The translations under genes and the position numbers were made by a program. The notes under the pieces were generated by a model. It worked only from the letters and a program-made list of their open reading frames with translations, did no database searches and was not told where the DNA came from. A DNA stretch of 53,229 bases from Salinivirgaceae bacterium (GTDB taxonomy: Bacteria; Bacteroidota; Bacteroidia; Bacteroidales; SZUA-534), in NCBI GenBank assembly GCA_017650325.1, contig JAGCFC010000170.1:1-53229 (forward strand). Reading direction: 5' to 3'. This document shows positions 1 to 53,229 of the stretch, piece after piece; positions within the stretch are counted from its first letter, which is position 1, and every line of letters starts with the position of its first letter.

Positions 1-309
<309 letters not shown>

Positions 310-352
310 TTAAATTGTTGTTCAATTTTTAAAATTGATTGCCCGTTGAATG

Positions 353-367
353 ACAATCTCTGTGCCA
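353..367 (-). promoter_or_regulatory. Sigma54-like -24/-12 promoter upstream of dnaK
   Basis: Minus strand TGGCAC-AGAGA-TTGT versus consensus TGGCAC-N5-TTGC, 55 nt upstream of the ATG. Confidence 0.5.
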
Positions 368-621
368 GACGGTTTTTGACCGATTTCCGGCGGCTGCGTC
401 CGAATTTTTGTCAGTCGGTTGATGAAAAATGCGCCACGGGTGTCAGTCGATACTGACAGATTGTCGGACAGGGGGAAGGGTGGGGTGGTTTCCTGCCGAC
501 AATAACTTTTATCAACACCATAGTATATCGAACAAAAAAATATATACATTGTAACTGCGTTTCGCCAATCTCATAATAATGGCGTTACGTTATTGTTTAT
601 CAGTATTTTATTCTTTTTGTT

Positions 622-1086
622 ATGGAGATTTTAAGTTCAGGAGGGATTGCAAGTTTTATGAATTTGACAACACTGCTTTTCATTATTGGTGTGATAATGT
701 TCATTATCGAGATTTTCACACCGTCGTTTGTGGCTGGCTCAGTCGGTATCGGGTTCTTCTGCGCCGGAGTGGCGTCGTTTTTCATCGATTCGTATAGTTG
801 GTTGCTGTTCATCGGCATTTGCGGAACAGCAATCACAATGTTCGCCATCAGGCCGGTGGTTCTGAAGTGGCTCGACAAAACGGGGGCGCCTACCAATTCC
901 GATGCGATGATTGGCCGTGTGACAAAGGCTAAAGAGGTGATTGACTGCGATTCTGGCTCAATCAGTCTCGATGGCGTTGTTTGGCAGGCCCGCACACTCG
1001 ACGGTTCCGAGATTGCTGTCGGGACACCCGTCGAAGTGGTCAAAATTGACAGTATCATACTTTATGTTAAACCAAAAAACAGTTAA
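622..1086 (+). CDS. NfeD-family membrane protein (short, C-terminal OB fold)
   Basis: Three hydrophobic segments, then LDGVVWQAR...GTPVEVVKIDSIILYV; directly upstream of an SPFH gene. Confidence 0.9.
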   Translation: MEILSSGGIASFMNLTTLLFIIGVIMFIIEIFTPSFVAGSVGIGFFCAGVASFFIDSYSWLLFIGICGTAITMFAIRPVVLKWLDKTGAPTNSDAMIGRVTKAKEVIDCDSGSISLDGVVWQARTLDGSEIAVGTPVEVVKIDSIILYVKPKNS

Positions 1087-1089
1087 AAA

Positions 1090-2091
1090 ATGAGTGCAAC
1101 TTTAGTTCTGCTATTTGTAATAGCATTGTTCGTCCTAATTTTTGCGATGGCCGGTTTCAAGGTCGTCAAACAGTCGGAAACGATGGTCGTTGAGCGTTTG
1201 GGAAAATTCAACCGCCAGTTGTCGTCGGGTATCAACATCATTTGGCCGATTATCGACAAGCCGCGTCCGGTTAAATGGCGCTATGTGACTGAATATAACG
1301 GCACTAAATATGTCCGTTTTGTCGACAGACCGCGTATCGACATTCGTGAGACGGTTTACGATTTCCCGCGCCAGAATGTGATTACCAAAGACAATGTGAA
1401 TTTGGAAATCAACGCATTGCTTTATTTCCAGATTATGGACCCCGTAAAGGCTGTGTACGAGATTGAGAATCTGCCAGATGCAATCGAAAAACTGACACAG
1501 ACAACGTTGCGTAACGTGATTGGCGAACTTGAACTCGACGAGACACTCACATCGCGCGACACCATCAACACTAAGCTTCGACTTATTTTGGACGAGGCCA
1601 CAAACAAATGGGGTGTTAAGGTGAATCGTGTTGAGCTTCAGGATATTAACCCGCCAGTTGAGATTCGTCAGACAATGGAAAAGCAGATGCGTGCCGAGCG
1701 TGAGCGCCGTGCCACCATTCTCGAGGCTGAAGGTCACAAAAAGGCTACCATTCTTGAGGCCGAAGGTATGCGCGATGCCGAAATCAACCAGGCTCAAGGT
1801 CGCAAGCAGGCGCAGATTCTGCGTGCCGAGGCTGAGGCTGAAGCAAAGATCAAGGTTGCCGAAGCTGAGGCAAAGAGTATCCGCCTGATTAGCGAGGCCA
1901 TCGACCAGAGCGCCCATTTCGACCCGGCTCAATACCTGATTGCAATGAAATACATCTCAACCTTCGAGCAGTTGGCTGCAGGCAAGGACACCAAGACCGT
2001 CTTTATGCCGTACGAGGCTACCGGCGTTTTGAGTTCGCTCGGTTCTCTGAAAGAACTTTTCGAAGGGGCTGAGAAGAAATTGAAGAAATAA
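1090..2091 (+). CDS. SPFH/stomatin-like (band 7, QmcA-type) protein
   Basis: N-terminal TM, VVERLGKF, QNVITKDNV, TTLRNVIG, WGVKVNRVELQDI, MEKQMRAERERRA coiled coil. Confidence 0.95.
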   Translation: MSATLVLLFVIALFVLIFAMAGFKVVKQSETMVVERLGKFNRQLSSGINIIWPIIDKPRPVKWRYVTEYNGTKYVRFVDRPRIDIRETVYDFPRQNVITKDNVNLEINALLYFQIMDPVKAVYEIENLPDAIEKLTQTTLRNVIGELELDETLTSRDTINTKLRLILDEATNKWGVKVNRVELQDINPPVEIRQTMEKQMRAERERRATILEAEGHKKATILEAEGMRDAEINQAQGRKQAQILRAEAEAEAKIKVAEAEAKSIRLISEAIDQSAHFDPAQYLIAMKYISTFEQLAAGKDTKTVFMPYEATGVLSSLGSLKELFEGAEKKLKK

Positions 2092-2152
2092 AAACTGACA
2101 GTTTCTGCATATAAGTTGCTGGATATTGCATTATTGTCAGTTTATATGACAG

Positions 2153-2185
2153 CAGGGGCGGCGAGGTGTCCGCTCCTGTTTTTTT
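2153..2185 (+). terminator. Intrinsic terminator after nfeD-SPFH
   Basis: CAGGGGCGG-N8-CCGCTCCTG followed by T7. Confidence 0.7.
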
Positions 2186-2212
2186 GTGAGAATATGCCGA
2201 TAAGCATGAATG

Positions 2213-2836
2213 CTATTCTCTGACAATAAGCTCTTTTCCGTTGGCTTTGCGCCATGCGTTTGAGGCATTGAGGCTGAATTCGCAGCCGCAGTATTGCTGT
2301 TCGTAGAAGTTGTATTGCCGGATAATTTCAATCCGACGTTCACTCAAACCGCCTTTGCGCCAGTTCTGGTCCCAGAATTTGACATTTGTTTGAGATTCTG
2401 CCCATTGACCGGCTTCGTTAATTTGGTCGAGGCTTTTCCACCGCGATGAGGCAAGTGTTGTTGTGAATAGTTCGAATCCATGTTCTTGTGCGTATTGTGC
2501 GGTACGCATCAAGCGGTGCTTGAAACATTCAAGGCATCGGCGGCCTCGTTCCGGCTCATCGGCGAGTGGTTGTGCCGATAGCAACCATTGGTTGTGATTG
2601 TAGTCGTCATCAACTATATCAAGCCCCAATTCCTGTGCGAATCGTGTACATTCGTCTTTGCGGAGCTGGTATTCGCTTTGTGGATAAATGTTTGGATTAC
2701 AATAAAATATTGTAGGCCGTATGCCGTTTTGGAGCAGACATTCAACAATGGCCGACGAACATGGTGCACAACACGCATGAAGCAGCACTCGGGTTGCATT
2801 GTTGGGTATGTTCAGCTTGAGTTTTACTTGTTGCAT
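2213..2836 (-). CDS. queH: Epoxyqueuosine reductase QueH
   Basis: LLHACCAPCS, NPNIYP, ERGRRCLECF, FTTTL and YCGC motifs. Confidence 0.95.
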   Translation of the reverse strand: MQQVKLKLNIPNNATRVLLHACCAPCSSAIVECLLQNGIRPTIFYCNPNIYPQSEYQLRKDECTRFAQELGLDIVDDDYNHNQWLLSAQPLADEPERGRRCLECFKHRLMRTAQYAQEHGFELFTTTLASSRWKSLDQINEAGQWAESQTNVKFWDQNWRKGGLSERRIEIIRQYNFYEQQYCGCEFSLNASNAWRKANGKELIVRE

Positions 2837-2843
2837 AGTGCGG

Positions 2844-2851
2844 CAAAAATA
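2844..2851 (-). promoter_or_regulatory. Bacteroidota -7 promoter element for queH
   Basis: TATTTTTG (TAnnTTTG) ending 7 nt before the ATG. Confidence 0.55.
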
Positions 2852-2891
2852 TGAAATGTGCGGAGAGTATTGGTCCCGATAAACATCGAAA

Positions 2892-3617
2892 TCAGTTTTC
2901 GCTCTTGCTCAAAAAACGTTCCGCTTCCGCGATTTTCTCGACCGAGCCGGCATCGAACCAATAATCGCTGTCGTGCTGATAACCAACGATTTTGTAATTT
3001 TTAGCCAATTTCAGGTAGTGGGGGATTATGGGAAATACCTCATCAGCGGGAAATTTGTCGAACAAAGTTGGCGACATAATATGTATTCCGCTGAAAGCGA
3101 ATGGTTTAAGTTCGGCATTGTCGCTCACAATAATTGATTCTCCGGTTTTGATGTTCTGCCAGCCGCCAAGTTGCTTCTGACCATCGAACAGCAGCACCCG
3201 CGAGCTTTGCCGTTGACGGATGGCAAGTGTAGCATCGGCTTTTGAATCAATATGTTGCTGCATCATTTGGCGCAAGTTGATATTGGTCAGAATATCGACA
3301 TTGGCAATCACAATCGGCTCTTTGCCGCTGAACAGGCCGATGGCTTTTTTCAGACCGCCGCCAGTGTCGAGCAGCAGATTGCTTTCATCGGAAATGGCAA
3401 TGTCGGCCTTGCATTTAAGGTTGCCGATGTAGTCTTTCATCTTATTGGCAAAATGATGAACATTTACAACAATGCGGTTGGCGCCATTGCTCTCAAGCAT
3501 CGTAATGCAATGTTGCAGAAGCGTTTGGCCGCATACTTCGACCAAGGCTTTTGGTCGGTCATTTGTCAATGGGCGCAGACGTGTTCCCAAACCTGCAGCG
3601 AATATCATTGCTTCCAT
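2892..3617 (-). CDS. Sugar-1-phosphate nucleotidyltransferase, MurU-like
   Basis: AMIFAAGLGTRLRPLT..PKAL, LLDTGGG and WFDAG motifs; adjacent to an AmgK-like kinase. Confidence 0.85.
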   Translation of the reverse strand: MEAMIFAAGLGTRLRPLTNDRPKALVEVCGQTLLQHCITMLESNGANRIVVNVHHFANKMKDYIGNLKCKADIAISDESNLLLDTGGGLKKAIGLFSGKEPIVIANVDILTNINLRQMMQQHIDSKADATLAIRQRQSSRVLLFDGQKQLGGWQNIKTGESIIVSDNAELKPFAFSGIHIMSPTLFDKFPADEVFPIIPHYLKLAKNYKIVGYQHDSDYWFDAGSVEKIAEAERFLSKSEN

Positions 3618-3668
3618 AGACGGGGATTGAATGTTGTTTAGTTTTTGGTGTTAGGTATCAGTCAAACT

Positions 3669-5099
3669 TTAATTCTGAATTCTACATTCAATATTCTGAA
3701 TCCCCAACTCTCTGTGTATCAGCTTTACTCTCACATCGTACTTCTTTCCAATCTGTTCGGCAAAATTCTGGGCGCAGTAAACTGAACGGTGCTGTCCGCC
3801 TGTGCATCCGAAACTGACCATCAGATTTTTAAATCCTCGGCGCAGGTATGTTTCTATGGTTGGCGATACGATTTCGATGGCTTGTTTCAAAAAACTGTCG
3901 ATAGTTGAGTTGGCCTTCAGAAAATCGATAACCGCCTTGTCACGGCCTGTCAGCGATTTGTACTCGTCGTAGCGCCCGGGATTGTGTTGTCCGCGGCAGT
4001 CGAACACAAAGCCGCCACCGTTTTCAGGGTCGGAGGGGATGCCTTTCTTGTATGAGAAACTATAAACCGTAATAGTCAATCCGTCGAAATTGTCGGGTTG
4101 TGGTTCGGTAATATCTATCTGATTTGCAATCTCTTCGATATGTGGTAAATCGACAATTTTCAGAGCAATCAGGTCTTTCAAGTTCTTTACGGCCGCAGGA
4201 ATGCTTTCGATGAAGTGTTTTTTCTGCTCGTAATAGCCGCGATATCCATATGCGCCAAGCACTTGCAGTGTGCGAATTAGGGCAAATAGTTTGAACTCGC
4301 CGAATAATTGGTCTCGGTTGGTAGGTCTCAGCTCTTTCAGGGCATTTATGTAGCTGTCGAACAACTCGTTGCGCAGTTCTTCGCTGAATCTGGCTTTTGC
4401 CTGATATAGCAACGAGGCCACATCGTACATCAGCGGACCGCGTTTGCCGCCTTGAAAATCAATGTAATAAAGCTCATCGTTCTTCAGCATAATGTTGCGC
4501 GACTGGAAATCGCGGAACATAAAATATTGGCTGTCAATAGCGCTTGCGGCATCAATAATGTGGTTGAAATCCTGCTCAAGTTTGTATTCGTCGAATGCAA
4601 TGTGAGCGTTCTTCAAAAAGCAGTATTTGAAGTAGTTAAGATCCCAACGAATGGCGGTTTGGTCGAAATCGGCAGTGGGGATGCAGAGCGAATAATCGAT
4701 GTTGCGACCAGCCACAACCTGCATTTTAGCCAAATCGGCAAGAGCCTGCTTATAGAGTTGTTTAAGGTGCTCGTCGGGGGTGCCATTGGCGGCAGTTACA
4801 AGGTTGTAGAGCGGTTCGGAGCCTAAATCTTCAATAAGATAGCAGGTTCGGTTGTCGCTCACAGCCAGAACTTTTGGCACGTTTATTCCCGCATCGGCAA
4901 AAGCTTGACTGAATGAAAAATAGGCTTCGTTTTCAGTCGTATTTGGGTTGTATGCGGCCATCACCGTATGTTGGTCGGCGGTGGTGAGCCGGAAATACTG
5001 CCTGTCGGAGCCGGAGCGGGGCAGGGGTGAGCATTTGGCATAGCTTCCGCCAGCCCACTTGTCGTACAGTCGGTTTATCTCATCGATAACTTGAATCAT
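3669..5099 (-). CDS. AmgK-like (APH-family) sugar kinase fused to a RapZ C-terminal-like domain
   Basis: GSDRQYFR, FRDFQSRNIM, IDFQG kinase motifs; C-terminal SFSYKKGIP..FVFDCR..NP..GCTGGQHRSV. Confidence 0.88.
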   Translation of the reverse strand: MIQVIDEINRLYDKWAGGSYAKCSPLPRSGSDRQYFRLTTADQHTVMAAYNPNTTENEAYFSFSQAFADAGINVPKVLAVSDNRTCYLIEDLGSEPLYNLVTAANGTPDEHLKQLYKQALADLAKMQVVAGRNIDYSLCIPTADFDQTAIRWDLNYFKYCFLKNAHIAFDEYKLEQDFNHIIDAASAIDSQYFMFRDFQSRNIMLKNDELYYIDFQGGKRGPLMYDVASLLYQAKARFSEELRNELFDSYINALKELRPTNRDQLFGEFKLFALIRTLQVLGAYGYRGYYEQKKHFIESIPAAVKNLKDLIALKIVDLPHIEEIANQIDITEPQPDNFDGLTITVYSFSYKKGIPSDPENGGGFVFDCRGQHNPGRYDEYKSLTGRDKAVIDFLKANSTIDSFLKQAIEIVSPTIETYLRRGFKNLMVSFGCTGGQHRSVYCAQNFAEQIGKKYDVRVKLIHRELGIQNIECRIQN

Positions 5100-5113
5100 T
5101 GTCTTGCAGAGTG

Positions 5114-5455
5114 TTACAATGAGTCGGTTGCGGCTTTTAGAGTCGGATAGATTTCAAGAATCTGGTCGATTCGGGTCATTTTGATAACGTTGCTGACGGC
5201 GGCGCTCAAGTTGCAGAATTTGATTTTGCAATTGTTGTTGCGTCCGTGGTTGTAAATGCTTATCAATGTGCCCAATCCTGTGCTGTCAATCAGATCAACG
5301 TTGCTCATGTCGACAATGATGTTCAGGTACTCGTTCATGTCAATAACGGCGTTCATCTGCTTTCTGAACTTGCTGTCATTGATAATCGTGATTCGTTTGT
5401 TTTCGGGTTTTGGTGTCACAACGGCGCAACCCGCAATTTGATTGTTGATTTCCAT
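5114..5455 (-). CDS. STAS-domain anti-sigma-factor antagonist
   Basis: IIVDMSNVDLIDSTGLGTL with the conserved phosphorylatable Ser; 113 aa. Confidence 0.9.
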   Translation of the reverse strand: MEINNQIAGCAVVTPKPENKRITIINDSKFRKQMNAVIDMNEYLNIIVDMSNVDLIDSTGLGTLISIYNHGRNNNCKIKFCNLSAAVSNVIKMTRIDQILEIYPTLKAATDSL

Positions 5456-7734
5456 TACTGTAGATTCTTTTTTAAGTTTTCTATTTCAGTTAGAACGTCG
5501 GTGCTTACCGATAAGAAATTGGTAACTATTGTTTTATATAATTCAAAGTCGTTGCCTTCCTTTGCTTCCATTTCTAGTTTTGCCATGTCGGCGCGAAGCG
5601 ATTCTATACCCATCAGGGCAACTGATGATTTGGTCTTGTGGGCTATTGCCGAAAGTTGCTTGAAATCTTTATCCTGCAGAGCCTTTTCAAGTCCTACCAG
5701 CAGTGTCGGGAGTTGTTGGATGAACACATCAATAAGCTCTTTCTTGAACTTCTCGTCTCCGCCAGTCACAGAATCCAGATGTTCGGGGTTGATATATATG
5801 TATTTTTCTGCCGGTTGTGTATTGCTGGCATTGTTTACAACAGAGTCTGTAGATACCTTCTTGATACCGACATGCTTGTAAATCATGTTTATAAGATCTT
5901 GCGTCTCAAATGGTTTTGAGATGTAGTCGTCCATGCCGGCACCTATGCATTTTTCTTTTTCGCCTTTGATTGCAGCGGCTGTCAGAGCAATAATTGGGAT
6001 GGTGCGCTTCTCCTGATCGTCCATTTTCCGAATTATGGAGGTTGCTGTGTATCCGTCCATTTCGGGCATGTGCAAGTCCATCAGAATCAGGTCGAAATGC
6101 TCTTTGTTGAGCAAGTCGATTACCACTTTGCCGTTGGGGGCAATCATCAAGTTGAAGTCTTTCTTCAATATTGTCTTGACGAACAATTGGTTAATTTCGT
6201 TGTCCTCTGCCAGCAGAATATTTGGCGTGTAGTCGGGCGAGAATTGTGTGTCACTTTCGTTATTGCTTGTCAGGACTTCATCTTCAACCTTTTGAGTTCC
6301 ATGCATATAATTAATTCTCAACTCAAAAGTACTGCCTTTTCCGTCTTCGCTTGTCAGTATTATGTCGCCGCCTTGCATTTTGGCCAGTTGCTTCGAAATT
6401 GTCAGGCCCAAACCTGTTCCGCCGTATTTGCGGGTTGTGTCGCTCGATGCCTGTGAGAAACTCGAGAATATAAGCTCCTGCTTCTCTTTCGGAATGCCGA
6501 TGCCAGTGTCGCGAACAGCAAAACTCAGTTCGCTTGAATTGTGCGTCTGGTTTAATACCTTTATAATCAAGGTTATACCTCCGTATTCGGTGAATTTCAG
6601 CGCATTGCTGAGCAGGTTGTTCAGAATCTGGTTCAGACGGGTCGGGTCGCCGATAACGTTTCGCGGTACGTTTTTGTCGATATTGGTTCTGAAATAGAGT
6701 CCTTTGTTTTCCGTCGACATCTTGTAGGTTGCCGCCAAATTGTTGATAATCTTGTCCAGATTGAAGTCGATTTTCTCGATTTCCATTTTACCGGCTTCAA
6801 TCTTCGAGAAGTCAAGAATATCGTTAATGATTACAAGCAGGTTGTTGGCCGATATTGTAATGTTATCGAGGAATGTCTTTTGGTCGGGGGTTAAATTTGT
6901 GTCGTTCAGTAGTTTGGCCATTCCGATCACACCGTTCATTGGGGTGCGGATCTCGTGGCTCATGTTGGCAAGGAACTGGTCTTTGATTTTTGCAAGTTTT
7001 TCAGCTTGCTCCTTAGCCTGTGTCAGATCGATGTTCTGCTTCTTAATCTGCTTGATCATAGAGTTGAAACCCTTCATCAACTCACCAATCTCATCGTTGC
7101 GTTTTTCGGTTTCTTTTACCTGATAATCAGATACATCTGACATGTCTCGCATGGTGTGCGTCAAGTTGATGATTGGGGTTGAAATGACGTTCTGCATGGT
7201 TCTAGTCAGCAGCAGTGCAATAACCATCGATACCAGGATCATTATTAAAAGCACTTTGAGAAACTGCATCGAGCGGATTTTGTAGTCGTTAAGGCTGGTA
7301 TGCAGATAGATGGATCCGATTACCTCATCGTCGAGAATGATGTTGCTGCTTACCAGCAAATCGTTCTCTAGAAAAGCGAAGGTGTCGCGCGACGATATGA
7401 AATCAAGATTTGTATTGCTGTATTCTTGGCTTTGGGTGTATTCCGCAAAAAGCGTGTGGTTTGCGTCATAGATTCGGGCGACGCGGATGTTGGTGTCGGC
7501 AGCCAGTGTTTGCAGCACGGTTTGTGCATCGAGCGGATAGTCGAACGTGATGTTGGCAGTGTTGTTGTCACCGACAATTTTACTCAAGATGGTCATATTG
7601 CTGAGTATCTGCCTGTTGTACTGCGCCTTGTCGTAGTGGCCAAAAATCAAACCGGCGATAATAAGAGCCACAAGGCTTATGAGCATCACCATTATGGTTA
7701 TTTTGGTCCTTATGGATAAATCCTTAAAATTCAT
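5455..7734 (-). CDS. Hybrid sensor kinase: TM-CHASE8-like-TM-HAMP-HisKA-HATPase-REC-Hpt
   Basis: [58 protein letters not shown]; periplasmic [25 protein letters not shown] resembles CHASE8. Confidence 0.93.
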
Positions 7735-8284
7735 CTTCTTTTGTCGATATTATTTTGGCCAGCAACAGCAGTTTGGGACTGATTTTTATGCCGATGTCAT
7801 TTGCCACGTCTTTGTTTATTTCGAATTGGCGTTCGGAGAATTGCGGAAGGAAGTTTATAACTCCGCCAATCTGACAGAAGTTGTTCATTTCATCGCCGAT
7901 GGTCACAATTGGTTTTTCCCCAATTGTCTTGACAACCTGCATGGCCTCGTGTAGTTTGATGCCCGACAGGATGAGCATATGGCAATTGTCGGTTTCAGCC
8001 AGATTCGATATTCTCTTTATTTTCCAGTCTTTACCATTTGCTTTGCGACCGATCATGGTTTTTTCGAGAATAATGCCGAACGGGTCGTTTTTGTAAACGC
8101 ACAGATAAAGCGTGTCGCCTTCGATGTAGTTGGCCGGCCATTCGATGAATTTTGCAAAGTTGAATATATACGCGGCTTTTACCTCGTATTCAGAATATTG
8201 TGCGTGCGCCCCGGTGGCAGCCAGACTTAAGACTGCTGTCACAAAGGCTATCATTGTGTTTTTGATGCTCTTCATGGTAGTCAA
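7724..8284 (-). CDS. YfiR-family (DUF4154) periplasmic protein
   Basis: Signal peptide, [38 protein letters not shown]. Confidence 0.9.
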
Positions 8285-10749
8285 TCTTTAAGTTCGAACA
8301 ATAATATTTCAACGCGGCGGTAATTCATCTCGTGCGTTGTACGGTCGTATTTGCCGTGCTCAGTCGATTCGCCGTGACCCTGGGTGATTATTTTCCGCCC
8401 GTCAACATTGTTCTCGAGCAGATATTTGAGCACGTTCTGCGCTCTCAACTGCGATAGGTTTATATTGTGGGTCCGCTCGCCTTGAGTGTCGGCATAGCCG
8501 TTGATCTCAGCACCGATTGAAGCGTTGTCTATAAGCAGGTCAATTATTTGCTGCAGTTCTTTTTTCGAACTTGCAGTCAGCGTGCTTTCATTGAGTTTAT
8601 AGTAAAGCGTGTGCTTATGGATAATTTTACGCTGATCGGGTTGTGAGACTTTGAACAGTGCGGGATTGGTGTTCTCCTGACGGTTGATGCTGCTTCTGTG
8701 GTTTCGCGTCGGAATTTCGAACCGGCTCAGGTCGATGGGGGAGGCTGTATAGAAAGTGTCCTGCCCAATGACATGCATCGAAACCGATTTGTTTTTGTTG
8801 CCGTCGGTGTAGAAGTGCGTTTCGGTCACCTTGTCCTTCTGCTTCGTGTTGGCGTCGAGAATGCTCAATGTGACAGAGTCGCTGGTGTTTATGGCATCTT
8901 CGATGAGCGAAAGCAGATCGTCGGTACTTTTTTTAAGTTTTTTCTGCTTATCCTTGTTGTTTGTCTGCGTGTTGTTGTAACTCAGCTTGTTAACAGTGTC
9001 CGATGTTTGGATAATGTTTTCCACCAGTTCAAGCAGATGCTCGTAGTAGATGGGCTGCTGAGGTGTGTTGTTGTTGGTTATAGAGTCGGCTTCCGAGGTT
9101 TTGTAAATGTCATAGAAGACGTTGTTCACCATCACTTCCTCGCCAATATCGCTGTTGTTCAGCTTGATAGGCTGCAGCGTTATTTCTTGGTATAGCTCAT
9201 AGAAGTAGTTCTGGTATGGAATGTGGATGTTTATAAGCTGCGGCATGAAATTCGGTGTCGATATCACAAGCTGATAGTTTTTTGCCGGAGGGAAAATCAT
9301 CAGGTATTTGCCAGGTTCAGTGTCGGGTGTGTACACATATTTCACCTGCTCGTGTGTGTTTTTGTCATACACTTTTATATCAACTTTAATCGGTTTTGGT
9401 GGTGTGCCAGCCAGAACTGTTCCTTTGACAAGTGTGAGAGGAATAGGATCTTTGTAGCCGACTTTCATTATGGTGTGGCGTCCGTACGAATTGTTTCTCG
9501 ATGTTGAAAAGTACCCGTATTCGCCGCTTGCGTTCAGTACAAATGTCAAGTCGTCGATGGTGGTGTTCGGAAAGCCCATGTTTTCAGGCTCAGTCCATTC
9601 TCCATTCACGCGTTTAGATTTGAAAATGTCTTTGTCGCCTATTGTGCTATGACCTTGTGAACTGAAAAAGAGTGTTTGTCCGTCATAATGGATGAATGGT
9701 GATTCTTCGTTGAATTTGGTGTTGACTTTGTCGCCAAGATTTACAGGCTCGTCCCATTCGCCTTTTTTGTTCAGTGTCGACACATATATGTCGTGTCCGC
9801 CAAAACCGCCCGGTCTGTCACTCACAAAATACAGCTTTGTCCCGTCTGGTGTTATGCTGGCCGCACCTTCGTAATACGGGGTGTTGATGTTCTTGTTAAG
9901 TTTCTTTATGTCGGTTATTGTTGTGCCGTGCAATAGTCCGGAGTAAATGTCCTGATTGAGACCTTCGCCAAGATTCAGAAAAACAGTGTGGCCGTCGGGT
10001 GAAATGCCTGCCAGTGTGGCACTCAGATGTTGCAGTTTGTGCTCAAGTTCAAGTGTTACCTTTTCAGGCTTTAACCATGTGTTGTTATCGTCCTTGACCG
10101 ACAGCATTATGCTTTTCGACGTCTCATATCCTTTGCCCACTCCGGTTTCGCGCATGAAGAGCATCATGCTCTCGTCGGCACTGATTAGCGGATTGTAGTC
10201 CGATTCGCCAGTATATAGCGACATTACAGGTTCGATATCGACTTTATATGGCTGTTCGGTAATGTTTATGGCGTTCTGACAGACACCAATCATCCGTTTG
10301 CAGTGGTTAATCTTGTTAAGGTCGGCTTTACCACTCTTGGCGGTTTTGTTTATGTATTTGTTGAACTCCTTTATGGCGTCCTCAAATCGGTATGCAACGT
10401 GGTACGCGTCGCCAAGATACCAGATGACATCGAGTGGTACAAGAGTTCCAGCCGATACATAGGCTTCTTCAAGATACTTGATTGATTTCTCTTTCTCGTA
10501 TCTCGATTTCAGATAGCAAAGGCCGATCTGGTACCGAAGGTTGATGTCGTCGATAATGGAGTCGAGTTGTATATAAATAGGTAATGCCTTTTCATATTGC
10601 CCGGCTTCAAAAAAGTTGTTGGCTGATTTAAGCAGTTTCCGTTCCGATTGAGAATATTGTGCAGCAGCACTTTGCACCACCAACGCAAGCACAAGGCAGC
10701 AGGTGATTCTCAGCCATATGGTATGGGATTTTTTTTTGTTACATATCAT
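8281..10749 (-). CDS. PorE-like TPR-PD40-CarboxypepD-OmpA protein with a long insertion before the OmpA domain
   Basis: TPRs; PD40 repeats (LYFVSDRPGGFGGHDIY, EESPFIHYDGQTLFFSS); OmpA GYADTQG..NINLSQLRA..RRVE. Confidence 0.88.
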   Translation of the reverse strand: MICNKKKSHTIWLRITCCLVLALVVQSAAAQYSQSERKLLKSANNFFEAGQYEKALPIYIQLDSIIDDINLRYQIGLCYLKSRYEKEKSIKYLEEAYVSAGTLVPLDVIWYLGDAYHVAYRFEDAIKEFNKYINKTAKSGKADLNKINHCKRMIGVCQNAINITEQPYKVDIEPVMSLYTGESDYNPLISADESMMLFMRETGVGKGYETSKSIMLSVKDDNNTWLKPEKVTLELEHKLQHLSATLAGISPDGHTVFLNLGEGLNQDIYSGLLHGTTITDIKKLNKNINTPYYEGAASITPDGTKLYFVSDRPGGFGGHDIYVSTLNKKGEWDEPVNLGDKVNTKFNEESPFIHYDGQTLFFSSQGHSTIGDKDIFKSKRVNGEWTEPENMGFPNTTIDDLTFVLNASGEYGYFSTSRNNSYGRHTIMKVGYKDPIPLTLVKGTVLAGTPPKPIKVDIKVYDKNTHEQVKYVYTPDTEPGKYLMIFPPAKNYQLVISTPNFMPQLINIHIPYQNYFYELYQEITLQPIKLNNSDIGEEVMVNNVFYDIYKTSEADSITNNNTPQQPIYYEHLLELVENIIQTSDTVNKLSYNNTQTNNKDKQKKLKKSTDDLLSLIEDAINTSDSVTLSILDANTKQKDKVTETHFYTDGNKNKSVSMHVIGQDTFYTASPIDLSRFEIPTRNHRSSINRQENTNPALFKVSQPDQRKIIHKHTLYYKLNESTLTASSKKELQQIIDLLIDNASIGAEINGYADTQGERTHNINLSQLRAQNVLKYLLENNVDGRKIITQGHGESTEHGKYDRTTHEMNYRRVEILLFELKD

Positions 10750-10808
10750 AGCCCTGTTTTATTTGTGTGTAACACTCAAAATTACTTTTTTTAAAGTTCG
10801 GAGCAAAC

Positions 10809-11624
10809 ATGATTTTACGTTTTGTTATGTATTTTTTCAATAACCTAATAAACAGACTATTCCGCGCCGACTCTTTGGATGTTGCGGCGAGAAGGGCCGG
10901 ATATGTCAGCGACCAAATGGGTATCAGATCGCGTTTTTTGCGTGAAAATACCAATTGGCAGTCGCATCTCGACAATACCCGAAATTTCATTGTCGAGGCG
11001 GCTAATCAGCTGACGATTCGGAAGTCGGTGGCGGTGCTTGGCAGTGGATGGCTTTATGATGTTCCTCTTGAACAATTGTCGCAAATGTTTGATTCAGTAA
11101 CACTTGTCGATATTGTACATCCAGAGCCGGTGAGGCAGAAAGCGAGTCGTATGCCTAATGTCACTTTGCTCTGCGCCGATTTGACGGGCGGTGCGGTGAT
11201 GGCAGCCACTCAATCGGAGTCATTCAGTCAGTTTGTCGATTGGTTGCCAAATGCTGCGCCTTCTGTCAGTTTCGACAATTTCGACCTTGTGGTGTCTGTC
11301 AATCTGCTTAATCAGCTCGATATTATTTTGTGCGACTATCTGAAAAAACGATTCGGGGTTTCCGATTCCGAACTGTTGCCCGTCAGACAAACTGTGCAGC
11401 AGCAGCATATCAGCTGGCTCCCTAAAAATCATTCGTGTCTCATAACCGATTATTTGCAGATTGACAAGCCGGTTGGTGGCGAACCTCCTGTGGAGACCAG
11501 GTTGCTGTTTGCTGATCTTTCCGATTTGCCTCCGTTCAAGGAATGGGAGTGGGTTTTTGACACCAGTCAGCGCTATTCTGTAAAAAATAATACCTATTTT
11601 AAGGTGATGGCCGTTTGTTTTTGA
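10809..11624 (+). CDS. Conserved hypothetical protein, possible SAM-dependent methyltransferase-like fold
   Basis: VAVLGSGWLYD, VTLVDIVH, ADLTG and FDLVVSVNLL resemble class I MTase motifs. Confidence 0.55.
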   Translation: MILRFVMYFFNNLINRLFRADSLDVAARRAGYVSDQMGIRSRFLRENTNWQSHLDNTRNFIVEAANQLTIRKSVAVLGSGWLYDVPLEQLSQMFDSVTLVDIVHPEPVRQKASRMPNVTLLCADLTGGAVMAATQSESFSQFVDWLPNAAPSVSFDNFDLVVSVNLLNQLDIILCDYLKKRFGVSDSELLPVRQTVQQQHISWLPKNHSCLITDYLQIDKPVGGEPPVETRLLFADLSDLPPFKEWEWVFDTSQRYSVKNNTYFKVMAVCF

Positions 11625-11708
11625 CAATGGACTTTGTATCTTAGCCTTTTATATTGGCTGGCTTTCGGGCTTGCCTCAATATTGTGTAAATGATTAAAAA
11701 TTAATGCA

Positions 11709-12764
11709 ATGAGATTTAAAACAATTTCTTTGGCAGTCGGTTTGGCGTTCTGTTTAAGCGGATATGCCCAAAATCCTGCAGGCAAAGACACAACACTCGT
11801 TATTGCTGGCAATCAGGATGCCGAGGTCGCTTTCAACGAAGGTAACGATTTTGTTGCCCAACGTAATTTTCAAGAGGCCATAACAAGCTTCACAAAAGCC
11901 TTGTCGTTCAATCCTCAATTCACAAAGGCCATGGTAAACCGTGGGTTCGCAAAGTCGGAGCTGGCTGATTACAGTGGTGCCATAACCGATTTTACTATGG
12001 CAATCGAACTCGAAGAGTCGGCTGTCGCCTATTATGGACGCGGTCTGGCTTATTTCAACCAAAATAATTCGAGTGACGCGCTGACAGATTTCGAACTTGC
12101 CATCAAGGCTGGATACAACGAGGCAAAGGTTTATTATTATGCCGGTGTGGCCAATTTTGAGTGCGGAAACTATGAGGAGAGTGTCAACAACCTCACGCTC
12201 TCAATCACATTCGATGGCAATAACGCTCAAGCTTACAACGATCGAGGCAGTGCCAAACGTATGAAAGAAGACTACGATGGCGCTATTGCCGATTATCAGA
12301 CTGCCATTAAGATTGACCCGAAACTGGCTACGGCCTACAACAATCTTGCAAGCGCACTGCTTAAAAAGGGCAATGTCGATGATGCCATCAGCAATTACGG
12401 ATTGGCTATAGGTCTCGATTCTGAATATTTTATCGCTTACAACAATCGCGCCCGCGCAAAATTCGAGAAAAACGATTTCGACGGCATGATTGCTGATTGC
12501 CAGAAGGCCATTCAAATAAATCCCGAGTATGCCTACGCCTATAATAATATAGGAATAGCACAGATGAAAAAGAAAGATTACGAGGCAGCATACCGTTCGT
12601 TCAGCGACGCCATTAAGATCAATCCGAATTTTGCCGAAGCATATCTTAACCGTGGCAGTTGCCAGGAGATGCAGCGCAAGTTTGACGAGGCTGTCGCCGA
12701 CTGGCGCAAAGCCTATGAACTTGGCATAACTAAGGCCAGAAACTACATTTCGTTTTATGAATAA
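11709..12764 (+). CDS. Exported TPR-repeat protein
   Basis: Signal peptide GYA|Q; about nine TPRs (AYNNRG/AYLNRG..AI.D...AI.INP). Confidence 0.92.
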   Translation: MRFKTISLAVGLAFCLSGYAQNPAGKDTTLVIAGNQDAEVAFNEGNDFVAQRNFQEAITSFTKALSFNPQFTKAMVNRGFAKSELADYSGAITDFTMAIELEESAVAYYGRGLAYFNQNNSSDALTDFELAIKAGYNEAKVYYYAGVANFECGNYEESVNNLTLSITFDGNNAQAYNDRGSAKRMKEDYDGAIADYQTAIKIDPKLATAYNNLASALLKKGNVDDAISNYGLAIGLDSEYFIAYNNRARAKFEKNDFDGMIADCQKAIQINPEYAYAYNNIGIAQMKKKDYEAAYRSFSDAIKINPNFAEAYLNRGSCQEMQRKFDEAVADWRKAYELGITKARNYISFYE

Positions 12765-12779
12765 TTTTCAAAGTTGACT

Positions 12780-14825
12780 ATGAAACGCTTATATATTATT
12801 ATTGTGGCATTGGCCTGCAGCACTTCTGCATTCAGCCAGGATATTCCGTTTGACAAGAACTATTTTCAAAACCAGAAAGACGCCTTTAAAGAGGCTAATA
12901 ACAGCCTGAAAGACGGTGAGTCGTATTTCAGCAAAGAGTATTATTACGAGGCTTTGCAGTATTATCTTGAGGCACATAAGTTTAACCCAAACTATTCGCT
13001 GCTCAACTATCGCATAGGAGTGTGCTATATGAATCTGCCGATGAAGTACAAAAGCATCGACTTCTTTGAGAAAGCATATCAATTACGTCGCGACGTGGCT
13101 GACGACATTCACTACATGCTGGCTCGCGGCTACCATCTTAATGGTCAGTACGACAAGGCGATAGGGGAATACAAGGCTCATATGGCCGTTCTTACTCCGA
13201 CTGAGGCTCCTGAAATGAAGCCGCAGCTTGAAAAACTGATTGCTGAATGCGAGTTCGGAAAACAGTTGATGGAAAATCCGGCACGCGCCTTCATCGATAA
13301 CATTGGCTCTGTGCTGAACTCTCGTTTCAATGACCATAGCCCGCTTATCTCTGCCGATGAATCAATGATGATTTTCACCTCGACACGAAACAACGGTCGT
13401 TCGATGAGTCTCGATGACGGACAATATGACGAGGATATCTACATCAGTTACAATGAAAAGAAAAACTGGCAGGTTCCAAGTGAGATAGGAGAACCAATCA
13501 ATACCCAGTACGATGATGCAACCGTTGGCTTGTTCCCTGATGGTCAGCAACTGCTTATCTACAACGGCCGTAAAGGCAGTGGCGATATTGAGATGTGCTC
13601 ACTGAAAGGAACCAAGTGGGAATATCCTAAATCAATGCCTAAGCCTATCAACTCTGAGTATCGCGAGACATCGGCATGTTTCTCACCCGACGGACGCCGG
13701 ATTTATTTCGTCAGCGACCGACCAGGTGGATATGGTGGAACTGACATCTACGTGTGCACCCGCACTGCAAAGGATAAATGGGGTGAGGCTGTCAATCTTG
13801 GACCAATAATTAACACTCAGTACGACGAAGAGGCTGTGTTTATGCACCCTGACGGACGTACATTGTATTTCAGTTCACGCGGACATAACACCATGGGCGG
13901 CTATGATATTTTCATGTCGCAGATGGACGATAAAGGCAATTGGTCGGAGCCGGTTAATCTCGGTTACCCGATTAACTCGCCCGACAATGACCTCTGTTTT
14001 GTAATATCAGCCAATGGCCGACACGGATATTGCAGCAGCGTGCGTCCTGAAGGTTCTGGAGGTCTCGACATCTATCGAATGACATTCCTTGGCCCCGAAA
14101 AGCCATACACTCTGTCGGGTGAGGACAACTTGATTTCGGCGCGTTCGCAGCCGGTTTCCGACATGGTTATGGAGGCTTCGGTCGAACTGGTTACAATCCG
14201 CCTGACAATTGTTAAGGGTATTGTTCGCGATGCCATAAGCAACGAGCCGGTAAGCGCTACTATCGATATCGTCGATAACGAGAAGAATGAGGTTATTTTC
14301 ACATCGCAGACCAACTCGGCAACAGGTAAGTTCCTTGTTTCGCTGCCTTCGGGTAAGAACTATGGCTTGATGGTGAGAGCCGACAACTATCTGTTCCACT
14401 CTGAGAACTTTGATATCCCGGCAGCAACCGAGTATCAGGAGATTGAAAAAGACATTGCTCTCAATAACATCAAAAAGGACGTGAAGATTATCCTTAAGAA
14501 CGTGTTCTTCGAGACAGGCAGCGCCAAACTGAAACCGACATCGTATGCCGAGCTTGGTCGTTTGACAAAACTTATGAGCGAAATTCCCGCTTTGCGTATT
14601 GAGATTTCCGGACACACTGACAATCAGGGCAGTAAGGCAACTAACCAACGTCTGTCGGAGGCTCGCGCCAAATCGGTTGTCGATTTCTTGATTTCAGAGG
14701 GTGTTGATGCAAGCCGTTTGGAGTACAAAGGTTATGCGTTCGACCAGCCGGTTGCCGACAATGCCACCAAAGAGGGTAGGGCAATGAACCGCCGTGTTGA
14801 GTTCAAGGTTTTGAGTACTGAATAA
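12780..14825 (+). CDS. PorE-like TPR-PD40-CarboxypepD-OmpA protein
   Basis: Signal peptide AFS|Q, PD40 repeats, IEISGHTDNQG..NQRLSEARA..NRRVEF; ATG at 12780 preferred over TTG at 12774. Confidence 0.92.
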   Translation: MKRLYIIIVALACSTSAFSQDIPFDKNYFQNQKDAFKEANNSLKDGESYFSKEYYYEALQYYLEAHKFNPNYSLLNYRIGVCYMNLPMKYKSIDFFEKAYQLRRDVADDIHYMLARGYHLNGQYDKAIGEYKAHMAVLTPTEAPEMKPQLEKLIAECEFGKQLMENPARAFIDNIGSVLNSRFNDHSPLISADESMMIFTSTRNNGRSMSLDDGQYDEDIYISYNEKKNWQVPSEIGEPINTQYDDATVGLFPDGQQLLIYNGRKGSGDIEMCSLKGTKWEYPKSMPKPINSEYRETSACFSPDGRRIYFVSDRPGGYGGTDIYVCTRTAKDKWGEAVNLGPIINTQYDEEAVFMHPDGRTLYFSSRGHNTMGGYDIFMSQMDDKGNWSEPVNLGYPINSPDNDLCFVISANGRHGYCSSVRPEGSGGLDIYRMTFLGPEKPYTLSGEDNLISARSQPVSDMVMEASVELVTIRLTIVKGIVRDAISNEPVSATIDIVDNEKNEVIFTSQTNSATGKFLVSLPSGKNYGLMVRADNYLFHSENFDIPAATEYQEIEKDIALNNIKKDVKIILKNVFFETGSAKLKPTSYAELGRLTKLMSEIPALRIEISGHTDNQGSKATNQRLSEARAKSVVDFLISEGVDASRLEYKGYAFDQPVADNATKEGRAMNRRVEFKVLSTE

Positions 14826-14837
14826 AACGAAGAATTC

Positions 14838-14874
14838 CAGAATGCGTCTCTGAACGGACGCATTCTGTCTTTTT
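14838..14874 (+). terminator. Intrinsic terminator
   Basis: CAGAATGCGTC-N8-GACGCATTCTG followed by TCTTTTT. Confidence 0.75.
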
Positions 14875-14884
14875 GTGACTGATA

Positions 14885-16711
14885 ATGGGCAGCAAATTTT
14901 TGTTCAGGCTTAAGGAGCGTTTTTTCAAGAGTTACTTTATTGTACAAGACTCACTGCTGAAGATTTACCGTGTGGTAGCTTCGTTGTGCAATATTGTAAT
15001 TCTGATCTGCAGTTTGCTGTTTGCCACCTTGCTGATAGCGAGGCTTGGATTCTATCATCATCAGATTGTCCAGGACAATGTCGATGTCCTTATAGGTAAG
15101 ATATTTATTGTCACATATATAGCCAAATATGTGCATGATATCTATATGTTGGTTAGTCGCAAAATTCTGCCGCGGTTGATTGATATACTGATATTTATCG
15201 TCTGCACGGTGGTGTTTTTGCCCAACGTTCATACTTTTTCTGCCGATTTTGCGGGGAATTCATTCATGTCGAGTTTCCCGCCAGTGGCAACAGCCATGGG
15301 ACTGATTCTGGTCGCAGACTTCTACAAAGTCGCGAAAGTGATATCGTCGATGAAGATGTCGCCGCCGTTGCTTTTCGCCTTCAGTTTTATTGTGATGATA
15401 TTCGTGGGGTCGGGCTTGCTGATGCTGCCTAATGTTCATTCGGGTAGCATAACCTATTTCCAAGCGTTGTTTACCTCAGCAAGCGCCATTTGCGTTTCAG
15501 GATTGTCGGTAATCGATTTAACTGAAATACTGACATTTAAAGGTAATGTCATATTGCTGTTCCTTTTTCAGATAGGCGGTTTGGGCGTAATGGCTTTCAC
15601 GGGTTTGTTCGCATTCGCATTCACAGGTACGGTGTCATTCAAAGACCGCATTCTGCTTAAAGACATGTTTTCGTCCGACACTATGGGCGACATCTTTTCG
15701 TTCATAGCTAAAATGCTGTCAATCACCTTGCTGTTTGAGTCAATTGGGGCGGTTGCAATATATTTAAGCATAAGCGACAGTAATATTCAAAACCCGATAT
15801 TTTTCTCGATATTCCATTCTGTATCAGCGTTTTGTAACTGCGGAATATCAACATTGCCCGATGGTTTTGCAAATCCGGCTGTGGCTGGAAACAATACACT
15901 TCTGATGCTGATAGCCATACTTGCAACGTTTGGCGGCATTGGTTTCCCTGTGTTGATTGCTCTTTATTCATCGATACGCAACCGGACAATCAAGTTGCTG
16001 CACATTTCGGTCGACCGCCGCAGCATTGCCCGTCTTGTAGGGACCGATATGTCTACACATATTGCCATGATTGCCACATTAGGCATTCTTGTGGTTGGCA
16101 CTGTCAGTTATTATTTTCTTGAGCTTGGCAACACATTAGCCTACGACTCTGAATCGTCGCGTTGGGTTAAATCGTTCTTCTGTTGTGCCACGGCACGTAC
16201 AGCAGGTTTCAATGTGTCGGATATCAGCTGCTGGAGTAGCGCCACAATGGCTCTAATGATTGGTATTATGTGGATTGGTGCGTCACCAGGTTCGACTGGA
16301 GGCGGTATTAAAACCACCACATTCGCACTTGCGCTCTGCTCTATTGTAAGTTTCATTCGGGGTAACCGTTATATCGAAATAGGTTACCATCGTATTGGTT
16401 TTGAGACGATTTCGCGTGTATTGGTGTTGGTTACCATGTCACTGCTGATTATCTTTGTCGCATTTATACTATTTTCATTTTTCGAGCCGGACAAGAATCC
16501 GTTCACGTTGTTTTTCGATACGGTTTCGATGTATAGCACAACGGGATTGTCTCTGTCGGGTACGGCAAGTTTGTCTACACCATCGCAGGTGCTCACAATG
16601 GTTATGATGTTCCTTGGTAGGGTTGGACCGCTTACGCTGTTGTCGGGCATTTTTGTGTCGCGCAAGGCAAAATATGCGAAATATCCATATAAAAACTTGA
16701 CTATTAACTAA
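14885..16711 (+). CDS. ktrB: Trk/Ktr K+ transporter membrane subunit (KtrB/TrkH) with N-terminal TM extension
   Basis: Four pore motifs (SAICVSGLS, SAFCNCGIS, TARTAGFN, YSTTGLS), GASPGSTGGGIKTTT, MFLGRVGPLT. Confidence 0.9.
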   Translation: MGSKFLFRLKERFFKSYFIVQDSLLKIYRVVASLCNIVILICSLLFATLLIARLGFYHHQIVQDNVDVLIGKIFIVTYIAKYVHDIYMLVSRKILPRLIDILIFIVCTVVFLPNVHTFSADFAGNSFMSSFPPVATAMGLILVADFYKVAKVISSMKMSPPLLFAFSFIVMIFVGSGLLMLPNVHSGSITYFQALFTSASAICVSGLSVIDLTEILTFKGNVILLFLFQIGGLGVMAFTGLFAFAFTGTVSFKDRILLKDMFSSDTMGDIFSFIAKMLSITLLFESIGAVAIYLSISDSNIQNPIFFSIFHSVSAFCNCGISTLPDGFANPAVAGNNTLLMLIAILATFGGIGFPVLIALYSSIRNRTIKLLHISVDRRSIARLVGTDMSTHIAMIATLGILVVGTVSYYFLELGNTLAYDSESSRWVKSFFCCATARTAGFNVSDISCWSSATMALMIGIMWIGASPGSTGGGIKTTTFALALCSIVSFIRGNRYIEIGYHRIGFETISRVLVLVTMSLLIIFVAFILFSFFEPDKNPFTLFFDTVSMYSTTGLSLSGTASLSTPSQVLTMVMMFLGRVGPLTLLSGIFVSRKAKYAKYPYKNLTIN

Positions 16712-16738
16712 TTAGAAAACGATAAAAACAGGTAGAAT

Positions 16739-17416
16739 ATGAAGTTTATTGTTATCGGATTGGGCTACTTCGGCTCAACATTGGCAATTAGCCTGACTGA
16801 GCAGGGGCATGAGGTTATCGGTATCGACAACAAGTTTGAACGTGTCGATGAACTGAAGAATCAGATTGGAAACGTGATGGAGATGGACACAACCAACGAA
16901 AATGCGGTTAAGACATTACCATTAAACGATACCGATGCGGTGATTGTAGCCATTGGCGAAGATGTCGGTTCGTCGATTCTCACACTGTCGATATTGAAAA
17001 AACTGAATGCCAACAACATTATAGGCCGCATTATCAGTCCGATGCACAAGAGCATTCTCAATCAGATTGGAATTGAAAACACTGTTCATCCGGAATCGGA
17101 AACGGCAATAGCTATAAGCTTGCAGTTGCAGGTTAAGAATGCTTTGAAAATCACCGAGATAGATGCGAATAATGTGATTGTGGAGTTCAAGGTGCCGCAG
17201 AAGTACGTTTCGCATACGCTCGAAACCGCCAATCTCGAAACACGATTCAAACTGAAGACTGTTGCCATCAAATCGTTAGGAAAGAAGGGGCTTATCACTC
17301 GAGAGCATACTGTAACAACTCTTTCGCCTGACAACAATTATATTTTCAAGGAGAACGATGTGATTATTGTAGCCGGACTGCTCGAAAATATGAAGAAGTT
17401 CGCTGCGGAGCAGTAA
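16739..17416 (+). CDS. ktrA: Trk/Ktr RCK regulatory subunit (KtrA/TrkA)
   Basis: IVIGLGYFG, VIVAIGED, HPE motifs; C-terminal TrkA_C. Confidence 0.9.
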   Translation: MKFIVIGLGYFGSTLAISLTEQGHEVIGIDNKFERVDELKNQIGNVMEMDTTNENAVKTLPLNDTDAVIVAIGEDVGSSILTLSILKKLNANNIIGRIISPMHKSILNQIGIENTVHPESETAIAISLQLQVKNALKITEIDANNVIVEFKVPQKYVSHTLETANLETRFKLKTVAIKSLGKKGLITREHTVTTLSPDNNYIFKENDVIIVAGLLENMKKFAAEQ

Positions 17417-17436
17417 ACTATAAATTTTGCAAAAAT

Positions 17437-17471
17437 AAAAGCCCTTTAAATCTGTGATTTAAAGGGCTTTT
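17437..17471. terminator. Bidirectional terminator between ktrA and the tRNA
   Basis: AAAAGCCCTTTAAATC-TGT-GATTTAAAGGGCTTTT perfect inverted repeat. Confidence 0.85.
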
Positions 17472-17474
17472 ACG

Positions 17475-17548
17475 TGAGTCGGTTGGGATTCGAACCCAAG
17501 ACCCACAGCTTAGAAGGCTGTTGCTCTATCCAGCTGAGCTACCGAACC
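17475..17548 (-). tRNA. tRNA-Arg (anticodon TCT), CCA not encoded
   Basis: GGTTCGGTAGCTCAGCTGGATAGAGCA-ACAGC-CTTCTAA-GCTGT..GGTTCGAATCC..CCGACTCA cloverleaf. Confidence 0.96.
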
Positions 17549-17569
17549 AGTTTTGCTTTTTTAGCGGCG

Positions 17570-17600
17570 CAAAAATAAGGCATAATCTTTCCTTTGCAAA
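17570..17600 (-). promoter_or_regulatory. Bacteroidota housekeeping promoter of tRNA-Arg
   Basis: TTTG-N19-TATTTTTG, matching the -33/-7 consensus. Confidence 0.75.
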
Positions 17601-17818
17601 AATATATTGATTTTTCTGCCATAATTAGACGTTTTTATGGTTGATTTTTATGGAAATCATAATCGAGTGCTTCAAAAAGAATTTTTTACTCTGATTTCTT
17701 TAAAAAAGCGGAAAAGGATTATTTTTGAAAAAACACAAAGTGTTTTCTTCTTTTAAAGCAAGTTGTTGAAACTTATATGTAAAAGAAAATTAATAAATTA
17801 CAGATAGATAAAAGTCGA

Positions 17819-20179
17819 ATGAAAGCAATCAGACTTTTGTGCATAGCCGCTGTTTTTGCGGGCTGCACAACCACCAACCTAGAGGAGCAGCAGCTTGACG
17901 CTCTCTACAACCGAATGTCGCAGCAGGAGCGCATTGCGCAGCTGAAAAGTATGTATATGGACACACTTTTCAACGAGCAGGGCCAACTCGACACGGCTCG
18001 CTGTCGCCTGATGATACCTTACGGAATCGGTCATTTCTCGCAGTACGCCAGCCAGAAACCAACGGACCCCAACGTGTTGCGTGACCGTGTGGCCGCTGTT
18101 CAGCAATGGCTGATGACGAGCACGCCAAACGGCATTCCAGCGCTTTACCACGAGGAGGTGCTGACGGGTGTCAACACGCGCGGTGCGACCATTTATCCAC
18201 AGCAGATTGGACAGGCTTGCTCGTTCAACACCGAACTGGCCGAACTCAAAACTCTGCAGACGGGCATTGCAATGCGCAAAATGGGCGGTGTGCTGTCGCT
18301 TTCGCCGATGGTTGATGTGTGCCGCACGCCTTCGTTCAACCGGCTTGAGGAGTCGTATGGCGAGGACGGCTACCTGTCGGCGGCAATGGGTGTTGCCTTT
18401 GTGCGCGGACTGCAGCAGGGCGACCTGAAGAAAGGTGTTGGCACTTGCTCGAAGCACTATCTTGGCTACGGCGGCGGTGGCGATGCCGATGAGAAGGAAC
18501 TGATGGAAGAGATTCTTTTGCCTCACGAGGCGATGATTCGCCTTGCCGGAAGCCGTGTTGTGATGCCCGGCTACCACGCCGTTCACGGCACCAACTGTGT
18601 GGAAAACAGTGAGATACTTATCGACATTCTGCGCGATTATATTGGATTCGACGGTATGGTTGTGAGCGACTACACAGCTATCGACCAGATTCCTGACCGA
18701 CCCGATGCTATGCACAAGGCGGCAGCGGCTATCAACGGTGGCTGCGATGTCGATTTCCCGCACGGCGCCAACTATCAATATTTGCAACAGGCCATCGACA
18801 GCGGATTGGTGCAGCCCGAAGCGTTTGAACGCGCTGTGAAGGATGTTTTACGCCACAAACTGCGCGCAGGCTTGCTCGACCAAAATCCGTATCTCTACAC
18901 GACAGAAAACATTCAACTTGATACGCCGGAAGAACGACAACTGTCATATCAGATTGCTACACAGTCGGTTGTGTTGCTTGAGAATAACGGCATTCTTCCG
19001 CTTGGCACAAATACGGAATCAAAAATCAATAATCAAAAATCAGACTTGAAAATCCTACTGACCGGCCCTAACGCCAACTCAATGTGGGCAATGTGCGGCG
19101 ACTATTCGTTCCCGGCTATGACCTATTTCTGGAAGCGAATAATGACTGATTTGGACCATCCGCACGTGGTGCCGTTGCTTGAGGGAATGACCAACCGCAA
19201 GCCCGAAGGCGTCAGCATCAGCTATTCGCGCGGCTGCGACTGGACCGACACAATTGAGACCAAACTGTCGAACGGTGGCGACGAGCGCGCTTGGGATTAT
19301 AAGATTCTGCACCGCAAAGTGGAATCGGGCGAGAAGGCAGACAAGGCCGAAGCCTTGCGTATGGCCGCAAAGAGCGATGTGATAGTGGCCGCCGTGGGCG
19401 AGAATGTGATGCTCTGCGGAGAGAACCGCGACCGCCAAGGATTGCGTCTGCCTGGCCGTCAAGAAGAGTTTGTGAATGAGTTGATTGCAACGGGAAAACC
19501 AGTTGTGCTTGTCATCTTTGGCGGCCGAGCCCAAGTGGTTTCGGGATTGGCTGAGAAGTGTGCCGCCGTTATTCAGGCGTGGTATCCGGGCGAAGAAGGT
19601 GGCAACGCCGTGGCCGACATTCTCTACGGCCGAGTGTCGCCATCAGCAAAATTATCAGTTAGTTACCCCAATGCAGAGGTTTATGAGCCAATTTGCTACA
19701 ACCGTTCCGTCACACTCGACAGCCGCATTCAGTGGCCATTCGGTTACGGCTTGAGTTACAGCACTTTCGAATACGGCAATTTGCAAATCGCAAATGAGGC
19801 ATCGACCACCGACAATAGCATCGACATCTCGTTTGAGGTGAAGAACACCGGCTCAATGGCCGCCGACGAGATTGCGCAGATTTACCTTTCGCCAACGGCT
19901 GACAATCAGAACATTCGGCCAATTCAGCTGCAAGGATTCGCCCGCATATCGCTCAAACCTGGTGAAACAAAAACTGTACGAGTGAAACTCTACACCGAGC
20001 AGTTCGGCTACTACAGTAACAATGGTCAACGCCAATGGAACATCGCGCCCGGTGAGTTCTGCGTGAAGATTGGCGCCTCGTCGACTGATATTCGCCTGCA
20101 GCAGAACATTACGCTGAAAGGCAAAATGGTGGTTAAAGGGCTGAGGGATAATTATTTGTCGGAGGCGATGGTGGAATAG
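17819..20179 (+). CDS. GH3 beta-glucosidase/beta-xylosidase, lipoprotein, with Fn3-like C-terminus
   Basis: Lipobox FAGC, HEE, RLEESYGED, KHY, VVSDY nucleophile, GENRDR, WYPGEEGG, PFGYGLSYSTF. Confidence 0.95.
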   Translation: MKAIRLLCIAAVFAGCTTTNLEEQQLDALYNRMSQQERIAQLKSMYMDTLFNEQGQLDTARCRLMIPYGIGHFSQYASQKPTDPNVLRDRVAAVQQWLMTSTPNGIPALYHEEVLTGVNTRGATIYPQQIGQACSFNTELAELKTLQTGIAMRKMGGVLSLSPMVDVCRTPSFNRLEESYGEDGYLSAAMGVAFVRGLQQGDLKKGVGTCSKHYLGYGGGGDADEKELMEEILLPHEAMIRLAGSRVVMPGYHAVHGTNCVENSEILIDILRDYIGFDGMVVSDYTAIDQIPDRPDAMHKAAAAINGGCDVDFPHGANYQYLQQAIDSGLVQPEAFERAVKDVLRHKLRAGLLDQNPYLYTTENIQLDTPEERQLSYQIATQSVVLLENNGILPLGTNTESKINNQKSDLKILLTGPNANSMWAMCGDYSFPAMTYFWKRIMTDLDHPHVVPLLEGMTNRKPEGVSISYSRGCDWTDTIETKLSNGGDERAWDYKILHRKVESGEKADKAEALRMAAKSDVIVAAVGENVMLCGENRDRQGLRLPGRQEEFVNELIATGKPVVLVIFGGRAQVVSGLAEKCAAVIQAWYPGEEGGNAVADILYGRVSPSAKLSVSYPNAEVYEPICYNRSVTLDSRIQWPFGYGLSYSTFEYGNLQIANEASTTDNSIDISFEVKNTGSMAADEIAQIYLSPTADNQNIRPIQLQGFARISLKPGETKTVRVKLYTEQFGYYSNNGQRQWNIAPGEFCVKIGASSTDIRLQQNITLKGKMVVKGLRDNYLSEAMVE

Positions 20180-20197
20180 CATTTCGATTTTAGTCGT

Positions 20198-20228
20198 AAG
20201 GGTTGTTGGAAACGACAACCCTTTTTTT
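20198..20228 (+). terminator. Intrinsic terminator after the GH3 gene
   Basis: AAGGGTTGTTG-GAAA-CGACAACCC followed by T7. Confidence 0.8.
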
Positions 20229-20274
20229 GACTTTTTCTTGCTTCCGTCGTATTATAGTCGTGAACAATTAAAAG

Positions 20275-20826
20275 ATGACTTCGTTAGAAACCGACATATT
20301 CGTTCGATGCCAAAATGGAGACAAAACAGCCTTCCGCAGTGTGGTTCAAACATATCAGCGATTGGTTTTCTCTTTGGCTTTCAAAATGCTTGCCGATGAA
20401 GACGAAGCCAAAGATGTGGTACAGGAGACTTTCATTCGTGTGTGGCAGGGAATAGGCGGATACGATGTGCGAAGGCCGTTTACAACATGGCTCTACACAA
20501 TTGCTTCACGCCTTTGTCTCGACCGTTTCAAACGCATCAATCGCATTGTGCCCATGCCCGACGACGAGGCTGTGCTTCGGCGGTTTGCATCGGAAACCGA
20601 CACCCAAAGGTCGCTCGAAAACAGCGAGTTGGTGGCAATTGTTAGGACAATGACCGACCAATTGAGCGCCAAGCAGAAGTTGGTGTTCACTCTCTGCCAG
20701 TTGGAAGGTTTATCGTCGGACGAGGTTGAGCGGATAACAGGTCTGAATGCAAGTCAGGTTAAGAGCAATCTTTATGTGGCGCGTCAAACAATTCGTGAAA
20801 AATTAAAACAATTAGGCTATGAATAA
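20275..20826 (+). CDS. ECF sigma-70 factor
   Basis: AKDVVQETFIRVW, FTTWLYTIA, region 4 EGLSSDEVERITG..VKSNLYVAR. Confidence 0.93.
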   Translation: MTSLETDIFVRCQNGDKTAFRSVVQTYQRLVFSLAFKMLADEDEAKDVVQETFIRVWQGIGGYDVRRPFTTWLYTIASRLCLDRFKRINRIVPMPDDEAVLRRFASETDTQRSLENSELVAIVRTMTDQLSAKQKLVFTLCQLEGLSSDEVERITGLNASQVKSNLYVARQTIREKLKQLGYE

Positions 20827-21187
20827 AACAGAAATCTTACTTGAGAGGTTGCGTTGCCAGCAGCCCGAAATCAGCAATCCCGATGAATTGACGGAGCGCA
20901 TTATGGAAAGTTTGCCTGATGTTGAACGAAATAACCGTTTGTCAATCAATATTCTGCGTGCGGTGAGAATTGTTTCATCGGTTGCGGCCGCATGGTTCAT
21001 TGGGCTTTTCATCTGCGTCAGCAACCCTTCGACACCACAGCGCCAGACAAATGTCGAAATTCACCATAAGTATGGACTCTCGCGCGGTGAAATGTTGAGA
21101 AAAACATATGCGGGATTGAAACAAAAAAGTCAAACTAAACAACTGAGTTATATACAATTAAAGAAAATGTATTATGAAAACCATTAA
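20819..21187 (+). CDS. Probable anti-sigma factor (single TM)
   Basis: Overlaps the sigma stop codon; P.ELTERIM..LP followed by a TM segment. Confidence 0.6.
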   Translation: MNKTEILLERLRCQQPEISNPDELTERIMESLPDVERNNRLSINILRAVRIVSSVAAAWFIGLFICVSNPSTPQRQTNVEIHHKYGLSRGEMLRKTYAGLKQKSQTKQLSYIQLKKMYYENH

Positions 21188-22235
21188 ACTAATTTCAATG
21201 TTCGCACTTGCCGGCGCAACGTTGGTGTCGTGCGAGGACTATGGCGAGGCAAAAATGTTCACTATCGTTAACAAAGACGGCACCTGCACTCGCGAAATCA
21301 ATTTTAAAAACAATGCGCCAAAAAGCATTGCCTTGAGCGACGCCTGGACTTCCGTCCCCGATGTAAACGACACATCGCGTGTAACATACAGCCGCACTTT
21401 CGCCAACGTCGAGCAAATGAGCCAGGATATGCCACTTTTGCTCAACGGCAAACCGCTTCAATCGAAGGCGACATTCGAGAAAAGGTTTCGCTGGTTTTAC
21501 ACCGAGTATACTTTCTCTGAAGAATTTGCATCGATTGGCGACGATTTTCAACTGCCTCCAACCGATTTTGCCACTGCCAAGGAAGTCGAATATTGGTTTA
21601 CAGGTCAACCAAACATTACCAATGGAATGAACGGAGTCGAGGCTACGGAACGGCTTACCGACATTGGCGAAAAAATGGATAATTGGCTGTCTGCCAACCT
21701 TTTTTACGGCGGTTTTGATTACATCTGTGACAATTACGACAAGGTTAAAAATCCGCCAGTCAGCCGAGAAGAGTTTGCGACGCTTCGTGATTCGCTCATG
21801 CGATTCCGTGACTCACTCATTACCTTTGCTCGCCCCGAAGATTCTATTGCCAATTTAGCCCGTCCTGCAACGTCTGAGCAGTGCTACTATGCGATTGTCT
21901 TTGAGAAGTTTTTTGGCAGCAAAGCCTTCGACAACTTCTTTAATGAGAAAGATAAAACAGGCTGTTATTCAGGGCTCAATGAGAAGGTGGAACCTCTAAT
22001 GCATTTTTCATCGTTATCAGTGCCTTACACACTGTCGCTGCCGGGCGATGTAATCGATTGTGGTACCGGAATCAGTCAGAACGGCACTATTGTTTTCCCG
22101 CTTACAGGTGAGCGCTTAATTCCTCAGGAATACACTATTACAGCCACCTCGCGCCAGACAAACTATTGGGCTTATATTATCACAGTGCTTATTGTTATAA
22201 TTGCGGTTGGCAGTATTTTGTGGAAACGGAAGTAG
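21174..22235 (+). CDS. Hypothetical lipoprotein with C-terminal TM anchor
   Basis: Lipobox LVSC; C-terminal WAYIITVLIVIIAVGSILWKRK. Confidence 0.7.
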   Translation: MKTIKLISMFALAGATLVSCEDYGEAKMFTIVNKDGTCTREINFKNNAPKSIALSDAWTSVPDVNDTSRVTYSRTFANVEQMSQDMPLLLNGKPLQSKATFEKRFRWFYTEYTFSEEFASIGDDFQLPPTDFATAKEVEYWFTGQPNITNGMNGVEATERLTDIGEKMDNWLSANLFYGGFDYICDNYDKVKNPPVSREEFATLRDSLMRFRDSLITFARPEDSIANLARPATSEQCYYAIVFEKFFGSKAFDNFFNEKDKTGCYSGLNEKVEPLMHFSSLSVPYTLSLPGDVIDCGTGISQNGTIVFPLTGERLIPQEYTITATSRQTNYWAYIITVLIVIIAVGSILWKRK

Positions 22236-22272
22236 CATTACCTTTGCGGCAATAAAGATTATCTGTTTTGAT

Positions 22273-22539
22273 ATGAAATACCGTTACCAAACAGTTGGCA
22301 CATGCAGCCAACAAATTGATTTCGAGATTGATGATAATAACATTCTGCATAATGTGCAGTTCTATGGTGGCTGCAATGGTAACCTTAAAGGCATTGCGAG
22401 GTTGGTCGATGGACAGCCGGTTTCCGATGTTGTGAGTAAACTCGAAGGAGTTCAGTGCGGAATGAAAAGCACCTCATGTCCTGACCAATTGGCTACAGCG
22501 CTTAAAAAGGTGATGGCCAAACGTAACGCAAACGGCTGA
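22273..22539 (+). CDS. TIGR03905-family TSCPD-domain protein
   Basis: GTCS..GGCNGNL..CG.KSTSCPDQL; TACCTTTG -7 element at 22239-22246; ATG at 22273. Confidence 0.88.
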   Translation: MKYRYQTVGTCSQQIDFEIDDNNILHNVQFYGGCNGNLKGIARLVDGQPVSDVVSKLEGVQCGMKSTSCPDQLATALKKVMAKRNANG

Positions 22540-22550
22540 TTGTAGGCTAT

Positions 22551-23462
22551 ATGGATACACAGTTGAGCAAAAAAAGCATTCTGCTGTTCAATCTGCTAGC
22601 CTTTGCCATTGTTTGTGTTTGGGGCACGACATTCGTGTCGAGCAAGGTGCTTATTACCAATGGCTTGCGACCAATCGATGCTTTTTTCTATCGGTTTCTG
22701 ATAGCCTATGTCTGCATTTGGACCATTGCGCCGCGTAAGTTGTTTTGCAACAGCCTGAAAGATGAACTCTTAGCCGTTGCCCTTGGCATTACTGGTGGCT
22801 CGGCTTATTTTCTGGCTGAAAATACTGCGTTACAGATTTCTACCGTCACCAATGTGTCTTTAATTGTCTGTACCACGCCAATTTTAACGGCTTTGCTGCT
22901 GAGTATTGGCAATCGCGACGAGCGAATGAATCGCCGCCAGATAATAGGTTCTTTGGTGGCGTTTGTTGGGATGGTTCTTGTGGTACTGAATGGCAAATTT
23001 GCGCTGAAACTATCGCCGGTGGGCGACTTGCTTGCATTTGTGGCCGCTTGGTCATGGGCTTTTTATTCGCTAATTACCAAAATGTTGGCACCAAAATACA
23101 GCAACTTGTTTATCATTCGTAAGGTGTTTTTCTATGGCTTGCTCACACTGCTGCCAGTTATTGCCTTCTCGGGTTTGACAACTTCTGCAGAAATCTTCCG
23201 TCAGCCCTCTGTGTGGCTCAATATCCTCTTTTTGGGAATTGTAGCCTCGTTGGTGTGCTATGTACTATGGAATCTTGTAATGAAGCGCATAGGCGTGGTC
23301 AAGGCATCTAACTACATATATTTCAATCCGGTAGTGGCCATTATTACGGCATCAATCGTTATCGATGAGCGCATAACGCCGTTTGCAGTATTGGGGTCGG
23401 CAATGATTCTTATTGGTATGTATCAAGTGGAAAAAGTCGGGAAATCGGCACAAAAACAATAG
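22551..23462 (+). CDS. EamA/DMT-family transporter
   Basis: About 10 TMs, VWGTTFVSSK, duplicated EamA architecture. Confidence 0.92.
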   Translation: MDTQLSKKSILLFNLLAFAIVCVWGTTFVSSKVLITNGLRPIDAFFYRFLIAYVCIWTIAPRKLFCNSLKDELLAVALGITGGSAYFLAENTALQISTVTNVSLIVCTTPILTALLLSIGNRDERMNRRQIIGSLVAFVGMVLVVLNGKFALKLSPVGDLLAFVAAWSWAFYSLITKMLAPKYSNLFIIRKVFFYGLLTLLPVIAFSGLTTSAEIFRQPSVWLNILFLGIVASLVCYVLWNLVMKRIGVVKASNYIYFNPVVAIITASIVIDERITPFAVLGSAMILIGMYQVEKVGKSAQKQ

Positions 23463-23569
23463 GGGGCCTTTTTTACGTAAAATACTTGTTATCTAATTTG
23501 TGAAAAAAAAATATGTAGCGTGGCGCGTTTTTTTTGTTGTCAATAAATATATTTGAAAAAAAACGATTT

Positions 23570-25786
23570 ATGGACACAGAGAATACCGTGTGTATGCTGA
23601 CGGGCGACGAGATGGTGGAGCATTTCGTTGAAAAAGAATTCCTTCCCGAAGGTCAGGACGAATACTATCTGCGGAACGCGCAGACAACAAAACCTATTGG
23701 CGGCTGGCGGCACCTTCGATCCGACGAGATTGAGCGCCTTGTTAAAAACAACAACAGCTGCGAGAATTGGGACAATTTCCTGGTTACTGATGAGTTTAAC
23801 CCAAAACAGATAAAAAACAACAAATTTTATGGTTTGGTGCGTATTGGCGAAGTTCGCGATGCAATGCTGCAATATCACGATTTACGTCTGCGCGTGGGCA
23901 TAACCAACAGTGTTATAACATCTTGCGATATTGGCAATAACGTTGCCATTCACGATGTGCACTACTTGTCGCATTATATAATTGGCGACAACTGCATTAT
24001 TTTCAATATTCAGGAGATGTGCTGCACAAACCACGCCAAATTCGGCAATGGTATTGTGAAAGATGGCGAGTCGGAGGATATTCGCATCTGTCTCGATTTG
24101 ATGAACGAGACGGGTTGCCGCAAGGTTTATCCGTTTGATGGAATGATTGCCGCCGATGCCTATTTGGGAGCTAAATTTATTGATGATAAGCCGTTGCAGG
24201 CTAAACTATCGTATCTCACGCAGAATAAGTTTGATTCGCATCGTGGTTACTACGGTACCATTGGAACTAATTGTGTGATAAAGAATTCTGCTATTATTAA
24301 AGATGTGAAGGTGGGCGATAGCTGCTACATTAAAGGTGCAAGCAAGCTTAAAAACGTAACCATCAACTCATCAATCGAGGAGCCGTCGCAGATAGGCGAG
24401 GGTGTAGTGCTGGTGAACGGAATAGTTGGCTATGGCTGCCACATTTTCTACTCATGCATAGCTGTCAGGTTTGTGCTTGGCAACAATTCGAATTTGAAAT
24501 ATGGTGCGCGCCTTATCCACTCGTTCCTTGGCGACAATTCAACCATCTCGTGCTGCGAGGTGCTTAACAACCTTATTTTCCCGGCTCACGAGCAACACCA
24601 CAACAACTCGTTCCTTGTTGCAGCTGTGCTTATGGGTCAGACCAATATTGCCGCCGGTGCCACAATGGGTTCGAACCACAACAGCCGAACCAACGACAAC
24701 GAGATTCAAGCCGGGCGAGGCTTTTGGCCGGGTTTGTGCTCAAGCGTTAAGCATTCGTGCAAGTTTGCGTCGTTTACGCTGTTGAGCAAAGCCGACTATC
24801 CAACGGAAATGTGCATTCCACTTCCTTTTGCGCTTGTTAATAACAATGTGAGTCATAATGAGTTGGAGGTGATGCCTGCATTCTGGTGGATGTACAATAT
24901 GTACGCTTTGGCCCGCAATGCATGGAAGTATCAGAAACGCGACCTTCGCAAGCGCAAATTCCAGCATATTGAGTTCGACGCATATGCGCCCGACAGTATG
25001 GAGGAGGTGATAACTGGGCGTAAGTTGCTTGAGATATGGACTGCAAAAGCATGGCTTCGCACTCAAAACAAAAACATTGACGGTCAGAGCGAGAAGGCTT
25101 TGCGCGAGGTGGGCAAGGAGTTGCTTCGTGGCGACCGCAAAGTGGTTGACAATCTGCAAGTTTTTGGCGAGAATATGGAGAAGGGCAAACGTCGCGTAAG
25201 AATTCTGAAAGTGTACGATGCCTATAACTCGTATGCCGATATGATTGTGTATTACGCAGTTAAGAACGTGATGAAATATCTGCTCGACAATCCTCAAGCC
25301 ACATTCGACAGCATTGCCGGACTGATGACAGGTCGTCGGCAGAAGGAATGGTCGAACCTTGGCGGACAACTTATGCAGACATCGGATTTGGACCAACTGC
25401 GTGCCGACATCCGTAACGGAAAGCTCGACTCGTGGGAAGCCATTCACAACCGTTACGATGAGATTTGGGAGCGCTACGACACCGATAAACTGCGCCATGC
25501 ATACCAATCACTCTGCTATCTGCTTGAGACAGAGACCATCACCAATGAGATGTGGAACGATGTGCTGAAACGTGCTGTAGGCATTCAGCAATACATTTGC
25601 GACCAGGTTTACCAGACACGAAAGAAGGACTACGACAATATTTACCGCAAACAAACTTATCGCAATAGTGAGGAGATGATTGCCGCCATTGGGCCGCTCG
25701 AGGATAACAGCTTTATCAAGCAAGTGCGCGGCGAGACAGATGAGTTCAACTCAAAAATCGATGAATTATATAAACGTTTAAAATAG
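23570..25786 (+). CDS. DUF4954-family protein (left-handed beta-helix region)
   Basis: WRHLRSDEIERLVKNNN, hexapeptide-like runs, HEQHHNNSFL, GSNHNSR, MPAFWWMYNMYALARN; ATG at 23570. Confidence 0.8.
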   Translation: MDTENTVCMLTGDEMVEHFVEKEFLPEGQDEYYLRNAQTTKPIGGWRHLRSDEIERLVKNNNSCENWDNFLVTDEFNPKQIKNNKFYGLVRIGEVRDAMLQYHDLRLRVGITNSVITSCDIGNNVAIHDVHYLSHYIIGDNCIIFNIQEMCCTNHAKFGNGIVKDGESEDIRICLDLMNETGCRKVYPFDGMIAADAYLGAKFIDDKPLQAKLSYLTQNKFDSHRGYYGTIGTNCVIKNSAIIKDVKVGDSCYIKGASKLKNVTINSSIEEPSQIGEGVVLVNGIVGYGCHIFYSCIAVRFVLGNNSNLKYGARLIHSFLGDNSTISCCEVLNNLIFPAHEQHHNNSFLVAAVLMGQTNIAAGATMGSNHNSRTNDNEIQAGRGFWPGLCSSVKHSCKFASFTLLSKADYPTEMCIPLPFALVNNNVSHNELEVMPAFWWMYNMYALARNAWKYQKRDLRKRKFQHIEFDAYAPDSMEEVITGRKLLEIWTAKAWLRTQNKNIDGQSEKALREVGKELLRGDRKVVDNLQVFGENMEKGKRRVRILKVYDAYNSYADMIVYYAVKNVMKYLLDNPQATFDSIAGLMTGRRQKEWSNLGGQLMQTSDLDQLRADIRNGKLDSWEAIHNRYDEIWERYDTDKLRHAYQSLCYLLETETITNEMWNDVLKRAVGIQQYICDQVYQTRKKDYDNIYRKQTYRNSEEMIAAIGPLEDNSFIKQVRGETDEFNSKIDELYKRLK

Positions 25787-25792
25787 AATCTT

Positions 25793-26809
25793 ATGAATCT
25801 AACTACAAAAAAATACGCAGATTATGCGTTGGTGCAGGAAATGATGGGCACCATTGAAACCGTGCGGAAATTCGACCCAACAGCGACTAAAAAACTTGCC
25901 GAAGAGGTGAAAAAATCGCAGCGGCTTTATCTTACAGGTGAGGGCTCGAGTCGCATTTTCCCGGCAAAAAACGCTATGCGAAAAGCTAAACGCTGGGGTA
26001 TGGATATTAACGTGCAGACCGATGGCTCGCGCCAGTCGTATGAGTACGACTTGTCGAAATATACAGTCTGCTGCGCATCGAACTCTGGTCGTACTAAAGA
26101 GGTGATTCTGCTGGCTAAAAAACTCACAGAATCAGGCAAGAAAGACGTTTTTGGTCTGACTGCTTGCGCCGATACCATGATTGCAAAAGCTTGCGCCAGC
26201 ACTCACATTCTGAATTGTGGTTGGGAGCAGGCTGTTGCCGCTACAAAGAGCGTTGTTGAACAGGCATTGTATTATGAATCAATACTTTGGAATATTCAAG
26301 GTGTTGACAAGTCGGCTGAGTTGAAAAATCTGCCCGAACTTTTGGAAAAGGCTTTGACTCTGTCGATTCCGTCGGATGTGATTAATTATGTGAAGCAAGC
26401 CGAAACCATTTACTTCTCGGGTTACAACGATGGTGTGGCTGAAGAGTTGACATTGAAAACCAATGAGATAACACGTCGTAAATCGGACTTCCTTGAAGGA
26501 ACATACGCTGTTCACGGCATCGAGGAGGTGATGAGCCCCAAAGATGTTGTGTTTGTGATTGACCCGATTGAGGCAGAGATCGAGAAATTCCAAGAGGTTT
26601 TGGAGAAAGGCGTTGGTTTGAAAATCATTGCCATTGCCGATCACGACACGCCGTTTGAGACAATCAAAGTTCCGGCAGCTGGTGATTTCAAACCATATGT
26701 CATGCTTTGCGCAGGATGGAACTTGCTGGTTGAGATTGGCCTTGCCACAGGCATCAACCTCGATAAGCCTGAGCGCGCCCGCAAGGTGGGTAATGAATTG
26801 ATTGTTTGA
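25793..26809 (+). CDS. Double-SIS sugar-phosphate isomerase (GlmS isomerase-like, no glutaminase domain)
   Basis: LTGEGSS, SNSGRTKE, EQAVAATKS, AEELTLKTNEI, HG, G.NLDKPERARKV. Confidence 0.85.
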   Translation: MNLTTKKYADYALVQEMMGTIETVRKFDPTATKKLAEEVKKSQRLYLTGEGSSRIFPAKNAMRKAKRWGMDINVQTDGSRQSYEYDLSKYTVCCASNSGRTKEVILLAKKLTESGKKDVFGLTACADTMIAKACASTHILNCGWEQAVAATKSVVEQALYYESILWNIQGVDKSAELKNLPELLEKALTLSIPSDVINYVKQAETIYFSGYNDGVAEELTLKTNEITRRKSDFLEGTYAVHGIEEVMSPKDVVFVIDPIEAEIEKFQEVLEKGVGLKIIAIADHDTPFETIKVPAAGDFKPYVMLCAGWNLLVEIGLATGINLDKPERARKVGNELIV

Positions 26810-26826
26810 TTAATACAATACACCAT

Positions 26827-26860
26827 AAAAAAGCCTGCAGCTTTGCTGCGGGCTTTTTTT
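26827..26860. terminator. Bidirectional intrinsic terminator
   Basis: AAAAAAGCCTGCAGC-TTT-GCTGCGGGCTTTTTTT. Confidence 0.85.
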
Positions 26861-26928
26861 GTTAGCAATAGTCATATAAATTCTTAATACCAAAGTGAGA
26901 ATTAGCCGTTGTTATGTCCATAAAACAC

Positions 26929-26976
26929 AGGAGGCCGCTTTTGCGGCCTCCTTAGCTACTGTTTTTGTACAGTAGC
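26929..26976 (-). terminator. Two tandem hairpins in the susD 3' UTR
   Basis: AGGAGGCCGC-TTTT-GCGGCCTCCT and GCTACTGT-N6-ACAGTAGC. Confidence 0.55.
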
Positions 26977-27026
26977 CGCTAACAACTCTAATCGGGAAAA
27001 ACTTTTATAAATGATGAATTTATTTT

Positions 27027-29009
27027 TTAATATCCTGGATTCTGATATGCAGCTATTTCCTCTTCGCTCATCTCCAATCCATCAAGCTGACCTTGAGGAA
27101 TAGGACAGAGGTACAGATGCTCGTCTAAGTCACGTGTGAATTCTAAAAGTTCTGTGTCAGAAGATTTTGCGCCGCAAATCTTATAAGTTTTTGCTTTTTC
27201 AATCCAAGTTTGTGTACGGACAAGGTCATACCAGCGGTAACCTTCACCAAAGAACTCGCGTGAACGTTCGGCAAGAATGTAGTCGATGTCGATAGTGGCA
27301 GGAGTTGCATCTGTCATCTCTTTGCTATAATCGAAGCTGACAGCTTTTGCTTCAGCTACGCTATAGTTCCATCTGCCAGCGCGTTCGCGCAATACGTTAA
27401 CAAGTTCGCGTGCTGTTTTTTCTCCACTTGCGCCTTTCACAGCTGCTTCTGCTGCTATAAGATACAATTCAGAGAATTTTGCAATATAGAACGGACGTAC
27501 ACTTCCTGCGTTCGGGTCACCAAGAGCTTTTGTCTTATCGTAATCAGTACGTTGGTCACTGATTTTGAAAGGTCCGGGGTAACGTAATCTGCTGAAGTGT
27601 TGTGGATCAACCACATAACTTGCTGTGCCACTCATAACACCAAGACCTTTGGTACCACCTTTTGTAGCCACGTCATTATAATTGATGCCTTCGGTATCTT
27701 CACCAAGGAAGGTTAGAACTGCGTCACCAATTTTGATAGGCATTCCATTGGCGCAATATACTTTGTCATAGTCCATTCCGTTCTGGTTCCAGTTGGCACG
27801 ATATACGGTTTGGAATGTGGCATCATAACGTGAATCGTGAGTTTTATCAGCAAAAGTTTCGGTAAACACGTTGTAAGTAGGAGCCATACGGGTCCAAGGT
27901 CTTCCATATCCTTGTTTTGCCTCGCGGGCAACCGGGTTAATTGGATCTTTCATAACGCCTTTGGCATCAAGTGTGTCGTTGGCGTAAGCCACCATGGTCG
28001 GGTAGTTCCAGTTGCACATCCAGAAAGCGAAGTTGTCAGGAGCACCTCCTGAACCATAGGTCAGGCTACCGCCATTGTAAAGCTCGCTTTTTTCTGTGTG
28101 GTCGGCCCAAAGCATCATTTCTGAGTTACGCTCGTTTGATGCAATACACATATCGTAGAAAGTGTTTTGCAGAGCATAAGGACCAGGATTGTTGATTCCG
28201 TCCATAGCAACATCGTATGCCAATTGGAAGTATTCTGCAGGAGTTTTACCATTGGGGTCTTTGCGAGGTCCGTTCAATTGACCGTCAACTGCAGGATAAG
28301 TCGGAATATTATTCGGGTTCTCTAGCCACCATCCGTAAGTCAGATAAGCTTTTGCCAGATACAGACGGGCAAGAGTTTGTGTGGCGGTACCTGAAGCTCG
28401 TGGTGTCTCAGGAAGATTCTCAACAGCGTATTCAAAGTCGGGAAGGATACATCTTGTGTACACCTCAGCCACGTTATTACGTACAGATGTTCTTATAGGC
28501 TTGTCATTTGCCTTTAATTCTCCAGAACCAAAATCCAGAGGAATTCCACCAAATGTTTGAACCAACAGGAAGTAGTCGAATGCGCGGAAGAAATAAGCTT
28601 CAGCAATCAGAGATGCAGATGCTGTCTGTCCGTATTCAATCAGCTGGTTTGCCGAGTTGATGTTGATAATCATTGGCTGCCAAATCACGTCTGCGCGGCA
28701 GTTTTGTGAAGTGGTTACAGCTGCGCCCTCAGAGTGGTCGGCATCTTTAAAGTTTGCATCGGCGCTTTCGCCCCAGGTAAATTCATCAGTACCGGTTTCG
28801 CAAGCGTTAAAATAATAGCCTTGACCATACATGTTGCGCAAGTTGTTGTACATATTGTTCAAACCACCGCTAATGCCTTGGTCGGTCCCGAAAAAGTCGG
28901 GAGTGAAGATGGAACGCGGGTGCTCGTCTAAAACGTCAGAGCAGCTGCCGAAGCCCAGCGACACAGCTACTGCGGCGCCAAGCAATGTTATTATGTTGTT
29001 CTTTTTCAT
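27027..29009 (-). CDS. susD: SusD/RagB-family glycan-binding lipoprotein
   Basis: Lipobox FGSC, EAYFFRAFDYF.LVQTFGGIPL, SELYLIAAEA, ILAERSREFFGEGYRWYDLVR, PIPQ..QNPGY. Confidence 0.97.
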   Translation of the reverse strand: MKKNNIITLLGAAVAVSLGFGSCSDVLDEHPRSIFTPDFFGTDQGISGGLNNMYNNLRNMYGQGYYFNACETGTDEFTWGESADANFKDADHSEGAAVTTSQNCRADVIWQPMIININSANQLIEYGQTASASLIAEAYFFRAFDYFLLVQTFGGIPLDFGSGELKANDKPIRTSVRNNVAEVYTRCILPDFEYAVENLPETPRASGTATQTLARLYLAKAYLTYGWWLENPNNIPTYPAVDGQLNGPRKDPNGKTPAEYFQLAYDVAMDGINNPGPYALQNTFYDMCIASNERNSEMMLWADHTEKSELYNGGSLTYGSGGAPDNFAFWMCNWNYPTMVAYANDTLDAKGVMKDPINPVAREAKQGYGRPWTRMAPTYNVFTETFADKTHDSRYDATFQTVYRANWNQNGMDYDKVYCANGMPIKIGDAVLTFLGEDTEGINYNDVATKGGTKGLGVMSGTASYVVDPQHFSRLRYPGPFKISDQRTDYDKTKALGDPNAGSVRPFYIAKFSELYLIAAEAAVKGASGEKTARELVNVLRERAGRWNYSVAEAKAVSFDYSKEMTDATPATIDIDYILAERSREFFGEGYRWYDLVRTQTWIEKAKTYKICGAKSSDTELLEFTRDLDEHLYLCPIPQGQLDGLEMSEEEIAAYQNPGY

Positions 29010-29021
29010 CTCTTTAAATTT

Positions 29022-32000
29022 TTAAAATGTAACATTCAATCCGACAAGGAAACTGCGAGTTTGCGGAGTATTTGTTCCGATTGTCAGCAAGCGGCGTTGG
29101 TATGCACCTGAAGCCATGTTCTCATTTCCGTATGAGTTGGTTTCTGGATCAAGGCCTGTCTCTTTGTGGAATTTCGATGCAATCACAAATGGGTTCTGAA
29201 TGGTTCCATAGATACGAATTTTCTGAATTCCAGCATCGTTCATCCAATCCCAGTTGCTCTTGTCAAAGGTATAGCCGGCTGAAATTGTGCGTATTTTGCA
29301 GTATGTTGCGCTGAAATATCCAAGCGAGTTACCATATTTCGGGTTGTCACCGCTTCTCAATCCACCGGGTTTCGGATATTTTGCACCAGTGTTTTCCGGA
29401 GTCCAGTAGTCAACGTCAACATTGTTGCGGCGGCCAGTGAGCATGTTCAGATAACCATTGGCGGCGTAGAGAGAGCAGATAAGTTTGCCACCCACTTTGT
29501 AAGCGCCGATAATGTTCAAATCCCATCCCTTGTATGACAGACGAGTGTTGAAACCGCCTTGAACTTTCGGGTCCATTTCCATAATCTGACGGTCTTCCTC
29601 GTTGATTTGGCGAACAGGCAATCCGTTCTCGTCAAATTCTCCAGTGTATTTAACTCGTATGTCACCTGGTTCTGCCTGAGGCTCTTCAATGGCCAATATG
29701 TCGGCGTCAGCTTCCTGCCACAAACCAACCTTCTCATAATCGTAGATCACATCAATCGGATGGCCAACAAACCACCAGTTGCCTTTGTCTTCTTTAACTC
29801 CCGACGCTAATGCTACCAGTTTGTTCTTGTTGCCGTAAACATTCAAGCCGGCTTCCCATGTCAAACCATTGTAGTTGTCAAGAATTGTTCCGTTCAAGTT
29901 AAGTTCAAAGCCCTTGTTCTCGGTTTTACCGATGTTACTCATAATGCTGCTCACACCAGTGGTTGCAGGCAGGTTAACACGTAACAGAACGTCATGGGTC
30001 TTCTGAACATAATATTCGAAACTACCTGTCAGTCGGTTGTTGAAGAAACCGAAATCGAGACCGTAGTTCATTGTTTTAGAGTATTCCCAACCAAGTTCGG
30101 GGTTTGGAAGCTCTGATACATAATAAGCGTATGTTTGTGCGTCGCCAAGGTTTGTGGCGCGAGTTGACAACAGACCAAGGGTCTTGTATGGATCAACAGA
30201 CTGGTTCGAAGTTTCACCGTATCCTACGCGGATTTTGAGTGAACTCAGATAGTCAACACTGCTCATGAAATCTTCTTTGGCAATATTCCAACCAACAGAA
30301 ACGGCAGGGTAGGTGTGGGCGTTGTTGTCTTTTGCCAGACGAGATGATTCATCTTTGCGGACAGCAACGGTCAACATATAGCGGTCGTCGAACGAGTACA
30401 TTACACGTCCCATCATTGATCTTAAACCAGAATCGCTGTAGCCCTGGTACGATGGGTTGAAGTTAAGGTCTTCAACAGGTGCCTGAGCAATGTTATAATA
30501 CAGCATATAGTCTGACGGAAGATTCTTGGCTGATATGTTCGAACCATAATATACTGATTTCTCAGCTGAGTAGAGTGCTACTGCGTTTACAGTGTGTTTT
30601 CCAAAAGTTTTGTCGTAAGTGAGCAAGTTCTCAACAGCCCAGTTTGTGGTTGTTGATTTGCTTTGTGACGCAGATGATGGCGAATCGGCGTTTCCAGAGA
30701 ACACACCTTGTGCCTGGAAGTTGCCCGACTCTGAATATTTGAAGTTCAAGCCCACATTGATGCGATATTTCAACCCTTCGATGAAAGGAGCTGAGATCTC
30801 ACCATAGAAACTGTTGTAGGTTCCGTAATCAGTATTCTTATTCACCCATTTCTCGTTGTCGACTAATTCTTCAATTGTCTCACGAGTATACATCCATTGG
30901 TTCTGGTCCTCAGGCATGTCGAATGTGCGGCGCAGGTTGCCGTCCTTATCAGTCGGGCTGATGAGCGGTGATGCTGTCAGTACACTATATATGCCAAGAC
31001 TTGAGCCGTTGGTTATAGAGTAGTTGTTGCTGCTGGTGAATCCAAAACGCAGGTATTTGCCGACTTTCTGGTCGATTGCGGCGCGAGCCGACATACGAGA
31101 ATAGTTTTGTCCTGGCAGAACTGACTCCTCTCTGTAGTAGCCGCCACCAAAGCTGTACGATGCTGATTTTGTACCGCCTACAACAGAAATGTCATGGTTG
31201 GTGACAACGCCGTTGGCGTACATCTCATCCTGCCAGTCGGTGTTGGCGTTATCTTCCTGCTCCATGAGTGAGCCGTCTTTGTTGGTATAGTCAGCGTCGT
31301 AACGCATTTGTTTGAACTTTTCAGCATCCATCATCGGATATTTCGAGAACACGGTCTTCAATCCAACATATCCGCTGTAAGTTGCAGTTGCTTCTTGATT
31401 CAAGTTGCCTTTTGTCGATGTTACCAAGATGACACCGTTGGCGCCACGAGAACCATAAATGGCTGTTGCAGAAGCGTCTTTCAAAATGTCGATGCTCTTG
31501 ATGGCGTTGGGGTTGATGTCGCTCAGCGAACCTGCAAACGGAATACCATCGAGTACAACCAACGGGTCGTTGCTGGCGTTCAACGAACGTGTACCGCGGA
31601 TGCGGATTTGCATTGTCGCACCAGGTTTCGACGATGTCTGCTGCATTTCGACACCAGCCACACGTCCTTGCAGTGACTGTGAAATGTTGGCTGCCGGCAT
31701 TTCGCGAACAACGTCGCCCTTCATTGATGCAACAGAGCCTGTGACAGCTTCTTTACGTTGCGTACCGTAACCAACGACAACAACCTCGCTCAAACCTACC
31801 ATGTCAGGCACAAGGCTGATGTTGTAGGGTCCATTACCGTTAACGGTAACTTCTTCTGATGTGTAGCCAATGTAGGAAACTTGAAGCACATCGCCGTCGC
31901 TGGCTTGCAAGCTGAACTTGCCATCACCACCGGTGATTGTACCCATCGTTGTCCCTTTGATGACTACGTTTGCTCCCGGAATCGGAAGCTGCTCCTCATC

Positions 32001-32105
32001 TGTAATGGTACCGCTCACACTGTGAGACTGTGCCATTGTGCAGAATGAAAGCAACAATGTTGGCAGCATTGCAGCCGCCTTTCTCCATAATTGATGTTTC
32101 ATCAT
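29022..32105 (-). CDS. susC: SusC/RagA TonB-dependent transporter
   Basis: Signal peptide TMA|Q, VVVVGYGTQ, IRIRGTRS..PLVVLDG, LKDASATAIYGSRGANGVILV, C-terminal GLNVTF; start placed at MMKHQ (32105). Confidence 0.97.
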   Translation of the reverse strand: MMKHQLWRKAAAMLPTLLLSFCTMAQSHSVSGTITDEEQLPIPGANVVIKGTTMGTITGGDGKFSLQASDGDVLQVSYIGYTSEEVTVNGNGPYNISLVPDMVGLSEVVVVGYGTQRKEAVTGSVASMKGDVVREMPAANISQSLQGRVAGVEMQQTSSKPGATMQIRIRGTRSLNASNDPLVVLDGIPFAGSLSDINPNAIKSIDILKDASATAIYGSRGANGVILVTSTKGNLNQEATATYSGYVGLKTVFSKYPMMDAEKFKQMRYDADYTNKDGSLMEQEDNANTDWQDEMYANGVVTNHDISVVGGTKSASYSFGGGYYREESVLPGQNYSRMSARAAIDQKVGKYLRFGFTSSNNYSITNGSSLGIYSVLTASPLISPTDKDGNLRRTFDMPEDQNQWMYTRETIEELVDNEKWVNKNTDYGTYNSFYGEISAPFIEGLKYRINVGLNFKYSESGNFQAQGVFSGNADSPSSASQSKSTTTNWAVENLLTYDKTFGKHTVNAVALYSAEKSVYYGSNISAKNLPSDYMLYYNIAQAPVEDLNFNPSYQGYSDSGLRSMMGRVMYSFDDRYMLTVAVRKDESSRLAKDNNAHTYPAVSVGWNIAKEDFMSSVDYLSSLKIRVGYGETSNQSVDPYKTLGLLSTRATNLGDAQTYAYYVSELPNPELGWEYSKTMNYGLDFGFFNNRLTGSFEYYVQKTHDVLLRVNLPATTGVSSIMSNIGKTENKGFELNLNGTILDNYNGLTWEAGLNVYGNKNKLVALASGVKEDKGNWWFVGHPIDVIYDYEKVGLWQEADADILAIEEPQAEPGDIRVKYTGEFDENGLPVRQINEEDRQIMEMDPKVQGGFNTRLSYKGWDLNIIGAYKVGGKLICSLYAANGYLNMLTGRRNNVDVDYWTPENTGAKYPKPGGLRSGDNPKYGNSLGYFSATYCKIRTISAGYTFDKSNWDWMNDAGIQKIRIYGTIQNPFVIASKFHKETGLDPETNSYGNENMASGAYQRRLLTIGTNTPQTRSFLVGLNVTF

Positions 32106-32444
32106 AAATTGGTGTTTAGTTATTAAATAGTATACTTCCACTTTTCTGTCAGCCTTAGACATTTGAGGCATGACAGATGTCGAATTTTCCCGATTGAAAG
32201 CCGACTTTTTATTTGTGCCGGCATTATTGTCGCCTATTATTATGGGTGTGATAGTCAAACTGGCTGGCGTAATGTATGTCAGCAGTCTGTCGAATAGTTC
32301 AAATATGATTCTGATAACCCCCATAAAAAATTTGCGATTTGCTTTACGATAAAAGTACCGGACGGGGTAGAATGGCGCTTTCAAATTCAGATATTTCGTT
32401 TCTAATTTTAGATATTTGTGTAAAAAACACAAAAACAACATGTT

Positions 32445-32523
32445 TTGCAATCGGTTGCAATAAATATTTAAATTGCTTGTATATAATTATATAGATTTTT
32501 ATCTGCTTTGCAATCGGTTGTTG
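32445..32523. promoter_or_regulatory. Pair of LacI-family-like operators upstream of susC
   Basis: TTGCAATCGGTTGCAA (32445-32460) and TTGCAATCGGTTGTTG (32508-32523), 63 bp apart. Confidence 0.6.
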
Positions 32524-32631
32524 TTGTTGAGGGTTAAGGTTATGTCCGTTTGCAAGCAAAACAGCACCTTATCACTCGCGCTGTTTATGTCGTTTTTTAC
32601 CTAAATTTGAGTTGATTATTATTTCTCGAAG

Positions 32632-32967
32632 ATGAAGAAACTGTTATTCATTCTGTTGGTTGCAATATCGGCAATATATGTATGTGGGCGGGTCGCTTAT
32701 ACGGTTATCAAGCCTAAACACAAAGTAACTGATACGGAAAATGAAGTATCAGTTCCCCAGACACAAAGTACGGTTACCCCTTCTGCTGAGGATAAGGTTA
32801 TTTTTACGATTGACAACTTCAAATACGAAGTAACCGATGCTGAAAAGCACGAAGTTGCAGTTAGTGCGTCTGAAAATAAACCTAAAGGAGATATTGTTAT
32901 TCCTTCGACGGTAGTAATTGAAAGAACAACTTATACTGTTACGAGAATTTCCGAAATGGCGTTCTGA
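32632..32967 (+). pseudogene. Truncated BspA-type (LRR_5) surface protein remnant
   Basis: TM, then FTIDNFKYEVT..EVAV..GDIVIPSTV..YTVTRISEMAF (BspA N-cap); stops where the LRRs should begin; TAAATTTG promoter at 32602-32609. Confidence 0.6.
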
Positions 32968-33042
32968 TTGGAATCCTGATAATCGTCATGTAGTCTGGGG
33001 CGTTAAACAGAATCAATAACTTTGCACTAAAGTTCAGCAAAT

Positions 33043-33076
33043 AAAAAAGGTGAGCCGTTTTGACTCACCTTTTTTT
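33043..33076. terminator. Bidirectional terminator
   Basis: AAAAAAGGTGAGC-N6-GACTCACCTTTTTTT. Confidence 0.8.
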
Positions 33077-33094
33077 GTATCGTGCTTTTCCTGT

Positions 33095-34714
33095 TTATTC
33101 ACTGATTCTAAACCAGTCGAAATCGGCATAGCCGCCAGGCTCTTTTGTAGAGTAGTAGAAGAGAGCGTAGCGCTGGCCCATAAAGTGGTCGAGGCTGTAC
33201 GACATTGGCAGGGTGTCGCCGATTTGGTTCCACTGCTTGCCGTCGAGCGAGTAGTGGAAGACGGCCTTGTCAACGCCGTGGCTGCCAATGGCGCTCTCGT
33301 CGGCAATGCGCTCAAAGTTGCAGTCGGCTTTGAAATAGACGGTGCTGGCATCGGCAGGAACGCTTGCAACAATGTGCTGTACGCCGCGTCGCGGTGGCCA
33401 GGTGTTGCCGCCATTGCCTTCGGGCTGGTTGTTAACCATCACAATCGATTTTTTGTCGCCATCGTTCTGAATGGCCACAAAGCCGAATTTTCCTGCCAAA
33501 AGTGCAAGTCCCGCAACATCGCCATCCTTCAAGTTCGAGGCATCGAGGCATGCAGTGCCAGAGCATTTCGGACCAAAGGTGCGTTGTGTTAGCATATTTC
33601 GGCTCTGCGTGAACAGAGTGTCGGTGCGGTCGGTGCGGAAGCGGATAAAGCCTTTGCGCTCGGTCATCGTCCAAAGGTTGTTCACAGGGTTGTGATTCCA
33701 CTGCCAAACAATTTTCGGTTTGTCGCCGTCGAACTCGTCGCTGTCAACAATGCCAGGAATCAGGCTGCCGTTTGCAGGCAGGTCGAGCGTTTCAGGCACT
33801 TTGCCATCGACACCCAGAACCGGCCAACCATCTTCCCAAACAACAGGAACAAGGTAGGGGATACGGCCCACAGCGCCACGGTCACCGAACAGGTAAGCAA
33901 ACCAACGGCCATCAGGTGTGTCAATCAGTCCGCCTTGAGCCACGCCTTTGTCTTGGAAGACAACGCGACCCTCGTACGGACCAAACAAGTTGTCGGCACG
34001 GTGGCATATAACAGTGCGCACACCGCCGCGCGGCCAGCAAATGTTGAACAGATAGTATTTGCCATTGATTTTGAACATCTGCGAGCCTTCGGCGCCCAGC
34101 ATCAGGTTTTCGCCAGCGGGTAGACCTGCGTTTTCAATCAGAACTTTCTCTGAATCGGGCTTGATTCCGCTCAAATCGGGCTCAACTTCGCGGATTACAA
34201 GTTTGCCGCCGCCGTTTATCATATAAATGTGTCCATCTTCCTCAAACACAACAGTATGATCGTGGTGCGAAGGGCGGAACTCGTGACGTTCCCACTTGCC
34301 ATTCTCAATATTGTCGGTAGTAAAGAAGTAGGTTTTGCCAGTCACTTGGTCGAAGGTGCTGACAAAGAATTTGCCGTTCACGTAGCGTATGCAGCTTGCC
34401 CACGAGCCTTTGCCGTAGGTGTTTTTGCCGTTGAGCAGCATCGTCTCGTCCTGATCGCCCAGAGTCTCGTATGCATAGCCGGCTATCTGCCAGTTGCTCA
34501 AGTCTTTCGACTTCATAATTGGCACGCCGGGGTTCATATGCATTGTGGTGCTACTCATATAATAGGTGTCGCCTACGCGTATCATCGACATGTCGGGCAC
34601 ATCGGCCCAAATCATTGGGTTGGTGAACCCCGTTTCGGTGTTCGCACTTTTCTGACCGTTGCATCCGCACATTATTGCAGCAGCGGCTAATAAGGTGATT
34701 GATAAATGTTTCAT
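33095..34714 (-). CDS. GH43 beta-xylosidase/arabinofuranosidase with C-terminal GH43_C2 domain, lipoprotein
   Basis: NPMIWADVPD, GSWA, HD, AEGS, AQGGLIDT, GRIPYL, SDEF..WQWNHNP, ADFDWFRI. Confidence 0.93.
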   Translation of the reverse strand: MKHLSITLLAAAAIMCGCNGQKSANTETGFTNPMIWADVPDMSMIRVGDTYYMSSTTMHMNPGVPIMKSKDLSNWQIAGYAYETLGDQDETMLLNGKNTYGKGSWASCIRYVNGKFFVSTFDQVTGKTYFFTTDNIENGKWERHEFRPSHHDHTVVFEEDGHIYMINGGGKLVIREVEPDLSGIKPDSEKVLIENAGLPAGENLMLGAEGSQMFKINGKYYLFNICWPRGGVRTVICHRADNLFGPYEGRVVFQDKGVAQGGLIDTPDGRWFAYLFGDRGAVGRIPYLVPVVWEDGWPVLGVDGKVPETLDLPANGSLIPGIVDSDEFDGDKPKIVWQWNHNPVNNLWTMTERKGFIRFRTDRTDTLFTQSRNMLTQRTFGPKCSGTACLDASNLKDGDVAGLALLAGKFGFVAIQNDGDKKSIVMVNNQPEGNGGNTWPPRRGVQHIVASVPADASTVYFKADCNFERIADESAIGSHGVDKAVFHYSLDGKQWNQIGDTLPMSYSLDHFMGQRYALFYYSTKEPGGYADFDWFRISE

Positions 34715-34786
34715 TTAATTGAAAGTTTATTGGTTATATGTGATAAGTTCAAAAGTCATTACTCTTTACTCTTTATACTTTACTCT

Positions 34787-36001
34787 CTATTCAAACAACT
34801 TTAAATCAACGAATTCGCCCAAAGCCTTGTGTCCGTTGGCGTTGGGGTGCAGATTGTCGTTGTCGTGCAGATCGGGGTTCATAACGGTGGTGTCCGAAGA
34901 ACTGCAAATGGCTTTCTCAAAGTCGATTACGGCGTCGAACTTGCCGCAGGTGCGAATCCAGTTGTTCACGGCCAGGCGGCACTGTTCCTTTTCGGGCGAG
35001 CCGTAGAAGCACTCTTTGAACGGAGTGACAGTTGCGCCATAAATCTTCAGCCCATGAGCGTGTGCCGTGTCAATCATTTTCGAGTAGGCTGCAATCAGTT
35101 CCTTCTCGGTCATTGACGGATTTGGCGAGTAGCCCATGTCGTTAACACCTTCAAACAGAATGACATACTTAACGCCAGGCTGTTCAATAACATCGCGGCC
35201 AAAGCGTACCGAAGCGTTGGGACCCAAACCGCCGCGAATGACGCAGTTGCCGCCAATACCCATATTGAGCACAGCAAGTTTGCTTGTTGCGGGATTGGCC
35301 AACAGACGCTCCGAAAAGACATCGGTCCAGCGGTTTACCTTGTTGGTGGTTGAGCCGCGGCCGTCGGTTATTGAGTTGCCTACAATGGCGATGGCTGCCG
35401 TCGGTTCGTCGGCCACCACGTCGAGGCGCTCAATAGTGTACCAGTGGTCGGTTGTGACAGCGTCGGCAAAATCAGTGTTGTTCAGTTCGTTACCTGTCAG
35501 GATGTACGATGTTGTGCGAGAGCCAGGATGGCCGGTTATGTCGCTCGGCACAAAAATGTAAGCAATGGTTACTGCCACGTCCATACGTGGTGTCAGCGCA
35601 AACGGCAGAGCGTCGGAAATCACCGATTTGCCCTTCTCAATATCGATGGCCTGCTTTCCGTCGAACAGCACGTTAACGGCCTTTGTGGCGTCAATCTTGC
35701 TGCCTTCGAGGGCGGGAGCGAGGCTTACGGCTGCTATTTTCAGCACATCGTTGCCGAACTCGTTCGAGAGTTTCAAACGTACGGTCTCACCACCAATCGA
35801 TACACGGATTTTCTGGCGGATTGTATTGCCGCTGATTCCCGGTTCGGGCGGACAGTTGTGCGGCTCTGTCAACTGAACGGCTGTTCCCCATGTTCCAACC
35901 CAGCGCGCGTCAGTTTGTTGCCCAGACTGCTGCGAGCACGATGCAATCATCATCGCACATGCAATCAAGCAACAGTTTTTGATTGTTCTTAATCGTCTCA
36001 T
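34787..36001 (-). CDS. SGNH/GDSL hydrolase, probable carbohydrate (acetyl) esterase, lipoprotein
   Basis: GNSITDG, GIGGN, EGVND and DNLHPN blocks; start at MRRLRT (36001); lipobox IASC. Confidence 0.88.
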   Translation of the reverse strand: MRRLRTIKNCCLIACAMMIASCSQQSGQQTDARWVGTWGTAVQLTEPHNCPPEPGISGNTIRQKIRVSIGGETVRLKLSNEFGNDVLKIAAVSLAPALEGSKIDATKAVNVLFDGKQAIDIEKGKSVISDALPFALTPRMDVAVTIAYIFVPSDITGHPGSRTTSYILTGNELNNTDFADAVTTDHWYTIERLDVVADEPTAAIAIVGNSITDGRGSTTNKVNRWTDVFSERLLANPATSKLAVLNMGIGGNCVIRGGLGPNASVRFGRDVIEQPGVKYVILFEGVNDMGYSPNPSMTEKELIAAYSKMIDTAHAHGLKIYGATVTPFKECFYGSPEKEQCRLAVNNWIRTCGKFDAVIDFEKAICSSSDTTVMNPDLHDNDNLHPNANGHKALGEFVDLKLFE

Positions 36002-36099
36002 AGTCTTGAAAATTAGTGTGTTATTACTCGTTTTAGCAAAAATGCTTCCGGCTGTAAAATATGCAAAAAATTGACATCGTAAACGGAATGCAATAAAAA

Positions 36100-36115
36100 A
36101 TACAATCGGTTGCAT
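36100..36115. promoter_or_regulatory. Third LacI-like operator, upstream of the SGNH-GH43 unit
   Basis: ATACAATCGGTTGCAT, sharing the CAATCGGTTG core with the two susC sites. Confidence 0.55.
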
Positions 36116-36163
36116 AAATAAAAGTGCAAAACACTTTTATAGCATTGGGAAAACAGGGGGTGA

Positions 36164-39100
36164 TCAGTTAGAAAAATCCTCGGTGTCACTATAATCGGAG
36201 GGCGCAACACCATATTGCTTCTTAAACACAGTACTGAAATAGGCGGCGCTGGCAAAACCGCACATTTCGCTAATTTCCGTGATATTGTATTTCTTGGCTT
36301 TCAGTAATTGCAGTGCGTACTCAAGGCGCGCTGTTTTAATAAAATCAGTGGGCGAGAGGTCGGTGAGAGTTTTTATCTTCTTGTACAGCAGCGACGAACT
36401 GACGTTCATTGCGGCGGCAAACTGCTCTTTGTCGAAATCGCTGTTGCCCATATTCTCTTTAACTGTAAGGTGTAGTTTCTGAACAAATTCATCGTTCTGC
36501 TTGTTGCCGAGTTCAACAGGCGTGCCATGCGACAAACTGTTGATAATCTTCGATTTTGTTAGTTGACGGTTGCGGACAAGCGTTTTCAGCCGCAGCCGCA
36601 GAATGTCCATATCGAATGGTTTTGTCAGATAGTCGTCAGCGCCGAGCCCAAGACCTTGCAACTGTTCGGCGCGCCCTGAAAGTGCTGTCAGCAGGATGAT
36701 TGGAATGTGAGCCGTCTCAAAGGTAGATTTCAGCAGCCGGCACAACTCAAAGCCGTCCATTTCGGGCATCATTATGTCAGAAATAACAATGTCAGGCTGC
36801 TGCTGCATGATGGCTTGCCATGCCTCGTTTCCGTTGGTTGCAGTTGTAATGCTGAACTCATCGGCCAGTGTGTCTCGCATAAAGCGCAGCAGGTTGTCGT
36901 TGTCCTCGACAATAAGCAGAGTAATATCTGAGAGTGTGGTCCTCACATTTTCATCCTTCGATGTTTGAATTTTGCCAATACGACGTTTAGCCTGCTTTGT
37001 GCCGACAATGGTTATCGGGACTGTTATGGTGAATACGGAACCATGGTTTAACTGGCTTGAAAAACTTACGCTTCCACCGTGCAGCTCAATGTAACTCTTC
37101 ACCAGCATCAGTCCTATACCCGAACCAACAACCTTAGAGTTTACGGCGTTCTCGCTTCGATAGAACTCGCGGAACAGATGACGTTGTTCGTTTTCGCCTA
37201 TACCAATTCCGTGATCGGCTACCGACAGACGCCACTGTCCGTTGCCGTTTTGCAACCTTACGATAATCTCGCCTCCATCGGGCGAGTATTTTATCGCGTT
37301 CGACAGCAGATTGTCTATTACCTTGCCTATCATGTCAACATCAATGGCTGTTGTAAGGCTGTCGGTATCGTGCTCAAACGTAATAGGTGAGTTGTTTTTA
37401 CGCGCGAGCGATTCAAACATTTGAATCTTGCTGTTAACAAGGGCTATTATCTCAGTATCAACAAGTTTGAGGTATTCTTTTCCTATGTCGGCCTTCTGGA
37501 AGTCCATCAGTTGAGTTACCACCGTCGACAATTGCCGCGCCTGCTGAGAGGCCATGTCGAGGAATTTCGCACCTCGCGCGCTCAAACCTGTTTCTTTGCT
37601 TAGCTCGTCAATGGGGGCTTTTATAAGCATAAGCGATGTGCGCATTTCGTGAGCAGTATTGGCGAAGAATCTGATTTTGTCCTCGCTGTGGCGGCGTTTC
37701 ATCTCTGATATATAGCGCATTACAAAGGCGAAGATGATGGTCGCGGCCAAAATGTAGCAGAAACCCATGAATTGCCAGGTTCGCCAAAAAGCGGGTTTAA
37801 CAGTTATTGTCAGTTTTCGCTCGTCGATTATGCGCGACATGGTATTGTCGTATAGCCTTATAATTAGTTCAAAGCTTTTCGACGGCAGGTTAGGATAGGA
37901 GATTATGTTCTGTGTGGCGGGTTGGCTCCAGTCGGCGTCAAGTCCTTCCATCTTCCATGCAAATCGCGGCCCAACAACCCTTCCCAACGCCTCAAGCTCA
38001 ACCTTTATGGTGTTTTGCGTATAGTTGATTTTCAGATTGTTAAGCTGATTTATGGGCATATTGCCAGTCATTCCGACCATATTACGGATTGAACTGCCGG
38101 CCACGCTTATGTCCTGAATAAAGATTTTGCCGTCCGACTGCTCTTCGGGTTCAAAATCGGGGTTGAGACACACGGCTCCGTTACTGGTTCCCCAAATCAA
38201 GTCGCCATTGCTCATCACGAGCGCTGCATGGCGGTTGAATGATGCCGACAATTGCGGTGTCGAAGGGAAAATAAAAGATTTTCCGCTCGACGGCGCGAAT
38301 TTGCATAGACCTGTTTCTGTGCCAATCCAGAGATGGCCGTCAGCGTAGAGCAGACTTGTCACAAAATCCGATGGCAGTCCGTCGCTCATGCTGTATCGTG
38401 CTGTTATTCCTTTGTTTTCACGTAAGCAAACAAGTCCGTTGCCGTGAGTTGCCACCCAGATGGTGTCATTGCGTACAAGAATGTCATTCACAATACAGCT
38501 GTCAATCAGAACGTCTTTATTGCCTGTCGCCTTATTGAGCTTGAACAGCCCGCTTGTGCAGCCCAGCAGCATATTGGCGCTGTCGAGCTCGGCAAATGTG
38601 TTTACGGGTACGTAGTCGAAGTGGCTGAAATTGTGGTTGCGACGGTTATAACGGAAAATATCGTTGTTGGTGCCGCCAATCCATATGTCTTTATTGCCGT
38701 CTTCAAGCAGACTGAAAACAAAATCGTTGTTGTAGCTACCATGGCTGGTGCTGGAGTAGTGCGCCATGGTGCGACCGCTGCGATCGAGCACGTATAGGCC
38801 CGATGAGTATGTGCCGGCCCAGATGCGCCCGTCGGAATCAGTGCAGACAGACAGAAAAACATGCGAATGTTCAGGATTGTCGGTTAACACATGCAACCAT
38901 TTGTCAGTCAGTGGATTATATTTGCTGATGCCGCTATTGGTGGCAAACCACAGATTGCCGTCAATATCCTCGCAAACGTCATTCACATGATTGTCTTTTA
39001 TCGAGTTGTCGTTGTTGGTCTTGTGCTGGAAATGCGAAATATGTTTCGATTCGATGTTGGTGAACAGCACACCGTCATCGTATGTGCAGACCCACACACG

Positions 39101-40036
39101 CTTTCCCGGATCGCACAGAATGTCGTAAACACCGTTGCTGGCAAGCGATTGAGGGTTGTTGCGGTCGTTCTGATATGTTTTCCTTATGCGGCTTGTCGCA
39201 ATGTCGATCACGCTAATGCCGTGGCCGTCAATTCCCGCCAGTAAAGTGCTGTCGTTGAATTGTTCTAGCGCCAAAACCGGGAGTTTGGGTATATCTTTGA
39301 CCACTGTTATCGAATGGCTCGACAAGTCGAATTGCAGCAAGCCATCGGTTTTGGTTCCAATCCAGAGCCTGTTGTTGCCTTGATCGTAAAAAATGCTGGT
39401 TTTTATGCTTTTAGGCAGGCTTGCGCCGATATCTTGCGGCATGGCGTCGGGCGCATCAGTGTCGATAATTTGCAGTTTCGACAGACCTGCTGCAATCAGA
39501 TTGTTGCAGGTTAGCCATTCTAGATTGTAGAAAGCGCCTTCGTCCTCTATTGTAATTATCTGTCCATCGGTGTATTTAAAGAATCCGTTCGATGTGGCAA
39601 TCCATAGATTTTGTTTTGAGTCGATGGCTATCTTGTAGATAATCAAGTGCAATCGGTTTATGTATTGTGTCAGGTTGATCGACGGTTCAAACTGGTCGGC
39701 AACGCGGTTGTAGATAAAAACCTGCCCCGAATTGCAGTACGCCACCAGCATGTTGTCGCGGCATTCGAGCCTGACTGTCAGAGCGTTGTGCTCAGAGTAG
39801 GGAAGGTTGTAGAATCGGTAATTGTGGCTTGCGAATCGCAGAATGCCCATTTTCGACGACACCCACACAAAACCGTCGGCATCTTTGCAGACCGAGTTGG
39901 TTTCGCGTATCGATATGTTGTACAGATTGTTGACAGTAAAGAATACAGGCTCCGCGCACTTGCAGTTGCCACTGATGAAAGTCAGTGCCAGCAAGGTGGC
40001 AAAAGTCAGAATCCGCTTCGTTGTCATGTTTTTCAA
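36164..40036 (-). CDS. Hybrid two-component system (Reg_prop-YYY-HisKA-HATPase-REC-AraC)
   Basis: Beta-propeller repeats (LWIAT/LWIGT), FFANTAHEMRT, GSGIGL, SDIMMPEMDG, AraC GFASAAYFSTVFKKQYG; alternative ATG at 40027. Confidence 0.96.
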   Translation of the reverse strand: MKNMTTKRILTFATLLALTFISGNCKCAEPVFFTVNNLYNISIRETNSVCKDADGFVWVSSKMGILRFASHNYRFYNLPYSEHNALTVRLECRDNMLVAYCNSGQVFIYNRVADQFEPSINLTQYINRLHLIIYKIAIDSKQNLWIATSNGFFKYTDGQIITIEDEGAFYNLEWLTCNNLIAAGLSKLQIIDTDAPDAMPQDIGASLPKSIKTSIFYDQGNNRLWIGTKTDGLLQFDLSSHSITVVKDIPKLPVLALEQFNDSTLLAGIDGHGISVIDIATSRIRKTYQNDRNNPQSLASNGVYDILCDPGKRVWVCTYDDGVLFTNIESKHISHFQHKTNNDNSIKDNHVNDVCEDIDGNLWFATNSGISKYNPLTDKWLHVLTDNPEHSHVFLSVCTDSDGRIWAGTYSSGLYVLDRSGRTMAHYSSTSHGSYNNDFVFSLLEDGNKDIWIGGTNNDIFRYNRRNHNFSHFDYVPVNTFAELDSANMLLGCTSGLFKLNKATGNKDVLIDSCIVNDILVRNDTIWVATHGNGLVCLRENKGITARYSMSDGLPSDFVTSLLYADGHLWIGTETGLCKFAPSSGKSFIFPSTPQLSASFNRHAALVMSNGDLIWGTSNGAVCLNPDFEPEEQSDGKIFIQDISVAGSSIRNMVGMTGNMPINQLNNLKINYTQNTIKVELEALGRVVGPRFAWKMEGLDADWSQPATQNIISYPNLPSKSFELIIRLYDNTMSRIIDERKLTITVKPAFWRTWQFMGFCYILAATIIFAFVMRYISEMKRRHSEDKIRFFANTAHEMRTSLMLIKAPIDELSKETGLSARGAKFLDMASQQARQLSTVVTQLMDFQKADIGKEYLKLVDTEIIALVNSKIQMFESLARKNNSPITFEHDTDSLTTAIDVDMIGKVIDNLLSNAIKYSPDGGEIIVRLQNGNGQWRLSVADHGIGIGENEQRHLFREFYRSENAVNSKVVGSGIGLMLVKSYIELHGGSVSFSSQLNHGSVFTITVPITIVGTKQAKRRIGKIQTSKDENVRTTLSDITLLIVEDNDNLLRFMRDTLADEFSITTATNGNEAWQAIMQQQPDIVISDIMMPEMDGFELCRLLKSTFETAHIPIILLTALSGRAEQLQGLGLGADDYLTKPFDMDILRLRLKTLVRNRQLTKSKIINSLSHGTPVELGNKQNDEFVQKLHLTVKENMGNSDFDKEQFAAAMNVSSSLLYKKIKTLTDLSPTDFIKTARLEYALQLLKAKKYNITEISEMCGFASAAYFSTVFKKQYGVAPSDYSDTEDFSN

Positions 40037-40112
40037 TCAAAAAATAATCCGCATCTGGCGGACCGCATAAAGATAATAGATTCCTCAATAGAACAATTGC
40101 ACGATTAATGGC

Positions 40113-40149
40113 AAAATAAACGGAGCCGTCGTTATTTGGCGGCTCCGTT
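40113..40149 (-). terminator. Intrinsic terminator after the GH8 gene
   Basis: Minus strand AACGGAGCCGCC-N7-GACGGCTCCGTT followed by TATTTT. Confidence 0.75.
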
Positions 40150-40173
40150 GGAAAATATTGACTATCTATTTTG

Positions 40174-41607
40174 TTATTTCTTCTCAATAGGAGTGTAGCG
40201 GCCGCTCAGGTGCATCAGTGCAAACAGATTGAGCAGACCGTCGTAATAGCCGTCGTAATAGCCGTCCTCGTATGGCTCGAGGCGCGAGTTCCAGAACTCA
40301 TTGATAAAGTCGCGGCTGTTGCGCAGCGGCTGTGTCAGCGACACGGCGGCAACTGTGCCCACAAGACCGATAGAGTGGCGCAGAGCCTTATAACCACCGG
40401 CCTCGGCGATGTTCTCAACCGGTGTGCCGTCGAGGTTGTACTGGTCAACAAATGTGCTTACGCCCTGGCTGCGGAAGAACGATTGCAGACGATAGCCATA
40501 GTCGAACTGCCAGTCGGCGTCGGCGCCGCTCCATGTGTAATCGAGGGCAATGTTCATTGGCACACGCCATGAGTCGAAACGGAATTTTGCGCCCCAGTCG
40601 CCACGCGGCGGAGTCATAACCGAGCCGTCGTAGTTCGAGTAGTCGGGGTTCAGACCGGTAATTGAGTCGCAGGCGCGGTGCAGATATTCACGCGATTTTT
40701 GAGCGCACTCCATATAGAAATCGGCACGGCCGTCCTCGGCGTATTTTGCCCATATTTCGTAGAATGCCGGAATGTGGTACGAAGGATCGGTGTAGCGTGC
40801 GCCAAAGCCGTCGGGCACAAATGTGATAAGTTTCTCTTTTGTGTTGATAATGTTCAGAATCTCAGGCTCGGGGAATTTCATGCCGGGACGGAAGGCTGGC
40901 ATTTGAGGAGCGTTGCCTTCGCCGGCTTTCGGTGCCTCGCCGGGTTTGCGGTCAGGTTTCTGTCCGTTGCCTTCGGGTTTCTGCGGCGGGCGCTGTCCGC
41001 CACCAAACGGGCCGAATCCGCCAGGATTGTCGTTATAGCCTTTTTTGGCAAACATTGCGTTCAGAATGCGCTGAGCCTCGCCAAGATAGTTGATATCACC
41101 CTCGTTGCCCCACTGGTTCGAGGCCAGAATGAGCGATGTGATGAAATACAACTCGCCGTCCGATGCCGATCCGGGAGAGTTCTGCTCGCCGGTTGTCTTG
41201 CAGCTCCAGCCGAAATAGCCGTCGCGCGGACCGCCCTGATGCTGCATGTATTTCTGCGCCCAGCGCCACAGACGGTCGAAAATGTCCTGACGGTTCCATT
41301 GCACGGCAATCATCATGCCGTAGCTCATGCCCTCGGTGCGGACATCGTGGTTTTTAACGTCGGAGATGTAGGCCATTGAGTCGCCAACCTCGAAGTAAAC
41401 CTTGTCGGGACCTTCGAAAACCTTGTAGAAGGCTTCGTTCAGCTTGGCGTCGATTTGGTCGAGCGAGTAGCCGGCTTCAAGCAGAAGGTTTCGGGTTTGA
41501 CCAGGTTGCGGTTTCTGTGCGGGGTCCGATGTGGGAGTCTCGCTGTTGTTGCACGATGTGGCCGATAAAGCAATCGCGCAAGCCAGAATAACATTTTTAG
41601 CGTTCAT
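40174..41607 (-). CDS. GH8 glycoside hydrolase, Rex-like (reducing-end xylose-releasing exo-oligoxylanase), lipoprotein
   Basis: DVRTEGMSYGMMIAVQ, ASDGELYF, TDPSYHIPAFY, FRFDSWR, YYDGLL; lipobox ATSC. Confidence 0.88.
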   Translation of the reverse strand: MNAKNVILACAIALSATSCNNSETPTSDPAQKPQPGQTRNLLLEAGYSLDQIDAKLNEAFYKVFEGPDKVYFEVGDSMAYISDVKNHDVRTEGMSYGMMIAVQWNRQDIFDRLWRWAQKYMQHQGGPRDGYFGWSCKTTGEQNSPGSASDGELYFITSLILASNQWGNEGDINYLGEAQRILNAMFAKKGYNDNPGGFGPFGGGQRPPQKPEGNGQKPDRKPGEAPKAGEGNAPQMPAFRPGMKFPEPEILNIINTKEKLITFVPDGFGARYTDPSYHIPAFYEIWAKYAEDGRADFYMECAQKSREYLHRACDSITGLNPDYSNYDGSVMTPPRGDWGAKFRFDSWRVPMNIALDYTWSGADADWQFDYGYRLQSFFRSQGVSTFVDQYNLDGTPVENIAEAGGYKALRHSIGLVGTVAAVSLTQPLRNSRDFINEFWNSRLEPYEDGYYDGYYDGLLNLFALMHLSGRYTPIEKK

Positions 41608-41869
41608 ATCTTGTTTTTTTAGGTTTTTCCGAGTGCCAAAGTATCTACATATTATTTATAGTGATTTTTAAAATCGATAAACCGACAATATTTGCCAACG
41701 AATCATCTGAGTATCGTCGCAAATGTTCGCTCCTGATTTTGTGCTAACTTGCTGCTAATCTGTTTAATAAATAAAAAAAGCGCCAATAACGGCCCGCCTT
41801 ACAGCCAGCCTTCAGCGCTTTATAATTGTCAGCAAACTTGTCTTAAACTTAAACTAAAATCCAACCTTC

Positions 41870-41911
41870 TAACCTCTAACCTCTAAACACTAAACACTAA
41901 CCATTAACCAT
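41870..41911. repeat. Tandem heptamer repeats directly after the proC stop codon
   Basis: TAACCTC TAACCTC TAAACAC TAAACAC TAACCAT TAACCAT. Confidence 0.8.
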
Positions 41912-42691
41912 TCATTTCAGTCCCGCCTTCAGCGAGCGGATTACTGCGCTGTTGAATCCTGCGTGGTCCAGTTCGTTCAAACCTTTGATGGTCACGCCGC
42001 CGGGGGTTGTCACCTTGTCGATGGCCTCTTCAGGATGCCAGCCTGTCTCTTTCAGCAGCGACACTGCGCCCTGCATTGTCTGCAGTGCAATCTGCTTGGC
42101 TTGGGCAGGGTAGAAGCCCATCTCGCAGCCGCCCTCCATTTGTGCGCGGATGTAGCGCATCACATAGGCTATGCCGCAGCTTGCCATCATCATTCCGGGA
42201 CCTACAAGATTCTCGGCCACAACAAGCGTGTCGCCAACAATGTCGTAAAGGCCTTTCACTTGTGCAAGAGCCTCGTCGGAAGCCGATTTGCCTTTGGCAA
42301 TGAAACTCATGCTTGCGCCAAATTCGGCGGCAATGTTCGGAATCACGTAGAACAGATTGCCGTCGGCGCCAAGGGCTTCGGCAAGCTTGTCGGTGGTGAA
42401 ATTGGCGGCATCGGAAACCACAATCTGCTTCTTCAGGTCCAAAACGGGCTTAATCTCGTCAATCACAACCGGCATCAGCCACGGCTTAACCACCAGCACC
42501 ACAATGTCGGCGCCTTTGGCGGCTTCGGCGTTGTTGGTTGTTGTTGTAATTTGCTTATATTCAGCTTTGAAGCTTGCAAGCAACTGCTCGTTTTTGTCAG
42601 AGATGGTTATGCTGTCAATCTTGCCACTCTTTGCCCAGCCATGAATGAGCGCTCCGCCCATGTTTCCGGCACCTATAACTGAAAGTTTCAT
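41912..42691 (-). CDS. proC: Pyrroline-5-carboxylate reductase
   Basis: LSVIGAGNMG, VLVVKP, PN, SCGIAY, DKVTTPGGVTI; start at MKLSV (42691); TACATTTG at 42718-42725. Confidence 0.95.
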   Translation of the reverse strand: MKLSVIGAGNMGGALIHGWAKSGKIDSITISDKNEQLLASFKAEYKQITTTTNNAEAAKGADIVVLVVKPWLMPVVIDEIKPVLDLKKQIVVSDAANFTTDKLAEALGADGNLFYVIPNIAAEFGASMSFIAKGKSASDEALAQVKGLYDIVGDTLVVAENLVGPGMMMASCGIAYVMRYIRAQMEGGCEMGFYPAQAKQIALQTMQGAVSLLKETGWHPEEAIDKVTTPGGVTIKGLNELDHAGFNSAVIRSLKAGLK

Positions 42692-42802
42692 TTGTCTTGT
42701 TTGTTTTTCAGAATGCGCAAATGTAAGAATAAAACACAAACCGAAAACGCAAACGCTAACCATTTCATCGGCATAGCCAATGTCCTTCATTCATTGCATA
42801 AA

Positions 42803-42940
42803 AACGCCGAAGGCGTGACATATCACAGGCTGGGGTGTAAACCCCAGATGGGCGTCAGCCCATAAAATGAACGCCGAAGGTGTGGCACGAAATCATCGGC
42901 GGCATTAAACACGTAGAGACGCGATTAATCGCGCCTCTAC
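42803..42940. repeat. REP/MITE-like palindrome cluster
   Basis: Direct repeat AACGCCGAAGGYGTGRCA (42803, 42870); hairpins CTGGGG-N6-CCCCAG and ATGGGC-N4-GCCCAT; GTAG-type REP GTAGAGACGCGATTAATCGCGCCTCTAC (42913-42940). Confidence 0.75.
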
Positions 42941-42982
42941 AATTAATAATATCAATATATTACCTATTTCTAACAGAAAATT

Positions 42983-45900
42983 CTATTCCATCTCCTTTAT
43001 CATCCCCTCAACAAAACCAATTTCCTCCTCCGACAGACCGTATTTCTTATACAATTGCTTGTCTATCTCCGCTACCGATTTGCTCCAATCTATGTCGGAT
43101 TTTGCGGTGAAATCTTGAAGGGGAACAAATTGATAAACATTCTGATATAAATTTTGAGAAGTTTTCAATATACCAACGCATAACCTAAAAAATTTTGTTT
43201 TCATATATTTTTTAAGATTTTCTGCTTCATCTTTAGAAGAGAAACATCCAAATGGCAATAATGAGTCAGTACAAACACTGCCTGGTTTTCCTATATATGC
43301 CTTACCAATTATAGCGACAGGTTTCCCATCCCCTATAATACCTGCACCACCATTTGCTTTTGAAGTAAAGACTTTCCATTTATCAATATAATTAGTAGAC
43401 TTCGTAACATTTTTTCTTGAAATGTATCTAATTTCCTCGTGTGCACACCTTAATTCACTCGCTTTATCAAATCTAGTAATGTCACTTATTTTTTCGACAG
43501 TTTCTTTTTTGCCAACAATACCAAATGCATCACGACCCGTTGTAATACTAGAAACAGGTGAGAATCCGACTTTTCTTAAATGCTCAATTATTTTGTAAAT
43601 TTTATCGTCATAAATAACAATATCAATGTCCTTTTCAAACAAAGGTCTTTTGCTAACAGTATCTTTACCACCAATAACAACGTGAAATTCAGTGTCTCCG
43701 CAGTATGAATCTGCATACAAAAAGAAATTTACCCCTCCTGCTATTTCTTCTCTAAATACGTCTTTTGAATTAGGGTAACTATATATTTTTTGAAAATGAC
43801 GGTTATTTTTAAAATATTCACGCAGTTTAATAAAACTTCCATCTTGTGCTTCGGCAGTAAACCATCTTAATGGGGTTATTAAAGAAACATAGTCTGCCTT
43901 TAACTGTGTTGATATTTTTACAAAATCAGGGAATAATTGTTTAGCAAGCCCCCTTTTGTTATCCAATGTTTCCTGATATGGCGGATTTCCAACTATTGCA
44001 TTGAAATTCATATCTTTTAATTTATTTATGAATGATTCTTTTTTGTTTGAAAATAAATCGTATGACGTGAAGTCTGAAAAAATGTTCTTTATAGGCATAT
44101 TCAACAAACCGTAAACTTTGCGAGTAAACTCGTAAGTGATTGGGGAAGTCGGTATTGCATATACATTATTTCTGACTTTCTCTCCAAATCGCCGATAAAG
44201 AGCACAAGTGAATTCTCCTTGTTTTGTGGCAATGTCGAGTATTTTTGAACTGCTTGTAATTTCTTTTTCTGGTAACAGAGCAACCATCTCATCGGCCACA
44301 CGTGCTGGCGTAACAATTTCTGAAGTTCCCAAACGTCCGAATTTGCGCATTGCTGCCTCAACCCTTTCTATAGGCTTTAGTTTTTCATCGGAAATCAGTG
44401 TGTTGATATTATGAATCTTATAGTCCAACTGGCTCAAAACAAAATGGTTGCTATATTTTTGAGTCAACTCTAAAATGTTTTTATTCAACCCAACATTCTT
44501 GCAAATCCGCCGGTTGTTTTCGTTTTTGTTAATGTCAGTAATAATGTCGGTGAGAGAAGTAACTTTGCTGTCGGTCAAGAACGCATAGAACAGAATCTGC
44601 GCATAATAGGTCGCAAGTTTCTTTTTCAATTCTTTTAAGCCGTCATCAGTCAATTCCAAAGAACCCGAATTTAAACCTTTAGGGGTCTCTTTGTTTTTCC
44701 CTTTTGCATCAGGAATATCATAACCGCCATCGCCATTTTCGTTTGGTTTTATTTCCAATCCTTGCTTTGCGTCAATCGGGTTAAGTTTTTCGATAGCGGC
44801 TCGAATGGATTCATTTTCAAGTAAAGTTAAATCGGTTGGTATGCTTGCGGCCTCATCGGCAACACTTTTCGAACGCGAATATTCACGCACAGCATCCATT
44901 ACATTAACTGGTTCAACCTTCTGCAGTTTGTTTTTGTTGAGAACAATGATTGGCGAAATTTCGAGTTCCCTTCGTATGCGCTTTTCAAGTTCCGAATTGC
45001 CATTGCGGTCGGTGTTTACATTGTAAATCTGCGACTTTTGTTCTTGCATTCGAAAAACACGGTTGACATCAAAATCTACTAACAAAGTCTGCGGCTTCAT
45101 ATTGAATTTAATGGCATCCTTTCCTTCTCCATATACCTTGATATATGGGTTTTGCAGTCGGAATATTGCCTGGTCATACTCCTGTGGCGATTCTGTATCT
45201 TTCAGATAAATCATTGTGTCCCATTGCTCTACTGTGCTTCCTGTCAGCATTCGGTTCACCGTCAAAGTAATGGTCTTCTGTCCTTTAGCCTCACAAGTTT
45301 GTATTTTGTTTTTGACGTCTTTAATATCCTTATATGTTTTGTCTCCATCAACCCCTGCAATATTAACTATCTGATAATCATTTAGATTTTTAAATATTTT
45401 CTTGTTGTTAGTAATCATTTTTTCAAGAGCATCGCACGAAGCGCGAAATGGCAGAACAATAACAATATGACGGCACATCTGCCCCTGCTTTATCTTGTCA
45501 TAATCAAGAAAACCCAATACATTTTCATCCGTCTTGCTTCCATCAATAACCTTGAACAGGTCAAGAACTTCTGCTGCGTGTACAAACTTCTGGTGGGCAT
45601 TGTTCTTTTCATCTTTTGATATTGATTGTGGCTTCAGCAATTCACTCATTGCATACGAAACACCAGCATTTTTCAGCGCATTCAGTTTTTTAACTGCCGA
45701 TTGGCACGGATTGAAGGCAAAACGCACCATCTGCGGAAATCCATAGTAAGGATTGTTCCATTCTCTGACATCATCGTTGTCAATATGTTCTTTGTCCCAT
45801 TTTTCTTTATCATCCGCTATATCGGAAAACTGATAAAATGCCACAATGTCATCGTCGGTAAACTCGTCACTCATCAAGATTCGGTATGGCGTTCCCGACA

Positions 45901-46918
45901 AATGCATTGTCACATTGGCTTTCAATACTTTAAGACCATCATTAAGTTCATCCAAACCAACTTCTTTCTGACGTTCAGCCTTTAATTGGCTGGTTGTCAA
46001 TTTATAATCTTGTAGCACACGCCCGTATTCTGAAGCACGTGCTCCAAAATGTGATTCGTCAACAAGCAACAAATCAATTTTTGTCTTGAAAAGTTCATTG
46101 TGCTTGTCTTTCATCTCCTTTCCTTGCAAATCCTGCAAAGTGAGAAACAATACAATTTTTTTTCCCGCTTTTTTGCTTTCCGAAATGAACTTCTTATTCG
46201 ATTTCAAATTCTCGCTTGTTGCAAACTCGTACTGCACAAACCGTTTATGACTTTCAACTGTCTTTTTCCACTCTTCCTTCACATCGGCTTTGGCAGAAAC
46301 GACAACAACCAAATCGGCATTCATTTCATCGGCGCAACACATTGAAGTGAATGACTTGCCAAAACGCATTACTGCGTACATCAGCAACTTATCTCTTCCT
46401 TTACCTATCGCGACCTTAAATTTATCAATGGTTTCCTGTTGATTTTTGCGTGGCTTATAATCGTCTTTGCGTTCGTAAATGTAAGTTTCTGACGTATGAT
46501 TTTCATCGTAGAATTTATATTTTCCTGTATTCCTTTTCGCATCACAACAAATATCAGCAATGGCATCTTCAACATCCTTTTTTGTCGCCTTTTCAAAAAA
46601 CTCGTTTGAATAGTATTCTTTTGGGAAATGATTCTTTGTCAGACGTTTACGCTTCCTTTCATTTTCAAGAAACGTATGTACTGAATAATCACGAAAAATG
46701 CGTTTATCGTCTGTTCTGGCCGTATGGTCATAAATTCGTTTAAGTTTAGGGAAATGTCTGCGCCACTCATCAAGTCGCACTTCCACTGCACGATATGTAT
46801 CACCCACTTTCAAATAATTGGGTATGGTTTCAGTTGAAAAAGCATAAATATGCGGGTCAACGCGGCCTACAATTATGCCATCAAGAACTGTTGTGTTAAT
46901 AGAATTGACTGCATTCAT
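42983..46918 (-). CDS. Single-polypeptide restriction-modification enzyme: GIY-YIG-like nuclease, SF2 helicase, N6-adenine MTase (Eco57I-like), TRD
   Basis: HIYAF..YLKVGDT.R.VEVRL; AVMRFGKSFT, VDESHFG, LSGTP, QAIFRLQ; EIVTP, ILDIATKQGEF, IVGNPPYQ; C-terminal VPLQDFT..IDKQLYKKYGL. Confidence 0.85.
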   Translation of the reverse strand: MNAVNSINTTVLDGIIVGRVDPHIYAFSTETIPNYLKVGDTYRAVEVRLDEWRRHFPKLKRIYDHTARTDDKRIFRDYSVHTFLENERKRKRLTKNHFPKEYYSNEFFEKATKKDVEDAIADICCDAKRNTGKYKFYDENHTSETYIYERKDDYKPRKNQQETIDKFKVAIGKGRDKLLMYAVMRFGKSFTSMCCADEMNADLVVVVSAKADVKEEWKKTVESHKRFVQYEFATSENLKSNKKFISESKKAGKKIVLFLTLQDLQGKEMKDKHNELFKTKIDLLLVDESHFGARASEYGRVLQDYKLTTSQLKAERQKEVGLDELNDGLKVLKANVTMHLSGTPYRILMSDEFTDDDIVAFYQFSDIADDKEKWDKEHIDNDDVREWNNPYYGFPQMVRFAFNPCQSAVKKLNALKNAGVSYAMSELLKPQSISKDEKNNAHQKFVHAAEVLDLFKVIDGSKTDENVLGFLDYDKIKQGQMCRHIVIVLPFRASCDALEKMITNNKKIFKNLNDYQIVNIAGVDGDKTYKDIKDVKNKIQTCEAKGQKTITLTVNRMLTGSTVEQWDTMIYLKDTESPQEYDQAIFRLQNPYIKVYGEGKDAIKFNMKPQTLLVDFDVNRVFRMQEQKSQIYNVNTDRNGNSELEKRIRRELEISPIIVLNKNKLQKVEPVNVMDAVREYSRSKSVADEAASIPTDLTLLENESIRAAIEKLNPIDAKQGLEIKPNENGDGGYDIPDAKGKNKETPKGLNSGSLELTDDGLKELKKKLATYYAQILFYAFLTDSKVTSLTDIITDINKNENNRRICKNVGLNKNILELTQKYSNHFVLSQLDYKIHNINTLISDEKLKPIERVEAAMRKFGRLGTSEIVTPARVADEMVALLPEKEITSSSKILDIATKQGEFTCALYRRFGEKVRNNVYAIPTSPITYEFTRKVYGLLNMPIKNIFSDFTSYDLFSNKKESFINKLKDMNFNAIVGNPPYQETLDNKRGLAKQLFPDFVKISTQLKADYVSLITPLRWFTAEAQDGSFIKLREYFKNNRHFQKIYSYPNSKDVFREEIAGGVNFFLYADSYCGDTEFHVVIGGKDTVSKRPLFEKDIDIVIYDDKIYKIIEHLRKVGFSPVSSITTGRDAFGIVGKKETVEKISDITRFDKASELRCAHEEIRYISRKNVTKSTNYIDKWKVFTSKANGGAGIIGDGKPVAIIGKAYIGKPGSVCTDSLLPFGCFSSKDEAENLKKYMKTKFFRLCVGILKTSQNLYQNVYQFVPLQDFTAKSDIDWSKSVAEIDKQLYKKYGLSEEEIGFVEGMIKEME

Positions 46919-47946
46919 TTTATAAGACTTAAAAATGGTATTTCGGGTTCACCTTTTGAAAACCAATCTTTTATATGGCATCGAATTCCGATATGTCCTT
47001 TATTTTGATTCGTTTTGCTTTTGCAAGCAGGGCATTCTCGTTTCTTCTTCACTATAATCAGATTGCCCAAAGCATCGAATTGATTTTCTATGTCTTCTGG
47101 TGCCGCCCACTCGCACGAATCAGGCACAACGCATTTAATCCCGTCCATCTGCCACAGATTCCACGAGATTATGTAGGCTGCGTTTTCGAGCGTTTTGGTG
47201 TCTAACTGTTGTTGGAATTTGGCCTCGTAATGTTCGGCGAAGGTGTAGAGCATAGCCTCGCGGGCAAGCAGCAGATTGTCGCCCTGCCACTCAAAGCCGT
47301 AGGTTGAGTGAAGCGCATTGAAAGCTTCAACAAGCCACTCGTCGGGCGTTTCGGTGTTCTCGCCAACAATGCGCAACTTGCGGTCGAACAGACCGATACG
47401 CCGCCCAACGGGAATCAACTCGTTGCACGCAGTGGCATCGTAGCGGCTCACAAGGTACGGCGCCTCGCCGCAAGCCACTTCAAGGCGCGGCGCGCGAGTG
47501 TAGTCGGTCCAAGTTTTTCTTTCGGGGAATTCAATTTTGCCATCGGTGGGTTGCCAAATGTGTTGACCGTCGGGTGTGTCGGTTTCGGTGTTGAAAACGC
47601 CCTCACGCCCAAACCAGGCATTGTCAACAAGGTTGTTTTGTTTGTTGCAAATCCAAGCGGGCGTGAAAACCTCGGCCTTGTCGGTAATTCGCTGTTGCTG
47701 TACCTCGCGGCTCTTCTTTGCCCGCGGCTGAATCAGGTTACCGCGTGCACCCGTAATGAGCGGGGACAAAATAGGCTCGTGGTAACCATAGCCCGCCCCA
47801 AGCGACTCGTAGTCGTGTGTTGCCCAAATAATGTTCCGTTCCTCTTTATAGTAATGGCTGACAGAATGGTCTTTGAGCAGAGTTTTAAGTATTTGTGGCG
47901 ACAAGTCGAGAATATCATTCTCGAGAATGTCGATAGTTTCTGCCAT
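46915..47946 (-). CDS. R-M-associated methyltransferase N-terminal half (no NPPY motif) with Cys-rich tail
   Basis: KAEVFTPAWIC, LEVACGEAPYL, YGFEWQGDNLLLAR, SWNLWQMDG, CPAC; start at MAETID (47946); overlaps the downstream start by 4 nt. Confidence 0.8.
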   Translation of the reverse strand: MAETIDILENDILDLSPQILKTLLKDHSVSHYYKEERNIIWATHDYESLGAGYGYHEPILSPLITGARGNLIQPRAKKSREVQQQRITDKAEVFTPAWICNKQNNLVDNAWFGREGVFNTETDTPDGQHIWQPTDGKIEFPERKTWTDYTRAPRLEVACGEAPYLVSRYDATACNELIPVGRRIGLFDRKLRIVGENTETPDEWLVEAFNALHSTYGFEWQGDNLLLAREAMLYTFAEHYEAKFQQQLDTKTLENAAYIISWNLWQMDGIKCVVPDSCEWAAPEDIENQFDALGNLIIVKKKRECPACKSKTNQNKGHIGIRCHIKDWFSKGEPEIPFLSLIK

Positions 47947-48010
47947 TTCGCATTGCGTGTTTTGCGCTCGCTTATCTGTATTCAGGTGCAAACGGACAAT
48001 CCAAAACGGC

Positions 48011-48160
48011 AAAAAAATGTGGACTTGAACTTTATCCACATCCTAGGCCGTCAGAATTGCCCGTTATCACAGATAAGTCAAGCCCACGCAATAGCGCAGG
48101 CATCTTTTTTGACTTATTCGTGTGATAACATTTCTAAAATTTCTGACGTTTTAGGATATG
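48011..48160 (-). promoter_or_regulatory. Structured 5' leader: about 124-nt multi-segment hairpin overlapping a terminator-like hairpin (candidate attenuator or cis-RNA)
   Basis: Five nested paired segments at 48037-48160; alternative ATGTGGA-N11-TCCACAT-T6 at 48011-48041. Confidence 0.6.
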
Positions 48161-48206
48161 CCGAATTATCAAAGCAAACGCTTGATTAATAATATGTTAT
48201 TTAAAA

Positions 48207-49295
48207 TTTACTTTCTGTTTCTTATAGTTCGTTTAATGTTTTATATCTCTTTTAATTTGTTTTCAAATAGTTTTTTATCAGGCAGTTGCAATTGATATTG
48301 CGCCACCAGTGTTGGCGACAGGCTTCGTGGTAAAGCGTACTCCACAACTTCGTCGTCTTTGTCGTGGCACAAAAGTATGCCAATACTTGGATTCTCGTGC
48401 GGTTTCTTTACGTCGCGGTCCAATGCTTCAAGATAAAAATCCAGTTGGCCAAGGTATTCAGGCTTGAATTTGCCAACTTTCAATTCAAATGCCACCATTG
48501 CGCCAATGCCTCGGTGAAAGAACAGCAAATCGACATAAAAATCCTGGCAGCCTACTTGCAACCGAAATTCTTCCGCCATAAATATGAAATCGTTACCAAG
48601 TTCAAGTATGAACTGCTTCATATTCGCAACCAATGCTTTTTGCAATTCAGATTCGGAATGCGATTCGGGCAGCCCCAAAAACTCAAGCACGTATGTGTCT
48701 TTAATATCGGGCACGGTCATTTCTCTCACCGCTGGTGAGAGTTTTGCCGATGTCAGGCTTCTCTCATATTGAGCCGCATCAATCTGCCGTTCCAATTCTC
48801 TCTTTGTCAAATGATTACGACGGCACATATCAATGTAAAACAACCTTTCCTCGTCGGTTTTACATCTCGACATAATAGTGATATTATGTGTCCACGACAA
48901 TTCTCTCACCGCTGGTGAGAGTTTTTCGTCTGAACTATACAACTCATAGAATTGCTTCATACGCCAAAGGTTCTTGTCGCTAAATCCTTTGGCATCAGTA
49001 ATTTCAGTTGCAATGTATGCCGCCAATTGTGTTACAACACCTTTTCCCCAACCTGCTTCTTTAACTTTTATGCTTATGACCTGCCCAATCTGCCAATATA
49101 AATCAACAAGCGTTCGATTGGCCACTTCAAATACCGTCTGCCGCGCGGCACGAATTCGTTGCGCCAGAAATTCAAACACATCTTTTGTCGTTGCATCGAT
49201 ATTTGATATTTCAGTGTTCATAGTTGGACTTTTATTCCTGCAACTGCTCTAATTCATTGAGTAGTTGATTATTAGAGTTTACTTTCTGTTTCTTA
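48207..49295. repeat. 18-bp exact direct repeats flanking yhcG
   Basis: TTTACTTTCTGTTTCTTA at 48207-48224 and 49278-49295. Confidence 0.85.
48241..49221 (-). CDS. yhcG: YhcG/DUF1016 protein (N-terminal DUF1016 plus PD-(D/E)XK nuclease domain)
   Basis: LYWQIG, WGKGVV, GFSDKNLWRMKQFY, LSWTHN, KDTYVLEFL, VDLLFFHR..ELK.GKFKPEYLGQLDFYL, ENPSIGILLC. Confidence 0.92.
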   Translation of the reverse strand: MNTEISNIDATTKDVFEFLAQRIRAARQTVFEVANRTLVDLYWQIGQVISIKVKEAGWGKGVVTQLAAYIATEITDAKGFSDKNLWRMKQFYELYSSDEKLSPAVRELSWTHNITIMSRCKTDEERLFYIDMCRRNHLTKRELERQIDAAQYERSLTSAKLSPAVREMTVPDIKDTYVLEFLGLPESHSESELQKALVANMKQFILELGNDFIFMAEEFRLQVGCQDFYVDLLFFHRGIGAMVAFELKVGKFKPEYLGQLDFYLEALDRDVKKPHENPSIGILLCHDKDDEVVEYALPRSLSPTLVAQYQLQLPDKKLFENKLKEI

Positions 49296-49329
49296 CTTCA
49301 ATATTTTGTTAAAACACTGCGATTTATAT

Positions 49330-50166
49330 CTAAATCAATTTCGTTATCATTTCATCGGCTTGCAACTGCATCTTGCAGAAAGCGAACCACCGCTTGCCCA
49401 AATCCTTGATTGACGCGCCAATGTGATACACATCGTTATCGATAATCAAAAACCTGTCGTGCGACTTGGTAAAGATAGACAAATCTATTGGTTCGTACTG
49501 ATTATTGTGCTGTGCCAGCGCAACATTGAACGATGGCGATGTTTGCTGCGTGTAGATTTTCGCCTTAACACCATTGGCACGTTCGGCCAACCGCAGCAGA
49601 ACGGTTTCGTCAACATAATTGTCAATCAGCACAATGCGTTTCTTTGCCGAGCGAATCAGATTGTTGACAAAAACAAACGGTTCAAGCATTTGTCCGTCGT
49701 AGAAAATCCCTTCAACGGGCGGTAGCGATGTGCGCACAAAGAAGTCGATTTTATTTTCAGCTTCCGCCATACGGTTTTCCAATCGTTCAAAACGCTTATT
49801 GACTGAATATCCTTTTAACAAATATTCTTTCAGCACGCGGTTCGCCCATTGGCGGAATTGAGTGCCACGAATCGACTTAACTCTGTAACCTACTGATATT
49901 ATGACATCAAGGTTGTAGTATTCTATTTGCCTGATAACTTGCCGTCCGCTCTCAATTTGAACTGTTGCATTTTTTGCAACAGTTGCATTTTTGTCCAATT
50001 CCCCTTCTTTAAAAATAGCCGCTATGTGTCTTGATATTACCGATTTATCCCTGTCAAACAACAATGACATCTGATTAAGTGTTAGCCACACTGTTTCCTC
50101 GCTCAACCGCACCTCGAGTTTAACGGCCTCATCAGGTTGATATAATATGATTTCGTTTTCGGTCAT
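49330..50166 (-). CDS. RhuM-family DNA-binding protein with C-terminal PLD-like nuclease domain
   Basis: ETVWLTLNQMSLLF, EGEL, YYNLDVIISVGYRVKS.RGTQFRQWA; C-terminal LIDNY, SHDRFLIID..YHIGASIKDLG. Confidence 0.88.
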   Translation of the reverse strand: MTENEIILYQPDEAVKLEVRLSEETVWLTLNQMSLLFDRDKSVISRHIAAIFKEGELDKNATVAKNATVQIESGRQVIRQIEYYNLDVIISVGYRVKSIRGTQFRQWANRVLKEYLLKGYSVNKRFERLENRMAEAENKIDFFVRTSLPPVEGIFYDGQMLEPFVFVNNLIRSAKKRIVLIDNYVDETVLLRLAERANGVKAKIYTQQTSPSFNVALAQHNNQYEPIDLSIFTKSHDRFLIIDNDVYHIGASIKDLGKRWFAFCKMQLQADEMITKLI

Positions 50167-50197
50167 TAATTCTATTCGATACTTATCTCTTATAGCG

Positions 50198-50305
50198 AAC
50201 TACCGAGATTTTTTTCGGCAGTTGATTATCAAAATTACTTTCCTTCCCAACTTGTAAGAAACCCTTACAAGTTGGATTCGTTTCCAATTCGCCTTCGTTG
50301 TAAAA
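50198..50305 (-). pseudogene. Silent fragments of paralogous rhuM segments, each centred on a palindrome
   Basis: Translates as FYNEGELETNPTCKGFLQVGKES versus the gene's IFKEGELDKNATVAKNATVQIES; second palindrome at 50198-50223. Confidence 0.7.
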
Positions 50306-50312
50306 AGGCTAC

Positions 50313-50320
50313 CAAATATA
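50313..50320 (-). promoter_or_regulatory. Bacteroidota -7 element, likely promoter of the rhuM-yhcG-RM unit
   Basis: TATATTTG, just downstream of the upstream gene's terminator. Confidence 0.55.
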
Positions 50321-50336
50321 AAAACAAAATGAAAAC

Positions 50337-50368
50337 AAAAAAAGGCCCGCAACTTTCGTCACGAGCCT
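50337..50368 (-). terminator. Intrinsic terminator
   Basis: Minus strand AGGCTCGTGAC-GAAA-GTTGCGGGCCT followed by a T run. Confidence 0.8.
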
Positions 50369-50414
50369 GGCATAACAGAGAAATATAAACCTCATTTCAA
50401 TGCAGAAACAATCC

Positions 50415-51140
50415 TTACTGCATCTTCTGCGAGAAATGTATTGTCGGGTTGTCAGTCAAATCAAGGCCCACGTTAGGCACTTTGAATCCCGATTTATCAA
50501 AGAAACTCTGCAAGTCGTTCAAATACCTCACCGCATAACCAGCCGAAATGGGATATTTGCCTGATTTATAATCTTTCGGACAAGTGAAACCGTCAATGCC
50601 GACTGCAGCGAACCACGCTTCCAAATCGCCCTCGTCCTCCATTGCAATAAGCACGCTTTTAAACTGCAGATAACCATAAACCGACACATCCATCAGCTTC
50701 GAAGTGCCCCATATTTCCGAGTACCACTCCTCAAACGTTGTGTCTTCGGGAACCGGGTTCTGGAAAGCGGAAAGTCTCTCTTCGAGCAGCACTTTGAGCC
50801 TGGCGAGTTCTTCGTCAAAACCAACAGATTTCCAATATTTTACCGCAAATTTGTTCGCAATAATCTCTTCCTGCACACTGCCAACACTTTTGCCGTAATA
50901 GTCGAGAATGCAGTGCGAGTACTCGTGCGCCACATTGTACCAATGGAAATAAAAATCGAACTTGTTCTGCACATCGTCATCCCCGAAAAACTGTTTGAAC
51001 GCTTCCTGTTGCTCGGCATTACCTCTTTCATATTGGCCGGTGAAAATCTTGTAATCCAAATTGTTGTCTTTGTTTGCCTCCTGAGCAAAAAGCAACGCGG
51101 GAGCCAATAAAATCGCAAATGCTAAAAATGTCTTTTTCAT
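50415..51140 (-). CDS. Exported hypothetical protein with HEXXH zincin-like motif
   Basis: Signal peptide LFA|Q; VAHEYSH..EEIIANKFA; start at MKKTFL (51140). Confidence 0.65.
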   Translation of the reverse strand: MKKTFLAFAILLAPALLFAQEANKDNNLDYKIFTGQYERGNAEQQEAFKQFFGDDDVQNKFDFYFHWYNVAHEYSHCILDYYGKSVGSVQEEIIANKFAVKYWKSVGFDEELARLKVLLEERLSAFQNPVPEDTTFEEWYSEIWGTSKLMDVSVYGYLQFKSVLIAMEDEGDLEAWFAAVGIDGFTCPKDYKSGKYPISAGYAVRYLNDLQSFFDKSGFKVPNVGLDLTDNPTIHFSQKMQ

Positions 51141-51353
51141 AAAATCATTATTAAAACCACCCCAAAGACGTACCGTTTTCCCAAATGTTACTCCCAAATT
51201 CCGATATTAATCGCAACCAAACTCATATCCCTTATGCCTTGTGCCTTATGCCTAACCCCCAACACCTCTTAAAACAATGTTTATAAAATCATATTTTTTT
51301 AGTCTTTACGCCATAATCGGTTTATATCAAAATATGTATTTTAGCACGTTGTT

Positions 51354-52256
51354 ATGGAAGAAGAAACCAAAATGAAGTACAGAATATTAGTCACAGGAGC
51401 CAACGGGCAATTAGGAAACGAAATACGCTGTCTGTCATCGAAATATACCGATTACGAGTATGTGTTTACCGATGTTGCGGAGTTGGACATAACAAATCTG
51501 AGTTCACTCAACGAATTCTTTCAGAAGAACGGCAAGTTCGATTTTCTGATCAACTGCGCCGCCTATACCGCAGTTGATGCCGCAGAGACTAATCAGGAGC
51601 TTGCTTTCAAGCTGAACACCACGGCCGTGGACATGCTGGTTGAGATGGCTGGCAAATACGGATTTTTCCTTGTTCAGATTTCGACCGACTACGTGTTCGA
51701 TGGAGAGAAGAACCGGCCTTACGACGAAGACGATGTGCCGATTCCGAGTTCGGTGTATGGCAAGACCAAACGCGAAGCCGAGCACTTGGTTTTCTATTCC
51801 GACATAAACGCCATTGTTATCCGCACGGCGTGGCTCTACTCAACATTCGGAAAGAATTTTGTGAAGTCGATGATAAAATACGGCACCGAGCGCGATGAAC
51901 TGAACGTGGTGTTCGACCAGGTGGGAACGCCAACCTACGCCTACGATTTGGCCGATGCCATTCTGCAGATTCTACCGCAGTTGCAGGCCATGCCGAAACC
52001 TTACACCGACATTTTCCATTATACCAACGAGGGCGTGTGCAGCTGGTATGACTTTACACAGCACATCCTTCGCCACGAAAACATTGATTGTAAGGTGAAT
52101 CCGATACGCAGCGAGCAATACCCGACACCGGCAAAGCGTCCGGCATTCTCGGTGCTCGACAAGTCGAAAATCAAGAACAAATTTAATATCACTATTCCGT
52201 ATTGGACTGACAGTCTTGATGTTATGTTGAATAAGTTAAAAAAGAGTAATGTATAA
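51354..52256 (+). CDS. rfbD: dTDP-4-dehydrorhamnose reductase
   Basis: LVTGANGQLG, INCAAYTAVD, ISTDYVFDG, YGKTK, DQVGTPT, AKRPAFSVL. Confidence 0.96.
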   Translation: MEEETKMKYRILVTGANGQLGNEIRCLSSKYTDYEYVFTDVAELDITNLSSLNEFFQKNGKFDFLINCAAYTAVDAAETNQELAFKLNTTAVDMLVEMAGKYGFFLVQISTDYVFDGEKNRPYDEDDVPIPSSVYGKTKREAEHLVFYSDINAIVIRTAWLYSTFGKNFVKSMIKYGTERDELNVVFDQVGTPTYAYDLADAILQILPQLQAMPKPYTDIFHYTNEGVCSWYDFTQHILRHENIDCKVNPIRSEQYPTPAKRPAFSVLDKSKIKNKFNITIPYWTDSLDVMLNKLKKSNV

Positions 52257-52429
52257 GGAGTAAAGAGTAATGAAGGTTGAAAATGTTTGGAGAGTTGAGA
52301 AAGTCAAGAGAGTTTAGAAACTAAACCTTCTAAACTGCGAAGCTCTCAACTTTAAACCTGTTAAACAGCGAAGCGTTTCAACCCGTTAAACTTTAAAACT
52401 AAACACTAAACGTTAAACATTTAAACATT
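52244..52429. repeat. Composite short tandem repeat tract (7-mers, 9-mers, GCGAAGC units)
   Basis: GAGTAAT-type 7-mers, GAGAGTTGA-type 9-mers followed by complementary TAAACC/TCAAC units, and GCGAAGC at 52337 and 52368. Confidence 0.65.
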
Positions 52430-52435
52430 AATAAT

Positions 52436-53229
52436 ATGCAAGCAGATTTACTTCAAACCGTGAAAGAGCGCGCACAAGCGTGGCTCAACACTGCGTCAAT
52501 CGACGACGAGACAAAAAAACAAGTCAAGTATATGATGGAAAACGATGAGAATGAGCTCGTTGAGTCATTCTATCGCGATTTGGAATTCGGCACAGGCGGC
52601 TTGCGCGGAATTATGGGCGCCGGCACCAACCGAATGAACATCTACACCGTGGGAATGGCCACACAGGGCTTGTGCAACTACTTGCTGAAGCAGTTTGCAG
52701 GCAAGGAGATAAAAGTGGCTCTGGCTCATGATAGCCGCAACAATGGCCGCACCTTCTGCGAGGCTGCTGCACGCATCTTCGTGGCAAACGGAATCAAAGT
52801 CTATCTGTTTGATTCTCTGCGTCCGACACCTGAACTTTCGTTCGCAATCCGTTACCTGGGCTGCCAGAGCGGCGTTGTTGTAACAGCATCGCACAACCCA
52901 AAAGAGTACAACGGATACAAGGTTTACTGGGACGATGGAGCGCAAATCATCGCGCCGCACGATACCAATATTATTAACGAGGTGCAGAAAATCACTTCGG
53001 TTGACGAGGTTAAATGGGGCAAGGGCAACGATGGCATAACCATCATCGGTGACGATGTTGACAAACCGTATCTTGAGCGCATCAAGGCTCTTACGCTGTC
53101 GCCTGAGATTATTGCCAAACACAAGGATATGAAGATTGTTTACACCCCGATTCACGGAACGGGCGTGCGCCTTGTGCCGGCAAGCTTGAAAAACTACGGC
53201 TTCGAGAATATTATCCACGTTGACGCACA
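52436..53229 (+). CDS. pgm: Phosphoglucomutase/phosphomannomutase, N-terminal part; runs off the window
   Basis: Manual translation from ATG at 52436: LEFGTGGLRGIMG.GTNRMN, TPELSF, VTASHNPKEYNGYKVY, YTPIHGTG. Confidence 0.95.
   Translation, partial: MQADLLQTVKERAQAWLNTASIDDETKKQVKYMMENDENELVESFYRDLEFGTGGLRGIMGAGTNRMNIYTVGMATQGLCNYLLKQFAGKEIKVALAHDSRNNGRTFCEAAARIFVANGIKVYLFDSLRPTPELSFAIRYLGCQSGVVVTASHNPKEYNGYKVYWDDGAQIIAPHDTNIINEVQKITSVDEVKWGKGNDGITIIGDDVDKPYLERIKALTLSPEIIAKHKDMKIVYTPIHGTGVRLVPASLKNYGFENIIHVDA

Follow-up and report, generated by a model that had tools for sequence, protein, structure and literature searches.

A palindromic DNA element within the codons of rhuM-type winged-helix genes

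Why should a gene spell out a perfect palindrome in its own codons, and why should palindromes of the same design lie beside it? The question is raised by a contig of a Salinivirgaceae bacterium (GenBank assembly GCA_017650325.1, contig JAGCFC010000170.1), the whole of which (53,229 nucleotides) is called the window below. An earlier note, made from the letters alone, had described one palindrome inside rhuM and three in flanking non-coding DNA; the positions and letters of all four are as it claimed, and its spacing of 20-31 nt before start codons agrees with our measurements (Table 1). The in-gene palindrome is a real DNA signal.

The locus and its four palindromes

The palindromes lie in an accessory island; a same-genus genome lacks it between proC and rmlD. 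The rhuM ORF matches the Pfam RhuM family (PF13310) with an E value of 3.5e-24 and 85.9 bits (cut-off 33.7) over profile positions 1-72 of 252 only, and its residues 2-276 match the PADLOC PDC-S05 model PDLC04879 over nearly the full length (E 2.4e-123), which places it in the RhuM family and in PDC-S05, a candidate defence family. The C-terminal half is PLD-like rather than a canonical RhuM C-terminus. The next gene encodes a YhcG/DUF1016 protein, which likewise matches its model (PDC-S02) near full length. Both families are PADLOC candidate single-gene defence systems. In the accessible part of a preprint (10.1101/2024.09.26.614923), one PDC-S05 gene cut T7 and T5 plating ~1000-fold, PDC-S02 falls outside the four protecting systems of that plating test, and, unlike here, a DNA element inside these genes is not mentioned. 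We found no published description of the in-gene rhuM palindrome in the literature.

Table 1. Coordinates of the island, its genes and its palindromes (positions in the window)
Feature	Position	Strand	Remarks
Accessory island	42731..51263	.	restriction-modification enzyme, methyltransferase, yhcG, rhuM, 260-aa gene
Type IIG restriction-modification enzyme	42983-46918		
Methyltransferase	46915-48039		
yhcG	48241..49221	-	DUF1016_N + PDDEXK nuclease domain; PADLOC PDC-S02, near full length
Imperfect palindrome	49242-49266	.	2 mismatches in 10; 20 nt upstream of yhcG start
rhuM-type gene, 278 aa	49330..50166	-	N-terminal winged-helix domain, long helix, PLD-like C-terminal domain; from ORF, profiles and model
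Exchanged module	49752..50078	-	codons ~30-138 (helix-turn-helix, palindrome, wing); other allele class in syntenic same-genus locus
In-frame palindrome	49960-49984	.	perfect 10-5-10; rhuM residues 62-69, TVAKNATV; local copy of family-wide element
Imperfect palindrome	50198-50223	.	2 mismatches in 10; 31 nt upstream of rhuM start
Leader palindrome	50249-50273		perfect; extends to 12-5-12 at 50247-50275; inside rhuM relic
Relic of another rhuM allele	50249..50306	-	FYNEGEL...TCKGFLQV; contains the perfect 12-5-12 palindrome
Intrinsic terminator of upstream 260-aa gene	50343..50368	-	marks start of rhuM leader

The two perfect palindromes are far beyond chance, and the two imperfect ones are weak taken singly. 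The window holds five distinct perfect sites with arms of at least 10, two of which are the 49960 and 50249 copies. Folded as single strands, these two give z scores of -3.6 and -5.6, with 1/200 and 0/200 shuffles folding as well, against -1.7 and -1.8 for the imperfect sites (11/200 and 10/200 shuffles as good); at the 49242 site, the described pairing is not part of the minimum-energy fold. With up to 2 mismatches and loops of 3-7 allowed, the whole 3.22-Mb genome has 25 AACT..AGTT palindromes, four of them within this 1.06 kb where ~0.008 would be expected, and its perfect ones are located in rhuM or dinD-like genes or else are terminators.

Several known kinds of element do not describe these sites. 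Only 25 palindromes of the design genome-wide is not the pattern of a REP, MITE or RPE-type dispersed repeat, and an Rfam search of 48000-51500 with E values up to 10 returned chance matches only, with no structured-RNA family. Invertase or shufflon partner sites require identical cores, and every one of the four local cores is different; no recombinase domain was found in the five island genes, as an invertase, shufflon or tyrosine-recombinase system would have. A -1 frameshift at the A-rich loop was also considered and rejected: the slippery-like run lies inside the loop, so no stem stands downstream of it.

A palindrome held at the nucleotide level

Almost every close RhuM-type winged-helix gene carries a dyad-symmetric DNA element at these codons, and the 25-bp palindrome is the local rhuM copy of it. 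Among 87 RhuM N-terminal genes, which come from many phyla, 82 have 9 or more Watson-Crick pairs and no more than one mismatch there, over 26 peptide classes, a figure that may be inflated because the sample was drawn from the best 80 loci of at least 598 matches. The longest perfect stem averages 9.9 bp vs 4.2 bp under synonymous resampling (p<0.01 in 51/87 genes), and the longest in 1068 16-codon windows elsewhere in these genes is 8 bp. The arms co-change: 85.9% of cells are paired, compared with 64.5% in shuffles, and 239 cells have changed on both sides, compared with 76 (0/500 shuffles as high in either case). The four core pairs are paired in 85/85 distinct rows, with 20-26 double changes and zero single-side changes. 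The proposal that the segment is a DNA-level unit is thereby upheld, as the codons after EGEL stay palindromic across the 87 genes while the peptide varies and pairs change on both sides. The local peptide, KNATVAKNATV, resembles a tandem duplication; the resemblance does not extend to relatives in general, where sequences such as KNSTVANFATV occur.

The 843 core cells comprise 799 Watson-Crick pairs, 7 G:T and 20 A:C, so that both strands look equivalent. These counts bear on the idea of an mRNA hairpin that slows or regulates translation right after synthesis of the helix-turn-helix, or that serves as a processing site. Such a hairpin would agree with the fixed position relative to the domain boundary and with the stability of the predicted stems (mean -13.5 kcal/mol, RNA parameters). 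Covariation is strong, yet the G-U tolerance expected of a structured RNA on its transcribed strand is missing from these counts, and one-sided changes are near zero; the stems are no stronger in GC-rich genomes, a sense-strand U-run follows the stem in 0/87 genes, and the Rfam search, with no family matched, speaks against this idea too. We consider an RNA-level role improbable.

The element is held at the nucleotide level, with third-codon bases that are A/T whatever the genome composition. GC3 of the hairpin codons is ~0.20 and flat (slope -0.03) over a gene GC3 range of 0.12-0.87, vs a slope of 1.18 (r 0.83) for a control codon block. In the 17 genes with GC3 of at least 0.6, G or C occupies 18/108 four-fold sites in the hairpin codons vs 856/1086 outside. 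The A/T lock is still present in genes with a broken dyad (loci L039 and L046 and Gordonia phage Sidious), and the loops of the family's palindromes are A/T-rich throughout.

The same independence of composition bears on two other explanations. A T-run comes after the stem when the other strand is read, as in a terminator for antisense transcription; 49960-49984 and yhcG 48903-48921 are terminator-like on the + strand in a terminator scan, and at least 5 A occur in the 8 nt before the stem in 39/87 genes. This A-run tracks base composition (23/32 low-GC3 vs 1/17 high-GC3 genes), whereas the palindrome does not, and antisense termination appears very unlikely; an intrinsic terminator on the sense strand would need the U-run that no gene has there. 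Alternatively, the palindrome could be functionless and self-perpetuating, template switching at replication repairing or copying arm mismatches, so that an old quasi-palindrome stays perfect, while selection only keeps it harmlessly weak. According to the accessible portions of two studies (PMC5941160, PMC8794818), template switching homogenizes short inverted repeats and yields double compensatory changes, and its repeats resemble the rhuM element in their perfect arms, wobble-free double changes and persistence in non-coding relics; the Proteobacteria study, as far as its accessible text goes, analysed non-coding repeats. Here too the palindrome is still perfect in decaying relics (50247-50275 and the leader of locus L023). 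A neutral palindrome should drift with base composition, however, and the A/T third-codon bases of even GC-rich genes argue against neutral self-maintenance; such coding palindromes are otherwise absent from the same genes, as the control windows show, and the same site persists over many phyla. A purely mutational process explains neither the A/T lock in GC-rich genes nor the restriction to one codon position in one family, and we regard it as about as improbable as the RNA hairpin.

Relics beside the gene and exchange of a larger module

The spare palindromes had been read as possible donor cassettes, and the leader copy as part of a silent rhuM copy. Translated, the leader frame gives PFYNEGELETNPTCKGFLQVGKES, with a stop closing it upstream; 58 nt here are 91.4% identical to the intact rhuM on another contig of a same-genus genome (G344:C26). 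The leader copy is accordingly a fragment of another rhuM allele, as the earlier note had recognized, although "silent copy" overstates what is left, just 58 nt being recognizable. At the syntenic locus of the same-genus genome (G344:C5; alignment A2 columns 119-169) there is no such relic. The leader copy is debris of a former rhuM from cassette turnover in the defence island and serves neither as a donor cassette nor as a required part.

The 50198 and 49242 copies are without rhuM homology. The former is retained in the sister genome with changes that do not track the switch of RhuM class there; its look-alikes in 8 other genomes were rejected as chance matches in unrelated coding sequences. 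Conservation of the latter is uninformative, the surrounding stretch being 99% identical to G344:C5. Both imperfect copies could be additional relics, or weak counterparts of the in-gene site located ahead of the rhuM and yhcG starts. A scan of up to 300 nt before the gene in 80 loci found 5 palindromes, only one of this design, and the extra palindromes beside rhuM are mostly leftovers of older gene copies. For the in-gene copy, the suggested role as an operator is possible.

What is exchanged between strains is a larger unit. The module in Table 1 has no blastn match in the syntenic locus, where its flanks are 79-100% identical; the tract of ~330 nt, rather than the palindrome core, has been swapped in one piece between congeners, and the other module form also occurs on a metagenome contig of 31,967 nt. 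Distances of ~100 nt and ~200 nt separate the palindrome from the two breakpoints, contrary to the suggestion of a cruciform recombination hotspot. Core swaps at 49960-49984, which the earlier note had proposed to look for, were absent from three contigs covering the palindrome and its flanks (runs X13 and X14, compared as assembled contigs).

In silent-cassette systems of the pilE/pilS or vlsE type, the variable segment has several silent homologues with shared flanks, and the expressed copy is a mosaic of cassette sequence. The segment here is hypervariable (26 classes in 87 genes) and rhuM alleles do recombine, as rewriting of the in-gene segment from flanking donors via gene conversion would predict. 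Against this, the locus offers one short relic, missing from the sister locus, and two non-homologous copies; no flanking homology links the spare copies with the gene, and the exchange concerns the larger tract with an unchanged core in the three contigs. The donor-cassette explanation is hardly credible.

A possible reader, and comparison with known systems

In the AlphaFold2 model of RhuM (mean pLDDT 87), the wing follows two helices (30-37 and 41-53), and the TVAKNATV peptide forms just one of its beta-strands (E63-72). Protein symmetry as the source of the palindrome was rejected, since the peptide is one strand of the wing and the signal is in synonymous sites. Foldseek searches with the model gave TrmBL2/TrmB as the closest matches (E 1e-6), and PLD/Nuc was also matched. 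Like the predicted RhuM, TrmB and TrmBL2 regulators (PDB 5bpd, 3qph) combine a winged helix, a long helix and a PLD-like C-terminal domain; the likeness is one of fold only (11-14% identity, TM-scores 0.23-0.30), and a RhuM dimer that binds the palindrome is what we infer.

Dyad symmetry together with sequence-locked wobble bases is what is seen in operator-type sites. Our preferred reading, to which we give a probability of about 40%, is that the element is a double-stranded cis-site read by a dimeric DNA-binding protein, probably RhuM itself, whose predicted winged-helix domain is the only candidate that always travels with the element. Binding within its own gene would throttle or tether a potentially toxic defence protein, and template switching during replication could keep the arms perfectly matched. 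Palindrome class is associated with residue identity at positions 30-55 (+0.14) and 73-85 (+0.21) vs 1-29 (+0.005) and 86-111 (+0.02); this association with the helix-turn-helix can also arise from plain physical linkage inside one recombination module. Several observations count against the protein-read site. When the RhuM class switched in the sister genome, the 50198 copy did not switch with it, and a genome search found no further dyads or regulon of the same half-site, half-sites occurring at about background frequency. In five distant phage and satellite homologues, the palindrome is perfect in one, near-perfect in two and decayed in two, while the genes persist.

Symmetry at all 10-12 arm positions also exceeds that of usual operators and suits a cruciform, or a hairpin formed in single-stranded DNA, with the structure itself acting, for example, as a supercoiling-sensitive transcription block or as a substrate for a junction or hairpin enzyme. 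The invariably paired core without wobble intermediates and the equivalent strands are in keeping with this, and the A/T-rich loops and A/T-locked wobble bases would favour central melting. Moreover, yhcG has an in-frame 8-3-8 palindrome twice (48903-48921 and 48723-48741, peptide LSPAVRE), and 23/29 homologues of this unrelated family keep a palindrome at one position with very varied, often GC-rich sequence, which is easier to account for by structure than by a reader common to both families. At 10-12 bp the arms are nevertheless short for stable extrusion, the A/T lock spans the whole arm and persists in broken dyads, and the allele-swap breakpoints lie away from the palindrome. We consider a structure-specific DNA element a doubtful explanation, though less so than the RNA hairpin.

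A protein-read site in rhuM could be one case of something broader: unrelated defence-island gene families (rhuM and yhcG here, dinD-type and ORF6N elsewhere) might have an undescribed cis-element, a perfect dyad within their own codons, which in RhuM is co-encoded with a strand of the DNA-binding wing and swapped with it as one module. The gene product or DNA topology would read the dyad, and a toxic effector would thereby stay silent as long as no infection perturbs the DNA. We offer this as speculation that is unlikely as it stands.

Few genes ride in restriction operons and defence islands as often as those for RhuM and YhcG, and we know of no mechanism or regulation for phage protection by RhuM-domain proteins. 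A nucleotide element that is kept over many phyla, against local composition and at the cost of amino-acid changes, offers a handle on control or infection sensing. It also explains why metagenomic contigs from unrelated organisms match such genes over only ~40 nt, and relics of rhuM/yhcG-type genes account for short perfect hairpins at defence-cassette junctions.

Intragenic or auxiliary operators are known, such as lac O2 in lacZ, and phage pac sites in the small-terminase gene and the phiX174 origin in gene A lie inside the gene of their own reader. As in rhuM, these sites overlap codons, limit synonymous positions and may be read by the product. They are single loci in single organisms, whereas the rhuM site spans a whole gene family in many phyla, is perfect over 10-15 bp and comes in many co-varying classes, with a reader that we infer. 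Perfect inverted repeats in coding sequence with both arms translated are also described, in the accessible text of PMC6649704, for mitochondria of Nematomorpha; those palindromes are numerous, lineage-specific and up to 284 bp long, whereas the rhuM element is a single site of 25-31 bp characteristic of a prokaryotic gene family.

A palindrome at fixed codons of rhuM

The four palindromes that the earlier note described lie exactly where it placed them, one within rhuM (49960-49984, codons for TVAKNATV) and three outside the gene, beginning at 50249, 50198 and 49242; the 50249 copy extends to 12-5-12 (arm-loop-arm) at 50247-50275. Perfect palindromes with arms of at least 10 bp occur at five distinct places in the window, two of them in or beside rhuM. 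The 3.22-Mb genome has only 25 palindromes that combine AACT..AGTT ends with arms of 10, loops of 3-7 and no more than two mismatches, and four of these fall in the 1.06 kb spanning rhuM and its flanks. As single-strand folds the two perfect sites are outliers (z of -3.6 and -5.6), the two imperfect sites are not (z of -1.7 and -1.8), and the fold at 49242 differs from the described pairing. The cluster is real; taken alone, its two imperfect members are weak evidence.

All seven rhuM paralogues in the source genome have a stem at the same post-EGEL codons, with differing cores. In an 87-sequence set including the closest 80 of at least 598 relatives, recovered by scanning a single genome of each species, 82 sequences have at least nine Watson-Crick pairs with no more than one internal mismatch at this site, a figure that may be inflated by the choice of the closest relatives; the exceptions (L039, L046, L057, L061 and L037) have 5-8 pairs. 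The 80 fetched loci span Bacteroidota, Clostridia, Spirochaetes, Proteobacteria, a Cyanobium, Planctomycetota, a chlamydial MAG and an archaeal MAG. The perfect stem is uninterrupted over at least 9 bp in 62 of the 87, and the encoded peptide falls into 26 classes (e.g., TVA..ATV, VVA..ATT, TVR..RTV, NVH..HIA), one of them offset by one base against the reading frame. Further afield, five phage or satellite homologues comprise one perfect dyad (12 bp), two near-perfect (10/11 and 11/13) and two decayed. Gene 32 of Gordonia phage Sidious (L149), a GC-rich RhuM homologue with a third-codon G+C (GC3) of 0.80, has lost the dyad (8/10 by our own reading), and most of its codons at that place still have A or T in third position. 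Metagenome contigs of other organisms match the window over 49945-49986 alone (roughly 41 nt, at least 85%) and diverge on both sides, so that the palindrome is much better conserved than its flanks.

Across the 87 genes, the longest perfect stem averages 9.9 bp, versus 4.2 bp after synonymous-codon resampling (p < 0.01 in 51 genes), and in 1068 other 16-codon windows taken from these genes the longest perfect stem never exceeds 8 bp. In the 87-row alignment, 85.9% of cells are paired versus 64.5% in shuffles, and 239 are altered on both sides versus 76, neither value being reached in 500 shuffles; with the partner shifted by one to three columns, pairing is only 27-44%. All 85 distinct rows are paired at four core pairs, each of which has 20-26 double changes and no single-side change. 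The earlier expectation that these codons stay palindromic while the peptide varies is thus borne out, and, judged from sequence comparison, the signal resides in the DNA and not in the protein. Nor does protein symmetry demand the mirrored peptide, since in an AlphaFold2 model of RhuM (mean pLDDT 87) the encoded residues 63-72 form a single beta-strand, the first of the wing, following helices 30-37 and 41-53.

Base composition and possible readings of the site

A hairpin acting in the mRNA is very unlikely, as the 843 core cells comprise 799 Watson-Crick pairs, 7 G:T and 20 A:C, indicating that G-U is not tolerated on the sense strand. No sense-strand U-run follows the stem in any of the 87 genes. 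The antisense strand is terminator-like in 39, a look that tracks base composition (23 of 32 low-GC3 genes versus 1 of 17 high-GC3 genes).

We weight base composition most heavily. GC3 of the codons spanned by the palindrome stays near 0.20 while that of the remaining gene spans 0.12-0.87 (slope -0.03, r -0.03); the YNLDVIISVGYRV codons, taken as a control block, track gene GC3 (slope 1.18, r 0.83). Of the four-fold sites in the 17 genes whose GC3 is at least 0.6, G or C occupies 18 of 108 inside the palindrome codons versus 856 of 1086 outside. This A/T lock is not a coding constraint, because, as we read the register in which codons pair, the same peptide could also be encoded by a GC-rich palindrome, and mere stem stability is disfavoured because it would favour G/C. 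A functionless palindrome that maintains itself is highly improbable: if kept only by template switching, which is documented to keep the arms of short inverted repeats alike and to produce double compensatory changes (PMC5941160, PMC8794818), it should drift with the genome, and the rhuM palindrome does not. The pattern suggests either that the sequence itself is constrained or that an easily melted dyad is required.

Tentatively, with a probability of about 0.4, we favour a double-stranded cis-site to which a dimeric protein would bind, the simplest candidate being the winged helix of RhuM itself. Three observations would be consistent with RhuM as the binder. Its predicted fold is nearest, by structure comparison, to TrmB-type regulators; residues 30-55 and 73-85, unlike neighbouring segments, vary in identity with the palindrome class; and the module including those residues is the unit that recombines. 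Physical linkage also explains all three.

Allele exchange, spare palindromes and the accessory island

Over 58 nt, the leader stretch 50249-50306 shares 91.4% identity with an intact rhuM (280 aa, class NPTCKDFLQV) on contig G344:C26 of a same-genus genome (G344), identifying the stretch as a relic of another rhuM allele, as the earlier note had proposed. In a syntenic rhuM-yhcG pair on G344:C5, identity to the window is 99% for yhcG and the spacer, 90-100% for the 3' part of rhuM, and 79% for its 5' end with the 50198 palindrome; the middle of rhuM (49752-50078, codons about 30-138) is there of another class, SVVKDYLTTA, and the relic's 51-nt core, palindrome included, is absent. A 31,967-nt metagenome contig carries the same alternative form, and three contigs (runs X13 and X14) covering 49960-49984 plus flanks have no palindrome changes. 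Whole putative DNA-binding modules are thus exchanged between alleles, the relic is dispensable, and the spare palindromes are very unlikely to be donor cassettes for gene conversion.

In the flanks of the 80 loci, design-matching spare palindromes derive from other rhuM copies or relics, from ELSTxCRQLK, a motif of dinD-like genes and canonical RhuM C-termini, or from an ORF6N gene. The scan picked up five palindromes no more than 300 nt upstream of the gene in the 80 loci, only one of which (L023) has the rhuM design. The 50198 and 49242 copies, weak structures 31 and 20 nt ahead of start codons, have ten upstream-side letters in common and, in the genomes searched, relatives in G344 alone.

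The spacing of proC and rmlD is 92 nt in G344 versus about 8.5 kb in the window. A type II methyltransferase and a type IIG restriction-modification enzyme are located downstream of yhcG. The rhuM-yhcG pair of G344 sits elsewhere with a different restriction system, and its cassette ends correspond to 42802-42977 and 50303-50416 of the window (90% identical).

Locations of genes and further palindromes (L-numbers denote individual loci)
Feature	Location	Strand	Evidence or content
rhuM-type ORF, 278 aa	49330-50166	-	ORF; Pfam and PADLOC matches
YhcG/DUF1016 gene, next to rhuM	48241-49221	-	PADLOC PDC-S02
Accessory island	42731-51263		Restriction system, yhcG, rhuM, 260-aa gene; comparison with G344
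yhcG palindromes, 8-3-8	48903-48921; 48723-48741		In frame, 60 codons apart, peptide LSPAVRE
EL[SV]TxCxQLK..DGK palindrome	L007 (G000:C68) 3756-3780; L038 2148-2172; L060 768-798; L081 2332-2356		
ORF6N-type gene palindrome	L013 2788-2814		Perfect 12-3-12 over NLQSQIATAK
Two adjacent non-coding palindromes	L008 (G000:C162) 1778-1838		Upstream of nucleotidyltransferase/HEPN pair

Palindromes in other genes and the RhuM protein

The yhcG gene has an in-frame palindrome twice. At the same codons, 23 of 29 YhcG homologues from the phylum carry a perfect palindrome of at least 7 bp; a further 2 are ambiguous and the remaining 4 lack one. These palindromes are very varied and often GC-rich, a variety that, like the perfect symmetry across whole arms in rhuM, would suit sites read as a cruciform or hairpin; for rhuM we consider this unlikely.

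A second conserved coding palindrome, with ends of the same AACT..AGTT type, covers the motif EL[SV]TxCxQLK..DGK in canonical RhuM C-terminal domains and dinD-like genes. The palindrome in the ORF6N-type gene adjoining rhuM at L013 is followed by an imperfect tandem second copy. At L008, where the nucleotidyltransferase/HEPN pair is inserted in a lipid-synthesis cluster, one palindrome resembles a RhuM N-terminal relic (SVDKDFLLTA) and the other a relic of ELSxxxRQLK, a motif found in RhuM C-termini and dinD-like genes.

Pfam RhuM (PF13310) matches the first 134 residues of the protein (E 3.5e-24, profile positions 1-72 of 252). The C-terminal domain (residues about 150-278; 49330-49900) has a predicted PLD/Nuc-like fold and contains HDRFLIID, which we take to be an HxK-like motif with R replacing K. 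The palindromic element was not found described in the literature on RhuM/COG3943/PF13310, antirepressor coding palindromes or PDC-S05/PDC-S02/DUF1016/YhcG. PDC-S05, a PADLOC candidate defence model, matches the whole RhuM protein (E 2.4e-123), and, according to a preprint, one RhuM-domain PDC-S05 gene cut the plating of T7 and T5 about 1000-fold (10.1101/2024.09.26.614923).
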